Source of the DNA: Hypanus sabinus
Lineage: Eukaryota
Direction of reading: 5' to 3'
Length of the DNA: 64,000 nucleotides
NCBI RefSeq assembly: GCF_030144855.1
Contig: NC_082716.1
Span: 43,834,001 to 43,898,000 of the forward strand
Within the stretch, counting starts at the first letter, position 1; the number at the start of each line of letters is the position of its first letter. Both the position numbers and the translations under genes were made by a program. The notes under the pieces are model-generated. The model worked only from the letters and a program-made list of their open reading frames with translations, ran no database searches and had not been told where the DNA came from. This document shows, piece after piece, positions 1 through 64,000 of this stretch.

Positions 1-2810
1 CCTGGGTGCAGCCCAGTTGCCAGCCCCTCACCTCGACGCCATCACGCTGTCCGACAACGACTTCACCAGGGTCCTGGCGGATTTCCCATCAATTCTGGCA
101 CCGCAGTTCACGGCAGCCATGCTCTGACACAGCATACAGCACCACATCCCGACCCAGGGACCACCCCTCCACGCCCGTGAACGAGGCTACAACACCGGAC
201 CACTACCCTATGCCGCACATTCAGGATTTTGCAGCAAACCTGCACGGCACACGGATCTTCTCCAAGGTGGACCTCGTCCGGGGATACCATCAAATCCAGA
301 TGCATCCGGACGTCCCCAAAACGGCACTCATCACCCCGTTCTGCCTTTTCGAATTCCTCCGCATGCCGTTCAGCCTGAAGAATGCCGCACAGACGTTCCA
401 GCGGTTGATGGACGTGGTAGGACGCGACCTGGACTTCGCTTTCATCCATTTGAACGACATGTCCATAGCCAGCAGCAGTCGTCAGGAACATCTGTCCCAC
501 CTCCGTCAACTCTACGCCCGATTGAGTGAATACGGTCTAACAATCAACCTGGCCAAATGGCAGTTCGGGCTCGACACCATCGACTTCCTGGGCCACAGGA
601 TTACTAAAGACGGGGCAACCCCTCTGCCCGCTAAGGTAGACACAGTCCGCCATTTCCCCCGACCCACCACAATCACAGGCCTTCAGGAATTCGTGGGTTT
701 GGTAAATTTCTACCACCGCTTCCTCCCTTCAGCTGCCCAAACCATGCCATGCCCATGCCCTGTTTGCCCTGATATCAGGTCCGGGCAAGGACGTTACCTG
801 GGATGAGGAGTCCGCCGCCGCTTTCATTAAAACGAAAGAAGCCTTGGCAAATGCTGCAATGCTAGTGCACCCCAGAATGGACGTCCCTACCGCCCTCACA
901 GTGGACGCATCTAACACGGCAGTTGGTGGGGTACTGGAGCAACTCATCGCGGGTCGCTGGCAACCCCTGGCATTTTTCAGCAAACACCTGCGACCGCCCG
1001 AGCTCAAATTCAGTGCTTTCGACCGGGAACTGTTAGCGCTATACCTGGCAATCCGGCATTTCAGGTACTTCTTAGAAGGTAGGCCCTTCACCGCGTTCAC
1101 GGACCTCAAGCCGCTTACCTTTACGTTCACGAAGGTATCTGACCCCTGGTCGTCCCGCCAGCAGCGCCATCTGTCCTACATCTCTGAATAAACAACGGAT
1201 GTCCAGCACGTCTCGGGTGAGGACAATGTCGTGGCGGATGCGCTCTCTCGCCCTAACATTCATGCCCTTTCCCAAGGGGTAAACTTTGAAGCGCTGGCAG
1301 AGGCACAGCAGGCAAACGAGGAGATCCCTAGTTACAGAACCACAGTCTCTGGTTTGCAGCTCCAGAACCTCCCCGTTGGCCCAGGTGAGAGGACCCTACT
1401 CTGTGACATCACCACCGGCCAACCCCGTCCCGTTGTCCCAGCAAACTGGTGGCGCTGTGTTTTCGATTCCATTCATAACTTAGCGCACCCCTCCATCAGG
1501 ACAACCATCCGGATGGTCTCCAGCAGGCTCGCTTGGCATGGTCTCCACAAGCAGGTCAGTGAATGGGCCAAAACGTGCATGCACTGCCAGATGGCTAAGG
1601 TGCAGCGGCACACCAAAGCTCTGCCACAGCAGTTCCACCCCACCCACCGGCGTTTCGACCACATTCATGTGGATATTGTGGGCCCCCTGCCAGTGTCACA
1701 CAGAGCACGGCACCTCCTCACTATTGTGGACCGGTTCATCAGATGGCCAGAGGCGATCCCACTCACCAACACCACCTCCGAATCTTGCGCCCGGGCACTG
1801 ATCGCCACCTGGGTGTCCCGCTTTGGTGTACCGGCCCACATTACCTCCGACAGAGGCTCCCAGATCACCTCCAGTCTGTGGTCAGCTATGGCCAGCCTTT
1901 TGGGGACACAGCTGCACCACACAACTGCCTACCACCCACAATCGAACGGGCTGTTGGAGCATTTCCTCCATCACCTGAAGTCAGCTCTCATGGCCCGCCT
2001 GAGAGGAACTAACTGGGTGGATGAGCTTCCCTGGGTCCTATTCAGCATCCACACGGCACCCAAAGACGACCTGCACACCTTGTCGGCGGAGTTGGTGTAC
2101 AGCGCACCCCTGGTCATCCCCGGGGAATTCATACCAGCCCAAGGGGGCACGACAAAGAACCCGCAGCAGTCCTGGGCAGACTACACAAGAGGCTCGACAA
2201 GCTGGCCCCCATACCCACTTTGCAGCGTGGGCAGAACCTGACCTGCGTACCCAAAGACCTGCAGAAATGTAAGTTTGTGTTTGTACGAAGGGGCGGGCAT
2301 CGGCCACCGCTGCAACGGCCCTACGAGGGGCCGTTTACAGTGCTCAGAAACAATGGGTCCATGATAGTGCTGGACGTTGGGGGGAGAGGGGAGGTTTTCA
2401 CGGTGGACCGACTCAAACCAGCCCATGTGGACATGGCACAACCGGTCGCGTTTCCGGCACCGCGGCTCAGGGGCTGACCTCCCAAACAGGGTCCAGCCCA
2501 GACTGTGGACATTGGGGGGGTGTATCGCCGGTTCTGGGGGGGGGGGGGGTTATTGGCGACCCACTTCCTAGCGCACTCGAACCGGCTCACAAATAGCCAG
2601 CATGCCGGCATAAAAGCCAGTCCCAAAAGGGCACCAGGTCCACTTCACTAACAAAGGGAAAAGCTCGCATGGGACTGTGAGTACGTGCCTCCTACAGCAT
2701 CCGTGCCCGGGGAGGGCGGGATCAGGGAGGCTTTAAAGCAAAGCTGCGAAGTTTGAATAAAATCTTCTTTAATTGCAGTTTACCAACTCCATGTCATTAT
2801 TTCAGCTACA
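1..2810 (+). mobile_element. Ty3/Gypsy (CsRn1-like) LTR retrotransposon, copy 1; runs off the left edge of the window; degenerate RT-RNaseH-integrase plus 3' LTR
   Basis: ORF fragments show RT (FSKVDLVRGYHQI, MPFSLKNAAQTFQR), RNase H (VDASNTAVGGVLEQ) and integrase (HHCC zinc finger, HIHVDIVGP, SDRG, YHPQSNG). A G-run PPT at about 2536-2549 precedes an LTR at about 2553-2810 ending GCTACA. Closely similar to copy 2 but with stops, frameshifts and deletions. Confidence 0.95.
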
Positions 2811-2899
2811 TTCCTTCAAATGACCCACATTCACTGCACATTTGTGTCTTGATCTAAAATATGTCTTCTTTAATGTCTCTAATAGTAACCACTTCACTA

Positions 2900-3310
2900 C
2901 TCTGACAGCCTATTGTAGGCACCTTATTTGCTCGGTGAAAAAAAATTGCCCAGCACCTCTCACATCTTTAAGTGCATGTCCTCTAGTAATTGATATTTCT
3001 ACCCCTCACATAATTTTATAAACTTGTCAGATCCCCTCTCAGCTTTGAATGCTCCAGTGAAAACATCCCAAGCTCTCCAACCTCTCTTTATAGCTCATTC
3101 CCTTTCATTGAAGCAGCAGACTAGTAAATCTCTTCAGTACCCTTCCCAAATCTTCACATCCTGGGACAGGCAGAATGCTTACAATACTTCAAAGGTAGCT
3201 TAACCAAAGCTATATAAAGTAGCAATATTACTTCATTGGTTGGCACATAAAGAAAGGAATGCTATCATTCTTTACGTCTTCTTAACAGCTTTATCTACTG
3301 TGTTCCCATA
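2900..3310 (-). mobile_element. Old CR1-type LINE 3' fragment
   Basis: Degenerate reverse-complement CR1 3' motifs (ataattttataaac..tcagatcccctctcagc); boundaries approximate. Confidence 0.55.
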
Positions 3311-3399
3311 CTTTAGCTCATTCACCAGAACAAATTTTGTATTCATGTTGTACAGCTTGGACTTTATTGAACAACAATATTGCACATCAAAGAAGTAAT

Positions 3400-4637
3400 T
3401 CATTGCCTTCATCAATGGTGGGGTTGAGCTTAGGAACCAAGAGGTAATGTTGCAGCTATATAGGACCCTGGTCAGACCCCACTTGGAGTACTGTGCTCAT
3501 TTCTGGTCACCTCACTACAGGAAGGATGTGGAAACCATAGAAAGGGTGCAGAGGAGATTTACAAGGATGTTGCCTGGATTGCGGAACATGCCTTATGAGA
3601 ATAGGTTGAGCGAACTCGGCCTTTTTTTCTTGGAGTGACAGAGGATGAGAGGTGACCTGACAGAGGTGTTCAAGATGATTGTGTGGGATAGCTGGAGGTT
3701 TTTTCCCAGTGTTGAAATGGCTAGCACAAGAGGGCACAGCTTTAAGGTGCATGGAAGTAGTGCAATATTAAGAAGCTGGCATCCCGTAGGCCACTTGTGA
3801 CCCTGGCTATTTTTTGTAAGGGTCATAGAAGCTGAGTTTGAGAAAAGGGAGTATAAACGCACAAATGCTTTCTCATAAGATAAGCTGAGCGGGTAACATC
3901 ATCCTTGGGGTGCAATCTGCGCTTAACTTCAGTTTTGCTTAGAGTAACTTGTATCATTACTTGATTAATTGCTGTGAAAAACCTATTTTGCCTTGTATTC
4001 CTTATGGCACCTGTAAGGTAAGCATTAAAAAGAGTAGCTATTTTCAAGGGCAGGAGACTTTGGATGTGCTTGCCTGTGCTTGTCTGTATCCAGACATAGT
4101 AGCAATTAAAACTGTTATATGAACAATTTATGACTGATAAAGTTAACAATACTCGTCTGTACAGAAACTAAGGGGGTGAACCCACATGCATCTGTGTACG
4201 TGACTGCATTATATAAAAAGAACTGTATTTGCTTCAGGAGGCAGAGACCCTTGAAGCAGCTTCCGTGAGAGAGTGCTTAAGGAGGGTTCTCTCGAGTAAC
4301 TTGCTAATAAAAAGTTAGAAGTTACTTTCACTGTAGTACTTGGTGTCTTTGCATCGGGTAGATCGAAAGTTTACAACAGTAGGAAAAGAGGAGATGTCAG
4401 GAGCAAGTTGTTTTTTTTAATGCAGAGAGCGGTGAGTGCGTGGAATGGGCTGCTGGCAACAGTGGTGGAAGCGGATACGACTGAGTCTTTTAAGGGACTC
4501 CTGGATAGGTATATGGAGCTCAGAAAAATAGAGGGTTCTGGGTAACCCTAGGTAATTTCTCAGGTAAGGACATGTTCAGCACAGCTTTGTGGGCTGAAGG
4601 GCCTGTATTGTGCTGTAGGTTCTCTATGTTTCTATGA
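3400..4637 (+). mobile_element. CR1 LINE 3' end, interrupted by a solo LTR at 3761-4378
   Basis: ORF 3447-3638 [24 protein letters not shown] is the CR1 ORF2 C-terminus. The sequence resumes at 4379 and ends in a (ttctatg)n tail. Confidence 0.9.
3761..4378 (+). mobile_element. Solo LTR (618 bp), ERV or Gypsy type, family unassigned
   Basis: TG...CA termini, 4-bp TSD GTAG (3757-3760 / 4379-4382), TATATAAAA at about 4210, AATAAA at 4306; cleanly splits a CR1. Confidence 0.8.
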
Positions 4638-5081
4638 TTAAGGAAAATAGATTTCAAAAGAGATCATAATGGCATCATAGAACATTTCTACCAGAGGGTG
4701 TCTTGAAAAACTCCAGAAAAAGTCAAAGGAAGAAATTGGATAAACCTTTATCACAAGTGAAGTTCCAAGGAGACCACCGGACATACATGAGGAAACTTTT
4801 AGCACATGACTGGACTCCCCAGTAACCTGTTTATTTTTGATCACCATTTATCACTATTCCTAAAATGTTTTTCACTCTCTTGGACCAGATCAACTTCAAA
4901 CCTTGCTGCTGTAGACATCCCACAAAGTGGTCCTTGACCATGTTTCATTGCCCAGATTTCTTGGATATTTTTCTAAAAAGCCTGTTCAGTTACTTATAGA
5001 TGTCTCTGATAAGCAGATATTAAAAAAAACATTAAACAGATTAATTAAAACAAAAAAATGACAACCGATATAAAATTATAC

Positions 5082-5294
5082 TGTGGCGACCCATTTCCTG
5101 GCACATCCGAACCGGCTCACAATTAGATAGCCTACGGGGGTTTGCGAGCAGAGTTTTGGAGCCTCTGCGCCACGGGGGGCAGGTTGAGGGAGGCTTAAAA
5201 GTGAGGCTGAGGATTTCGAATAAAGTTTTTTCCTTCGACTGCAGTTACCGACTCCGTGTCATATTTTTAGCGCTGCGCATAGCATACCGCTACA
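5082..5294 (+). repeat. 5' LTR of Gypsy copy 2
   Basis: Direct repeat of 9062-9277 with roughly a dozen substitutions and two small indels; contains AATAAA. Confidence 0.97.
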
Positions 5295-5296
5295 AT

Positions 5297-5309
5297 TGGT
5301 GACCCCGAC
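5297..5309 (+). promoter_or_regulatory. Primer-binding site complementary to the tRNA-Trp 3' end
   Basis: TGGTGACCCCGAC lies 2 nt after the LTR and matches the first 13 nt of the known Trp PBS TGGTGACCCCGACGTGAT. Confidence 0.9.
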
Positions 5310-5334
5310 AGTCCAAACGATTTTTGGACCAGAA

Positions 5335-6016
5335 ATGACCGACGCTGCCTCTGTTCATGCGGTTTCGTTGAAACTGCCGGGTTTCTGGACACAGCGACCG
5401 AACCTATGGTTCCAGCAAGCTGAAGCCCAATTCCACGTTCGCCAGATCACCTCAGAAGACACCCGCTACTACTACGTGGTGAGCTCCCTCGACCAGGACA
5501 CAGCGGCCCAGGTCGCGGAGTTCGTATAGTTGCCCCCGGCAGACGGCAAGTACACGGAATTCAAAGCCCTGCTCCTCAGGACTTTCGGACTCTCGCGGCA
5601 CGAGCGGGCTGCCCATTTACTGCACCTGGATGGCTTGGGCAACAGACCTCCATCGGCTTTAATGAATGAGATGTTGTCTCTAGCTGACGGACACACACCC
5701 TGCCTCATGTTTGAGCAGGCATTCCTGGAGCAGCTGCCCGAGGACATACGCCTGCTGCTGTCCGACGCGGATTTCAGTGACGCCCGGAAGGTAGCAGCCC
5801 GGGCGGACTTGCTGTGGAACGCCAAAAAGGTGAGCGGGGCGTCCATCGCACAGATCTCCCAGCCACCAGCAAACCAGTCCAGGCCCGGCCGCAGAGCCCG
5901 CCAACCCCCGGCCCAAGGAACACTGGTGCTTCTACCACCAGCGGTGGGGCGCAGAAGCCCGCCGTTGTCACCCCCCCTGCAAGTTCCCGGGAAACGCCAG
6001 GGCCAGCCGCCGCTGA
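5335..6016 (+). pseudogene. gag: Gypsy gag (disrupted) with CHCC nucleocapsid motif
   Basis: MTDAASVHAVSLKLPGFW...WFQQAEAQF N-terminus; premature TAG at 5527; frameshift before CFYHQRWGAEARRCHPPC (5927-5980); natural stop TGA at 6014-6016. Confidence 0.88.
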
Positions 6017-6046
6017 TGGCTACGGCGGCTGGCCATTGGGATAGCC
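5989..6046 (+). promoter_or_regulatory. -1 programmed ribosomal frameshift signal (G GGA AAC slippery site plus stem-loop/pseudoknot)
   Basis: Heptamer 5989-5995 in the gag frame, 5-nt spacer, perfect 12-bp stem 6001-6012/6023-6034; the -1 frame reads directly into the protease (FLVDTGAEISV). Confidence 0.85.
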
Positions 6047-9030
6047 TCCTGTATGTGTGGGATAGAAGGTTGGGACGCCGGTTTTTGGTTGATACTGGTG
6101 CCGAAATCAGCGTTTGACCTCCGACGAGTTACGACACCCGCAGCAGGGCACCGGGTCCCCCCGAGGGCCGTGAACGGCAGCACAGTAAGGACCTATGGCA
6201 CCCGTCAGGTGCAGCTACAGTTCGGCTCCAGCCAGTTCACGTGGGACTTTACACTGGCCGCCGTAGCCCAACCGCTTCTGGGTGCGGATTTTTTGCGGGC
6301 TCACAGCCTACTGGTCGACCTGCCCAGGAAGAGACTGGTACACGCCGAGACCTTTCAGACGTTCTCCCTGGGTGCAGCCCAGTTGCCAGCCCCTCATCTC
6401 GGCTCCATCACGCTGTCCGACGACGACTTCACCAGGGTCCTGGCGGATTTCCCATCGGTTCTGGCACCGCAGTTCACAGTGGCCATGCCCCGACACGGCG
6501 TACAGCACCACATCCCGACCCAGGGACCACTCCTCCACGCCCGCGCTCAGCGGCTTCCCCCGGACAAGCTCCGACTGGCGAAGGAGGAGTTCCAGAGGAT
6601 GGAGGAGTTGGGGATCATCCGACAGCCAATGGGCCTCCCCCCTGCACATGGTGCCCAAAGCGACGGGAGGCTGGAGACTGTGCGGCGACTACCGCAGGCT
6701 GAACGAGGCTACCACACCGGACCGCTACCCTGTGCCGCACATTCAGGACTTTGCAGCAAACCTGCACGGTGCATGGATCTTCTCCAAGGTAGACCTCGTC
6801 CGAGGGTACCATCAGATCCTGATGCATCCTGACGACGTCCCCAAAACGGCTCTCATCACACCGTTTGGACTTTTCGAGTTCCTCCGCATGCCGTTCAGCC
6901 TGAAGAATGCCGCACAGACGTTCCAGCGGTTAATGGACGCGGTGGGACGGGTCCTGGACTTCGCGTTCATCTATTTGGACGACATCCTCATAGCCAGCAG
7001 CAGTCGTCAGGAGCATCTGTCCCACCTCCGTCAACTCTGCGCCCGACTGAGTGAGTACGGTCTTACAATCAACCCCGCCAAATGCCAGTTCGGACTCGAT
7101 ACCATTGACTTCCTGGGCCACAGGATTACTAAAGACGTGGCAACCCCTCTGCCCGCTAAGGTAGATGCGGTCCGCCACTTCCCCCGACCCACCACGATCA
7201 AAGGCCTTCAGGAATTCGTAGGTATGGTCAATTTCTACCACCGCTTCCTCCCTTCAGCTGCCCGGATCATGCGCCCCTGTTCGCCCTGATGTCGGGTCCG
7301 AGCAAGGACATTAACTGGGACGAGGAGTCCGCCGCCGCTTTCGTTCAAACGAAGGAAGCTTTGGCGAACGCCGCAATGCTAGTACATCCCAGAATGGACG
7401 CCCCTACCGCCCTCACAGTGGACGCATCTAACACGGCAGTCGGTGGGGTGCTGGAGCAACTCATCGCAGGTCGCTGGCAACCCCTGGCATTTTTCAGCAA
7501 ACACCTGCAGCCACCCGAGCTCAAGTACAGTGCTTTCGACTGGGAACTGTTGACGCTCTACCTGGCAATCCGGCATTTCAGGTACTTCCTAGAAGGTCGG
7601 TCCTTCACTGTGTTCACGGACCACAAACCGCTTACCTTTGCGTTTATGAAAGCGTCCGACCCCTGGTCGTCCCGCCAGCAACGCCACCTCCCGCCAGCAA
7701 CGCCACCTGTCCTACATCTCTGAATACACGACGGATGTCCGGCACGTCTCGTGTAAGGACAATGTCGTGGCGGATGCGCTCTCTCGCCCTACCGTTCATG
7801 CCCTTTCCCAAGGGGTAGACTTTGAGGCACTGGCAGAGGCGCAGCAGGCGAATGAGGAGATTCCGAGTTACAGAACCGCAGTCTCCGGTTTGCAGCTCCA
7901 GGACCTCCCCGTAGGCCCGGGTGAGAGGACCCTACTCTGTGACGTCGCCACTGGCCAGCCCCGTCCCGTCGTCCCGACAGCCTGGCGGCGCCGTGTTTTC
8001 CACTCCATTCATAACTTGGCGCATCCCTCCATCCGGATAACTGTCCGGATGGTTTCCAGCAGGTTCGTTTGGCACGGACTCCGCAAACAGGTCAGTGAAT
8101 GGGCCAAAACGTGCATGCACTGCCAGATGGCCAAGGTGCAGTGGCACACCAAAGCCCCACTGCAGCAGTTCCATCCCGCCCACCAGCGTTTCGACCACAT
8201 TCATGTGGATATCGTGGGTGCGCGGCACCTCCTGACTATCGTGGACCGGTTCACAAGATGGTCAGAGGCGGTCCCGCTCACCGACACCACCTCCGAATCT
8301 TGCGCCTGAGCCCTGATCACCACCTGGATATCTCGCTTTGGTGTACCGGCCCACATTACCTCCGACAGAGGCGCCCAGTTCACCTCCAGCCTGTGGTCAG
8401 CTATGGCCAGCCTTTTGGGGACTCAGCTGCACCACACAACTGCCTACCACCCACAGTCGAACGGGCTAGTGGAGCGTTTCCACCGTCACCTGAAGTCGGC
8501 CCTCATGGCCCGCCTGCGAGGAGCCAACTGGGCGGACGAGCTTCCCTGGGTCCTACTCGGCATCCGCACAGCACCCAAGGACGACCTGCACGCCTCGTCG
8601 GCCGAGTTGGTATACGGCACGCCCCTGGTCGTCCCTGGGGAGTTCCTACCAACCCCACGGGGGCAAGACGAAGATCCCGCAGCAGTCCTGGGCAGACTAC
8701 GCGAGAAGCTCGGTAACCTGGCCCCCATACCCACTTCACAGCATGGGCAGAACCCGACCTGCGTACCCAAAGACCTGCAGAACTGTAAGTTTGTGTTTGT
8801 ACGAAGGGGCGGGCATCGGCCACCGCTGCAGCGGCCATACGAGGGGCCGTTTATGGTGCTCTGGAACAACGGGTCCACGTTCGTGCTGGCGTTGGGGGGA
8901 AAGAGGAGGTTTTCACGGTGGACCGCCTCAAACCGGCCCATGTGGACCTGGCACAACCGGCCGAGTTTCCGGCACCTCGGCGCAGAGGCCGACCTCCCAA
9001 GCAGGTTCTGGCCCAGACTGTGGACATTGG
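5989..9030 (+). pseudogene. pol: Gypsy pol (PR-RT-RNaseH-IN), disrupted
   Basis: DTGA protease; WRLCGDYRRLN and YLDDILIAS in RT; VDAS RNase H; HHCC and DDE-type integrase motifs; GPF motif. Broken by frameshifts including a 19-bp tandem duplication at about 7670-7708. Confidence 0.93.
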
Positions 9031-9061
9031 GGGGTGTATCGCCGGTTCTGGGGGGGGGTTA

Positions 9062-9277
9062 TGTGGCGACCCATTGTCTGGCGCATCCGAACCGGCTCAC
9101 AATTAGATAGCCTACGGGGGTTTGCGAGCACAGAGCTTTGGAGCCTCTGCGCCATGAGGGGGCAGGTTGAGGGAGGCTTAAAAGTGAGGCTGAGGATTTC
9201 GAATAAAGTTTTTTCCTTCAAATGCAGTTACCAACTCCGTGTCGTAATTTTAGCGCTGCGTGTAGCACACCGCTACA
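9062..9277 (+). repeat. 3' LTR of Gypsy copy 2
   Basis: Follows the PPT; ends CCGCTACA followed by TSD ATAC. Confidence 0.97.
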
Positions 9278-11307
9278 ATACTATGAAATAAAACAAACAT
9301 TTTCCATCCAGGTTGTTAACCCTATTTGTTTGAAAGCACATTAAGCTAAGGGGTCAGCAATGAAATCTGTCTGTCCTGTAACTTCACTATGACTAAGAAA
9401 TCAATACAATACACAGATAGTGAAGTCAAGAAAGCATTGACCCATAATGAAAACGTTGTTTGGTGGTTTTCTTCTGAGCCATCAGTAAAAAACAACTCCA
9501 TTTCAGCCCATGAGGATTGAGTTAACAATTGAGATGAACTGGAATGCTTAAATTTATCTCCGTTGTTAAAACTTTCTCAGCAATGTGCTTCTCCAACTAC
9601 AATACTTTTGCTAACTTATCCCAACCCTTGAATCAAATCTAGCTTACTTTATCAACACTAATGATTTTTTTTGCATATCAAATATTGGAAAGTCTTATAC
9701 ATTATGCCTATGGTCTGCCATGAGACAAATATATCTTAGTAAACCCAATTTTCTATTCTTTTAATACAGAAATAGAGACTAGCTCCAATTATTTCTTTGT
9801 AATTTACAACTGCACAATATTTGTATTCTTTAATTATTTCATTCTTTAAACCAGTTACTCACATTGTCTGCATTTGTCATTATGTAAGCTTGTTACATTT
9901 TGAATTTTCAAAGGCATACCAACTTAAAAAATTACAACAGCTCACCAAGGAATGATGAGTGAACATCAGTATCTACAATTCAGAGGAGCACTTAAATTCA
10001 GAACAGGGTGACAATAAGCAGTTAAGAAATAAGTTTGCATTAAATTAAAAAAATTAACTACTGAATATACAGTACCGTGCAAAAGTCTTGGCACATAAAA
10101 AAAAATTCTGTAAAGCAAAGATGGTTTCAAAAATAAAAAGAAAAATTTCTAAGTATCAAAAAAAACTGAAAAGAGCTGTAAAACAAAAACACTAAACCAA
10201 ATCAAAATCTAATGTGACTAAAACTGCATCAATTCTCTTAAAGATGCTGTCATACAGTTTTGTAAGAAAATTGGCTGGTAGGTTTAGACTTCTGCTAGCT
10301 TGCTTGCTTCTGTCTCTCCAGGTAGACCCAGACAGCTCTGATTATGTTGGTATCAGGGCTCTGTTGAGGCTATACCATCTGTTGCAGAACTCCTTGTTCT
10401 TCTTTCCCCTGAACATAGTGCTTTAAGACCTTGGCCATATGTTTGGGGTCATTGTCCTGCTACAGAATGAAGTTGGGAACACCTCCCTAATGATGGATGA
10501 TGGATGAAAATCTGTTTGTACCACTCAGCATTGAGAATTCCATTAATTCTGACCAGATTACCAACTCCATTTGCAGAAATACAGTTCCAAATCTGCAGGG
10601 AACCTCCATCTCGCTTCACCATTGGCTACAGACTCTCATTTATACCAGTCCTCTCCAGCTCTTCTGCGAACAAACTGCCTCCTTGTTTGAGCCACATATT
10701 TCAAATTTTAACTTGTCAGTCCAGAGTACTTGCTGCCATCGTTCAACACCCCAATCCTTGTGATTTGTGTGTAGGTGACTCTCTTGACTTTGTTTCCACT
10801 TCAGAGGACTTGTTTTTTGCTAACAACTCTTCCAAGAAGACCACTTCAGACAAGACCTTGCCATACTGCAGACGGGTTTACTTGGGTTCCAGTGGTTTTT
10901 GTGATAGCAGTGCTGTACTTCTTACGAATTAGAAGGGATATCAGTTTGATGTAACTCGTCTGCTGCACTCAGTTTCCATGGCCCACCAATGCATTTCTGA
11001 TCCTCGACCTTCTCAAGTTTCTTTGTGCTTTGTCAGAAGAGCTTGGATAACACAACTTGAAACTCCTGCTTTTTGTAAAGTTTCTGCTCAAGAAAGACCA
11101 TGCTGATGCAGGATGATCAGTATAAGAATCGATGACTTGAAGGTTGAACTAGCACATCTGCCACACCCTCGCCTTTTAGTTTGGTTGTCCCTTACCCAGA
11201 CTGATTCCTTCGGTTTCAGTTAATAAGTTTAGTTCATTCAACTCATTATGTCATTGATCATTAGCACCTGTTTGTTATCTTTATTAAACCTTGCTCAGGG
11301 CTATATA

Positions 11308-13187
11308 CAGTGCCTATAAAAAGTACTCATCCCTCTTGGAAGTTTCCATATTTTATTGGTTTACAACATTGAATCACTGTGGATTTAATTTGGCTTTTTT
11401 TGACACCAATCAACAGGAAAGATTTTTGTGTCAAAGTGAAAACAGATCTCTAAAAGGTGATCTAAATTAATTACAAATACAAAGCACGAAATAATTGATT
11501 ACACAAGTATTTACCGTCTTCAACTCAGTATTTAGCAGATGCACCCTTGGCAGCAATCACAACCTTGAGTCTGTGTGGATAGGTCTCTCAGCTTTGCACA
11601 TCTGGACACTGCAATTTTGCCTCATTCTTCTTTACAAAACTGCTCAAGCTCTGTCAGATTGCATGGGGCTTGTGAGTGACAGCCCTTTTCAAGTCCAAAT
11701 GATCTGAGGTCCAGACATTGACTTTGCTATGCCAGGGCATTAACTTTGCTGTTTTTAAGCCATTCACGTGTTGCTATGGCTTTCTGCTTGGGAATCATTA
11801 ACTTGCTGGAAAACAAATCTTATACCAAGTGGCAATAACACACACAAAATACTGGTGGAACACAGCAGGCCAGGTCACCTTTCCAGCTCTTAGCTTCATC
11901 CCACACCCTCTGGTCTTCTCCTATCATTTTGCATTCCCCCTCCCCCCACTACTTTCAAATCTCTTACTATCTTTCCTTTCAGATAGTCCTGACAAAGGGT
12001 CTCGGCCCGAAATGTCAACAGCGCTCCTCCCTATAGATGCTGCCTGGCCTGCTGTGTTCCACCAGCATTTTGTGTGTGTTGTTGTTTGAATTTCCAGCAT
12101 CTGCAGATTTCCTCATGTTTGCTCTTATACCAAGTGGCAGTTCTTTTGCAGTCGTTATCAGGTTTTACTCCCAGGATTTCCCTGTATTTTGCTGCAGTCA
12201 TTTTACCCTCTACCTTCAGAAGCATCCAGCATGATGCAGACACCACCAAGCTTCATAGTAGAGATGGTGTGTTTTTGATGATGTGCAGTGTTTGGTTTAC
12301 ATCAGGTTTATTCTGATGGTCAAAAAGCTCAAGTTGGGTTTCATCAGATCACAGAACCTTCTTCCAGCTGACTTCAGAGTCTCCCATATGTCTTCTGGCA
12401 AACTCTAGCCGAGATTTCATGTGAGCTCCCCCCCCCCTCCCACCAACAACAGCTTTCTCTTTGCTACTCTCCCATAAAGCTGTGACTGATGAAGCATCCC
12501 GGCAACAGTTGTTGAATGTGCAGTCTCTCCCATCTCAGCCACTGAAGCTTCTAACTTCTCCAGAGTTGTCATAGGAATCTTGGTGGCCTTCCTCACTAGT
12601 CCCCTTCTTGCATGGTTACTCAGTTTTTGAGGACGGCCTACAGATGTACAGCTGTACCATATTCTTTCCATTTCTTGATGATTAACAACTGTACTCCAAG
12701 GGATATTCAGTGACTTGGAAATTTTCTCGTGTACATTTCCTGGCTTGTGCTTTTCAATAACCTTTTTGGAGTTGTTTGGAGCTTTCTTTCGTCTTCATGG
12801 TGTAGTTTTTGCCAGGATACTGGCTCATCAGCAGTTAGACCTTTCAGGTACAGGCTTTTTTTAAACTGTAATCAATTGAAACACCTCCACTGCAGGCAGG
12901 TGATCTCCATTTAACTAATTATGCGACTTCTAAAACCAGTTGGCTGCAATAGTGATGATTTGGTGTCATATGAAGCGGGTGGGGGGGTGTGAATACTTAT
13001 GGAATCAATTATTTTGTGTTTTCTATTTCTAATTAATTTAGATTACTTTGTAGGTATGTTCTTGCTTTCACACGAAAGTCTTTTCTCTGTTGATCAGTGT
13101 CAAAAAAAAGCCAAATTAAATCTACTGTGATTCAATGCTATAAGACATGAAAACTTCCAAGAGGGTGAACACTTTTCATAAGCACTG
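11308..13187 (-). mobile_element. Tc1 transposon with long (about 200 bp) TIRs, nested in the outer Tc1
   Basis: TA|CAGTGCCTATAAAAAGT ... ACTTTTCATAAGCACTG|TA; transposase remnants GRPQKLSNHARRGLVRKATKIPMTTL...LYGRVAKRK and KVEGKMTAAKYREIL. Confidence 0.92.
11835..12122 (+). mobile_element. Short Penelope-like derivative (inverted 5' piece plus 3' end with decayed hammerhead motif)
   Basis: 17-bp TSD TCTTATACCAAGTGGCA (11818-11834 / 12123-12139); AGTCCTGACAAAGGGTCTCGGCCCGAAATGTC at about 11985-12016. Confidence 0.8.
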
Positions 13188-14282
13188 TACCTACTAAGTA
13201 AGCAAGTTGCATTTGAAAAATGGCTAATTATTTAATATGTTACTTTCTTTAACAAAATACTGTAATATTTAATTTTTTGGAATCTGAATGGAAATCTAAA
13301 ATTTCTTTTCTACTAATGTACTAATGCAGAATACAAAAAATAAAAAACAAAATTTACATCAACATTCTAGGCTGCCTCATACTTTTGCACAGTACTGTAC
13401 AAGTTCTTACTTTCATTAGATTAATCAATGTCATCAGGTAGGATTAAATCTTGCAATGTATTTGAAGTTTTTTAATAGAGAAATTAATGTGTTAAATAGT
13501 CCAGAAGTACAATCATCAGCAATCTTCCACATAAGGTAGAGTTACTCATAATGGAAAGGCTGAAAGCAAAATACCAGAAAAGAACAAAACCCAACAGCAA
13601 CAAAAAAAGGTGGATGCAGGCCCATGTTTCAAAGGCTACAAAAGATTAAAAACAGATGAAAACTGTGGAATATCCTGCTCATCCTGGACTCATAAAGGGT
13701 GCTCAACCTGCACCAGCTCACTGGAAGCCAATTGACTGAGATATTAAAGTTTGATCCAAAAACTGCTTGACCTGTAAAACTCAGGTTCCTACTAAATTTA
13801 CCAACCTGAGACTTAACCCAAGCTTCACCTTTCCACAGATGCTTCCTGACCTGAAGGGTTTCATGTTTTTAAAATCTGAGCTTTTGTAGGAGCTTATGAA
13901 TTCTCATTTCAACTATAATGTCAAGAGTAGCTTACAATGGAGGGATAGGGGTTGGATCTTTCAAGGGAAACATTGAAAATATTAAATTACTAGCCACATT
14001 GTTCTTGGTTTAAGAGCTGCAAGAGAGCAAGCATAAGTATAAATCAAAAAAGATATATTTGGCACATAAAATTAAGGGATGTATCTTAACGTTGGTCTGA
14101 TATTTTTAGATAAAAACACTAAAAATTAGGAATTATAAGCAGAATTAAAAGGGCTAAAACCTAACTTGACTTATTTGCAGCTTGGTTAAAAATGCTGCAA
14201 AGATAACTAAAGAACAAAGGAATACTTGTTGCATGGGAAAGCTGCCGAAGAAGATTAGCAACAGAGTATGTATGTGTTAACA

Positions 14283-14503
14283 TGTAGTCATGCACAAAGC
14301 GCTACGGAAGGAACACACGGAGGCAGAGAGCTGAACTCAGAATGACTTTCCTGATTCAAACTCGCGCGCTTAAATCTCCCCTCCTATAGGTCCCTGTGAC
14401 AAGCGAGGCGGACATGACGTCAGACCGTCCCCAGAAGGTCCGCCCCCAGTGGGCCATGCGTCTGCCTGCGGCTCCCAGAGTCCTGTGTGTGCGGACCGCC
14501 ACA
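14283..14503 (-). mobile_element. Solo LTR (221 bp), probably a CsRn1-like Gypsy family distinct from copies 1 and 2
   Basis: Minus strand begins TGTGGCG and ends CTACA like the other LTRs; flanks AACA/AATA (4-bp TSD, 1 mismatch); GC/CpG-rich patch in an AT-rich intron. Confidence 0.7.
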
Positions 14504-14733
14504 AATAAGTGTTTAACAAGCAGCCCCAGACAGTACTTAGGGCTCATTTGATATGCAGATTTTCCCAAGCTCTAGGAGCGGGCCTCTGTAATTCAACTGA
14601 GCAACGCAAGTGTGCTAATATACGGTATGTATTTGTGTTTGACAATTATTCGTTGGGTCTGAACCCAAAGTCCACTGGTAGAAAGGCAGATTGACAAAGT
14701 AACCCAATAACCAAAGAAATATGTAAAACTTAC

Positions 14734-14847
14734 CTCCTCAATGCCAGCAATATTATTAACTGCTAGTTTCTTCAGTGAACTTTGCAATTTCTTGTCATCA
14801 GCTGTAGCTGTTCTATGCACTACCTTCTTCTTCCTGCGAGCTGTGCC
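14734..14847 (-). CDS. BTF3L4: BTF3L4 (basic transcription factor 3-like 4, NAC-beta paralogue), second coding exon
   Basis: [38 protein letters not shown]; cag acceptor and GTAAGT donor, 114 nt. [13 protein letters not shown] distinguishes it from BTF3 (QFSLKKLGVNNIS). Confidence 0.97.
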
Positions 14848-17402
14848 CTGACAAAATGCAATGAATATAAAGTTAATCAAATTGGATGGCAGTTGAATGT
14901 TTTAAAATCTGTAGTCCCTTTTAATATCTTATCTAATTTCAAACAGTTCATTCATGATTACTTAATGAATTAAAGCAAAGCATATTTGCAAACTGAAAAT
15001 TACATTATGATTTTAGTGGAAATGATGAAGAAATGGTGCATATGTAATTCCAAAGTCAGGGTTTTAAAAATTCTTTTTAAAGCTGGTGTCAGATTTATCT
15101 GAGCCGAACAAGAAGCACGCATTATTTTTCTAATGCCATTGCAACCATATTCAATGCAATTCACAAAATTTTCCTTGCAGGACATTGCTTAAGCAGTCAA
15201 AAGGTGGATGATCACAGATCTGAAATAAACTATTTTAAGCAACAGTAATTTCAATATATTGATTGCATAATACCCCTAAGTTCTAGTAAATTGTTTATAC
15301 TACATTCTATTGGTCAACCTGTTTTTTTCCTTACACAAAAAGAATACATACAAAAAGGTCAGAAATATTAAGTATACATATAATACATAATTATTTGTAC
15401 AAAAGCTAATTTGTTTGTACAATTTATTACTGTAAAACTCACATTCCAAATCACCTTACATTCAAAAAGTGTTTGATCCTCAGAATTTAATACACAACTA
15501 TCATTAAACTTAATACACAACTTATCATTAATCAGATGGAATTTTTGGACTAATTCAATGAAAGGGAGGGTTTTAATATAACAAAATATTTAGAGATTCA
15601 AATTAATTTCAACGGCTGGAATCAAAAGTCAAATCGAAACATAGTCCTAGTAAACAAAGTTCACAAACTTGGATGGAATAGTAGGACAAGAGTTTAGGAA
15701 AACTGAACTACCTCCTTAAGTAGAAATAATCAATCCACTTCCATGTGTAGTTTGGTCATACAGACTCTTCCACATATTATGATAGCCAGAAGAATGGTAA
15801 CAAAATTTGGCAATGCACTCACATCAGGATACAATAGGGCAGATGACACAGAAACTCCGTCAGAGGTCGTCTTTGAGAAACATTTAAGAAGAAACAAATT
15901 TATACTTTGGAAGGAAATTCAAGACATTATGCAGCAACTGTTCAGGACAAAGCTGCAAAAGGTAGAGTGATTAAACTATTGAATGTTCAAGGGGTCAGAA
16001 AGGTTGTTGAGCTCACAGGAGCTTACAGGAATAGAAAAAGACACTATGAAATAGAAATCCAAAGGCAAGCATCAGAATTTTAAGACCACTGTTGCTTACC
16101 ATATGCCAAAATAGATTATCAAGAAGAGTGAAACATGGAAGGAAGCTGAAGTTTTGAACAATCAAAAGTTTAAAGAGCACAGAACACAAGTCTGTTCAGG
16201 AAGTCAATGGAAGACTGAGATTCAGAAGTAACAAAGGCAATGAATTGCATCATGAAAGGGAGAGAAAATGGAAAACATATGTTTTTAACAAGTATTTATA
16301 TTTGTTAAATTATATTAAAGTTCTGTATGGGCAAAGCCAAGGTAATTTGTTGGTGGGACCTACTTTTTTCCAAAATGACTTCCACAGTTGGATGGGAAAG
16401 ACTTTAAAATTAGAAAAGCAATAAATATGAACCAACAAATAGTCAAATTCATGAAGCACAACAGCTCCTTCTTTATAGATGTCAAAATTAAGCTAAATAC
16501 TATCAATTATCAATTGGAAAATGTGCTGTCCTGTATCATAGTACTAGAAAATGGCAGATTTGACACCTAATCCAATTCCACTTACATCTTCACCTTTTGT
16601 GCAATGGTGGGTAGAACCAATTCAACAAATACAAGGAAGAATCTATTAAAGAAATGTACTCCAAAACAAAACAATTATTTAATGGTTAATAGATAAAATA
16701 TGGAAGTTTATTTTTGCAAAAGATTTCTTAGAAATATAGAAAGATTAAGAATTTCAATATGTTTGTACCCTAAATTCATTTAAAATAATATTTCATGGTA
16801 AAACCAACCATTTAGTCATCATTTCTTGATGAAACCTCTTCATCACACTCTCAAAACGGACACTACAAATTGTGAATTCCTCATCTTCAACTTACTGGAA
16901 GAAGCTTTTATAATCTATGTGGATATACAACAGGACTGTTATGCTTTTGTTTACACATGATGGGCATTACTCTGTTACTACATACAATGGTCTTAGGTAG
17001 ACTGCAGATACAGTCAATGCACCATCTTATGATTAAGTCATAATTGTCAGCGCTAACAAAATGCAAATACCGTATAGGACATTAAAGCCAAACCCAATCC
17101 TACTGTAATTGGTAGTTACTTGTGTACTTGCTAGCAAGGATCACTGGATAGTAACATGCTTAAGAATCCTACGTGACTTCTTACAGCTTAGATCACTGCA
17201 TGAACAAAATTTGTAACCATGAACATAGAAATATACTGCAACTTTGAGAGTAAGTCTGTGTATATTTAAGTGAATACTGGGCAGGCAGGGATGAAAAAAA
17301 TTATTGGTTTATTGAAATTGTGTATGGTGAAGCCATGACATCTACAGATGTCATAGTTCTACCACGGTTGAACTACTACAATCACAGTTTATCAATACCT
17401 CT

Positions 17403-19470
17403 ATTTCAAAGTTCAAAGTAAATTTATAATTGAAGCTCATAAATGTAGACATATACATCCCTGAGATTCGTTTTCTTGTGGGCATACTTAATAAATCTAT
17501 AACAGAATAGCAACCATAATAGAATGAAATACCGAAACTTACTTGGGCATTCAACCAGTGTGCAAAAGACAATACAGAGCAAATACAAAAAAAGGAAATA
17601 AATAAAGAATATGAGAAGAGTAGTCCTTGAAAGTTTGAGTCTATAGGTTGTGGAAGCATTTTAACGATGGGGTGAGAGAAGATGAGTGAAGTTACCTCCT
17701 TTGGTGTAAGAGACTGATGGTTGAGGGGTAATAACCATTCCTGGACCCGGTGGTTGAGTCCTGAGGCTCCTGATGGCAGCAGCGAGAGCCTGTCCCAGGT
17801 GGTAGGGTCCCTGATGATGGATGCTGCTTTCCTGCGCCAACATTTCATGCAGATGTGCTCAGAGGGGAGGGCTTTACCTGTGATGGACAGGGCCATATCC
17901 ACTACTTCTTGTAGTATTTTCTATTCCAATCACATTGGTGTTACCATACCCGGCTGTGATGCAACCAGTCAGTATACTTTCCACCATACATCTATGGAAA
18001 TAGAAATCTGTCAAATTTTAACTATCCTGCTGAATCTTTACAAACTGCTAAGGAAGCAGAGGTGCTTCCTGGCTTTCTTCATAATTGCACTTAAGTGCGG
18101 GGCCCCAGCAGAGATCCTCTAACACCAAGGAATTTAAAGTTGCTGACCCACTCCACCTCTGATCTTCAGATGAGAACTGGCTCATGGACCTCGGGTTTCG
18201 TCTTCCTGAAGTCAATAACAGCCTTCTTGGTCTTGCTGATATTTATTAAGATGTTGTTGCTACAGCATCTCTCAGCCAAATTTTCAAGCTCCCTCCTATA
18301 TGTTGATTCATCACCAGCTTTGACTTTGCATATACAACTGTGGAGTTGTCAGCAAACTTGAATATGGCATTGGAGTCATAAGTGTAAAGAGAGTAGAGCA
18401 GAGGGCCAAACACATAGCCTTGTGGTGCAACTGTGCTGATCGACCATGGAAGAGATGGTTGTTGCCAATCCGAACTGACTGGGGTCTACAAATGAGGAAA
18501 TCCAGGATCCAATTGCACAAGGAGGTATTGAGGCCAAGGAATTGAAGCTTATTGATTAGTTTTAGGTGATGGTATTGAATGCTGAGCTGTAGTCGATAAA
18601 GATTATCTTGAGGTATGCATCTTTGTTTTCGAAATTTTCCAGGGTAGAGTGAAAAGCCAGTGAGATTCTATCTGCAGGGGAGCTAGGCAAATTGGAGTGG
18701 ATCCAGATCGCTTTTCAGGCAGACTTGATATGCTTCATCACAGCGGATGTAAGTGCTACTGGACAATAGTCACTGAGCCACATTACCATGTTCTTTGGCA
18801 CCAGTATAACTGAAGCCTGCTTGAAGCAGGTGGATTTCTCAGATTGCTAAAGTGAGAGGTTAAAGATCTCAATGAACACTTCAGCCACCCGATCAGCACA
18901 GGTCTTTAGTACTTAGCCAGGTACCCCATCTGGGCCTGATGCTTTGGGTACACCCTTCTAAAGACTGCTCATACATCAGCTTCAAGAGACTGAAATCACA
19001 GGATCATCAAGGGCTGTGGGAGTTCGTGATGCTTCCTTCATGTTTTGACGTTCAAAGCGAGCATAGAAGGCATTGGGCACATCTGGAAGCTAAGCCCTGT
19101 TGTCGCCTATGACTCTTGATTTAGTTTTACAAGAGGTGATACTATTCAAGCCCTGCCACCACTGTCAAGCATCCTTCATTGAATCAAGTTTAATCTGGAA
19201 TTGCCACTTAACATGTGAAATGGCTTTTTAGAGATCATACCTGGACCTCTTGTAATTTTCTTGGTCACCAGACTTGAATACCTCTTGATCTGGCTCTTAG
19301 CAGATTAAGGATCTCATGGTTTATCCACAGTTTCTGATTGCGGAAGACTGAAAGATTTTCTGGAGACACCCTCGACTACAACTGTTTTAATAACGTCTGT
19401 GACAACTGTGGTGTATTTATTCAGATCCATAGCCAAGTCCTTGAACATGAACGACCCAGTCCACTGACTT
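17403..19470 (-). mobile_element. Rex1/Babar-type non-LTR retrotransposon fragment
   Basis: [18 protein letters not shown] and KAASIIRDP motifs; (tttgaac) tail near 17403; boundaries approximate. Confidence 0.8.
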
Positions 19471-21499
19471 GAAGCCATCCCATGGCCACACCTCTGCTCT
19501 TGCAACAACCTCTGTTGTCCTAAAGAGCTTTGCTCTTTAGCCCCTATTTCCACCTTTGTTAATTTTTTTACTAAAACAATTAAATAGTCAAACAAGATTT
19601 TTTTTAACCCACTAATGATATGAAGATATTGGGTAAAAAGCTAAATGTACTACAAACCCAACAGAGGTGCTTTCTTAAAACCATGATCCAAAAATGTTGG
19701 GTACATGGTTTTGAAAAAACAACAAAATTTGATTTACAAAATTTTGTCATCAGTTTACATAGGCTTATCCTAAGACTTGTATTTTTGGGTACCAAACACT
19801 TGTCTAATCAATAAACGTGAAAATACATTCAAATTCAAAAACTGGAAATGCTAATTCAGTGTTAACCATTGTTAAATTTACAGGTGACATCCACCAAAGC
19901 AGTCACCACGAGAAAACACATCATTAGGAACAGTATGCATTTGTACAACAGTAAGGAAAAGGAATAATCATTCAGGTCAACACAGAGGCAAAGCATTACA
20001 TTTCCTTTCAGAGTCTACCTGATATTTCTTAAACTGATAACGAGAACATACTCCTCCAAATTAATTATAAAGTGAACACCAAGTGCTGGTCTTCTCAGCA
20101 GTACTAACCCAGAAATTAATAAAAAGCCAATGCACTTTCATATTTGATAATGCAGGCAATTTAAAAAAAAATTTAGTATGTCAAAAAAACATGAACTATT
20201 CCACTTTACATGGCACTATGATGTTAGAATTTTGCATTTATTATCCATTACTGGTTTGCAAAGTTATTTGTGCTTTAAACTGCTGTAGTCAATACGGCAA
20301 AGATGATCCTACAATGCTCTCACTGAGAGAGCTATCGTTGTAGCCAGAACTGATACAAGTCAAACAGATTTGCTCAGTGACAACTCATGTTCAATGCAAA
20401 TGCCTTGAGGACCTAATCTAGCAAATTCAATCCAGCCACGAGTTACATTGCTCTATGTGAAATTCTGAAGATTAAAAAAATCAGAGGGCCCCTGTGAAAG
20501 TATATAAAATATCCCTTTGAACCAAAACAGATTTATTTCAGCGTTCCAGCCAATATTTATTTCTCAACCAATCAGATCAAAACCTTTATTTGGTCTGCGG
20601 CACTTGCGTGAACATTAACTGCTAAGTTCCACACCTGACAGAAGCAGTTAAACCAGAAGACCTTCATTGACTGAGAAGCACTTTGGAAGATGCAGATGCA
20701 GAGTCCTAAAAAGAACTTTACAAATAATAATTGCATTTCAGTCTGTCATATTTTAACAGGGCCATTTGAGTTTCTATTATTAAAATGATCCTAACGGCAA
20801 TGATAACCTCAAAATCTAAACCAATGAAAAGATCAAATATATCTTCCAGTCACACACCAAACCAACTTTGACAAGGCTGAATTCTTTCATCATCACTGAA
20901 TAAAACTGCTGGAAATGCCCTTTTCAGAGTATATTAAGAGTTCTCTTCACATGGTTTGCAATAGCTTAAGAAACATTTGCTGCCTTCTAAGTGAACCAGG
21001 ATAGGCAAATACAAAATTATTACAATATTCAAAATATGTGAACATACAAAGGAACATATTTAATTATCCTGATTGGTAAGACAATGCAAGCATTAATGAC
21101 AGTTGTCTTTAAAACTCCAGTTCAAAAGCAGAGTTCCACAGCCACTAGAAAAATGACATTTACAACAAAATGCTGCAAAAAGCCAAAATAATTTGAGAAT
21201 GATATTAATCTTTCTGGTCAATGACTTTAGCACAGAACGACAAAAAGATGAATATGAAAAAGTTCATATCTCTCTCTCTGTAGATGTCAAAACAGTAAAA
21301 ACTACAAACACTCCTGTAGTTCTAGGCTTTGAAATTAAGGATTAAGTGTAACATCCCTTATTAACAAAAGCAACAATCTAGTAGTAGCATTTAAAAAGTT
21401 ATACCATGAAATGGTGTCACAAAAACGGAACACTAATTTTATTGATATTAAATTAGTGGCTGTCATTACATAAACAACTGTGACAAACAATGATCTCAC

Positions 21500-21553
21500 C
21501 TTTCCTCCTATCCGGACCTGAGCCTGTAGTTTTGCTAATTTTTCCTGATTCAT
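21500..21553 (-). CDS. BTF3L4: BTF3L4 first coding exon (exon spans 21500-21563)
   Basis: MNQEKLAKLQAQVRIGGK followed by a GTGAGA donor; polypyrimidine-cag acceptor 10 nt upstream of the ATG. Confidence 0.97.
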
Positions 21554-21829
21554 AGTGTATAATCTGGGAAAGGCAAAAAAAATTCAAAATCACCATATTT
21601 ACATTATTTTCGCAAAATAGCAAACATTACAATGCGATCTAGGCCAGTTAATTAAAGATTAATTTCCATGTAAAACTTGCCATCTAAGTAACTTCAATAC
21701 CTGCACAGAAAGGACTTCTCGTTCGATAAACGTAAATGACGACTAGATTTATTATAGCTGTACTTTACTTTTAAACTAATTTTTTTTCAGCGAACGGAGA
21801 GATAGGTATTTGAGTAGCATGACAAACGT

Positions 21830-22700
21830 ACGGTGCACACTGAAAACTTCAGTTCCGTTCAGGCTTCACCACCAGTTCCGATATCTCAGGAAAAAGACCA
21901 CATCGATCTGACACATGGTTATTACACTTTTCTTCCACTCAAGTCCTGTCGCGGCCTAACGTGCCCAGCCTTAGAAAGCAACCAGCCACAAAATGTAGCT
22001 CAAACCAGCCGAATTTAAAATCCCACCTCCAAACTAATTTTGTTCACAGCGATTTCTCGTTTCCCCGCTCTTGCACGTAATTTACTAACACGGAGATTAC
22101 ACCTCGATTTTATCAGGGCGACAACTGCGCGGTCAATCATAGTGACAGGAAACTTTTCTGCCCCGGTCACAAACCTTGTTGTGTTTGTCCGGACCCAAAG
22201 GAAACACGCGGTGAGCAAGATGGCGGGTATGGAAAGAGATGGAGATCGGGACGGAGTGCACGAGCCTCCAATGCGTCTCCCGGCACGTGACGCGTCCCGC
22301 GCTAATTCCGTCACGGGCACCGCACCCTGCTGCTGCGGGCGGGAGGGCGGGCGCTCGCTCGCCCGCCCGCCTATGCGCATTGGGAGGCTGGCGGAGTGTG
22401 TTGGCATTACCCGAACAAAAGGGAAGAAGGGTTGTGTGAGGCTGCACATCCAACGAGGACATTGTAATATCAATGTGCTGGCATTTTCCAATGAGCTCTT
22501 CATAATTCACTTTTCTAAAACTTGCGTACAAGTAGTTGGTGTCCGACAGCGAATGGATTTTCCCAGCGAGTGTTTGTTCGGACAGCCTCTCCCTTTTTCG
22601 CCAAGAAAGATTTATTGTAAAAGCATACGATTGAGTGGAGAATATGGGCGTAGAGTTAAATGTCGTTGCATTACTCTACGACTCAGTAACAATGTTAGGG
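21830..22700 (-). promoter_or_regulatory. BTF3L4: CpG island / BTF3L4 promoter and probable non-coding exon 1 (about 22175-22238)
   Basis: CpG-rich; minus strand has a TCT-like initiator (TCTCTTTCC), a YY1 motif CGCCATCTT and a candidate donor AAG|GTTTGT at 22175/22174; CACGTG, GC box and TGCGCA motifs lie upstream. Confidence 0.75.
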
Positions 22701-23419
22701 TTGAAATCCCCCTTAGTGATTAATTAAGGCTTATTGTGGAGTCGCCTACAACTGGAAACAGCTTTTCTCCAAGAGGAAGAGTTAATGTTTCTCTTTGCAG
22801 AAATGCTACCTTACCTCCAGAGGATTTCTGGTGTTTTCCATTTACTTTTAAATTTCCAGTATCTAAGTTTGTTTTCAATAACTTTTCTAGCGTGTAAGGC
22901 CGTTCTGTAATTCTTAAAGCTGTGTATCAGCTTTTTCCACCTTTCCTCTGTTTATTAAGCCTTTTTCCATTTTTGAGCAGCCTCCTCCTCTGTCAATCAT
23001 TCCATATTTATAGGAGAACATTTATAAGAAACTAACAAAAGCATTATCCTTTATTGATTAAATAGAAATAGTAAAATTATTCCTGATTGATTTTGGATTC
23101 ATTTGGAGGCAACGTGAAGCTAGGTGACATTACAAAAGATAAGAGGTTTGTGTAGATTCTTCAAATACATCCTATAGATTTTAGAAAATGTTTGAGTCTG
23201 GAAAAAAAGAGAGAACTTCATTTTGGCACTGTTTGCAGGAGGTTTTGTTAGAATAATATGATGTAGAAGAGAGGTGAAATGAGGCTCATGGGTTAAGAAA
23301 GAACACTGATGCAGGCTTAAAGAAGTTAACTAATTTGTTGTACAGTTGAAAAATTTTCCATTCTCTGTCAGCTAGTAGGAAAACAATCTATCCATGAAGT
23401 TAAGTACAGTGGAAGTTTC

Positions 23420-23552
23420 GACCTGCAGAAGGGTCTCAGCCCAAAATGTCAACTGTGTTCCTTTCCATAGATGCTGCCTGGCCTGCTGAGTTCGTCCAGC
23501 ATTTTGTGTGTGTTTCTTCGGATTTCCAGCATCTGCAAATTTTCTCTTGTTT
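23420..23552 (+). mobile_element. Penelope-like 3' end fragment with decayed hammerhead motif
   Basis: gaagggtctcagcccaaaatgtcaactg...gatgctgcctggcctgctgagttc..cagcattttgtgtg, the same repeat as at 12.0, 25.8, 36.0, 40.9 and 44.6 kb. Confidence 0.75.
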
Positions 23553-23619
23553 ATCCATGAAGGACCGCCCCAAATATCTCAACAAGCTAGGAAGCCAAAA
23601 TTATAATCTAACCGTACAT

Positions 23620-24887
23620 TCAATGTAATAAACAAATGCTTTGAGAGGCTGGTCAAGGAGTACATCTGCAGTACGCTACCGCCCAAGCTGGACCCCCTAC
23701 AACTCGCCTACAGACACAACCGATGGACAGATGATGCAATAGCCACTGCTCTACATACCGCCCATGCACATCTGGAGAAGAAGGATGCTTATGTGAGGAT
23801 GCTGTTTTTGGATTACAGTTCAGCATTCAACTCCATAATTCCATCCAGGCTCAACCGGAAACTCAGAGACTTCTCCCTTGATCCTGCCTTCTGCAGCTGG
23901 ATCCTGGACTTCCTGCCAGATTGCGGGTAAGTGGTAAGAGTGGGCTCCCTCACCTCTGCCACTCTGACTCTCAACACGGGAGCCCCTCAGGGCTGTGTAC
24001 TAAGTCCCCTCCTTTACTCCCTGTAAACCCATGACTGTGCCACAACCCACCGCTCTAATCTGCTATTTAAATTTGCCGATGACACTACATTGATTGCCCT
24101 TATCTCAAACAATAACAAGGTGGCCTACAGGAGAGAAGTCATCTCTCTGATACAGTAGTGTCAAGAAACAACCTCTCCCTCAATGTCACAAAAACAGAAG
24201 AGCTGGTTATGGAGACAGGTTAACCCCCTATTGACATCAATGGATCTGGGGTTGAGAGAGTGAACATCTTTAAGTTCCTCGGTATCCAATTTCTGAGCTC
24301 CTCAGGTGCTCTGTACACACCAGCTGTGCGGTGAAAAAGGCACAACAGCGCCTCTTTCACCTCAGACAATTGAGCAAGTTTGGAATGGGCCCCCAAATTC
24401 TAGGAACTTTCTACAGGGGAACAATTGAGAGCATCCTGACTGGCTGCACCTCTGCTTGGTATGGGAACTGTACTTCCCTCAATCACAGGATTCTGCAGAG
24501 AGTGGTGCGGAGAGCCCAGCACATCTGTAGTTATGAACTCCCCATGAATCAAGACATTTTCAAAGATAGGTGTGAAAAAAGGGCCTGAAGGATCATTGGG
24601 GACCTGAGTCACCCCAACCTCAATCTATTCCAGCTGATACCAACCGGGTTAACAGTACTGCAGCACAAAAGACAGGACCAAAAGGCTCTGGGACAGTTTC
24701 TTCTACCAGGCCATCAGACTGATTAATTCATGCTGACACAACTGTATTTCTGTTTTACATTCACTGGTTGTGTTTATTATAAATTACTATAATTGCACAT
24801 TTAGACAGAGACATAACAAAGATTTTTACTCTCTGTGTATGTGAAGAATGTAAGAAATAATGTCAATTCAATTTCATTCAATTCAAT
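23620..24887 (+). mobile_element. Rex1/Babar LINE 3' portion
   Basis: RT motifs DYSSAFN, PQGCVLSPLLYSL, KFADDTT, KKAQQRLFHLRQL; (attca)n tail. Confidence 0.88.
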
Positions 24888-25189
24888 ACAGTGTGCTTGA
24901 TTGTCTCTTTTTGGCTTTTGAACGGTGTCAAATATATGAACTTAAATATGTACCTTTACATTTTTAAACTGATATAATGGATTTTGTGAGTGGCAGACAA
25001 GGAATCTTTGAGATATGGAGTACATCCAGAGATATCCTCCAGTTAAACATAATTAGTAATACAGAAATTCAACACCGAATGAGAACCACTTCAAAAGTAT
25101 TATTTCTTATCATAACTGACCTTCTATTTGACCTTTTGTTTGAAATTGCAACCTTTGTAGTTTAAAAGAGATGATGAAAAAAAACAAAG

Positions 25190-25485
25190 GTCATAGGTTT
25201 AAGGTCAGAGAGAAAAGATTCCAAAGGGATCTAAGGGGCAACTTCTACACATAGAGCACGACATTTATATGGAATGAACTGCTAGAGGAAATAGTTGAAG
25301 CAGCTACCATAACAATATTTAAAATGTGTTTGGACAGTGCATAGATAGGAAAGGTTTAGAAAGATATGGCTCAAACATAGGCAAATTAGATGAACTTAGA
25401 TAGACACCTTGGTTGGCAAAGACAAATTGGGCCATGAGGACTGTTTCTATGATGCTTAATTCTATGATTCTTTAACTAACTATGA
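25190..25485 (+). mobile_element. CR1 3' end
   Basis: ggtcataggtttaaggt... motif and ctatgattct tail. Confidence 0.7.
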
Positions 25486-25811
25486 TTCTAACAGAAATAT
25501 TCATATTTTATGTTTTTGCCTTGGTGTGTATTTGATTAGTTTGCATCATGATAATTCCAATCCAAGACTCAAAGAAATGTGAATTAAAATGAAGAATGTA
25601 CAAATTTTAGAAGACTGTTCTTTTACTCAAACTATTAATCTCTACACATTAATGAAAATTTTCATTCCGCTAGAAATGCCTTTGAAACGTGTAAGTTTTC
25701 ACCTCATTCACTTTGTTGTCAGAATTTGGTGCCAAAAGGACAAGTTACATTGAGGACACAAAACTCTGGAGGAACTCAGCAAGTCGGGAAGTATCAATGG
25801 AGGGGAATAAG

Positions 25812-25849
25812 CAGTCGATGTTTCAGGCCAAGACCCTTCATCAGGACTA
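25812..25849 (-). ncRNA. Minimal type I hammerhead ribozyme motif (Penelope-associated)
   Basis: Minus strand reads AGTC CTGATGA AGGGTCTTGGCCT GAAA CATC GACT: stem I AGTC/GACT, catalytic boxes CUGAUGA and GAAA, stem II, NUH triplet AUC, no helix III. Confidence 0.75.
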
Positions 25850-26805
25850 GAAAGAAAGAGGGCAGAAAGCCAGAATGAAAGGATATAGGAAGGAGGAGGG
25901 GCACAAGCAGGCTGGTGATAATGGAATATAGGAGAGGAGGTAAGGTAGGTCAGAGGTGAAGGAGGAGGGAGAAATGAGAATGATGTGAGAACCTGCAAAG
26001 TAAAATGTGTAGCAAGCAAAAGGTTGAAAAAAGTGGGATCTGATAGGAGAGGAATAAAGGAAAGGAAGTGGAGAACCAAAGTGGTCAGCAGGTGTGTGAG
26101 AGGAAAGAGAAGGGGTAATGGCGCCAGGGCAATAAGGGAAAACAATGAGTGAGGGTGTGGACTGAGGGGAGTGCATATCAGAAGTTATAAAAATCAATTT
26201 TAATGCCAACAGGTTTGGGAATTTGAGGTGTTGTTCCTCTAATCTGCGTCTAGCCACGACTTAGCAAAAGAAGTAGCTGTGGACGGACGTTGGTATGGGA
26301 ATGGAAAGTGGACTTGAAATGGTTGGCCATCACGAGATTATGGCTATTATGATAAATGGTGCAGAGATGGTAGATGAAGCGATTTCTGCCAATCCGTGCC
26401 AGACTTCCCTGAAGTACAAGAAGTTGCACTGGGAGCACTGAATGGCATTGCTGGATTCACATGTGAAGTGCTGCCTCACCTGGTAGAACTAATTTTGGCC
26501 CTTAGTGGAGGTGAGCGAGGAGCTGTAAAGGTATATGTAATAGTTGGGATAATTGCAGGGTTAAGAAGTACCTGGAAGGGTACCTGTGGACAAGGATGAG
26601 CAAGCACAGTTGTCACAGAGAGAACAATTCCTGTGGGGGGGGGGGGAGAATACAAATTTGTGCCTGGTGGTGGAATCCTGTTGGAGACAGCAGATGTTAC
26701 AGAGAGTGATTGATGCAGAGGCTAATGGGGTGATAGGTGAGATCAAGAGGAACACTATTCTTGTTACATGGTAGGGGGATGGTGTGAGGACAGATATGTG
26801 GGAAA

Positions 26806-28925
26806 CTTCTCTTCGGTATTCACCACTGAGAGGGAACTTGATGACGGTGAGGACAATATGAGTGAGGTTGATGTTCTGGAGCATGTTGATATTAAGGGAG
26901 AGGAGGTGTTGGAGTTGTTAAAATACATTAGGACAGATAGGTCCCAGGGGCCTAATGGAATATTCCCCAGGCTGCTCCACGAGGCAAGGGAAGAGATTGC
27001 TGAACCTTTGGCTAGGATCTTTATGTCCTCGTTGTCCACGGGAATGGTACCAGAGGATTGGAGGGAGGCGAATGTTGTCCCCTTGTTCAAAAGAGGTAGT
27101 AGGGATAGTCCAGGTAATTATAGACCAGTGAGCCTCACGTCTGTGGTGGGAAAGCTGTTTTAAGAGATTCTTAGAGATAGGATCTATGGGCATTTGGAGA
27201 ATCATGGTCTGATCAGGGACAGTCAGCATGGCTTTGTGAAGGGCAGATCAAGCCTAACAAGCCTGATAGAGTTCTTTGAGGAGGTGACCAGGCATATAGA
27301 TGGGGGTAGTGCAGTGGATGTGATCTACATGGATTTTAGTAAGGCATTTGTCAAGGTTCTACACGGTAGGCTTATTCAGAAAGTCAGAAGACATGGGATC
27401 CAGGGAAGTTTGGCCAGGTGGATTCAGAATTGGCTTGCCTGCAGAAGGCAGAGGGTTGTGGTGGAGGGAGTACATTCAGAATGGAGGGTTGTGACTAGCG
27501 GTGTCCCACAAGGATCTGTTTGGGATTAACTTAATAACTTCAAACAAAAAGATAACAATAACTTCTTTTAGAATCATAGAGTCACAGAAAATAACAGCAC
27601 AGCACAGCACAGAGACAGACCCTTCGAGCCATCTAGTCCATGCCTGATCCCATTGACCTGCACTGGGACCATAGCCACTTCTCTTAAATGTTGAAATCAA
27701 ACTTGCATGCACCACTTGCACTAGCAGCTTGTTCCACACTCTCACGAACCTCTGAGTGAAGAAATTTCCCTTATGTTCCCCTTAAACTTTTCACATTTCT
27801 CCCTTAACCCATGACTTCTGGTTGTAGTCTACCCAATCTCAGTGGAAAAAGCCTGTTTACATTTATCTTATCTATATCCCTCATAACTTTGCATACCTCT
27901 ATTAAATCTTCTCTTAATCTATATTCTAAAGAATACAGTCCTAACCTATTCAATCTTTCCTTATAACTCAGGTCCTCTGGACCCTGCAACATCCTTGTAA
28001 ATTTCTCTGTACTCTTTCAACCTTATTTACATGGGTTGGCAAGTTTGCAGACGACACAAAGCTTGGTGGTGTTGTAGATAGTGTAGAGGATTGTCGAAGA
28101 TTGCAGAGAGACATTGATAGGATGCAGAAGTGGGCTGAGAAATGGCAGATGGAGTTCAACCCAGAGAAGTGTGAGGTGGTACACTTTGGAAGGACAAACT
28201 CCAAGGCAGAGTACAAAGTAAATGGCAGGATACTTGGTAGAGTGGAGGAACAGAGAGATCTGGGGGTACATGTCCACAGATCCCTGAAAGTTGCCTCACA
28301 GGTAGATAGGATAGTTAAGAAAGCTTATGGGGTGTTAGCTTTCATAAATCGAGGGATAGAGTTTAAGAGACACGATGTAATGATGCAGCTCTATAAAATT
28401 CTAGTTAGGCCACACTTGGATTACTGTGTCCAGTTCTGGTTGCCTCAGTATAGGAAGGATGTGGAAGCACTGGAAAGGGTACTGAGGAGATTTACCAGGA
28501 TGCTGCCTGGTTTAGAGAGTATGGATTATGATCAGAGATTAAGGGAGCTAGGGCTTTACTCTTTGGAGAGAAGGAGGATGAGAGGAGACATGATAGAGGT
28601 GTACAAGATATTAACAGGAACAGGCAGCCAGCGCCTCTTCCCCAGGGCACCACTGCTCAGTACAAGAAGTAATGGCTTTAAGGTAAGGGGAGGGAAGTTC
28701 AAGGGGGATATTAGAGGAAGGTTTTTCCCTCAGTGAGTGGTTGGTGTGTGGAATGCACTGCCTGAGTCAGTGGTGGAGGCAGATACGCTAGTGAAATTTA
28801 AGAGACTACTAGACAGGTATATGGAGGAATTTAAGGTGGGGGATTATATGGGAGGCAGGGTTTGAGGGTCAGCACAACATTGTGGGCCGAAGGGCCTGTA
28901 ATGTGCTATACTATTCTATGTTCTA
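26806..28925 (+). mobile_element. CR1 LINE (RT region to 3' end), interrupted by an inverted CR1 fragment
   Basis: NYRPVSLTSVVGK, QHGFVKGRS, YMDFSKAF, SGVPQGSV, KFADDTK, LVRPHLDYCVQFW; ctatgttctat tail. Confidence 0.93.
27526..28030 (-). mobile_element. CR1 3' fragment inserted antisense in a CR1
   Basis: LSYKERLNRLGLYSLEYRLREDLIEV on the minus strand. Confidence 0.85.
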
Positions 28926-29329
28926 TAAACAGAAGAGGTGTGGGTGAGGGGGAGCCCATCCTTTGATAAAGGAGTACATCTCATATGTACTGGAATGGAA
29001 AGAAACTTGCTGAGTTTGAGAGGGTTGAATGTTTCAAGTTTCCAGGATGCACCACAGAAAACTTCCTGTTGTGATGCACCTTGGCTTGGTATGGCAAATG
29101 CTTTGCTTGTGACTGCAAGGAAGCTCGGAACACAGTTCAGCACATGATGGAAACCAGACTTAACCCCCCCCCCCCCCCACTGCCCCATGAACTCCATGTC
29201 TTCTACTGCTTCAGTAAACCCTGTCATTATCAAAGAACCCACCCAACCCAGATATTCTCACTTTTCACCCTTTCATCAGGCAGAAATACAGAAGTCTGAA
29301 AGCACATATTAAATCTTTAACCTCATGGA

Positions 29330-29525
29330 CATCTTCCATGGATATCCTATCCAATTACAAGGAACATTGTCGCAGAAAGGCAGCAACCATCATCAATGAC
29401 CCCCATCATCCAGGCCATGTTCTCTTCTCTCTGCTGCCATCTGTAAGGAACTACAGTAGCCTCAAGCCCCACATCACCAGGTTCAGGAACAGTTACTACC
29501 CTTCAACCATTAGGCTCTTGAACCA
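29330..29525 (+). mobile_element. Rex1-type 3' fragment
   Basis: RRKAATIINDPHHPGHVLFSLLPS...RFRNSYYPSTIRLLN. Confidence 0.8.
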
Positions 29526-32140
29526 TAAGACCATAAGATATAGAAGCAGAATTAGGCCATTTAACAGAGATGATAGATTGTCTGTCTCAGCCCCAATTTC
29601 ACACCACCTCCCCATATCCCTTCACATCTTGACTAATAAAAAATCCACTGACCTCTGCCTCAAGTATACTGAATGGCTTGGCCTCCACAGCTGCCTGTGG
29701 CAACAAATTCCACATATTCACCATTATCTGGCTGAAGAAATTCCTCTTTATCTCCAATCTAAAACAACGTCCCTTTATGCTGAGGCTCTGCCTTCTGGTC
29801 CTAGACTCCCCCACCATAGGAAACATCCTCTCCACATTCACTCTATTAAGGTTTCCATTCATTCTTCTGAATTCCAGTGAATAGAGGCCCAAAGCCAATA
29901 AACACCCCTCATATGACAAACCTGTCGATCCTGGAATCATTTGTGAGAACTTCTTTTGAACCCTCTCCCATATCAGTATGTCCTTTCTTAGATAGGGGGC
30001 CCAAAACTGTTCACAATTCTCCATAAGGCCTCGCCAGTGCTTTCTAAAGCATCAAAATTACATCCTTGGTTTTATATTCTAGTCCTCTTGAAATGAATGC
30101 TAACATCACATTTACCTTCCACACCACAGACTCAACCTGCAAAGTAACCTTTAGGGAATCCTGCATGAATCTCCCAAATCCCCTTGCACCTCAGATTTTT
30201 GAATTTTCTCTCCATTTAGAAAAGAGACTATGCTTTATTTATTTTACCAAAGTGCATGACTATACACTCCCTTACACTATATTCTATCTGCCACTTCTTT
30301 GCCTATTCTCCTAAACTGTCTAAGTCCTTCTGCAGATTCTCTGCTTCTTCAACACTACCTGCCTCCACCTAGCTTCATATTGTCCATAAATTTGGCCACA
30401 AAGTTTTCGATTCTGTCATTCAAATCATTGACATATAATGTAAAAAGAAGTGGTCCCAATACTGAGCCCTGAGGAATGTCACTGGTCGCCAGCAGCCTAC
30501 CAAAATAGGCCCCTTTTATTCCCACACTTTGCCTCCTGCTAATCAGTCATGAGTGGCACCCTGTCAAAGACCTTCTGCAAATCCAAATCTACTGACTCTC
30601 CTTTATCTATTCTGACTGTTATTTCCTCAAAGAATTCCAACAGATTTGTCAGGTGAGATTTCCACTTAAGGAAAACATGCTGACTTTGGCCTGTCTTCTC
30701 TTGTGCTTCCAAGTACCTCAATGTCATCCTTTATAGTGGACACCAGCATTTTCCCAACCACTGAAGGCAGGCTAACTGGCCTATCTTCTGTCTCCCTCCC
30801 TTAAAGTGAGGAGTGAAATTTGCAATTTTCAATTTCTCTGGAACCTTTCCTGAATCTAGTGATTCTTGGAAGTATCATTATTAATACCTCCACAATCTCT
30901 TTAACTACCTTTTTCAGAATTCTAGGGTGTATTCCAATTGGCCCAGGTGACTTATCTACCTTCAGATCGTTCTGTTTCCCAAGCACCTACTCTTTAGTAA
31001 TGGCAACTACTCTCACTTCTGCCCTATGACACTCTTGAATTTCTGGCATATTTCTAGTGTCTTCCACAGTGAAGACTGATGCAAAATACTTAATAAGTTC
31101 ATCCACCGTTTCTTTATTTCCTGTTACTACCTCTCCAGTGTCATGTTCCAGTGGTTTGATATCCACTCCTCTCCTTTTCATATATCTGAAAAAAAATTGA
31201 GTATCCTCTTTTATGTTATTGACCTGCTTACCTTCATATTTCATCTTTTCTCTCCAAAAGCTTTGAGTTCTCTATGTTCCCATTAATTTTTGCTATATTA
31301 TATGCCCTCTCCTTTGCTTTTATGCTGTCTTTGGCTTGTTAGCTATGGTTTCCCCATTCTCCCACTGGAATACATATTCATCTTTGGGATGTATTTATCC
31401 TGTACCTTCTGAATTGCCCCCATAAACTCCAGCTAATGCTATTCTGCCGTCATCCCTGCTAGTGGCTGCTTCCAATCAACTTTGGCCAACTTCTCTCTCA
31501 TGCCTCTGTAATTCCCTTTACTCCGCTGTAATACTGATCAAAATTCTTTGGACACATCATGCAGAGAAAGACATTAGAACATTTAGTTACAACTGGAAAA
31601 CTGGAAGGAAAAAGAAGCAGAGGTAGACAGAGAATGAGAATGATAGATGGATGAACATCATGGTTAGAAACGGGAGGTAATAACAACAATTCGGAGGGTC
31701 AGGGACTGTGATGGATGGAGAATCATGATTGCCCACGCTGAACGGCAAGGCACCTGAACTAATACATCTGACTTTAGCTTCTCTCTCTCAAACTGCAGGG
31801 TAAATTCTATCACATTATGATCGCTGTCTCCTAAGGGTTCCTTTACTTTAAGCTCACTAAACAAATCTGGTTTATTACACAACACCATTGTAATTTATAT
31901 CTCAAACCCTGGCTGCTGTTTGGAGGCCTGCATTTTACTCCCATCAGGATCTTTTAACCTTTAACTCTACCCACAAGGATTCTACATTTTCTGATCCATG
32001 TCGCCTCTTCCTTAAGGATTTGATTTCATTTTTACCAACAGAAGCAGCCTACCTGCCTGTCCTTTGATACTAAATTTCCAATTATGCACTTCTTTCAGCC
32101 ACGCCCACAACGTCAAACTTGCCAGTTTCTAACTAGGCCT
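29526..32140 (-). mobile_element. CR1 LINE, degenerate, containing an RTE 3' fragment at about 31540-31757
   Basis: Minus-strand ORFs QFWAPYLRKD, TNLLEFFEEIT, KSPGPIGIHPRILK, LGDSDHNVIEF. Confidence 0.88.
31540..31757 (+). mobile_element. RTE-clade LINE 3' fragment
   Basis: Translates to KFFGHIMQRKTLEHLVTTGKLEGKRSRGRQR, a typical RTE C-terminus. Confidence 0.8.
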
Positions 32141-32339
32141 TAAGTTCAGAAATTGCTGCATTGTGATCCTGACTGCTTTGGAGATGCACGGAGCTGAAAT
32201 TTAATTCTATGAAAGTTGCTCATGGCTATCTGTGTGATACATGTCTTGGAGGAAAAGCAATTTGATTCAACTTTTTCTGTACTGTAGACATATAACTTCA
32301 TGGAAAATGCTGCAACTAAGTTGATGGATAAAATTGAAT

Positions 32340-32720
32340 CAGCCGGCAACTTATGTGTATGGAAACAGATTCATTATTTTCCAAAGGGCGACGTCTACAA
32401 ATGGGGACCGTGAGGATGATTTTGGGAGGAGTGCTGCATCCGCATTTGGCATCAGGGAGACGTTCTCGCCGCCGGGTGCGTCAGTTCCGGCGGGTCCCCG
32501 GCTTCATTCAGAGTGCTCGGAAGGTCGGAGCGAGTCATGAAGCTGCAGGTGGTCTTGCTCGCCGTGCTTTGGAGCGGGCTGATCCGCTCGCACGCGTCTG
32601 AGGGTGAAAGTCGAGGAAGAGGTTTGTCAGTATTTTTAAAACGACAATCATTAATGGCCTCCTTCTGTTGCAAATCCGATCACTCGTTGTGTGGCTAAGA
32701 ATGACAAGTTTCCTGTAGTT
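32340..32720 (+). promoter_or_regulatory. TXNDC12: CpG-rich promoter / exon 1 region of TXNDC12
   Basis: Local CpG enrichment around the ATG at 32537; TTCCGG ETS-like motif. Confidence 0.7.
32537..32621 (+). CDS. TXNDC12: TXNDC12 exon 1 (signal peptide [20 protein letters not shown]...)
   Basis: Hydrophobic N-terminus; phase-1 donor G|GTTTGT matches the phase of exon 2. Confidence 0.85.
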
Positions 32721-35700
32721 ACGTAAATTATTATGTTAGATGGGATGCTCAGGTACAAATATAGGGCGAATGTCATTTTTGTTTTCGACCCAGTAATCTA
32801 TTAGGGGAAAAAAAAGAAGGGAGAACAACTAATAGTACCTGCATATCCATGAAAGGAAATAGTTGATTTATTCTCCATATTGTCCTAGTATTTCACTCCC
32901 TGCAGAATCACGAGGGTAGACCCATCCTTAAATGTCCATACCGATAAATATCAATTTAACATGGCCCCTTCGTATTTAACACCAAATGATTAAGATTCGC
33001 AGTGCATATTGTTTGGATATGAGAATTTGATTTGGTGTGGTATAACTTATTGAAACTGGGAATTTAACTATTTTTTCAGGATTTGGAGATCATATTCACT
33101 GGAGAACACTAGACGATGGTAAAAAAGTAGCCGAAGCCAGGTATACAGAACTTCCTCTTCCTGTTCTGGCGTGGAGTTTAATGCTAATTATCTGAATGCA
33201 CTGTGTTCATACTAAAACACCATTTTTGGCAGCAGTTGAATCTTTAGAGCCAATCTGCTTAGAAAAAATGTCTCCAAAGTTGGATTTGCTTATTCGGCCA
33301 TTCATTTTTCAGCATTTATACATCGTGTATGTTTGATTTAGGACAAGTGGGTATGTTTTTAATAAGATGGTAAAATAGCAATCATCTTTATTATGTATAC
33401 TTGTGAAAGAAACTTTTACTACAGCTATGCAGATTATAGATGTTTGTATTTTGTGGTTACTTCACCACAAGATGTCAGTACTTAATTTAGAAAAGGAAAT
33501 ACTCATTTTTTGCTAAACTTTAAAAATACTGGAGACAAACAGCACAGTTTTCTAATTATGCACAGCAACTTCAAGGAAATAACATAGAATGACGTTTGAA
33601 AATCCATAAATTACTTTCTAAAATGGTCTGCTCTGTTGCAAGGTGGATAAAAACTGCATTTTACAATGTCTACATGGCTCCAATGGTCAACACTGTTTCC
33701 ATTGTTTGTATTATATTGATGAAGCAAATGTATTTTAATCTGACTATTGAGATGGAGATTCCAGGTTGAGTCTGAGCTTTTTACAGTCAAAGAACTATTT
33801 TGTGAAATATTTCCTATTGAAATGCTGATTTGCATTCGGCAACTGTATTTATGAGTGTGGTTGTAAATGCACGTACTCCCCATTGTATCCTTTCAGTATA
33901 ATCCCAAATTCCTAACTGGAGAATTTTCTGAGAATCATGTTGTTTGCAATGCTCAGAATCATTTTTTTTTGTAATTTATTTTTTTATTGATGGAATCATT
34001 TTCATATGAATGGAAATTAGAAAAGCACACAACTGAGTCCAAACTCTTTATTGCAAAATATTCAAGTATGAACAATAAGCTGAATTCTGAGGAGATTTTA
34101 CATTCCATATCTCCTTGGTAAGCTAATAGCAGCAACTTAGGGGGGGGTTAGCGGGACGATACCAATGGGTTTCATGGGTACTTTAATGGTTTTAATCTTT
34201 GGGCTCAGTGTAGCCCATCTGTTGAGATGTCAAATAGTATGTTTTCACATTCAGAGTCAGACGCAGCTCCACTGTTGTTGTGTTACACTTCATGGCCTTT
34301 CAGCTCTGTACATTCGCATTTGACCTATCTTAATTTAAAAAAAAACAAGGCTAATTGTAAATATAATTAGCAATAAGACTGTGAAAAACATGATACCAGC
34401 AGAATGCAGTTAATATTATTACTTGGATCGTTTCATTTTATAATTTGCTTTCTGCAGTCAATTGCCTTCATTTGGCATTTTAGTGATATACTGAGTGGGC
34501 TATTGATTAAGGAGTTCTTCACATGTCTTTTTTCCCTCCAAGGGGACTATAACCATGTTGTGGTTTGGAGCCTTGCATGCCACAATGATCTGGAGAGCTA
34601 TTTTGGCTAGAGTCAGGGCTTTATGCTTTGGCTCTCGGTCAGGTCACCCATGCCAAAAGGGTCTAGGGGTAGAGGATGGGCTAAGTGTGGTCCTCTGGAC
34701 CTCCAGTTTCAGGGATTCATCTCGGGGCTAACAACCCTGACTGATAAAACAGAATTGTTATGGAAACAGCAGTGAAGAATCCTTCTACAGCTGAGTGAGA
34801 TGGTATTCCTGAGTCTCCACCCAGGAGTGACAGTAGTAAAAGCTGAGGAAGCTCCTGGCACAGTGAGGGATACCCTGAACACTGCCAGAGATGGTGGATC
34901 TTCACTGCTGCCCTAAATGTCAACAGTAATGGGCTGTAAGTAAGTAATGTGGCCTTTCTGGCAAAGCTAAGTTGCAGTTGAATTGTACAATGTTTTGGTT
35001 TGATTTTTGCTGCTCTGAGTCAGTTGGTTTTAGCATGTTTGCAATAGAAGTGATACTTTGGTTTCTCTGACCTGGTTTGCTATTTGTAATCATTATCTTG
35101 AGGCTCTTAAAGCAGCCTTAGTATGCCAGTGCCTGAAGTTCCTGTGTATAGGTGAAATAGCTTGCAAATTCTCACTGTCCAGATTGGCATGAAGATTAGT
35201 GGCTGATATTTCCATGAAATTCCATTTGAGACAGGGAAATGGAGGAGGAAGAAATGGGAAGTAGCCATTGTGAAATTTGAGCATATTATTTATTTGCCCA
35301 ATGATATTGGTTCAGTCTTGGGGAGCAAGATTTAAAATGTCTTATTATTTGGTATGAACATTCAGAGATCATTAAGATGAGTAACCTGTATATTATTTAC
35401 TGATAAAGATTTTTCTTTGTTCTCTTTTTAGTGGTCTGCCACTGATGTTGATCATACATAAAAGCTGGTGTGGTGCTTGTACAGGTAGATTCATAATTTG
35501 GATTCTTCTAAAAATTTAAATACTAATAATTTAAAAATTATTGATTTTAACTATTTTCTAGCACGTCATCATGAAAATAGTCTACTTAAACATTTCTTTT
35601 TGTGAATTGTACTATCGCTTCCAGCTCTGAAACCAAAGTTTGCCTCTTCTCAGGAGATCTCAGAACTGGCACATAACTTTGTCATGGTGAATGTGGAGGT

Positions 35701-38700
35701 AAGAGGATCCGTGTTCTAGCTCTCTAGATTTGACTATCAAGCCTATTCCACGCCCTTGTGATGCTCAAACAACAGGCTTTGATGTCCTGTGCCAAACCCT
35801 AATGGATATTGTTCTGGGAGAGATGCAAATGAAAGAGATGCAAATTTTCAATCTAAGGCAAGGGAGGAAAAATAAGGTTAATTAACATTTGCAAACAAGA
35901 GAAAATCAGCAAATGTTGGAAATCTGAGTAACACACACAAAATGCTGGAGGAGCTCAGCCAGCCAGGCAGCATCTATGGAACAGAGTACAGTCGACATTA
36001 TGGGCTGCGACCCTTCAGCAGGACTAAAGGAAAAAAGAATGAGTAAAATTGAAAGGTGGAGGGAGAGGCACACAGGGTGATGGGTGTTACTGGGAGGGGA
36101 GGGTTAAAGAAAAGAACTGGGAATTTGATTGGTGAGAGAGATCAGGGTTGGAGAGGAGGGAATTTAATAGAAGAGGACAGAAGGCCCTGGAAAGAAGGAA
36201 AGGGGGGAGGAGTCCCAGAAATGGGCAGGCAAGGAGATAAGGTGAGAGAGAGAAGAGGAGTGGGGGCATTACAGGAAGTTCGAGAAATCGATGGTCGTAC
36301 CGTTAGGTTGGAAGCTACCCAGACAGATGATAAGGTGTTGTTCCTCCAACCTGAGTGTGGCTTCATTGCGACCTTAGAGGAGGCCATGGACTGACATATG
36401 GGAATTGTAAGTGGAATTAAAATGGGTGGCCAGGGAGATCCTGCTTTTTCTGGCAGGTGAAGCATAGGTGCTCAGCGAAGCGGTCTCCTAATCTACGTCA
36501 GGATCAAATTATCATTTGGTCAAATTGGACAATTGAAGCAAGTTCATGAGACCATGTTTATATTTCTTGCTGATTTATAGGTTTATACTGGTCTGGGAAA
36601 AGAACTGCTAAATAAAGTCTGTTTATATCCCTCCGTAGATGCTGTCTGACTTAATGAGTTCCTCCAGCATTTTGTGTGTGTGGCTAATGATTTCCAGCCT
36701 TTGCAGAATCTTTGGTTTAAGTCTAACTTGGCTCTTTCCTGTTTTATTTGCATCACCCTGTATTCCCCCTCAATGAGTCATTTGGAGTCGGCAGAATAAT
36801 ATTACTTGAAAATATCTTGTAAATAGCTCCTATCCAAAGGCAATATCCCTGACTATGTAAGTGGACATGAGTAACAGAAGTTGTTCTTGAGCAGAACGCA
36901 CCCCGACCCCCGAATGTTTCTAACTGGATGTATTGTTCTTAATGTTAGAACATAGAGCAGTAAGCACAGGAACATTTGATCTCTGGACAAATGTGGTAGC
37001 AAATTAACTTAAATCTTTTCTGCCTGTATGTGGCGCATGTCCGATCATTTCCTGTGTGATCAGCTGTCTATCTAAAAAAATCTCTAAAATAAGACCATCA
37101 TACCTGCTTTCACCACTACCCCTGGCAACCCATTCCAGTCACACCTACTGCTCTCTATTTTAAAAAAAAATTGCTTTAAACTTCTTCCCCCTCCCCTTAG
37201 ATACATGCCCTTTAGTATTTGACTATTCTACCTTGGAAGAAATGTTATGTCTGCACTAAAGTTAGAGTATAGAACAATACTGAACATTACAGGCCCTTTG
37301 GCCCACTTTGTTGGCCCAACTTTTTAACCTCCATGATCAAGTGAGTCCTTCCCTCCCACCCTGCCCCCATTTTCTTTCATCTGTGTGCTTATCTAAGAGT
37401 CTCTTTAATAAGACTAATGTACCTGCCTACCACCAATCCAGCAGTGTATTCCATCCAATAACCACTTGGTGTTCTTTCAAAAAAAAAACACTGCCTCTGA
37501 TGTTTCTCCTATACTTTCCTTTGATCACCTTAAAAATATGTCCTCTCATGTTAGTCATTGTTGGCCTGGGAAAAAAGCACTGGTTGTCCACTCTACTTAT
37601 GCCTCTTACCATATACACATCTATCAAAACTCCTCTGCTCCAAGAGAAAAACTCTACTAAGCTCAACATTATAGGACATGCTCTCTAATCCAGGCAGCAT
37701 CCTGGCAAATATCTTCTGCATCCTCTCTAAAACTTCCACATCCTTCCTATAATGAGGAGACCAAAACTGAACACATTACTCCAAATGTGGTTTGACCAGA
37801 GTTTTACAGAGCTGTAACATTACCTTTACAGATCTTGAACTAAGTCCCCCGATGAATGAAGGTCAACACACGCCGCCTTTAACATGTGTGGCAACTTTGA
37901 AAGATCTATGGACATGGACCCCAAGATCACTTTCTTCATCCATACTGTTAAGAATCCTGCTATTAGCCTATACTCTGCTTCAAGTTCAACCTTCCAAAGT
38001 GAATCACTTCCCACAGTTCCTTTATTTTACTTTATTTGCTTTATTTGCCACTTCTTCGCCCAACTCTGCATCTTGTCAATGTCACTTTATAACCCAAGAT
38101 ATCCTTATATATTCATAATGATGATATTCATTAACATCAACCTTCAGATCATCATCAAAGCTACTAACCCTCCCTTCCACTTCCTCATTCAAGTCAATTA
38201 TAAAAATCATAATGAGCAGTGGTCTCCCAGTGCAGATCCCTGTGGAGCACCATAAACCATGGATCTCCAGGTAGTATCCATTCCATCTGCTGCCACCTTC
38301 CGTGGGCAAGCCAATTCTGAACTCATGCAGGCAATTTTCCCTGGATTCCATGCCTCCTGACTTTTGAATGAGCTGCCATAAGGAAGGTTGTTGAACTCCT
38401 TGCTGAAATCCATATTCACCACATCCACTTCTGTACCTTCATTAATTTGTTTAGTCACTTCCTCAAAAAAAAGTCAATCAGGCTCATGAAGCCTGGCCTG
38501 CTCCTCACAAAGCCACACTGACGATCCCTGATCAGACCATGCTTCTCCAAATACTGGTAAATCCTACCTTTAAAAATTGTCTCCAATAGTCTGCCACTTC
38601 TGCTATAAGACTCACTGGTCTATAATTCCCAGGATTAACCTCTAACCCTTTTTATTGAACAAAAGAATAACTTTCTTGTGGCACTACTCCTGTGGTCAGT

Positions 38701-41700
38701 GAGGACACAAAAGATCATCACTGATGGTGCTGCAATCACTTCCCTTGTTTTCCCATAATAACCTGGGGTATATCTTGCCCCAGTGATATATCTGTCCTAA
38801 TGTTTTTCAAAAGTACTAACACGTCCTCTTTTTAACCTCCACATGTTCCAGCTTGTTGGCTTGTTCTACACTGACCTCACATTCATCAAGGTCCTGCTCA
38901 CCGGTGACTACTGCAACAAAGTATTAATTACGAACCCCCAACCTTCTCTGGCTTTCTGCTTTTTCCCCGTTCGGTCCTACCCTATTCTTCACATGTGTAA
39001 AATGCCATAATGTTTTCTTTACCAAGGTCTTCACATGTCCCCTTCTAGCTCTCCAATTCCCTTCTTAAGTTCCTTCTTCCTGGCCTCTTGTAATTCTCTG
39101 GAGCCCTGTCAGGTCCTTGCTTCCTGAATCTTAAGTTTTCTTTTTTCTTCCTCTTGACTAAATGTTCTACTTCACTTGTTAACAGCGGTTCCTTCACCCT
39201 ACCATCCTTTCCCTGACTCAGTTGGGCAAACTTACCCAGAACTCCACACAAGTGCTGCCAAAACAACCTCCACATTCCTGAGAACAGCTGTCTCCAATTT
39301 ATGCTCCCAAATATTTATTTATTGATGTACAGCATGGAGTAGGCCATTTGAGCCATGCTGCCCAGCAATCCCCCAATTTAATCCTAGCCTAATCACAGGA
39401 CAATTTACAATGACCAATTAATCTACGAATTGGTACATCTTTAAACTGTGCAATGAAACTGGAGCACCCAGAGGACACCCACTCAGTCAGGGGGAGAACA
39501 TACAAGCTCCTTATCAGCAGTGGTGGGAATTGAACCCAGGTCATTGATACTGTAAAGCGTTGTGCTAACCACTACGTTACCGTGCCACCCGGGATAGCTA
39601 CCTAATAGCATTATGGTCAGCCCTTTCCCAATTAAATACTTTTCCTTTAGATGTCTAAATAAGTCATACAGAAGGATAACATGATGTGGTTTATTGAATT
39701 TTATTTGAGTATTTCTCCCATTGCTTTTGTAGGATGATGAGGAGCCAAAGGATTCGGCACTTAGCCCAGATGGAGGTTATGTACCTAGGATTTTATTCTT
39801 GGGTAAGAATTAAGTTCCTGCCATGTTTCTTCCCTGGTTAGCACGGCTGAGTTGTCGCCATCTGTGAGATTACCAAATCAACCCATTCTGAACATTGTAA
39901 AACTGGTCTCCACTTCAACTAAAACTTACAATTTGCAAATGAATGCCACAATTTTGTCCCACCAACTTTTTGTTTTTCTACTGAAAGGAGATGCTTTTAA
40001 CTATTTAAAGAGCAGACAATTCTGGCAGATGATATTTGCTTCTTAAATTGTACCTCTTCAGTTGTATAGTATTAGTTATTTGCTGATCTATGAAGTGCTT
40101 CTCTCTGAAATTTAATAGGTTCATCATGTGTTTTAGAAAGATTTGTTTGGCCAATAGTTATGAGTGAATTGCTAAAGTAATCAAATACAATTTCAGAAAT
40201 TATCTGCTTTTTGACCTATTGATTGATTAATCATGAATTTCTCTTCTATTCATTCCATTTGTTGTTGATTACTTTGCAGATGCTCGAGGAAATGTTCATC
40301 CTGAGGTCACTAATCAAAAGGGAAATCCCAAATACAAATATTTCTACAGTTCTGCTGACCAAGGTGAGTGTGTTTCTTTATCAAATACTTGTGCTTTTGG
40401 AACCCATCCAATCTTAGTTCTTTTGTCATTGTACAGTGTATTGGGCTGGCATTCAAGGTTGGAATGTACACCTGGCTTTTGGTTTAGATAACCATCTGTT
40501 AGAGGATAGAAGAGATATGCACACTGCCTGTAAGGAGTTTGTACATTCTCATTGTGACCATGTGGGTTTCCTCTGGGTGCTCTGGTTTCCTCCCACAGTC
40601 CAAAGACGTACCGGTTGGTAGGTTAATTGGTCCTCGAAGATTGTCCCCGATTAGGCTAGAATTAAATCGGGATTGCTGCGTAGTCCAATTTAAAGGGCTG
40701 GAAAGGCTTCTTCTGTGCTGCCTGTCAATCAATCAATCAATACATAAATAATGAAATGACTTGAATGCTTTGTCTCACTAATTAAAATTTGAACGAATGA
40801 ACACGATCTTTAGCAAATACGAGGAAATCTGTAGATGCTGGAAATTCAAACAACAACAACACACAAAATGCTGGCGGAACACAGCAGGCCGGGCAGCATC
40901 TATAGGAGATGCACTGTCGACGTTTCGGGCTGAGACCCTTCATCAGGATAAAAGGTCTCGGCCCGAAACATCGACAGTGCTTCTCCTATAGATGCTGCCT
41001 AGCCTGCTGTGTTCCACCAGCATTTTGAATACAATCTTTATTTGGTGTTGTTTATTCTCATTTTTTCATCTGGTAATTGAGAGACCTAAGCCATTGAGAA
41101 CGTCCTTTACCTTAATACAAATATAATTTTGCATCTGGTGTGTGTGTAAAATAAAATCAATAATTTTATCAATCACTCCATTAGCCAAAACATGTACATA
41201 TGCTACCATTTGATGCAGTGATTTTCTGGAATGAAATCTTGATATGATTAATGCCTTTGTAAAAATGCTGATTGTTTTTAGTAATTATGTCCATGGAAAC
41301 AGAATTACTTTGATCATGTCATTGGCCAGTAAGGGGTTTCTGCATTTTTTTATCGCTATTCTATGATTGTTTTGGGGGAGGCACAGTTCATTTAAATAAT
41401 CAAAAACTGGACACACTTTCTTCAGTTGGAACTGTCTAATTAAAATTCAACACTAATGCACAATATGCTCTGAGTTCCAGAATGAATTGTGTGAATAAAA
41501 AGTAGTTGCTGAATGCTTTTCCAATGGTTTGGAGGGAAAATTAGTTTGCCAATCACATCCCACAATGCGGATGTAACCTCTGGATCAAGAGAAGCTGATT
41601 TGCATAAATTACTGATGGACTGATACTGTCAACTACTTTTGTCAATTGTCTTCTGAATCAGCTGACATCTCTTAAGTAAGACTAAGACATAAGAGCAGAA

Positions 41701-43235
41701 TTAGACCATTTGGCCCATCAAGTCTGCTCTGCTATTCCATCATGGCTGATTTATTATCCCTCTCATCCCATTCTCCTGCCTTATCCCTGTAACCTTTGAA
41801 GCCCTTACGAATCAAGGGCCTGTCAATCTTTGTTTCAAGTATACCCAATGACTTGGTCTCCACAGCCACATGTGCAATAATGTCCACAGATTTACTCTGG
41901 TTCAAAGTATTTCTCAGTCTTCTATTCTGAGGTTGTGCCCTAGTGCAGACAGCTACAAAACAAAGAAACACCATTCAAGCACCCAACATGCAAAGGAAGC
42001 ATGCAAATTTTGAAAAATGAGTACATAACACACAGTATGTTAAACCTCAAACCACAGAGTCCTTGAAACAGTCAAGGACTGTCCAGCGGACCTTGGGAGC
42101 CGGCACAGGTTGGGACCTGCCACCTGTAGTGTTTCTGTTCCATTGATGGGAAGCGATCATGATTAAAAATAAAGTGGCAATAATAAAGCGTTTGGAAAGA
42201 GGTGAAATGTCATCGGTCATTGGAAAAGCGTTAGGCTACAGTTGGTCAATGATCAGAACAATTTTAAAGGATAAAGTGAGAATAATGGAGCACGTGAAAG
42301 ACCCTGCCCCGATGAAAACTACAATTATTACTAAACAACGCAGCGGTTTAATTATTGGAATACATACGTTTCTTAAGTGTTTTCTATGCATAGAAAGGTA
42401 AAGTATATACTATATACTAAGACAAACATTTGACTAACTGACGCTAAGTAACACCGGATGTACTTGTTCCGACTTGCGTACAAATCTGACTTAAAGACGG
42501 ACTCAGGAACGGAACTCGTACGTAACCCGGGGACTGCCTGTATTTTCTCATCCTTTTGAAATGAATGCCAACATTGCATTTGCCTTCCTTCCCTCTGACT
42601 CAACCTGAGTTGTCACAGTGCAGAAAAAATTTCTCAAACTTTAATCAGCACTGGTCTGACCAAGCCAAGTTTAGGGCGCTGGCTCAGCAAGAAATGCTGG
42701 CAGATTCCAGCAAGGCTGGGCACTGTGGTTGGACTTGATGGGGAAAACCAAAATTGGAAATCAGTTATAGATTACTACTTCTGGATCAGTCAATAAGTCC
42801 ATGTTTGCCCTATAAAGATGGAATGAGACTTGAGTGTTGTTTCAGAGGTTCTGATGGTGACTTAAAGAATCTGTGTTATCTAGTCCAATCAGAATTTGAA
42901 ACACTTCAAATCAAAGCCTTAAAAATAATTATGATTAAAATGTCATTCACTGCTCTTTGAACTCAGACTTTCCAAAATCCTTTTAACTGAAACATTTGAT
43001 GAAAGGAGAATTTTCATAGTGTATGTAACTGTTTTCTCAATTAGTTAGTGATATAAGTAAAATGTTACAAGATTTTATTATTTAACTTGGCTAGAAGTTT
43101 TTATATCTGATCTCTGAATAACCTCTTAAAAAGTCTGTGTTCTGGTTTCATTTAGTGGTAGCTGCTATGAAGGAAGCCCAAGAAAAGCTGACTGGTGACG
43201 TAGCTACACAACAACGATACACAGATGAATTTTGA
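32537..43235 (+). CDS. TXNDC12: TXNDC12 (ERp18/AGR1) thioredoxin domain-containing protein 12; 7 exons, 168 aa: join(32537-32621,33080-33140,35432-35484,35625-35698,39733-39802,40280-40363,43156-43235)
   Basis: Spliced 507-nt frame with GT-AG introns and consistent phases: signal peptide, [69 protein letters not shown]. Confidence 0.97.
33080..33140 (+). CDS. TXNDC12: TXNDC12 exon 2
   Basis: [19 protein letters not shown]; ttttcag acceptor and gt donor. Confidence 0.96.
34540..34946 (+). mobile_element. Non-autonomous RTE-derived element (RTE-type 5' UTR joined to a 3' tail)
   Basis: 5' part resembles the BovB/RTE 5' UTR pattern (cttgc..caatga....gagcta...ggtcacccatgcc...gtggtcc); ends in (gtaa)n; no ORF. 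Confidence 0.55.
35432..35484 (+). CDS. TXNDC12: TXNDC12 exon 3 (active site WCGAC)
   Basis: [17 protein letters not shown]. Confidence 0.97.
35625..35698 (+). CDS. TXNDC12: TXNDC12 exon 4
   Basis: [24 protein letters not shown]; GTAAGA donor. Confidence 0.97.
35888..36710 (-). mobile_element. Penelope-like element 3' part (about 35888-36500) with a small inverted terminal piece (about 36625-36710)
   Basis: Minus strand encodes an LEEQHL..RLGSLQP-like GIY-YIG end; decayed hammerhead at about 35989-36025. Confidence 0.75.
36945..39300 (-). mobile_element. CR1 fragments (at least two nested 3' ends plus RT region)
   Basis: [27 protein letters not shown] motifs on the minus strand. Confidence 0.8.
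39312..39590 (-). mobile_element. tRNA-derived V-SINE (HE1-like)
   Basis: Minus strand has an A box (ggtaacgtagtggttagc), a B box (ggttcaattccc) and the V-domain gggtgctccagtttc..cacagt. Confidence 0.85.
39733..39802 (+). CDS. TXNDC12: TXNDC12 exon 5
   Basis: [23 protein letters not shown]. Confidence 0.97.
40280..40363 (+). CDS. TXNDC12: TXNDC12 exon 6
   Basis: [27 protein letters not shown]; GTGAGT donor. Confidence 0.97.
40520..40750 (+). mobile_element. 5'-truncated V-SINE
   Basis: V-domain ctgtaaggagtttgtac...gggtgctctggtttcctcccacagtccaaagac; (atca)n/(ataa)n tail. Confidence 0.85.
40813..41027. mobile_element. Fold-back mini Penelope-like element carrying a hammerhead motif
   Basis: Inverted arms of about 77 bp (40864-40940 / 40951-41027); TSD of about 13 bp AAcACgATCTTTA / AAtACaATCTTTA; minus strand CTGATGA AGGGTCTCAGCCC GAAA CGTC. 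Confidence 0.8.
41676..41940 (-). mobile_element. CR1 3' end
   Basis: taagac tail and reverse-complement CR1 3' UTR motifs. Confidence 0.7.
42080..42540 (+). mobile_element. Tigger/pogo-type DNA transposon fragment
   Basis: ORF 42159-42401 [12 protein letters not shown]...IGKALG...IRTILKDK resembles a CENP-B/psq HTH; right TIR ...cgtaacccggggactgcctg|TA. Confidence 0.8.
43156..43235 (+). CDS. TXNDC12: TXNDC12 exon 7 (coding part, ends TDEF*)
   Basis: [28 protein letters not shown]. Confidence 0.95.
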
Positions 43236-44189
43236 GCTGATCATCCACTGGCTTCTCCACACTGACAATCCACATTGTCGGACAAGAAAGATCGTTAAAA
43301 TTATCCAAGATCATTTACTGATTTATCATTATGATATTATTTGAAGGTTATTTTAAATTTTTATTTACTGATTTTCAAAATCAGTAAATCTAGAAAGATA
43401 TTCTTACACTTTCAGATCTTTGGGAGATCATAACTATTTTAAGGACTTGTGGGATAGCTGATTGTATTCATGTTAATGGTAATACGTCAATGCATTTACA
43501 TCAATGCAAATTCTAAGTAAATTTTGCAGAGACATTCTTCAAAAAGAACAGTTTTTCAGCTGTCATGAAAAATTGGTGCCTAAAACATTGTTTAGTGCAA
43601 TAACTGTTACAAACTACATATGTGACATGATGTATTTTGCATGGATCCAAATTGCTTTTTCCCTAGGCTACAGATAAAGCCTTGTTGAACTTCAATAGTC
43701 TTTTCCTAGGCTACTTAAATATAGAGTATTTCCTTAGACTGACTTTGCTCAAACTCATTTGGTGATAGTTTGAGCTCTCAGTTGATACTTGGAGGTTAAT
43801 ACTGAATTATGTATTTAGAAACATTAATTTAGTTAACAGAAAAGAGGCATGACTTTCAATTCCAGCAGCAAGTCTGGTATCATAGAGTTCTGACTTGAGC
43901 CACGTTATTTTAAATTAAAATTACTTAATGGCTTTTCAAGAAATTCCATTCTCCCCTGTTCCATAGATGGTCTAATTATATATTTGCTGAAGTATGGTGT
44001 TAGCCCGGGAATTTGGCTGCACACATTAGAGCTTCTGGTTTTTGGAATCATGGAAGTTTTTGGTTGAACACCCTTGCAGAGTGGAAACCTGATGAATACA
44101 CAGTGGAGAAAAGTGAATTCATGATGTCTGCAGCACTAAGCGAAGGGGAAACTTAAGCCTGATTAAGCTTAAATGAAAACAAGACTTGG

Positions 44190-44735
44190 GGATGCTTTTG
44201 TATTATTCCTGGTGGCCAGCCCTTTAATTCTAATTGCCATTTCCATCCCGACATTCCATGGCCTCTAGTGCCATGATGAGGCCACTCACAGAGTGGAGGA
44301 GCAACACCTCATAATCCATCTTGGCAGCCTCCAACCTGATGGCATGAACATCAATTTCTCCTTTCGATATTTTTTTTCTTTTCCCCTCCCCCTTCCCTAT
44401 TTTTCTGCCCCCCCCCCCCCAAACTCTGGCCTATTAATTATTCTTCTCACCTGTCTATCACCTCCCCCTGGTGTCCCACCTTCTTTCCTTTCTCCCATGG
44501 TCCACACTTCTGTCCTGTCAACTTCCTTCTTCTCCAGCCTTTTACCTTTTCAAATACCTGGCTTCACCTATCTCCTTCGGGGTTTGTCTTCCCTCCCCTC
44601 TTCCCACCTATTCTTGTGTTTTCCCACTTCTTTTCCAGTCCTGATGAAGGGTCTTTGCTGAAACTGACTGTCATTCATTCTCGAAGGATGTTGCGTGACC
44701 TGCTGAGTTCCTCCAGCATTTTGTGTTTGTTGCTC
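44190..44735 (+). mobile_element. Penelope-like element 3' end
   Basis: EEQHLIIHLGSLQPDGMNINF (GIY-YIG C-terminus), pyrimidine-rich spacer, CAGTCCTGATGAAGGGTC...GAAAC.GACTG at about 44636-44670. Confidence 0.82.
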
Positions 44736-46069
44736 TGTATTAATTGTTATTTTTCAAATGGGTTAGCACATTTACCAAAATATTATTTTGCAGCTTAAAT
44801 ATTTGTCACAAAGATCATGTCAAATTATAATGACAACTGGAAACCTCTGAGTATTAGCATTTCTGAATTCAAATGATTTTTAAGTCTTAATGAAGTGTTA
44901 ATCCTAAATAGCTATTTAAATAATAGCTTTAATATGGTTCTGCTGATTCGGATACTAATCAAATACGTGGGATAAGTTTCAGCCGCTTGTTTTGCATACT
45001 TGAGGTGGTAAAAATTTCCTAGAACTGTTTCTTAGCGCCAATATATTTATAAAGAATATTTCCTGTCTTTGATTGTTTTGGCTTAATAGAGTCATATGGG
45101 GCCATGTAAGAATATTCTTTTCTCCTGTATATTTCATTTTTTAACAGAACATATAATCCTGGTGTATGTGTCAGATTGGAAATGGTCTCTGATGAAAATT
45201 TACAAGAATCAAATCAAAAAGCCAATGTAATTTCTGTACTTTTAAACTATTAATATCCTGTCTCTAAAGCAAATCAGACTGGTAAAACCGAGGTTTTCTT
45301 TCTGTTGAAATGTATGAAGGGAAATCCTTGAAGATATAATGGAGTGGGGTGCAGTGTAATTGTACTTGTATTTTATCCTGTATTTTTGATACATTTTTTG
45401 GAATGAAAAATATAAAGCTGAAAGAATTGTGCAGTGTATATATGGAACATCGTTCTACTTTTTAAAATATTTTGCTTCCAAGTAACTTTCCTCAGTCATT
45501 TGGATTGGAGTGATTGATTTCTTTGAGTATGTAGAAAGCTCGGCACCAGAAGAACAGTTGGTTTATACTTCCATTTGGCAGGCAGCAATTCTATAAACAA
45601 AAATTGAACAAGTTGGTGATGAACACCTCCATGATCAGATTTTTATCAAAGTTCTAATTTATGCAAACTTTGAATGCAAATACAGCCATGGGTACCACTA
45701 TATGTTACATAAAGATGGCTGAGGTTTATGTTTAATTGCACAAAAGTGGAATTTAAATTGAAAACAATAATAAGGACCTTTTGTCTTTTAGTTTAAGATT
45801 ATTTTCAATAATTTTAGAAACATTACTGGTTTGCAATGGTAATGATTGCTAACAAGGCAAAATAGTTGAAAGCAAGTGGAATTTAAAAATGGTTATTTTG
45901 AAGGGGATCTAAGTTTCAGAAGGTATTGCCCCTCAAACATCAGGAGTGTACTTGAGCAAGATGTGTTAATTTAAGCAATTGAGGGATTGCTTAGAGGCAG
46001 CTGCTGTTTAAAAGTAGAAAAATCAACTGTAATCAACAGTATTTCTGAATGCAGATTTATAAAATAAAT

Positions 46070-46266
46070 TAGTTCCTCTCCGTGGCTTGTGGTGCATTGG
46101 GCAGCAACCTTGCCGTTTCTTTAGCATTTGTTTTTATGAGGCTGAGTTGTTAGCTCGATGTTCAACCCAGTACAGATTGAAAGTGTGCAAGGAGCTGGCC
46201 AGGTTCAAACCCAGAACTACTCATCTCAAAGTCCAGTGTTACCGCCACCACACTAATGGCCGGCTT
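46070..46266 (-). mobile_element. tRNA-derived SINE (second family)
   Basis: Minus strand has decayed A and B boxes (gtgtggtggc..actggactttgag...gggtttgaacctggcc). Confidence 0.6.
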
Positions 46267-47369
46267 TACAAAGTAAGTAAGCAAGCTGTAAGAAGAGATG
46301 ATAAATATGAACAAGATTTGACCACAATGCTGCTGAGATACATCTAGGATGCACTGGGTCACATCACCAGGTCTTTTAACATCGCACAGGTTACAAAGCC
46401 AGCGTTGATCAGGCCCCAGCTTGTGTCCTGGCAGCACTAGTCCATACCCCTCTGAAGGCATGCTGGGCAGCCTTTGTGACGGTCCTGATGGCTCTCTGCA
46501 GTCATCCTAATGCCAAGTAGATTATGCAGAGCAAGCAGTCAGCAAAACCTGTACATCTCATCTCAATAGCTCACAACATGCCCTCCAGCCTTGCCTGTGG
46601 CATTGCTGTACCACCTCCTGGTATTTGGCTGCCTTATGCTGAACACCTCTTCCATCTGGCCTCAAAGCATTGTCAGTTCTACCATGACCAACTCCTTTGA
46701 AGTTTCTGACAGCTTTGTGAACAATCTTTCTCATTTAATTTGATCACGACAGGTCTTTCCTAGACTTTAGTCCAAAAAACTGTGGAAAATTATACATTTT
46801 AAAAATATTTATATTTTTCTAGCTATAGAACAGTGACACCTTTGCCCAAATCTAATGGCGATGGTAACTCTCCCAATATCTCACAGAGTAAGCATGCATC
46901 CAGTATGTTGAATAGGCTGTTCTTCCTGGGGTAATAGCTGATTTGTGCCTGCTTCTCCTTGATAAACAGTACATTCACATTGATTGCCCATCCTGATACT
47001 AATTCTCAGTTTGCACGCATTATAGACTGAATTTTCTGTGGCATAGGGGCACTGAGTTTGCCTTGAATGTCATAATCATACAAAGTGTGCAAGTATTATT
47101 GTATATCACATTCTCCACAATTGGTCTTTATTGCCCTTTTGTTTCTCAGCTGCTTCTGATGTGAAAGAACATTGCAGACTGACTTTTGAGGCAGCAATTG
47201 CAAAATGGTCTGCTGCCATCTTGTGGCACAGTGTTGGACACAGTCATGGATTTGCCAGAGCATACAGTGTTTTAACTAAATTTGAACCTGCTTGAGTAAA
47301 TATCTTGATTTTTGCTTGAGTTTAAGGAAGGTTTCAATGGAGGGAGATTGGGGTAATAAGTACTGCTTT

Positions 47370-47632
47370 ATGTAACCACAGTTAGTGTGATATTATTACA
47401 GATCAGGCTCTCGGAGTTCAGTTCCAGAGTTGTTTCCAAGGAGTTTGCATGTCCTTCCCGTGAGCTCGTGTGTTTTCTCCGGGTGCTCTGGCTTCCTCCG
47501 AAGACGTGCTGGTTAGGTGGTTAACTGGTCATTGTAAATTGTCCTGTGATTAGGCTAGGATTTAATAGGTGGTTTGCTGGGCAGTGTAGCTGGTTGGGCT
47601 GGAAGGGCTCATTCCATGCTGTATCTCTAAAT
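47370..47632 (+). mobile_element. V-SINE
   Basis: V-domain ccgggtgctctggcttcctc...ggtcattgtaaattgtcc. Confidence 0.8.
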
Positions 47633-47679
47633 GAAACACTTTGGTGATAATATTTTTCCTCTGACACTTATTCAGTGTA

Positions 47680-47943
47680 ATTTAGAGATGCAGCATGATA
47701 ACAGGCCCTTTTGGTGGGCCTAACAAGCCTGTGTTGTCTAATTGCACCTCTTTGATCAATAACCAAATAGTTGGTACATCTTTGGACTGTTGGGGGGGGG
47801 GGGAAGGGGAACTGGAGCAGCTGAAGGAAATCCATGCAGTCCAGGCGAAAAAGTACAAACTCCTTACAGGCACCGGCAGGTATTGAACCTTGGTAACTGG
47901 CACTGTAATAGTTTTCTGCGAACTGCTACGCTACCGTTTCACC
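47680..47943 (-). mobile_element. V-SINE, opposite orientation to its neighbour
   Basis: Minus-strand A box ggtagcgtagcagtt, B box ggttcaatacc, ctgtaaggagtttgtac. Confidence 0.75.
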
Positions 47944-48158
47944 CCTAATTTAGTGTGTTCCAAAACAGTTGTCTTTTATGCATTGGAAGTACTTTTATCC
48001 TGTGGATTTTGCACCAAAGACTTTCCTTTTCTCTACTGGCTATCAACCTCAATATTTTAAAAATAAAGTGTCTAAGGGATTTCTACTACCAAAGTGCATG
48101 ACCATGCATTTTCCAACATTGTATTTCACTTGCAACTTCCTTGTCCATTCTCCTAATC

Positions 48159-48925
48159 CAGGGGTCGGCAACCTTTACCACTGAAAGAGCCATATGGACC
48201 CGCTTCCCACAGAAAAGAAAACACAGGGAGCCACAAAACCCATTTGACATTTAAAATGAAATAACACTGCATACAACGTTTTTTTTTGCCTTTATGCTGT
48301 GTATAAACAAACTATAATGTGTTGCATTTATGAAATCGATGAACTCCGGCAGGGCAAACAAAATTACATTTCTGCATGCAACAAAAACATTTTGAACTCC
48401 GAAAAAAAGACGTTGGGTTGAAGGTTACTACATCGTTAGCCTACCTTGGATCGAAAAATTAAAAGAAATTGCGCACTGGTGGGTGTCAGGCATTGGCAGT
48501 GGTGACGTATATTAATAGCGATAAAAACACATTGTCACGGTGTGCTACATGCAGCGCTAAAATAATGACACGGAGTGGGTAAACTGCAGATAACTTTATT
48601 CGAACTACACAGCCTTGCTTTTAAGCTTCTCTCAACCTGCCCCCCAAGGGGGCGGATGCTCCAAAAAACACGTACTCACAAACCCCGGTAGGCTGTCACC
48701 CGCCGGTTCGGATGTGCCAGGAAATGGGTCGCCACAACGTTTTATTTAGATTGTACAAGATCACCATAATCTTCAAATTTAGAATTACATTTCAAAAACT
48801 AACAAACTAACATAAAATACATTTTAATTAAATACTCATCATTTATTTTCCAAAGCCACAGGGAGCCGCAGCACAGAGTTGAAAGAGCCGCATGCGGCTC
48901 CAGAGCCTCGGGTTGCCGACCCCTG
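48159..48925. mobile_element. Non-autonomous hAT (Charlie-like) element
   Basis: Perfect 15-bp TIRs CAGGGGTCGGCAACC / GGTTGCCGACCCCTG; perfect 8-bp TSD TCCTAATC (48151-48158 / 48926-48933). Confidence 0.95.
48533..48736 (-). mobile_element. Solo LTR of the CsRn1-like Gypsy family nested in the hAT element
   Basis: Reverse complement begins TGTGGCGACCCATTTCCTGGCACATCCGAACCGGC, identical to the LTR start at 5082; flanks ACAT/ACGT. Confidence 0.92.
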
Positions 48926-50569
48926 TCCTAATCTGACTATGTTCTGCCGCACCCTACCTGTTTCCTCAACACTACCTGCCACTCCATCAATCTTTGTATC
49001 ATCTGCAAACTTGGCAACAAAGCCACCTATTCCATCTAAATCATTTATATACAGCATAAAAAGCGGTCCCAACACCGACCCCTGCAGAACACCACTAGTC
49101 ACTGGCAGCCAACCAGAAAAGGATCCTTTTATTCCCACTGGCTGCCTCCTACCAATCCGTCAATGGTCTAACTATGCCAGTAACCTTCTGGTAATCCCAC
49201 AGGTTTATATCTTGTTAAGCAGCCTCATGTGTGGCACCTTGTCAAAGGCCTTCTGAAAATCCAAATATACAACATCCAATGCATCCCCTTTCACTGTCCT
49301 ATGTGTAACCTCCTCAAAGCATTCCAACAGGTTCATTAAGCAAGAATTTCCCTTAAGGAAGACATGCTGACTTTGTACAATCTTGTCCTGTGTCACCAAG
49401 TATTCCATCACTTCATCCTTAACTACTGACTTCAACATCCTCCCAACCACTGAGGTCAGGCTAATTGGTCTATAATTGCCTTCCTCCTTTCTTAAAGATT
49501 GGAGTAACATTTGCAATTTTCCAGTCCTCCGGCACCATGCCAGAGTACAGTGATTTTTGAAAGATCATTTCTAATGCCACTACAATCTCTATCACTACCT
49601 CTTTCAGAACCTTCGGGTGCAGTTCCTCTGCTCCAGGTGACTTATGTACCTTTAGGTCTTTCAACTTTTTTTGAGCACCTTCTCTCTTGTAACAATAAGG
49701 GCACCCACTTCTCTTCCTTTACACACTACAATATCTTGATATAATTACTATTCTATAGATTTGCTAAGTGGACCTGCAGGAAAATGAATCTCAGAGTTGT
49801 ATGTGGTGACCTGTATGTACTCAAATAATAAAATGTACTCTTTGAATTCCATTGAAGTGGAATAAGGAATGATATAAATAAGATATTTATATCTGGGTCT
49901 TCTAATTGTTTCTGAACTGGTCTGGCTATTTTGTATGGTATTTACAAGACAGTAACATTAGTGAGTCACATAGTGGCTGTACTGGGTAAGGATGACATTA
50001 ACTTCCCTGAAGGCGATGTGGAAACCCAGTGGCTTTTTGTAACAATCTAGTGCTGCTGCTGTGGTCGCGAGTGGTTGGACTGGCATCTTTTAAACTTTAA
50101 AAATGACAATTCGCTTTTGTTAGTACCACAGCTGCCATTGAAGATTTTGCCTAAAGTTTAATCAAAATTTTTACTTTTAATCAGTAGATGCAGTGTAGGT
50201 AAATGTAAATTTCAGCAAGTACAGATTTTTTCCCCTGATCGAAGCAAATAACCGTGAATGCTGGAAAGCTGAAACAAGAACTCAGAATGGTGAAAACGCT
50301 TGGGGCTAGATCTCAAATGATTCCTCGATTATAATAACAACATAAAAAATAAATAAGCTCAATGTTCATTTAAGTCATTTGTGTACTATAGGGAGGCACA
50401 GCCTAGAAGAAATATATTAGAAATCGAGAACTTTCTGCCATAAAGAGAGTGGTAAGGATATCAAATTTGAAGCTCATATCGTTAATGGAGAGTAACCCTA
50501 CATCAGTTGTTTAATAATTAATATCCAAGACAATTTAATCATGGATGTAAACATCGTGGTTTGGTGTTA

Positions 50570-51830
50570 GATGCGATGTTGATCAAAGCTTATACGAGCA
50601 ATACTTTAGAAAGCAAGGTCGAAAATTAATACTGTTCTTGCAACCTGACGTTCCCGACGTGCTTGGAATGAAAAAAACGCGCCGTCGTCGAAGGGCGGGG
50701 AGACGAGACGTTTCTGAGCGGAGCAGCCAGATTCCTGGATCTTGTTGGAATACTCTCATTAACTGAAGGCAGCAACGACTCATCGTAACCATCTGTTTGA
50801 GAGGTTTGCTCAGCTGAACCGACCTGTCCGTGCCCGTCAAACCTTGAATAAGCATTACTTTTGTCTTCTTTTGACTTGTATCCGGGTTTTCCCCAGTTAA
50901 TTTAGAAAGCAGAGCAGGTCAGTGCATTATGTGAGCGTCTCAGTTATTGTTGTACCTGTGGAAAAGGCGTGTTTTATTTTCCGATTTCGACAAATTCCAC
51001 CAGTATGGTTTGCATTTCTAATTTTCCGTACAACTGATCTCGATTTTGTTTTCTCCTCTTGGATTGCGAAGAATTTCGTCCTCTTCGTGCATGAAAATCG
51101 CAGCGATTTTGCAATAAGTTTCTTCAACATGCTAAGGCGCACTCGAATCGCCAATCACATCACAAAACATTTTATTTTGTTTTGAAATACTGACCGGTAC
51201 TTTCACAAGGCGGTATTTTAAATTGATGCACATGATCAAGTAAGCCGAGTTCTCATAATACCTTAAACACCGTTGCGGAAAGACACCTGTTCTTTGAGTA
51301 AATCCTGGCGTAGTGTAATCTGACGAAGTGGGTTAATTTATCTACCCGCTACCCGTAATTATTTTGCAAGTAGAAATAAAATAACTGACCTACATTTGCC
51401 ATCAGGTGAAATTAATTGTTCCATCCAATCCCCAAAGGTACTTAACATCAATCAGTCTTATGCCTTTGTCTTAGAGTGTCTCTTCGTGGATTTAAAGGTA
51501 GCGACGGCGAAGATGACTTGGAAATTTATTCAGATGTGCGGCTGGTACTTTCGACATCGTGAACAAATCTTGAAGGATTTAAAACAGTGGCAAACTGGGA
51601 CAATAGATGACGATTTTTAAAATTAACTTTGTTTTATTTTCAAGGGGATATTACAAAATAGTGACTTAATTTTCCAATGCCAAACTTCCAGTTCGAGCTA
51701 TTTCGCGGAGAATTCCAGCACAAGTGTAAAATTATCAGCCGCCCTCCTGCCAGCGGTCAATACCTGTTGGGTTTGGGCGGCTGGGAGATTCGTTTGGAAA
51801 ATGATTAAATTTCGATCATCTAATTTATCT
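50570..51830 (+). promoter_or_regulatory. CpG-rich promoter with candidate non-coding first exon (donor CAG|GTCAGT at 50917); probably RAB3B by synteny
   Basis: CpG-rich non-repeat block with GGGCGGGG and TGACG motifs; no coding exon found in the window; gene identity inferred only from the human gene order BTF3L4-TXNDC12-RAB3B. Confidence 0.5.
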
Positions 51831-52199
51831 AGCGGCACAGAAGTAATAAAAAAAAAAGTGAATCCTGAGAGGATAGAAAAGCAATATTGAAACAGACAGA
51901 GGAAGGGAAAACCATTCCCCAGCGGTCAAGCTTTAGACCTCTTCGTTATGATATTGCCTTTTCCTTCATCTTTGCTTGTGCTGTTTCAGAGAAATGTTGG
52001 TGTCTTTTCACTGATGGGTTATTCAGCATGGTTGTGGCAGAAATAGGTAATATTCCAAATTAAATCATGTGGATAAATATGAGTAGCAAGGGAGGGTAAA
52101 GCACCAAGAAGAATAAGGGTAATTATGATTAAAATAATTTCTTGTATGATGGGCCAAAGCTTGTATGAACCAGAATTTTTGCCGCATGGAATCATGCAA

Positions 52200-52990
52200 A
52201 TATACAGAACCTGTCAGAAGTCTAGACAAGTCATTTGAGCCCTCAAACCTGCCCTGTCAATCATTAAGATCATGGCTGATCTGACTGTAATCTTAATCTT
52301 CCTTCTGATTACTCCCAGTAAATATGTCCCTTCACTTACTTGCTAATTAACAAAATCTCAGCCTTAAAATAATCCAAGTATTCAGCTTCCATTGTCCTCT
52401 GAGGAAGAGTTCTAAAGCCTGCTACCCTCCACCAAACCCTGAGGAAAAGATTGTTTTGCCTTTTCTCTGACTTAATATGGATGACTTATTATTTTCATAC
52501 AATGATCCCTGATTCTAGAATCTCTCACAAGAACAAACATCTTTTTCACATCCATGCTATTAAGACCTCTTAGCATCTTGTACATTTCAGTCTTGTTCCT
52601 GTCACTCATCCAGTCTCCAGTGACTGGACTAAAAAAGACAACTTGTCCATTCCAGGTTTGTAAATTTATGTGGAACTGTTTCCAACACATTTGCATGCTC
52701 ATAACTAAGTGACCGATACTGTTCACAATACTTGGGATGTAGCCTCACCATTGCCCCATGTCACGAAACATAAACCTACCTTCTTTTTTGTTAATTTCTT
52801 AATGCAATGAATGAGAACGTTGTACTAGCCTTTTGCAAATCATGCACTATTTCATTCCCATTCATTTGCATCCCAAGAGCACCAGCCACGTAACATGCTT
52901 CTTTCCTCTTTTTTTCCTGCCTAAGTGGACACTATCTTATTTACCCCACTATACTCCATTTCTCATGTTTCCCTGTCTCCATCTGTTTAT
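52200..52990 (-). mobile_element. Old CR1 3' fragment
   Basis: EMYKMLRGLNSMDVKKMF...SRIRDH on the minus strand. Confidence 0.7.
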
Positions 52991-53407
52991 CACTTTGGAA
53001 CCCCAATGACTAGATTAAATTCTAGGAGACTGGCATTAGTGACTAAGTTGCAAGTGTTTTTAATTTTGACTCTTGTATTTTGACAGCAAATTAAGAAACC
53101 TGTTTCTGTATTTGAACATGTTTATAATGACTACACTGGGATATTGGATTTAGCGAGATATATGCCAGAAGTAGTTTCCTTGAATTTGAATTAAATTCAT
53201 TCCTGTATAAAAAAAAACTGTGTAATGGCTTGCTGTGTAGGTATTTCTGATTTTCATTTAAAGTGAAATTAAGTATTTTGAGATTTTAATACTTTTATTC
53301 AGTACTATAAAGCATTTTACAATGAAAAACTTACAATTTCACTTCACGATGAAATATACTGGAAAACGTCATGGAGTCCGATGCAAGTTGATTTTATCCA
53401 CTTAATC

Positions 53408-53486
53408 CAGGGAATCCCAACCTGGAGTCCAAGGACCCCTCAGTTAATGGTAGGGGGCCATGGCATTAAAAAGTTGGGGACCCCTG
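53408..53486. mobile_element. 79-bp hAT MITE
   Basis: Imperfect TIRs CAGGGAATCCCAAC / GTTGGGGACCCCTG; 8-bp TSD ACTTAATC/ACCTAATC. Confidence 0.8.
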
Positions 53487-53789
53487 ACCTAATCTAAAGA
53501 ATAACTTTGTAGAAATAGTTGATTGCTGTTTTAGATTGAGTTAAGAATTGGTTGATTGCAACTCCATTTGGAAATGGAGAACACTCTTCAATCCAACTTG
53601 AAAGTTGTTTCCAGTGGAACTACACTAGATGTAAATGATTTCTATCAATTATTATGGGCAAAGTATTGTAACAAGAAGTGAACTCATGATATATCTTTGA
53701 GCAGGGTAGAATTTTAGAATTCTTTGATTGTTGTTGCTGACAAGCTTCAATTAGGATTCCTGATGTCCAGCAACAATGATACCAAGCTG

Positions 53790-54465
53790 GTCAGCATTAA
53801 AGAACTTGGCATCACAGGTGGATAGGATCATAAAGAGAGCATATTTTCTTTCAGAAGTAAAGGCATTGTGCACATGAATTGAGATGTGTTGAAGCTGCAC
53901 AAGATGTTGGTAAGGCTGAATTTCAAACGTTCTGTGCAGTTTTGGTCACTTACCAACGAGAAAGATATCAATAACCTTGAGAGTTCAGAGAATGTTTACT
54001 TGTTTGGTGCTGGGGTTTGAGGACCTGAATTGCAGGGAAAGCTTGAATACATTAGGGCTTTATTCACTGGAATGCAGGAGAATGAGGGGAGACTTATAGA
54101 GGTATACAAAATTATGTGGGGTATTAGATAGGGTGAATGCATGTAGGCTTTGTCCCCTCGGGTTGGATGAAATGACAACTGGAGGTCATGGGTTAAGGGT
54201 GAAGGGTGATATATTTAAGGGGAACCTGAGGAGAACCGTATTCACTCAGAGGTGGTGCAAGTGTGGAAAGAGCTGCCAACAGAACTGCTCACTGCAGGTT
54301 CAATTGTAACATTTAAGGGAGGTACGGATAGTTACATGGATGAGAGGGTTTTGAAGGGATATGGTCCAGATGCAGGTAGGTGGGACTAGGAAGAAGATCA
54401 GGTCAGCATGAACTAGATGGGTCGAACAGCCTGCTTCTGTGCTAGATTACTTCATTACTCTAATT
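53790..54465 (+). mobile_element. CR1 3' fragment
   Basis: gtgcagttttggtca..., aggagaatgagggga.acttatagaggtatacaaaat. Confidence 0.8.
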
Positions 54466-55729
54466 CTCTGATAACAAACTAGGAAAAAATCAAAATTAAA
54501 AAAGACTGTTGGTTGGAACAAACTACATTGTGCTTTGTTTTTTTAAAAAAATTGTTTTTGGGCTTTGTGCATTCAAAATTTGCCTGAACTATGTACCCTG
54601 CTGCACCAATTCAGAAGATAATTAAAAGTTGCCTACATTGGAATGAACCATAGTCACATTATAAACTATAGCAGTCAAGGATGACAGGTTTCCTAAAAGA
54701 CAGTAGCAAACCAGTTTGGCGGTGTAATTATCTGAATTTGCATTTTCCAGTTGTTAAAGTTGGATTCAAACTTGTTTCTGATCAGTCATTCAGGTCAGAG
54801 ACTTGGACACCAGTCTGTAACTTAATATGCTACTGTACCTCATCAGTTTGCTAAGCATTAATTAATAAGAATTGCTTTACACTGCATGCAACTAGGTGTA
54901 ATACTTTACGGGCACTTACTAGTATTAAAAGTATCTTTAAATTGTCTATTTGATCTATTTCTTTACAATGGAAAAAGCTGCAGAACAGCATCAATTCTTC
55001 AAAAGTATTAAAACAGAAAGCAGCCTTGGAATTTGTATGTCAAGTTGCACATACTCAGAAATCTCATGTTGTTGGTTCTGTGGCATGAAGATGACAAACA
55101 ATGATAATTAAGTGCATATTTTAGGAAAATGCTTAATTAGAATTACAGGAGAAAAACAGGCTATTTTCCAGGCCCGGGTCCAGTGACACTCTGGACACCA
55201 AGATCCCATTGCAGAACCATATTAGTTTCTTCTCAGAGACTCAAATCATTAAAATAATCTTTCTTTGTCATTGAGGTTGTTTTCTTTAAAAGAAGTCCTT
55301 GTCCTTGAACAGAAAGTTATAGTGCGTTTTAACTGTGTATGTTTGTAATCGTACAGAAAGACATTTTGTACTTTGAAGATGTCAAAAGCTGGAAGCAAGA
55401 TAATTTGTCATCTTGCTAAGCTTCTGAAATTAATGAGCATATTAAAAGATCAAATAAGAACTGAGGAATGAAAATAAATTGAGTTGTGCCTCTTTCACAT
55501 AATATGGCTGGTTAATATAACCCCAATTAAAAAGAGCACCCATCCTATTGATGTTAGCTAAATTTGTTATTGCCATGCCCTGACAAAAAGTTAACTAGAC
55601 CAATCAAATGCACTTAGTCTATTTTACATCATGATGTCAAATTATTCTTGGAGCACTGGCAGGATTTAGGCTTGTATCCCTTAAGCCCCATGAAGGATAA
55701 CTGCGATCTTTTCACCATTGGATCACATT

Positions 55730-56010
55730 GGGTAGCACAGTAGCAAAGGGTTAGTGCAGAGCTTTAGAACACTGGCGGTAAGGTGGGTGATCAATTCTCT
55801 CTGTTATCTGTGAAGAGTTTATATGGTCTCCCTGTGAACATGTGGATTTCCTCTGGGTGCTCTGGTTTCCTCCCATACTCCAAAGATCTATATGTTATGG
55901 TTAGTGAGTTGTGGGCATGCCAGGTTGGTGCTGCAGGCCTGGTGACATTTGTGGGCTGCCAGCAGAATTCTCACTGATTTGATTTGATGGAACCAATGCA
56001 TTGCACTGTT
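55730..56010 (+). mobile_element. V-SINE, degenerate
   Basis: gggtgctctggtttcctcccatactccaaaga. Confidence 0.7.
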
Positions 56011-58429
56011 TTTTTTGGATGTAGATGTTCTGGATTTAGAAATAGTTGTAAAAGACCAATAAATGAATAAACATTATGGTAGATAAGAGTATTTGGATTT
56101 AATTTTTAGAAGTCATGATATTGGAGGGCAGTGAAGCAACATAGGTATTTGTAAACAATTTTGGTGGCTAATAAATATTTGTAAAGTATTGGCATGAATA
56201 TGCACTGGTTTGGAAATGGAGTATCCTGGAGTTGGTTGTTGGACTTCTTTCTGTGTAGGAGCACAATTTGCTGGTAATGTGAAAATAGAATTTTTCTGGA
56301 AACATTGAGTTTTGTGAATTATCTCAGGGTAAACATGGAGAAAGGGACTTCCTTCTCTCTTTCTCTCGCACCTCTACCATCTCCTTCTCAGGGCTAGCCT
56401 ACTGGGATACTATAGGTAAAAGACAATTTTTCTGCATTTGTTCTGGCCTTTTGTTATTCTCGTACTGTTGCTCAGTTTTAATTCTATCTAGTCTTTGATG
56501 TTGGTGGATTAGCTTGTCTTGTTCTTCTTCATTCATACACAGCTGCAAAAGGGCCAGGAGTTATTGCATCTTTTTTTGTGAGTTAAGGATTTGTTTTTGG
56601 TAATTACTTATTTCATTTCATCCTTCACTGATTTATATGCAATTTAAGGATATACATCAGTTCCTTGGAAACTGGATTTTAAATTTCTCAATTCACTAAT
56701 TTGAACATAAGCAGTTGAGAACTTGCACACCAAAGAACAATGAACATACTAACTAGTATGACTCAGCTGTTGCAATCCCTATCTAAGAATTCTGTTTTAC
56801 TGTTTTCTCATTGCTTTAGTTGATGCAGAACACTAGGGAAACACCACTTGCTGCCTCACGATACTCTCTCTCACACAAAATATCACAATTTCCACAGAGG
56901 GATAAAAAGTTAATTGAATAACATTATTAATAATCAACCTACTAATGGTTTAAGCCATGTGCTGGTGAGCCAACAGAAAATCAGTTTTGATCACCTCCTG
57001 TGGTGCTGTATTTGCTGGTGTTGCTACCTTACAAGGTTCAATTCTGAATTACCCCCACCTCCCCACCTCAATGCTGTTGGAGGAATGTGTGGATTTCCTC
57101 TGGCTTTTTTGCTTTGCTTCTTCATCCCAAAAATGGGTGGATAGGTAGGTTAACACTGGGACACTCTAAATTGTCCCCAGTGTTTAGATAATTGATAGCA
57201 TGTGGATGTGGGGATATAGAATAGCTTACGGTTGGGCGTGTGTTGATAATTGGCATGGTCTTGGTGGACTGACATGCCTGCTTATGTGCTGTATATTTCT
57301 CTGACTTTAAGTAGGTGATATTTTAAAGAAATAGATGTCAGTTATCAAATTATTTTACAGACACAATTTGCCAGCATTCCAGGGAAATTGCTAAAGTTAA
57401 TGTAATGTTTTTATTTTTAACATTTCCAACAATATTTGAAACGTAAAGTTCTATGCTTGAAGAATCTCTTGGCAATATATTTAATTCAGTTCATCATCTA
57501 TTAAATTTAATGACCATTACTCAATATGCTGAAAAAATGTGACATGCATTGATGCAAACATTGGAGCATCAACTGAAAATCTCCCTCAGTTTTCCCAACT
57601 ACTGTACTGCACCTTGATCCTTAATTCATTCTGAATTTCTTAACGTCGCAGGTCAAGTCATTTTCTGTGCATTCAACTCTCAGCTGCCCAATGTTGACTG
57701 ACATTGACCTCATGAATTAAGTTGAATCAGAAAGTTGTAAACAGTTTTATTAGAATCCCCAGTTGCCCACAGTAAGCACACAACAGTCAACAGGCTGCTC
57801 TCATTCAACTGAGGTACCTAAGAGGTTAAATGAATTTAGTTTTCAATGTAAACGCAAATACAGTGAAATGTATTAACATCACACCAACAATGAAATTATA
57901 ATTAATCAACTACTACTACAACCTTTTAAAACTATATGATACCTTGCCACTGTGCATCAGTTCAATGACATGTGAAATACACTTGTGGCACTTGCTGATT
58001 CTTGAAAATAATCTTAAAGGTTAAGAATTTCAATAAGTGGCCTACCAGCACCATTAAATTTTGAAGGTAATCCTCAGCTGGGATTGTGAACTTGTTCACC
58101 TGCCTTTGTTTACTAGCTTGCAACTCCCAGTAATGGCGTTATTCACCATGGTTTCCACACAAGTAAAGAGAGATTGTTGTGGAAAAAAAGGCAGCCAAGA
58201 CCAGAACAATGCCAGTGGTACTGTTCCTCCTGATGCTAAGCAATTTTGAGATGTAATTGTTATTCTGATCTCGTATAGTTTTGCATTGTTTTTTATTTAT
58301 GCACAAAGTTATTTTAAAAATGCAGTGTGGTTATTATTCTACTATTTGCTGATAAAATGACTGTATTAGGCCTTGAATTGGGAAATGAACATGGCCTGTT
58401 GTTTGGAGTTTCAACAGAAGAGCATTTGG

Positions 58430-59410
58430 GAAGTTTGGATAGATATGGATTAGAGCAAGTGGAAAGGGCTAAACTGGCAAAAGGCTAATTATAATGGTAC
58501 TAGGGAGAACAGATCAGAATTGACTTGTATTGAGTAAGTCCACATCTGATGTGTGGGAGTTGTTCAAAGGCCAGCTGGACAGAATTCTATATGAGTTTCT
58601 GTGAGAAAGAAATAAAAGGATGTTAAGTTTTGAGATTCTTGAATGATGGGAGATGATACAAATTTAATCAAAAAGAAAGGAAGCATATGTTACTTCTATA
58701 AAGCTGAGTCTGAACAATGAGGAATATGAAGAATGCAGAAATTAGTCCCTTAAAACAGGGAATTAGTAGGGTTTAAAGGGGTCACAAAATCTCCTTGGTA
58801 GATTGCTTTCAGGAAAATACCAAGGCATTTTATATATTAAAAACAGAAGGGTAACTAGGAGGAGCATAGAACTACTCAGACACAGAGGAGAGAATTAAAG
58901 CCCGTGACTAGAAAAAGTGGGCAAGGTTATAAATGAATATTTTGTAATGATATTCACCAGTGAGAAGTACATGGAGGATAGAGAGATCAGGGATATTTTT
59001 GCACATGTTGATATGAAGGAGGAGGTGGTGCTGGGTTTCTTGAAGAACTTTTGAGAGAGGCAGGAAGAAAATTGCTGGGCCCTTGCTGAAGATCTTTGTA
59101 CCTTCTTTATTTACAGGCATTGTCTCAGAGGATTGGAGAATAGCCAATGTTTTTTATTTGTCTAAAAAGGGAATTTGGGATATTTCAGCATTTATAGGCC
59201 AGTGAACTTGCATCAGTGATAGGGGAGTACTTGGAAAAGACTCGTTGGGATAGGGTTTACTCACATCTCAAATACATGGACCTATTAGTGATAGTCAGCA
59301 CAGATTTGTTCAGGGAGATCTTGGGTAACAAACTTTATTAAGTGTTTTGAGCTGGTAACAAAACGATTGATAAGGGTAGGGTAATGGATGTTGAATACAC
59401 AGACTTTATA
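58430..59410 (+). mobile_element. Old CR1 ORF2 fragment
   Basis: gaggattggagaatagccaatg, aggccagtgaac, gatagtcagca motifs. Confidence 0.7.
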
Positions 59411-59629
59411 CACGGACAGATGACACTGGTGAACCATGCTGATGTGTTGCAGGGAGCTTAGAAAACTTCAAAATATAATTCTGAACTGCTCTCACTACAA
59501 TCAGCAGCCTGTAATTTCCCTTAAAGTAACGTAATTTTGAACCATCTGAAGGAACTAGAAATTTCACAATCTTCTGAAAGACTCAGTGGACTTAACTCCC
59601 AAGCATGTGCATGCAGGTACAGCACCTTG

Positions 59630-62470
59630 AAGTGGACAAAAGTACATTGCGATGGCCTGAAGAGAGGTAGGAGGACAGAACTCCAAGCCAGACTGAAGCA
59701 TAGGGGAATGAAACTTCCTTTACCCAGCATCTTGTTAGCAAATTTACAGTTGGTGTAGAACCTAAGAGCAAGTTTGCTGTATCAGAGGGAAATGAGAAAT
59801 TGCTGCTTTCTGTGTTTCATGGGGACATGGCTCACTCAGACACGTCAGATACATTGGTGAGATCTGAGGGCTTCTCAATAAACAGGATAGACTGGACTGC
59901 TGGTTCGGAGAAGGCAAAAGCTGGGAGACTGTTTTTCATGATAAATTGTTTGTGGTGTTTGGACACAGTGGTCTTGTCACATTCTTGTTCTCCCGACCTG
60001 GATCCCCAGATCTTATAAGTAGTGCTGACCACACAACTTACAAGAAAGTTCTCCATGATCCTGACTGCAGTTTACATGCTGACAAAGGCCGATGTTGATC
60101 AGGTATTCGAGATATTAAATGCTGCCATTAGCAAACAAGAAGCAGCCTTCGTGATGTCTTTCAAATCATTGTCGGGTCTTCAATCAGGCTTCTTTGAAGA
60201 AACCTCTGCACAGTTATCATCACCATTTAACCTGAAGCACTATGGTTTCCAACACATTCGACCACTGCTTACCATTCCATGTTGAGATGGCATTTTGGGA
60301 AACCTGCTGTCCTTCTCCTATCTGCATACAGCCAGTGACTAAACAGCAAAGCTCCAGCAATAAGGACAACAAAAAGCTGGTTATGGGAGGCAGAGGAATG
60401 GCTTCAAGTTGATGGATTGGGCCATGTTCAAGGACTCATCAGAGGATCTGAATTAGTGCACCACAGTTGTCATGGACTTTATGATTTGAAAGGCATCAGG
60501 GTAGGCCGTTTCTTGTAGACAAGTGTGTGTTCACAGAAATATTATATTTCCCCAGCCAAAGGCCTTGGATGACCCATGAGATCTGCAACCTGCAGAGGGC
60601 CAGATCTGGTGACCAAGTGGGATACAACAGGTCCAGGTACAATCTCCTGAAAGCCATCTCACATGCGAAGTGGCAATTCTGAATCACTGAAGAATGCTCA
60701 ACAGCTGTTGCAGGGCTTGAATGCAATTACCTCTTCCAAAACAAATCCAAGCAAACATAGGTGACAACAAAGCTTTGCTGCCAGATGAGCTAAATGCCTT
60801 CTATGCTCACTTTGACCATCAAAACATGGAGGAACCTTCACAAACTCCCACAGTCACTGTTCATCCTGTGATTTCAGTCTCTGAGGCCAATGTGAGAGCA
60901 TCCTTTAGGAGGGTGAACCCACAGAAAGGCTCCAGCCTAGCTAGGGTACCTGACCAAGTACTAAAGACCAGAACTGATCAACTGGCTGGAGTGTTTACCA
61001 ATTTCTTTAACCTCTTTGACAGTCAGAGGTACCCATTTGCTTCAAGCAAGCTTCAGTTATACCAGTGCCTAAGATGAACATGGTAACCTGCCTCAATGAC
61101 TATCGTCCAGTAACACTAACATTCACTGTGATGAAGTGCTTCATATCCACTCCAATTTGCCCATCATCACCACAGATCCACAGTAGATGCCATTTCATAG
61201 GCTCTTCACTCAACACAAGAACATTGGACAGTGAAGTTGCATACATCAGGATGTTCTTCATCGACTACAACTCAGCATTCAATTCTACCATCCCCTCAAA
61301 ACTAAACAATAAGCTTCAAGATCTAGACCTCGATAACTCTTTGTGCATTGGATCCTTGCTTTCCTTAGTTGCAGACCCCTGTCAGTTCGGATTGGCAAAA
61401 ACATCTTCTCCAAAATTTCCATCAGCACAAGTGCGTGACAAGGCTGTATGCTTAGCCCCATTCTCTACTTGCTCTACACTTATGATTGTGAAGGACAGAT
61501 GAAATGCTCAAATGCCATATTTAAGTTTGCTGATGACCCCACTGATGTTGGCTAAGTTAAAGGTGATGACGAATCAGCATATAGAAGGGAAACCGAAAAT
61601 CTGGTTGAGTGATGCCACAAAATCAACTTTTCACTCAATGTCAGCAAGACCAAGGAGCTGATTATTGACTTTGGGAGGAGGAAACTGGAGATCCATGAGC
61701 CAGTCCTCATTGGAGGACCAGACGTGAAGAGAATCAGCAACTTTAAATTCCTTGGTGTTATCATTTCAGAGGATCTGTCCTGGGTCCAGCATGTAAGTGC
61801 TATTAGAAGAAAGCACGACAGTGCCTTTACTTCCTCAGAAGTTTGCAAAGTTTTGGCATGATGTGTAAAACTTCAATCAACTTATATAGATATATAGTGG
61901 AGAGTATATTGACTGGTTGCATCAAGCCTGATCTCCATGGATACATCTCCACACCATACTTGAACATCTCCATGCTTGAACAGAAAATATTTCAAAAAAT
62001 AATGGATGTAGCCCAGTCCATCACAGGTAACACCCTTCTCACTGTGCTCTCTACTCATTACTGCCATCAGAAAGAAGGTCCAAGTGTCTCAGGAACCACA
62101 CCTCCAGGTTCAGGAACAGTTATTACCCCTCAACATCAGGCTCTTGAACCAGAGGGGATAATTTCACTCAACTTCACTCGCCTCATCACTGAACTGTTTC
62201 CACAACCTATGAACTCACTTTCAAGCACTCTTCATCTCATGCTCTCGATATTTTTTGTTTATTTAGTTGTAATTATTATTATTTCTTGCTTTATTCCTTT
62301 TTGTATTTGCACAGTTTGTTTTCATTTGCTTACTGGTTGTTTGCCTGTTCTGTTGGGTGCAGATGGTTTCTATTGTATTTTTTGGATTTACTCTATAAGT
62401 CCTCAAGAAAATGACTCCCAGGGTTGCATAAAGTGACATATATGTACTTCAATAATAAATTTACTTTGAA
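59630..62470 (+). mobile_element. Rex1/Babar LINE, long and degenerate (endonuclease to 3' end)
   Basis: LPSILLANL (endonuclease start), LPDELNAFYAHF, NDYRPVTLT, FIDYNSAFN, KFADD; actttgaacttt tail. Confidence 0.88.
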
Positions 62471-62479
62471 CTTTAGTAC

Positions 62480-63046
62480 AAGTAAAGCATTCAACATGGT
62501 CCCGCATAGTAGGCAGATCCAGAAGGTTAACACACATTGGATCCATGATGTCTTAATAGAATGGATGCAAAATTTGCTTAGTCGTAGAAGATGGAGGATA
62601 GTGGTAGAGGGGTATTATTCTGAAAGGAGATCTATGACCAGTGGTATTCTATAGGGATTAGAGCTGGGACTTCAGTTTGTGATGTATGTAAATGATCTGG
62701 ATGAAAGTGGAGGTGGTCTTATTAGTAACTTTGCAGATTATAGGAAGTATGGTGGAGTTGTGGAAAGTGAGGAAAGTTGTGAAAGGATAGAGCAGGGTAT
62801 GGAACAGTAGGAAGTATGGGCAGAAAAATAGTAGGTAAAGTTTAATCTGGACAAGTGTGAACTGTTTCACTTTGGAAGGTCAAACTAAGAGTGAATGACA
62901 GGACAATTGAGAACACTGATGGGGTGGAAGCTCATAGGTCCCTGAAAGTGGCAACATTAGCAGATAGGATGCTGATAAGGGTGTATTGTCTTAATCAGTT
63001 GGGACGTGGAGTAGAAGTGTAGGGAAGACATTTTGCAGCTGTATAA
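62480..63046 (+). mobile_element. CR1 RT fragment
   Basis: SKAFNMVPHSR...IEWMQNLL. Confidence 0.75.
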
Positions 63047-64000
63047 ACTGCGAACCCCTGCAGAATCTGGTGACCCTGTAATCTCTGTATCAGTGGTCGT
63101 TGTCAGAACATCTTTCATGAGGGTGAGCCCTTTCAAGATGTCAAGCCTTGATGGTGTACCTGATAGGGCTCTGAAAACCTGTGCCAATCAAATGGTGGGT
63201 GTGTTGAAGGACATCTTCAATCTCTCACTGGTGCAGACAGAAGTTCCCACCTGCTTCAAAAGGAAGGCAATCATACCAGTGCCCAAGAAGAGAAGGCTGA
63301 GCTATCTCAATGACTGTCACCCAGTTGTATTCACATCTACTGTGATGAAGTGCTTTGTGAAGTTAGTAATGGCCAGAATCAACTCCCACCTAAAAAAGGA
63401 CCTGGACCTGGTGCAATTTGCCTATCACCACAATAAGTCTGCAGCAGATGTAATCTCATTGGTTCTCCACTTGGCTTTGGATCACCTGGACAAAAGTCAG
63501 GCTGCTGTTTATTGATTACAGCTCAGCATTCAACACCGTTATACCCTGAGTACTAATAAACAAGCTGCAAAACCTGAGCCTCTGCACTTCCCTCTGCAAC
63601 TGGATCCTTGACTTCCTCACCAGGAGACCACAATCAGTGCAGATCAGAAATAACATCTACTCCTCACGGACAATCTACACTGATGCACCTCAAAGGATGT
63701 GTTTTGAGCCTACCACTTTATTCTCTATATAGCCACAACTGTGTGGCTAGGCAAAGCTCAAATGCCATTTATAAATTTGCAAATGACACAACTATTGTTG
63801 GTAGAATTTCAGGTGGTGAGGAGGAGGTGCACAGGAGTGAAATAGATCAGCTGGTTAAGTGGTGACGCAACAACAACTTTGCACTCAATGTCAGTAAGAC
63901 CAGAGAATTGATTGTGGACTTCAGGAAGGGGAAGTCAAGGGAACACACACCGGTCCTCATTGAGGGATCAGTAGTGAAAAGGGTGAGAAGTTTCAAGTTC
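63047..64000 (+). mobile_element. Rex1/Babar RT fragment running off the window
   Basis: DGVPDRALKTCANQ, IIPVPKK, QFAYHHN, KFANDTTIVG. Confidence 0.88.

What the first reader, a model, noticed from the sequence alone, without database searches (positions are those of the whole stretch)
5989..6046. Intact -1 frameshift cassette with a predicted H-type pseudoknot at the gag-pol junction
Seen: the gag frame reads TTC CCG GGA AAC GCC...TGA(6014), giving a canonical X XXY YYZ heptamer G GGA AAC. After a 5-nt spacer comes a perfect 12-bp GC stem GGCCAGCCGCCG/CGGCGGCTGGCC. Loop bases GGCTA (6018-6022) are complementary to TAGCC (6042-6046), predicting an H-type pseudoknot (S1 12 bp, L1 5 nt, S2 5 bp, last loop 7 nt). 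The -1 frame runs straight into the DTGA protease. Known: this is the layout of retroviral and coronaviral -1 PRF stimulators. The ORF track hides it because an upstream frameshift mutation artificially fuses the frames.
Basis: partly seen in the sequence, partly recalled or inferred. Interest (0 to 1): 0.7.

Follow-up and report, generated by a model that had tools for sequence, protein, structure and literature searches.

The report
Conserved frameshift pseudoknot of CsRn1 retrotransposons
This is the conserved signal between the coat-protein and enzyme genes of a common animal jumping gene; it likely makes some ribosomes slip back one base with the help of a predicted knotted RNA, a well-known trick, and it sits here in a dead copy.

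Summary
G GGA AAC (5989-5995) lies in the gag frame, followed by a 5-nt spacer, a perfect 12-bp stem with the gag stop in its loop, and a 5-bp loop-to-downstream match; the protease is in the -1 frame. The host is a decayed 4.2-kb CsRn1-type Ty3/gypsy LTR retrotransposon, probably in a ray genome, which holds 2054 exact copies of a 37-base piece of the cassette. Gag and pol are in the -1 arrangement in 99 of 107 scorable loci. Across 49 divergent elements stem 1 covaries strongly. Stem 2 covaries significantly but more loosely: 69% paired against 61% shuffled in the window's register, one clade uses a register shifted by two bases, and 13 of 49 have only a 3-bp helix. Three single-ORF relatives lack both heptamer and stem. 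An AUG overlapping the stop is not conserved (10 of 53). Best reading: a genuine -1 frameshift signal with a likely H-type pseudoknot, working like PEG10's. Frameshifting was not measured, and this copy cannot make Pol. It is a known kind of signal; I found no description of it for this clade.

The parts
5078..5081 (+). Target-site duplication, left copy (4 bp)
   Evidence: Same 4 bases at 9278-9281
5082..5294 (+). 5' LTR (TG...CA)
   Evidence: Direct repeat of 9062-9277; 201 of 214 aligned bases identical
5297..5309 (+). Primer-binding site for tRNA-Trp
   Evidence: Its last 10 bases match the 3' end of loci that ARAGORN calls tRNA-Trp(CCA), 2 of 5 loci tested
5335..6016 (+). gag, broken by a stop at 5527-5529 and a frame break near 5860-5870
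   Evidence: Pfam DUF7041, E 3.6e-16; comparison with 29 sister copies
5927..5980 (+). CX2HX9CX3C zinc knuckle, marks the true gag frame at the junction
   Evidence: Translation; CsRn1 hallmark per PMC2582038
5989..5995 (+). Slippery heptamer G GGA AAC
   Evidence: same heptamer in 43 of 53 representative relatives
5996..6000 (+). Spacer, 5 nt
   Evidence: 5-7 nt in 49 of 49 analysed elements
6001..6012 (+). Stem 1, 5' arm
   Evidence: 81.6% of cells paired; 10 of 12 pairs show two-sided changes
6013..6017 (+). Loop 1, holding the gag stop TGA (6014-6016), which overlaps an ATG (6016-6018) in the pol frame
   Evidence: ATG present in 10 of 53 representatives
6018..6022 (+). Predicted stem 2, 5' arm
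6023..6034 (+). Stem 1, 3' arm
   Evidence: raised third-position identity of pol codons
6035..6041 (+). Last loop, 7 nt
   Evidence: 7 nt in 25 of 49 aligned elements, 10 nt in 9, 13 nt in 10
6042..6046 (+). Predicted stem 2, 3' arm
6091..6102 (+). Protease active-site motif DTGA in the -1 frame; stop follows at 6115-6117 in this copy
   Evidence: Translation
6651..7127 (+). Reverse transcriptase (part in one open frame)
   Evidence: Pfam RVT_1, E 3.9e-31
7316..7612 (+). RNase H
   Evidence: Pfam RT_RNaseH_2, E 8.2e-30
7971..8507 (+). Integrase zinc-binding and core pieces, interrupted by a stop
   Evidence: Pfam Integrase_H2C2 E 1.9e-14; rve and rve_3 below their curated cut-offs
9050..9059 (+). 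G-rich polypurine tract
   Evidence: Sequence
9062..9277 (+). 3' LTR, followed by the right target-site duplication 9278-9281

Best explanation
This 58-base cassette is the conserved gag-pol junction of a CsRn1-type Ty3/gypsy retrotransposon, and it likely works as a programmed -1 ribosomal frameshift signal stimulated by a predicted H-type pseudoknot. Shown: heptamer in the gag frame, pol in the -1 frame, spacer, both complementarities, and their conservation with compensatory change. Inferred: a ribosome reading gag pauses at the structure 5 nt past G GGA AAC; a minority slips back one base and makes Gag-Pol, while the rest unwind stem 1 and stop 8 codons later in loop 1, which sets a high Gag to Gag-Pol ratio. 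Stem 1 is the fixed part; stem 2 is shorter and varies in register among lineages. In this copy the cassette is a preserved relic, because gag and pol are both broken.
For: Frame: 30 of 30 close loci have the gag stop 8 codons after the site and 28 of 30 keep GGGAAAC; 99 of 107 scorable loci are -1; 40 of 67 knuckle-bearing Gag homologs end GN plus 6 residues. S1: 10 of 12 pairs with two-sided changes; whole structure above all 500 shuffles on 4 of 5 measures and above every slid register; in 14 disjoint pairs of relatives 18 of 25 two-sided changes keep pairing against 1-2 in slid registers. S2: own loop with own downstream stretch -9.99 against -8.26 kcal/mol for swapped partners, z -5.8, n 49; window register 68.6% against 60.7%, p 0.0004, n 28; 6 of 14 two-sided changes keep pairing against 1-2 in slid registers; a 10-member clade (SH-aLRT 99, quick tree) shifts both arms together, 5 pairs formed in 10 of 10, with the two four-fold third positions in S2 invariant against 0.33 background identity. 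Natural control: 3 distinct single-ORF relatives fold at -3.5 to -7.6 (z above 0) against a mean of -22.4 (z -3.0) and show no heptamer. G GGA AAC is among the most shift-prone heptamers (PMC5009743).
Against: No frameshift or structure was measured. S2 is only 57.6% paired over all 49 in the window's register; 13 of 49 reach only 3 bp, and the own partner is the best partner in only 4 of 49; the two variable S2 columns alone give p 0.10 over all 49 and 0.03 over 28; 22 one-sided differences break an S2 pair; a blind scan ranked the window's register second, behind a G-U-rich diagonal without covariation; only 12 of 49 beat 95% of synonymous recodings. Shuffles ignore relatedness. A 7-nt loop across a 12-bp stem is tight (my judgement), and the spacer is at the short end of the 6-9 nt called typical (PMC3835772). 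In this copy a base at 6037 found in only 2 of 29 sisters lets the last loop pair with the spacer (-32.7 against -28.4), which competes with S2.
Confidence: 0.72

Rival explanations
1. -1 frameshifting is real, but the stimulator is the stem-loop (S1) alone; S2 is optional or a by-product of the codons on both arms.
For: S2 is weak in about a quarter of elements (13 of 49 at 3 bp); 57.6% paired overall; its core lies on conserved Ala and Leu codons; a search listing shows stem-loops can replace a pseudoknot in SRV-1 (PMC3203594, start of abstract).
Against: Two-sided changes and a joint register shift in S2; synonymous positions fixed where they pair and at background next to them; rough energy sum favours the knot by about 2 kcal/mol with a recalled 9.6 penalty, none with 12.
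Confidence: 0.2
2. Pol is made by termination-reinitiation at the overlapping stop-start UGAUG (6014-6018), as at UAAUG in CHV1 and SART1, and the structure serves that.
For: The overlap is in this copy and in the other families seen in this genome; coupled reinitiation at UAAUG is reported for CHV1 (PMC2699510, start of abstract); SART1 is recalled.
Against: The ATG overlaps the stop in only 10 of 53 representatives, and only 17 of 53 have any pol-frame ATG before the protease motif, while 43 of 53 keep GGGAAAC 7-10 codons upstream or close to it; the structure is placed for a ribosome on the heptamer, not on the stop.
Confidence: 0.04
3. The structure acts in RNA packaging, dimerisation or reverse transcription, or pol is reached by splicing, and the heptamer is a coding coincidence (Gly-Asn).
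For: Not excluded directly; one contig in one possible RNA run skips 33 bases over the site, with ends that are not GT..AG.
Against: Heptamer and stem vanish together in single-ORF relatives; the first heptamer base and the codon choice are fixed (36 of 39 and 10 of 10 G at the pol-frame third position); no GT..AG joint among the 5 joints listed (contigs only, weak).
Confidence: 0.04

Closest known systems
PEG10 (Edr) -1 frameshift signal; PNMA3, PNMA5, Rtl3 (Ty3/gypsy-derived mammalian genes)
   Same: Same heptamer GGGAAAC with a structure 5-8 nt downstream (PMC11299033, passages); PEG10 has an H-type pseudoknot with the gag stop in loop 1 (PMC13622457, passages), as predicted here.
   Different: Those are domesticated single genes with measured frameshifting; this is a mobile CsRn1-type family. 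No sequence relationship of the structures was tested.
CsRn1 clade of Ty3/gypsy (CsRn1, PwRn1, Anopheles AgCR elements)
   Same: tRNA-Trp primer site, 4-bp duplication, CX2HX9CX3C Gag; 9 of 14 AgCR elements have ORFs overlapped by -1 frameshifting, others are fused (PMC2582038, passages). The clade is known in fish (PMC11117352, passages).
   Different: Those papers hold no occurrence of 'pseudoknot'; PMC2582038 none of 'slippery'. The signal's structure and covariation are what this analysis adds.
Retroviral and coronaviral -1 PRF pseudoknots; CPK-1 motif
   Same: X XXY YYZ, short spacer, H-type topology with no bases between the stems (PMC3835772, passages).
   Different: CPK-1 has S2 of 6-7 bp and L1 of 1-2 nt; here 5 bp and 5 nt, with a long 12-bp S1. 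No Rfam family matches (2 chance microRNA hits far below threshold).

Membership tests
-1 PRF signal (heptamer plus 3' stimulator) | X XXY YYZ heptamer in the upstream (gag) frame | tested here: met
   GGGAAAC in 43 of 53 representatives, 4 more GGGAAAT
-1 PRF signal (heptamer plus 3' stimulator) | Downstream ORF in the -1 frame, open from the heptamer | tested here: met
   99 of 107 scorable loci; in this copy open only to 6114
-1 PRF signal (heptamer plus 3' stimulator) | Stable conserved structure 5-9 nt downstream | tested here: met
   Spacer 5-7 nt; S1 covariation; z -3.0 mean, absent in 3 fused relatives
-1 PRF signal (heptamer plus 3' stimulator) | Measured -1 product dependent on heptamer and structure | not testable with these tools
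   Needs a reporter assay or ribosome profiling
H-type pseudoknot | Loop pairs with downstream bases, supported by covariation | tested here: met
   Significant but moderate; weak in 13 of 49 elements
H-type pseudoknot | Both stems form together in the folded RNA | not testable with these tools
   No pseudoknot folding program at hand; rough sum with a recalled penalty is mildly favourable
CPK-1 pseudoknot motif | S2 of 6-7 bp and L1 of 1-2 nt | tested here: not met
   S2 5 bp, L1 5 nt in this copy; definition from PMC3835772
CsRn1 clade | tRNA-Trp primer-binding site | tested here: met
CsRn1 clade | 4-bp target-site duplication | tested here: met
CsRn1 clade | CX2HX9CX3C Gag motif | tested here: met
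   definition
CsRn1 clade | Order protease, RT, RNase H, integrase; short LTRs; no env | tested here: met
   LTRs of 213 and 216 nt, integrase region runs up to the polypurine tract
CsRn1 clade | RT tree placement with CsRn1 reference elements | not tested
   No named reference sequences were fetched
Stop-restart (UAAUG/UGAUG) coupling | Overlapping stop-start conserved across the group | tested here: not met
   10 of 53 representatives

The most novel reading that the evidence does not exclude
The G GGA AAC plus long-stem pseudoknot is an undescribed, clade-wide recoding element of CsRn1-type retrotransposons, kept across elements whose protease regions are about 50% identical. It comes with a natural series of variants: a clade with stem 2 shifted onto the gag stop, three loop lengths, and loss in single-ORF lineages. 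That series would let one read off which parts of a frameshift pseudoknot matter, and would warrant its own Rfam family.
Probability: 0.5. Interest if true: 0.42.

Novelty: new member of a known kind. Interest (0 to 1): 0.3.

Why it matters
It names the likely expression signal of a widespread animal retrotransposon clade and backs it with covariation, which the papers I could search do not give. It explains why gene callers split or miss gag in these elements, and offers dozens of natural variants of one compact frameshift signal for reporter work. It changes no principle: -1 frameshifting at GGGAAAC with a pseudoknot is textbook for Ty3/gypsy-derived genes, and this copy is inactive.

Tried and rejected
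Rfam: no real match. Viral contigs: 39 pattern matches, none a relative. Blind diagonal scan chose a G-U-rich register without covariation, so its detailed table does not test the predicted S2; repeated with the register named in the finding. One search had an indexing error that left the second class empty; corrected. Rows left out before the 49-element counts: of 139 loci, 16 without a knuckle, 16 without a protease motif, 6 fused and 2 in +1; 99 reduced to 53 at 80% identity; L017 (same family as the window), L060 (deletion through the cassette), L080 (unclear site) and L131 (pol-frame stop) dropped. Trees are quick trees; the window's own row is misplaced because its gag is frameshifted; one pair (L043-L064, identity 1.0) looks like an artefact of a short sequence. 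Expression: 23 runs listed, none labelled RNA holds half the words; 4 guessed-RNA runs laid as contigs cover the region with sister-like sequence but cannot show transcription, level or splicing. Gao et al. 2003 (RNA 9:1422), the survey most likely to mention such signals, is not held; I saw only the summary in PMC5009743. Earlier findings: none by sequence or by the full word set.

Full report
Observation. G GGA AAC lies at 5989-5995 in the frame that carries the Gag zinc knuckle; gag ends at TGA 6014-6016. After 5 nt comes a perfect 12-bp stem (6001-6012 with 6023-6034) whose 10-nt loop holds the stop; loop bases 6018-6022 are complementary to 6042-6046. The -1 frame runs from the heptamer to the protease motif DTGA at 6091. 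Of 317 canonical heptamers on the + strand of the window, 2 have such a stem behind them, and the other has a 3-nt loop. The hairpin folds at z -4.1. Rfam has no matching family.

The element. It is a 4.2-kb LTR retrotransposon (5082-9277) with LTRs 201 of 214 identical, a 4-bp target duplication, a primer site matching tRNA-Trp loci of the same genome (2 of 5 loci called by ARAGORN), a DUF7041 Gag with CX2HX9CX3C, and RT, RNase H and integrase domains. These are the hallmarks of the CsRn1 clade (PMC2582038, passages); an RT tree with named references was not made. The closest named proteins are from rays, up to 93% identical, and the genome is 4.04 Gb, so the host is probably a ray. The copy is dead: stops at 5527 and 6115 and several frame breaks.

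Family state. All 30 closest loci keep the gag stop 8 codons after the site; 28 keep GGGAAAC. Among the 29 sisters, S2 has 5 of 5 pairs in 29 and S1 has 12 of 12 in 22; they were picked by similarity, so this shows the family state, not selection. A 37-base piece of the cassette occurs 2054 times exactly. At protein level 40 of 67 knuckle-bearing homologs end in GN plus 6 residues, and several more in EN plus 6.

Divergent relatives. I fetched 80 of 415 metagenome loci, 8 from genome bins and 20 more from the own genome. Of 139 loci, 107 have both knuckle and protease motif: 99 in -1, 6 fused, 2 in +1. The 99 reduce to 53 representatives; 43 have GGGAAAC, 4 GGGAAAT, and 42 have the stop 8 codons on. 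Four were dropped for stated reasons, leaving 49.

Stem 1 is firmly supported: 81.6% of cells paired, 10 of 12 pairs with two-sided changes, slid registers 24-45% for the whole structure; in 14 disjoint pairs 18 of 25 two-sided changes keep pairing. The junction folds at mean z -3.0 (39 of 49 below -2) against -0.14 for a control stretch of pol; three distinct single-ORF relatives give z above 0 and show no heptamer.

Stem 2 is supported, less firmly. For: own partners beat swapped ones, -9.99 against -8.26 kcal/mol, z -5.8, and beat synonymous recoding in 38 of 49. In the window's register 28 gap-free elements give 68.6% against 60.7%, p 0.0004. Different lineages use different complementary arms. 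A 10-member clade (SH-aLRT 99, quick tree) moves both arms by two bases, with 5 pairs in 10 of 10; its two four-fold positions in S2 are invariant while neighbouring and background positions are at 0.3-0.4. Against: 57.6% paired over all 49; 13 of 49 have only 3 bp; the own partner is best in 4 of 49; the 10-nt loop window can overlap stem 1; 22 one-sided differences break a pair and 8 of 14 two-sided ones do not keep it; some slid registers reach p 0.03-0.04; a blind scan ranked the register second. Shuffles ignore relatedness, so p-values are optimistic. A rough energy sum gives the knot -31.7 against -29.5 for the hairpin with a recalled initiation penalty, and no gain with a higher one. 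In this copy a base at 6037, shared by 2 of 29 sisters, lets the last loop pair with the spacer and compete with S2.

Mechanism. Most likely (0.72) tandem -1 slippage on G GGA AAC, stimulated by an H-type pseudoknot, gives Gag-Pol from a minority of ribosomes. Frameshifting with a plain stem-loop takes 0.2, so frameshifting as such is about 0.92. The gag stop overlaps an ATG in the pol frame, which raised stop-restart as a rival; only 10 of 53 representatives have that overlap, so it gets 0.04. Other roles or splicing get 0.04; contigs of four guessed-RNA runs could not decide expression or splicing.

Known or new. The same heptamer with a downstream structure drives frameshifting in PEG10, PNMA3, PNMA5 and probably Rtl3 (PMC11299033, passages), and PEG10's pseudoknot also holds the gag stop in loop 1 (PMC13622457, passages). 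A review reports that 28 of 51 animal retroelements have pol in -1, many with classical heptamers (PMC5009743, passages). -1 overlapping ORFs are reported for CsRn1-type elements, and the clade is known in fish and molluscs (PMC11117352, PMC6238403, passages). The geometry does not fit CPK-1 (PMC3835772, passages). A search for 'CsRn1' with 'pseudoknot' found 0 papers; 'CsRn1' with 'frameshifting' found 2, of which I read passages of one and only the listing of PMC2238898; searches listed nothing on this structure. Gao et al. 2003 is not held, subscription papers and Repbase were not searched, and I opened no supplements, so prior description is not excluded. An earlier AI note on a similar signal in another element agrees but is no evidence.

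Verdict. A real feature, rightly read: a new member of a known kind of recoding signal, with fresh comparative support for the pseudoknot, in an inactive copy. Interest 0.3.

Noticed in passing
L140-L160 (second CsRn1-type family in G000): 9 exact pattern matches have one extra base in the slippery run, which puts gag and pol in one frame, against 20 without; three of the 9 are near-duplicates. The main family shows 0 such against 2054. A quick tree does not cluster them (7 changes, shuffled mean 7.0; mostly unresolved), so a fused source element and repeated slippage are both open.
   Followed up: partly
window 1-2700 and L031: A second copy of the family (88-92% identical inside) lies just upstream; its junction, left of the window, has the same cassette. 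Its 3' repeat at 2552-2623 is only 64% like the LTR of the main copy, although its 5' LTR end resembles it.
   Followed up: partly
window 21553 and 14832, minus strand: Two exon-like matches to a BTF3-type gene (name and motifs recalled); later exons were not found, so the retroelements may lie antisense in one of its introns.
   Followed up: no
L034, L035, L037, L044, L047, L048, L051, L053, L059, L071: One clade has stem 2 shifted by two bases to include the gag stop codon, and 9 of the 10 have a last loop two codons longer.
   Followed up: yes
L112-L119: Eight CsRn1-type loci sit in prokaryotic genome bins, most likely animal DNA binned by mistake; not tested.
   Followed up: no
window 11351-13153: Inverted repeats of about 130-180 nt around a transposase-like fragment (12417-12794): probably a decayed Tc1-type DNA transposon (label recalled).
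   Followed up: no
P0003: A ray protein named RNF185 isoform X1 contains this Gag at 77% identity: an exonised copy or an annotation artefact.
   Followed up: no
window 26741-28736, 29599-30051, 61020-63515: Fragments that read like LINE reverse transcriptases (judged by eye, not scanned).
   Followed up: no
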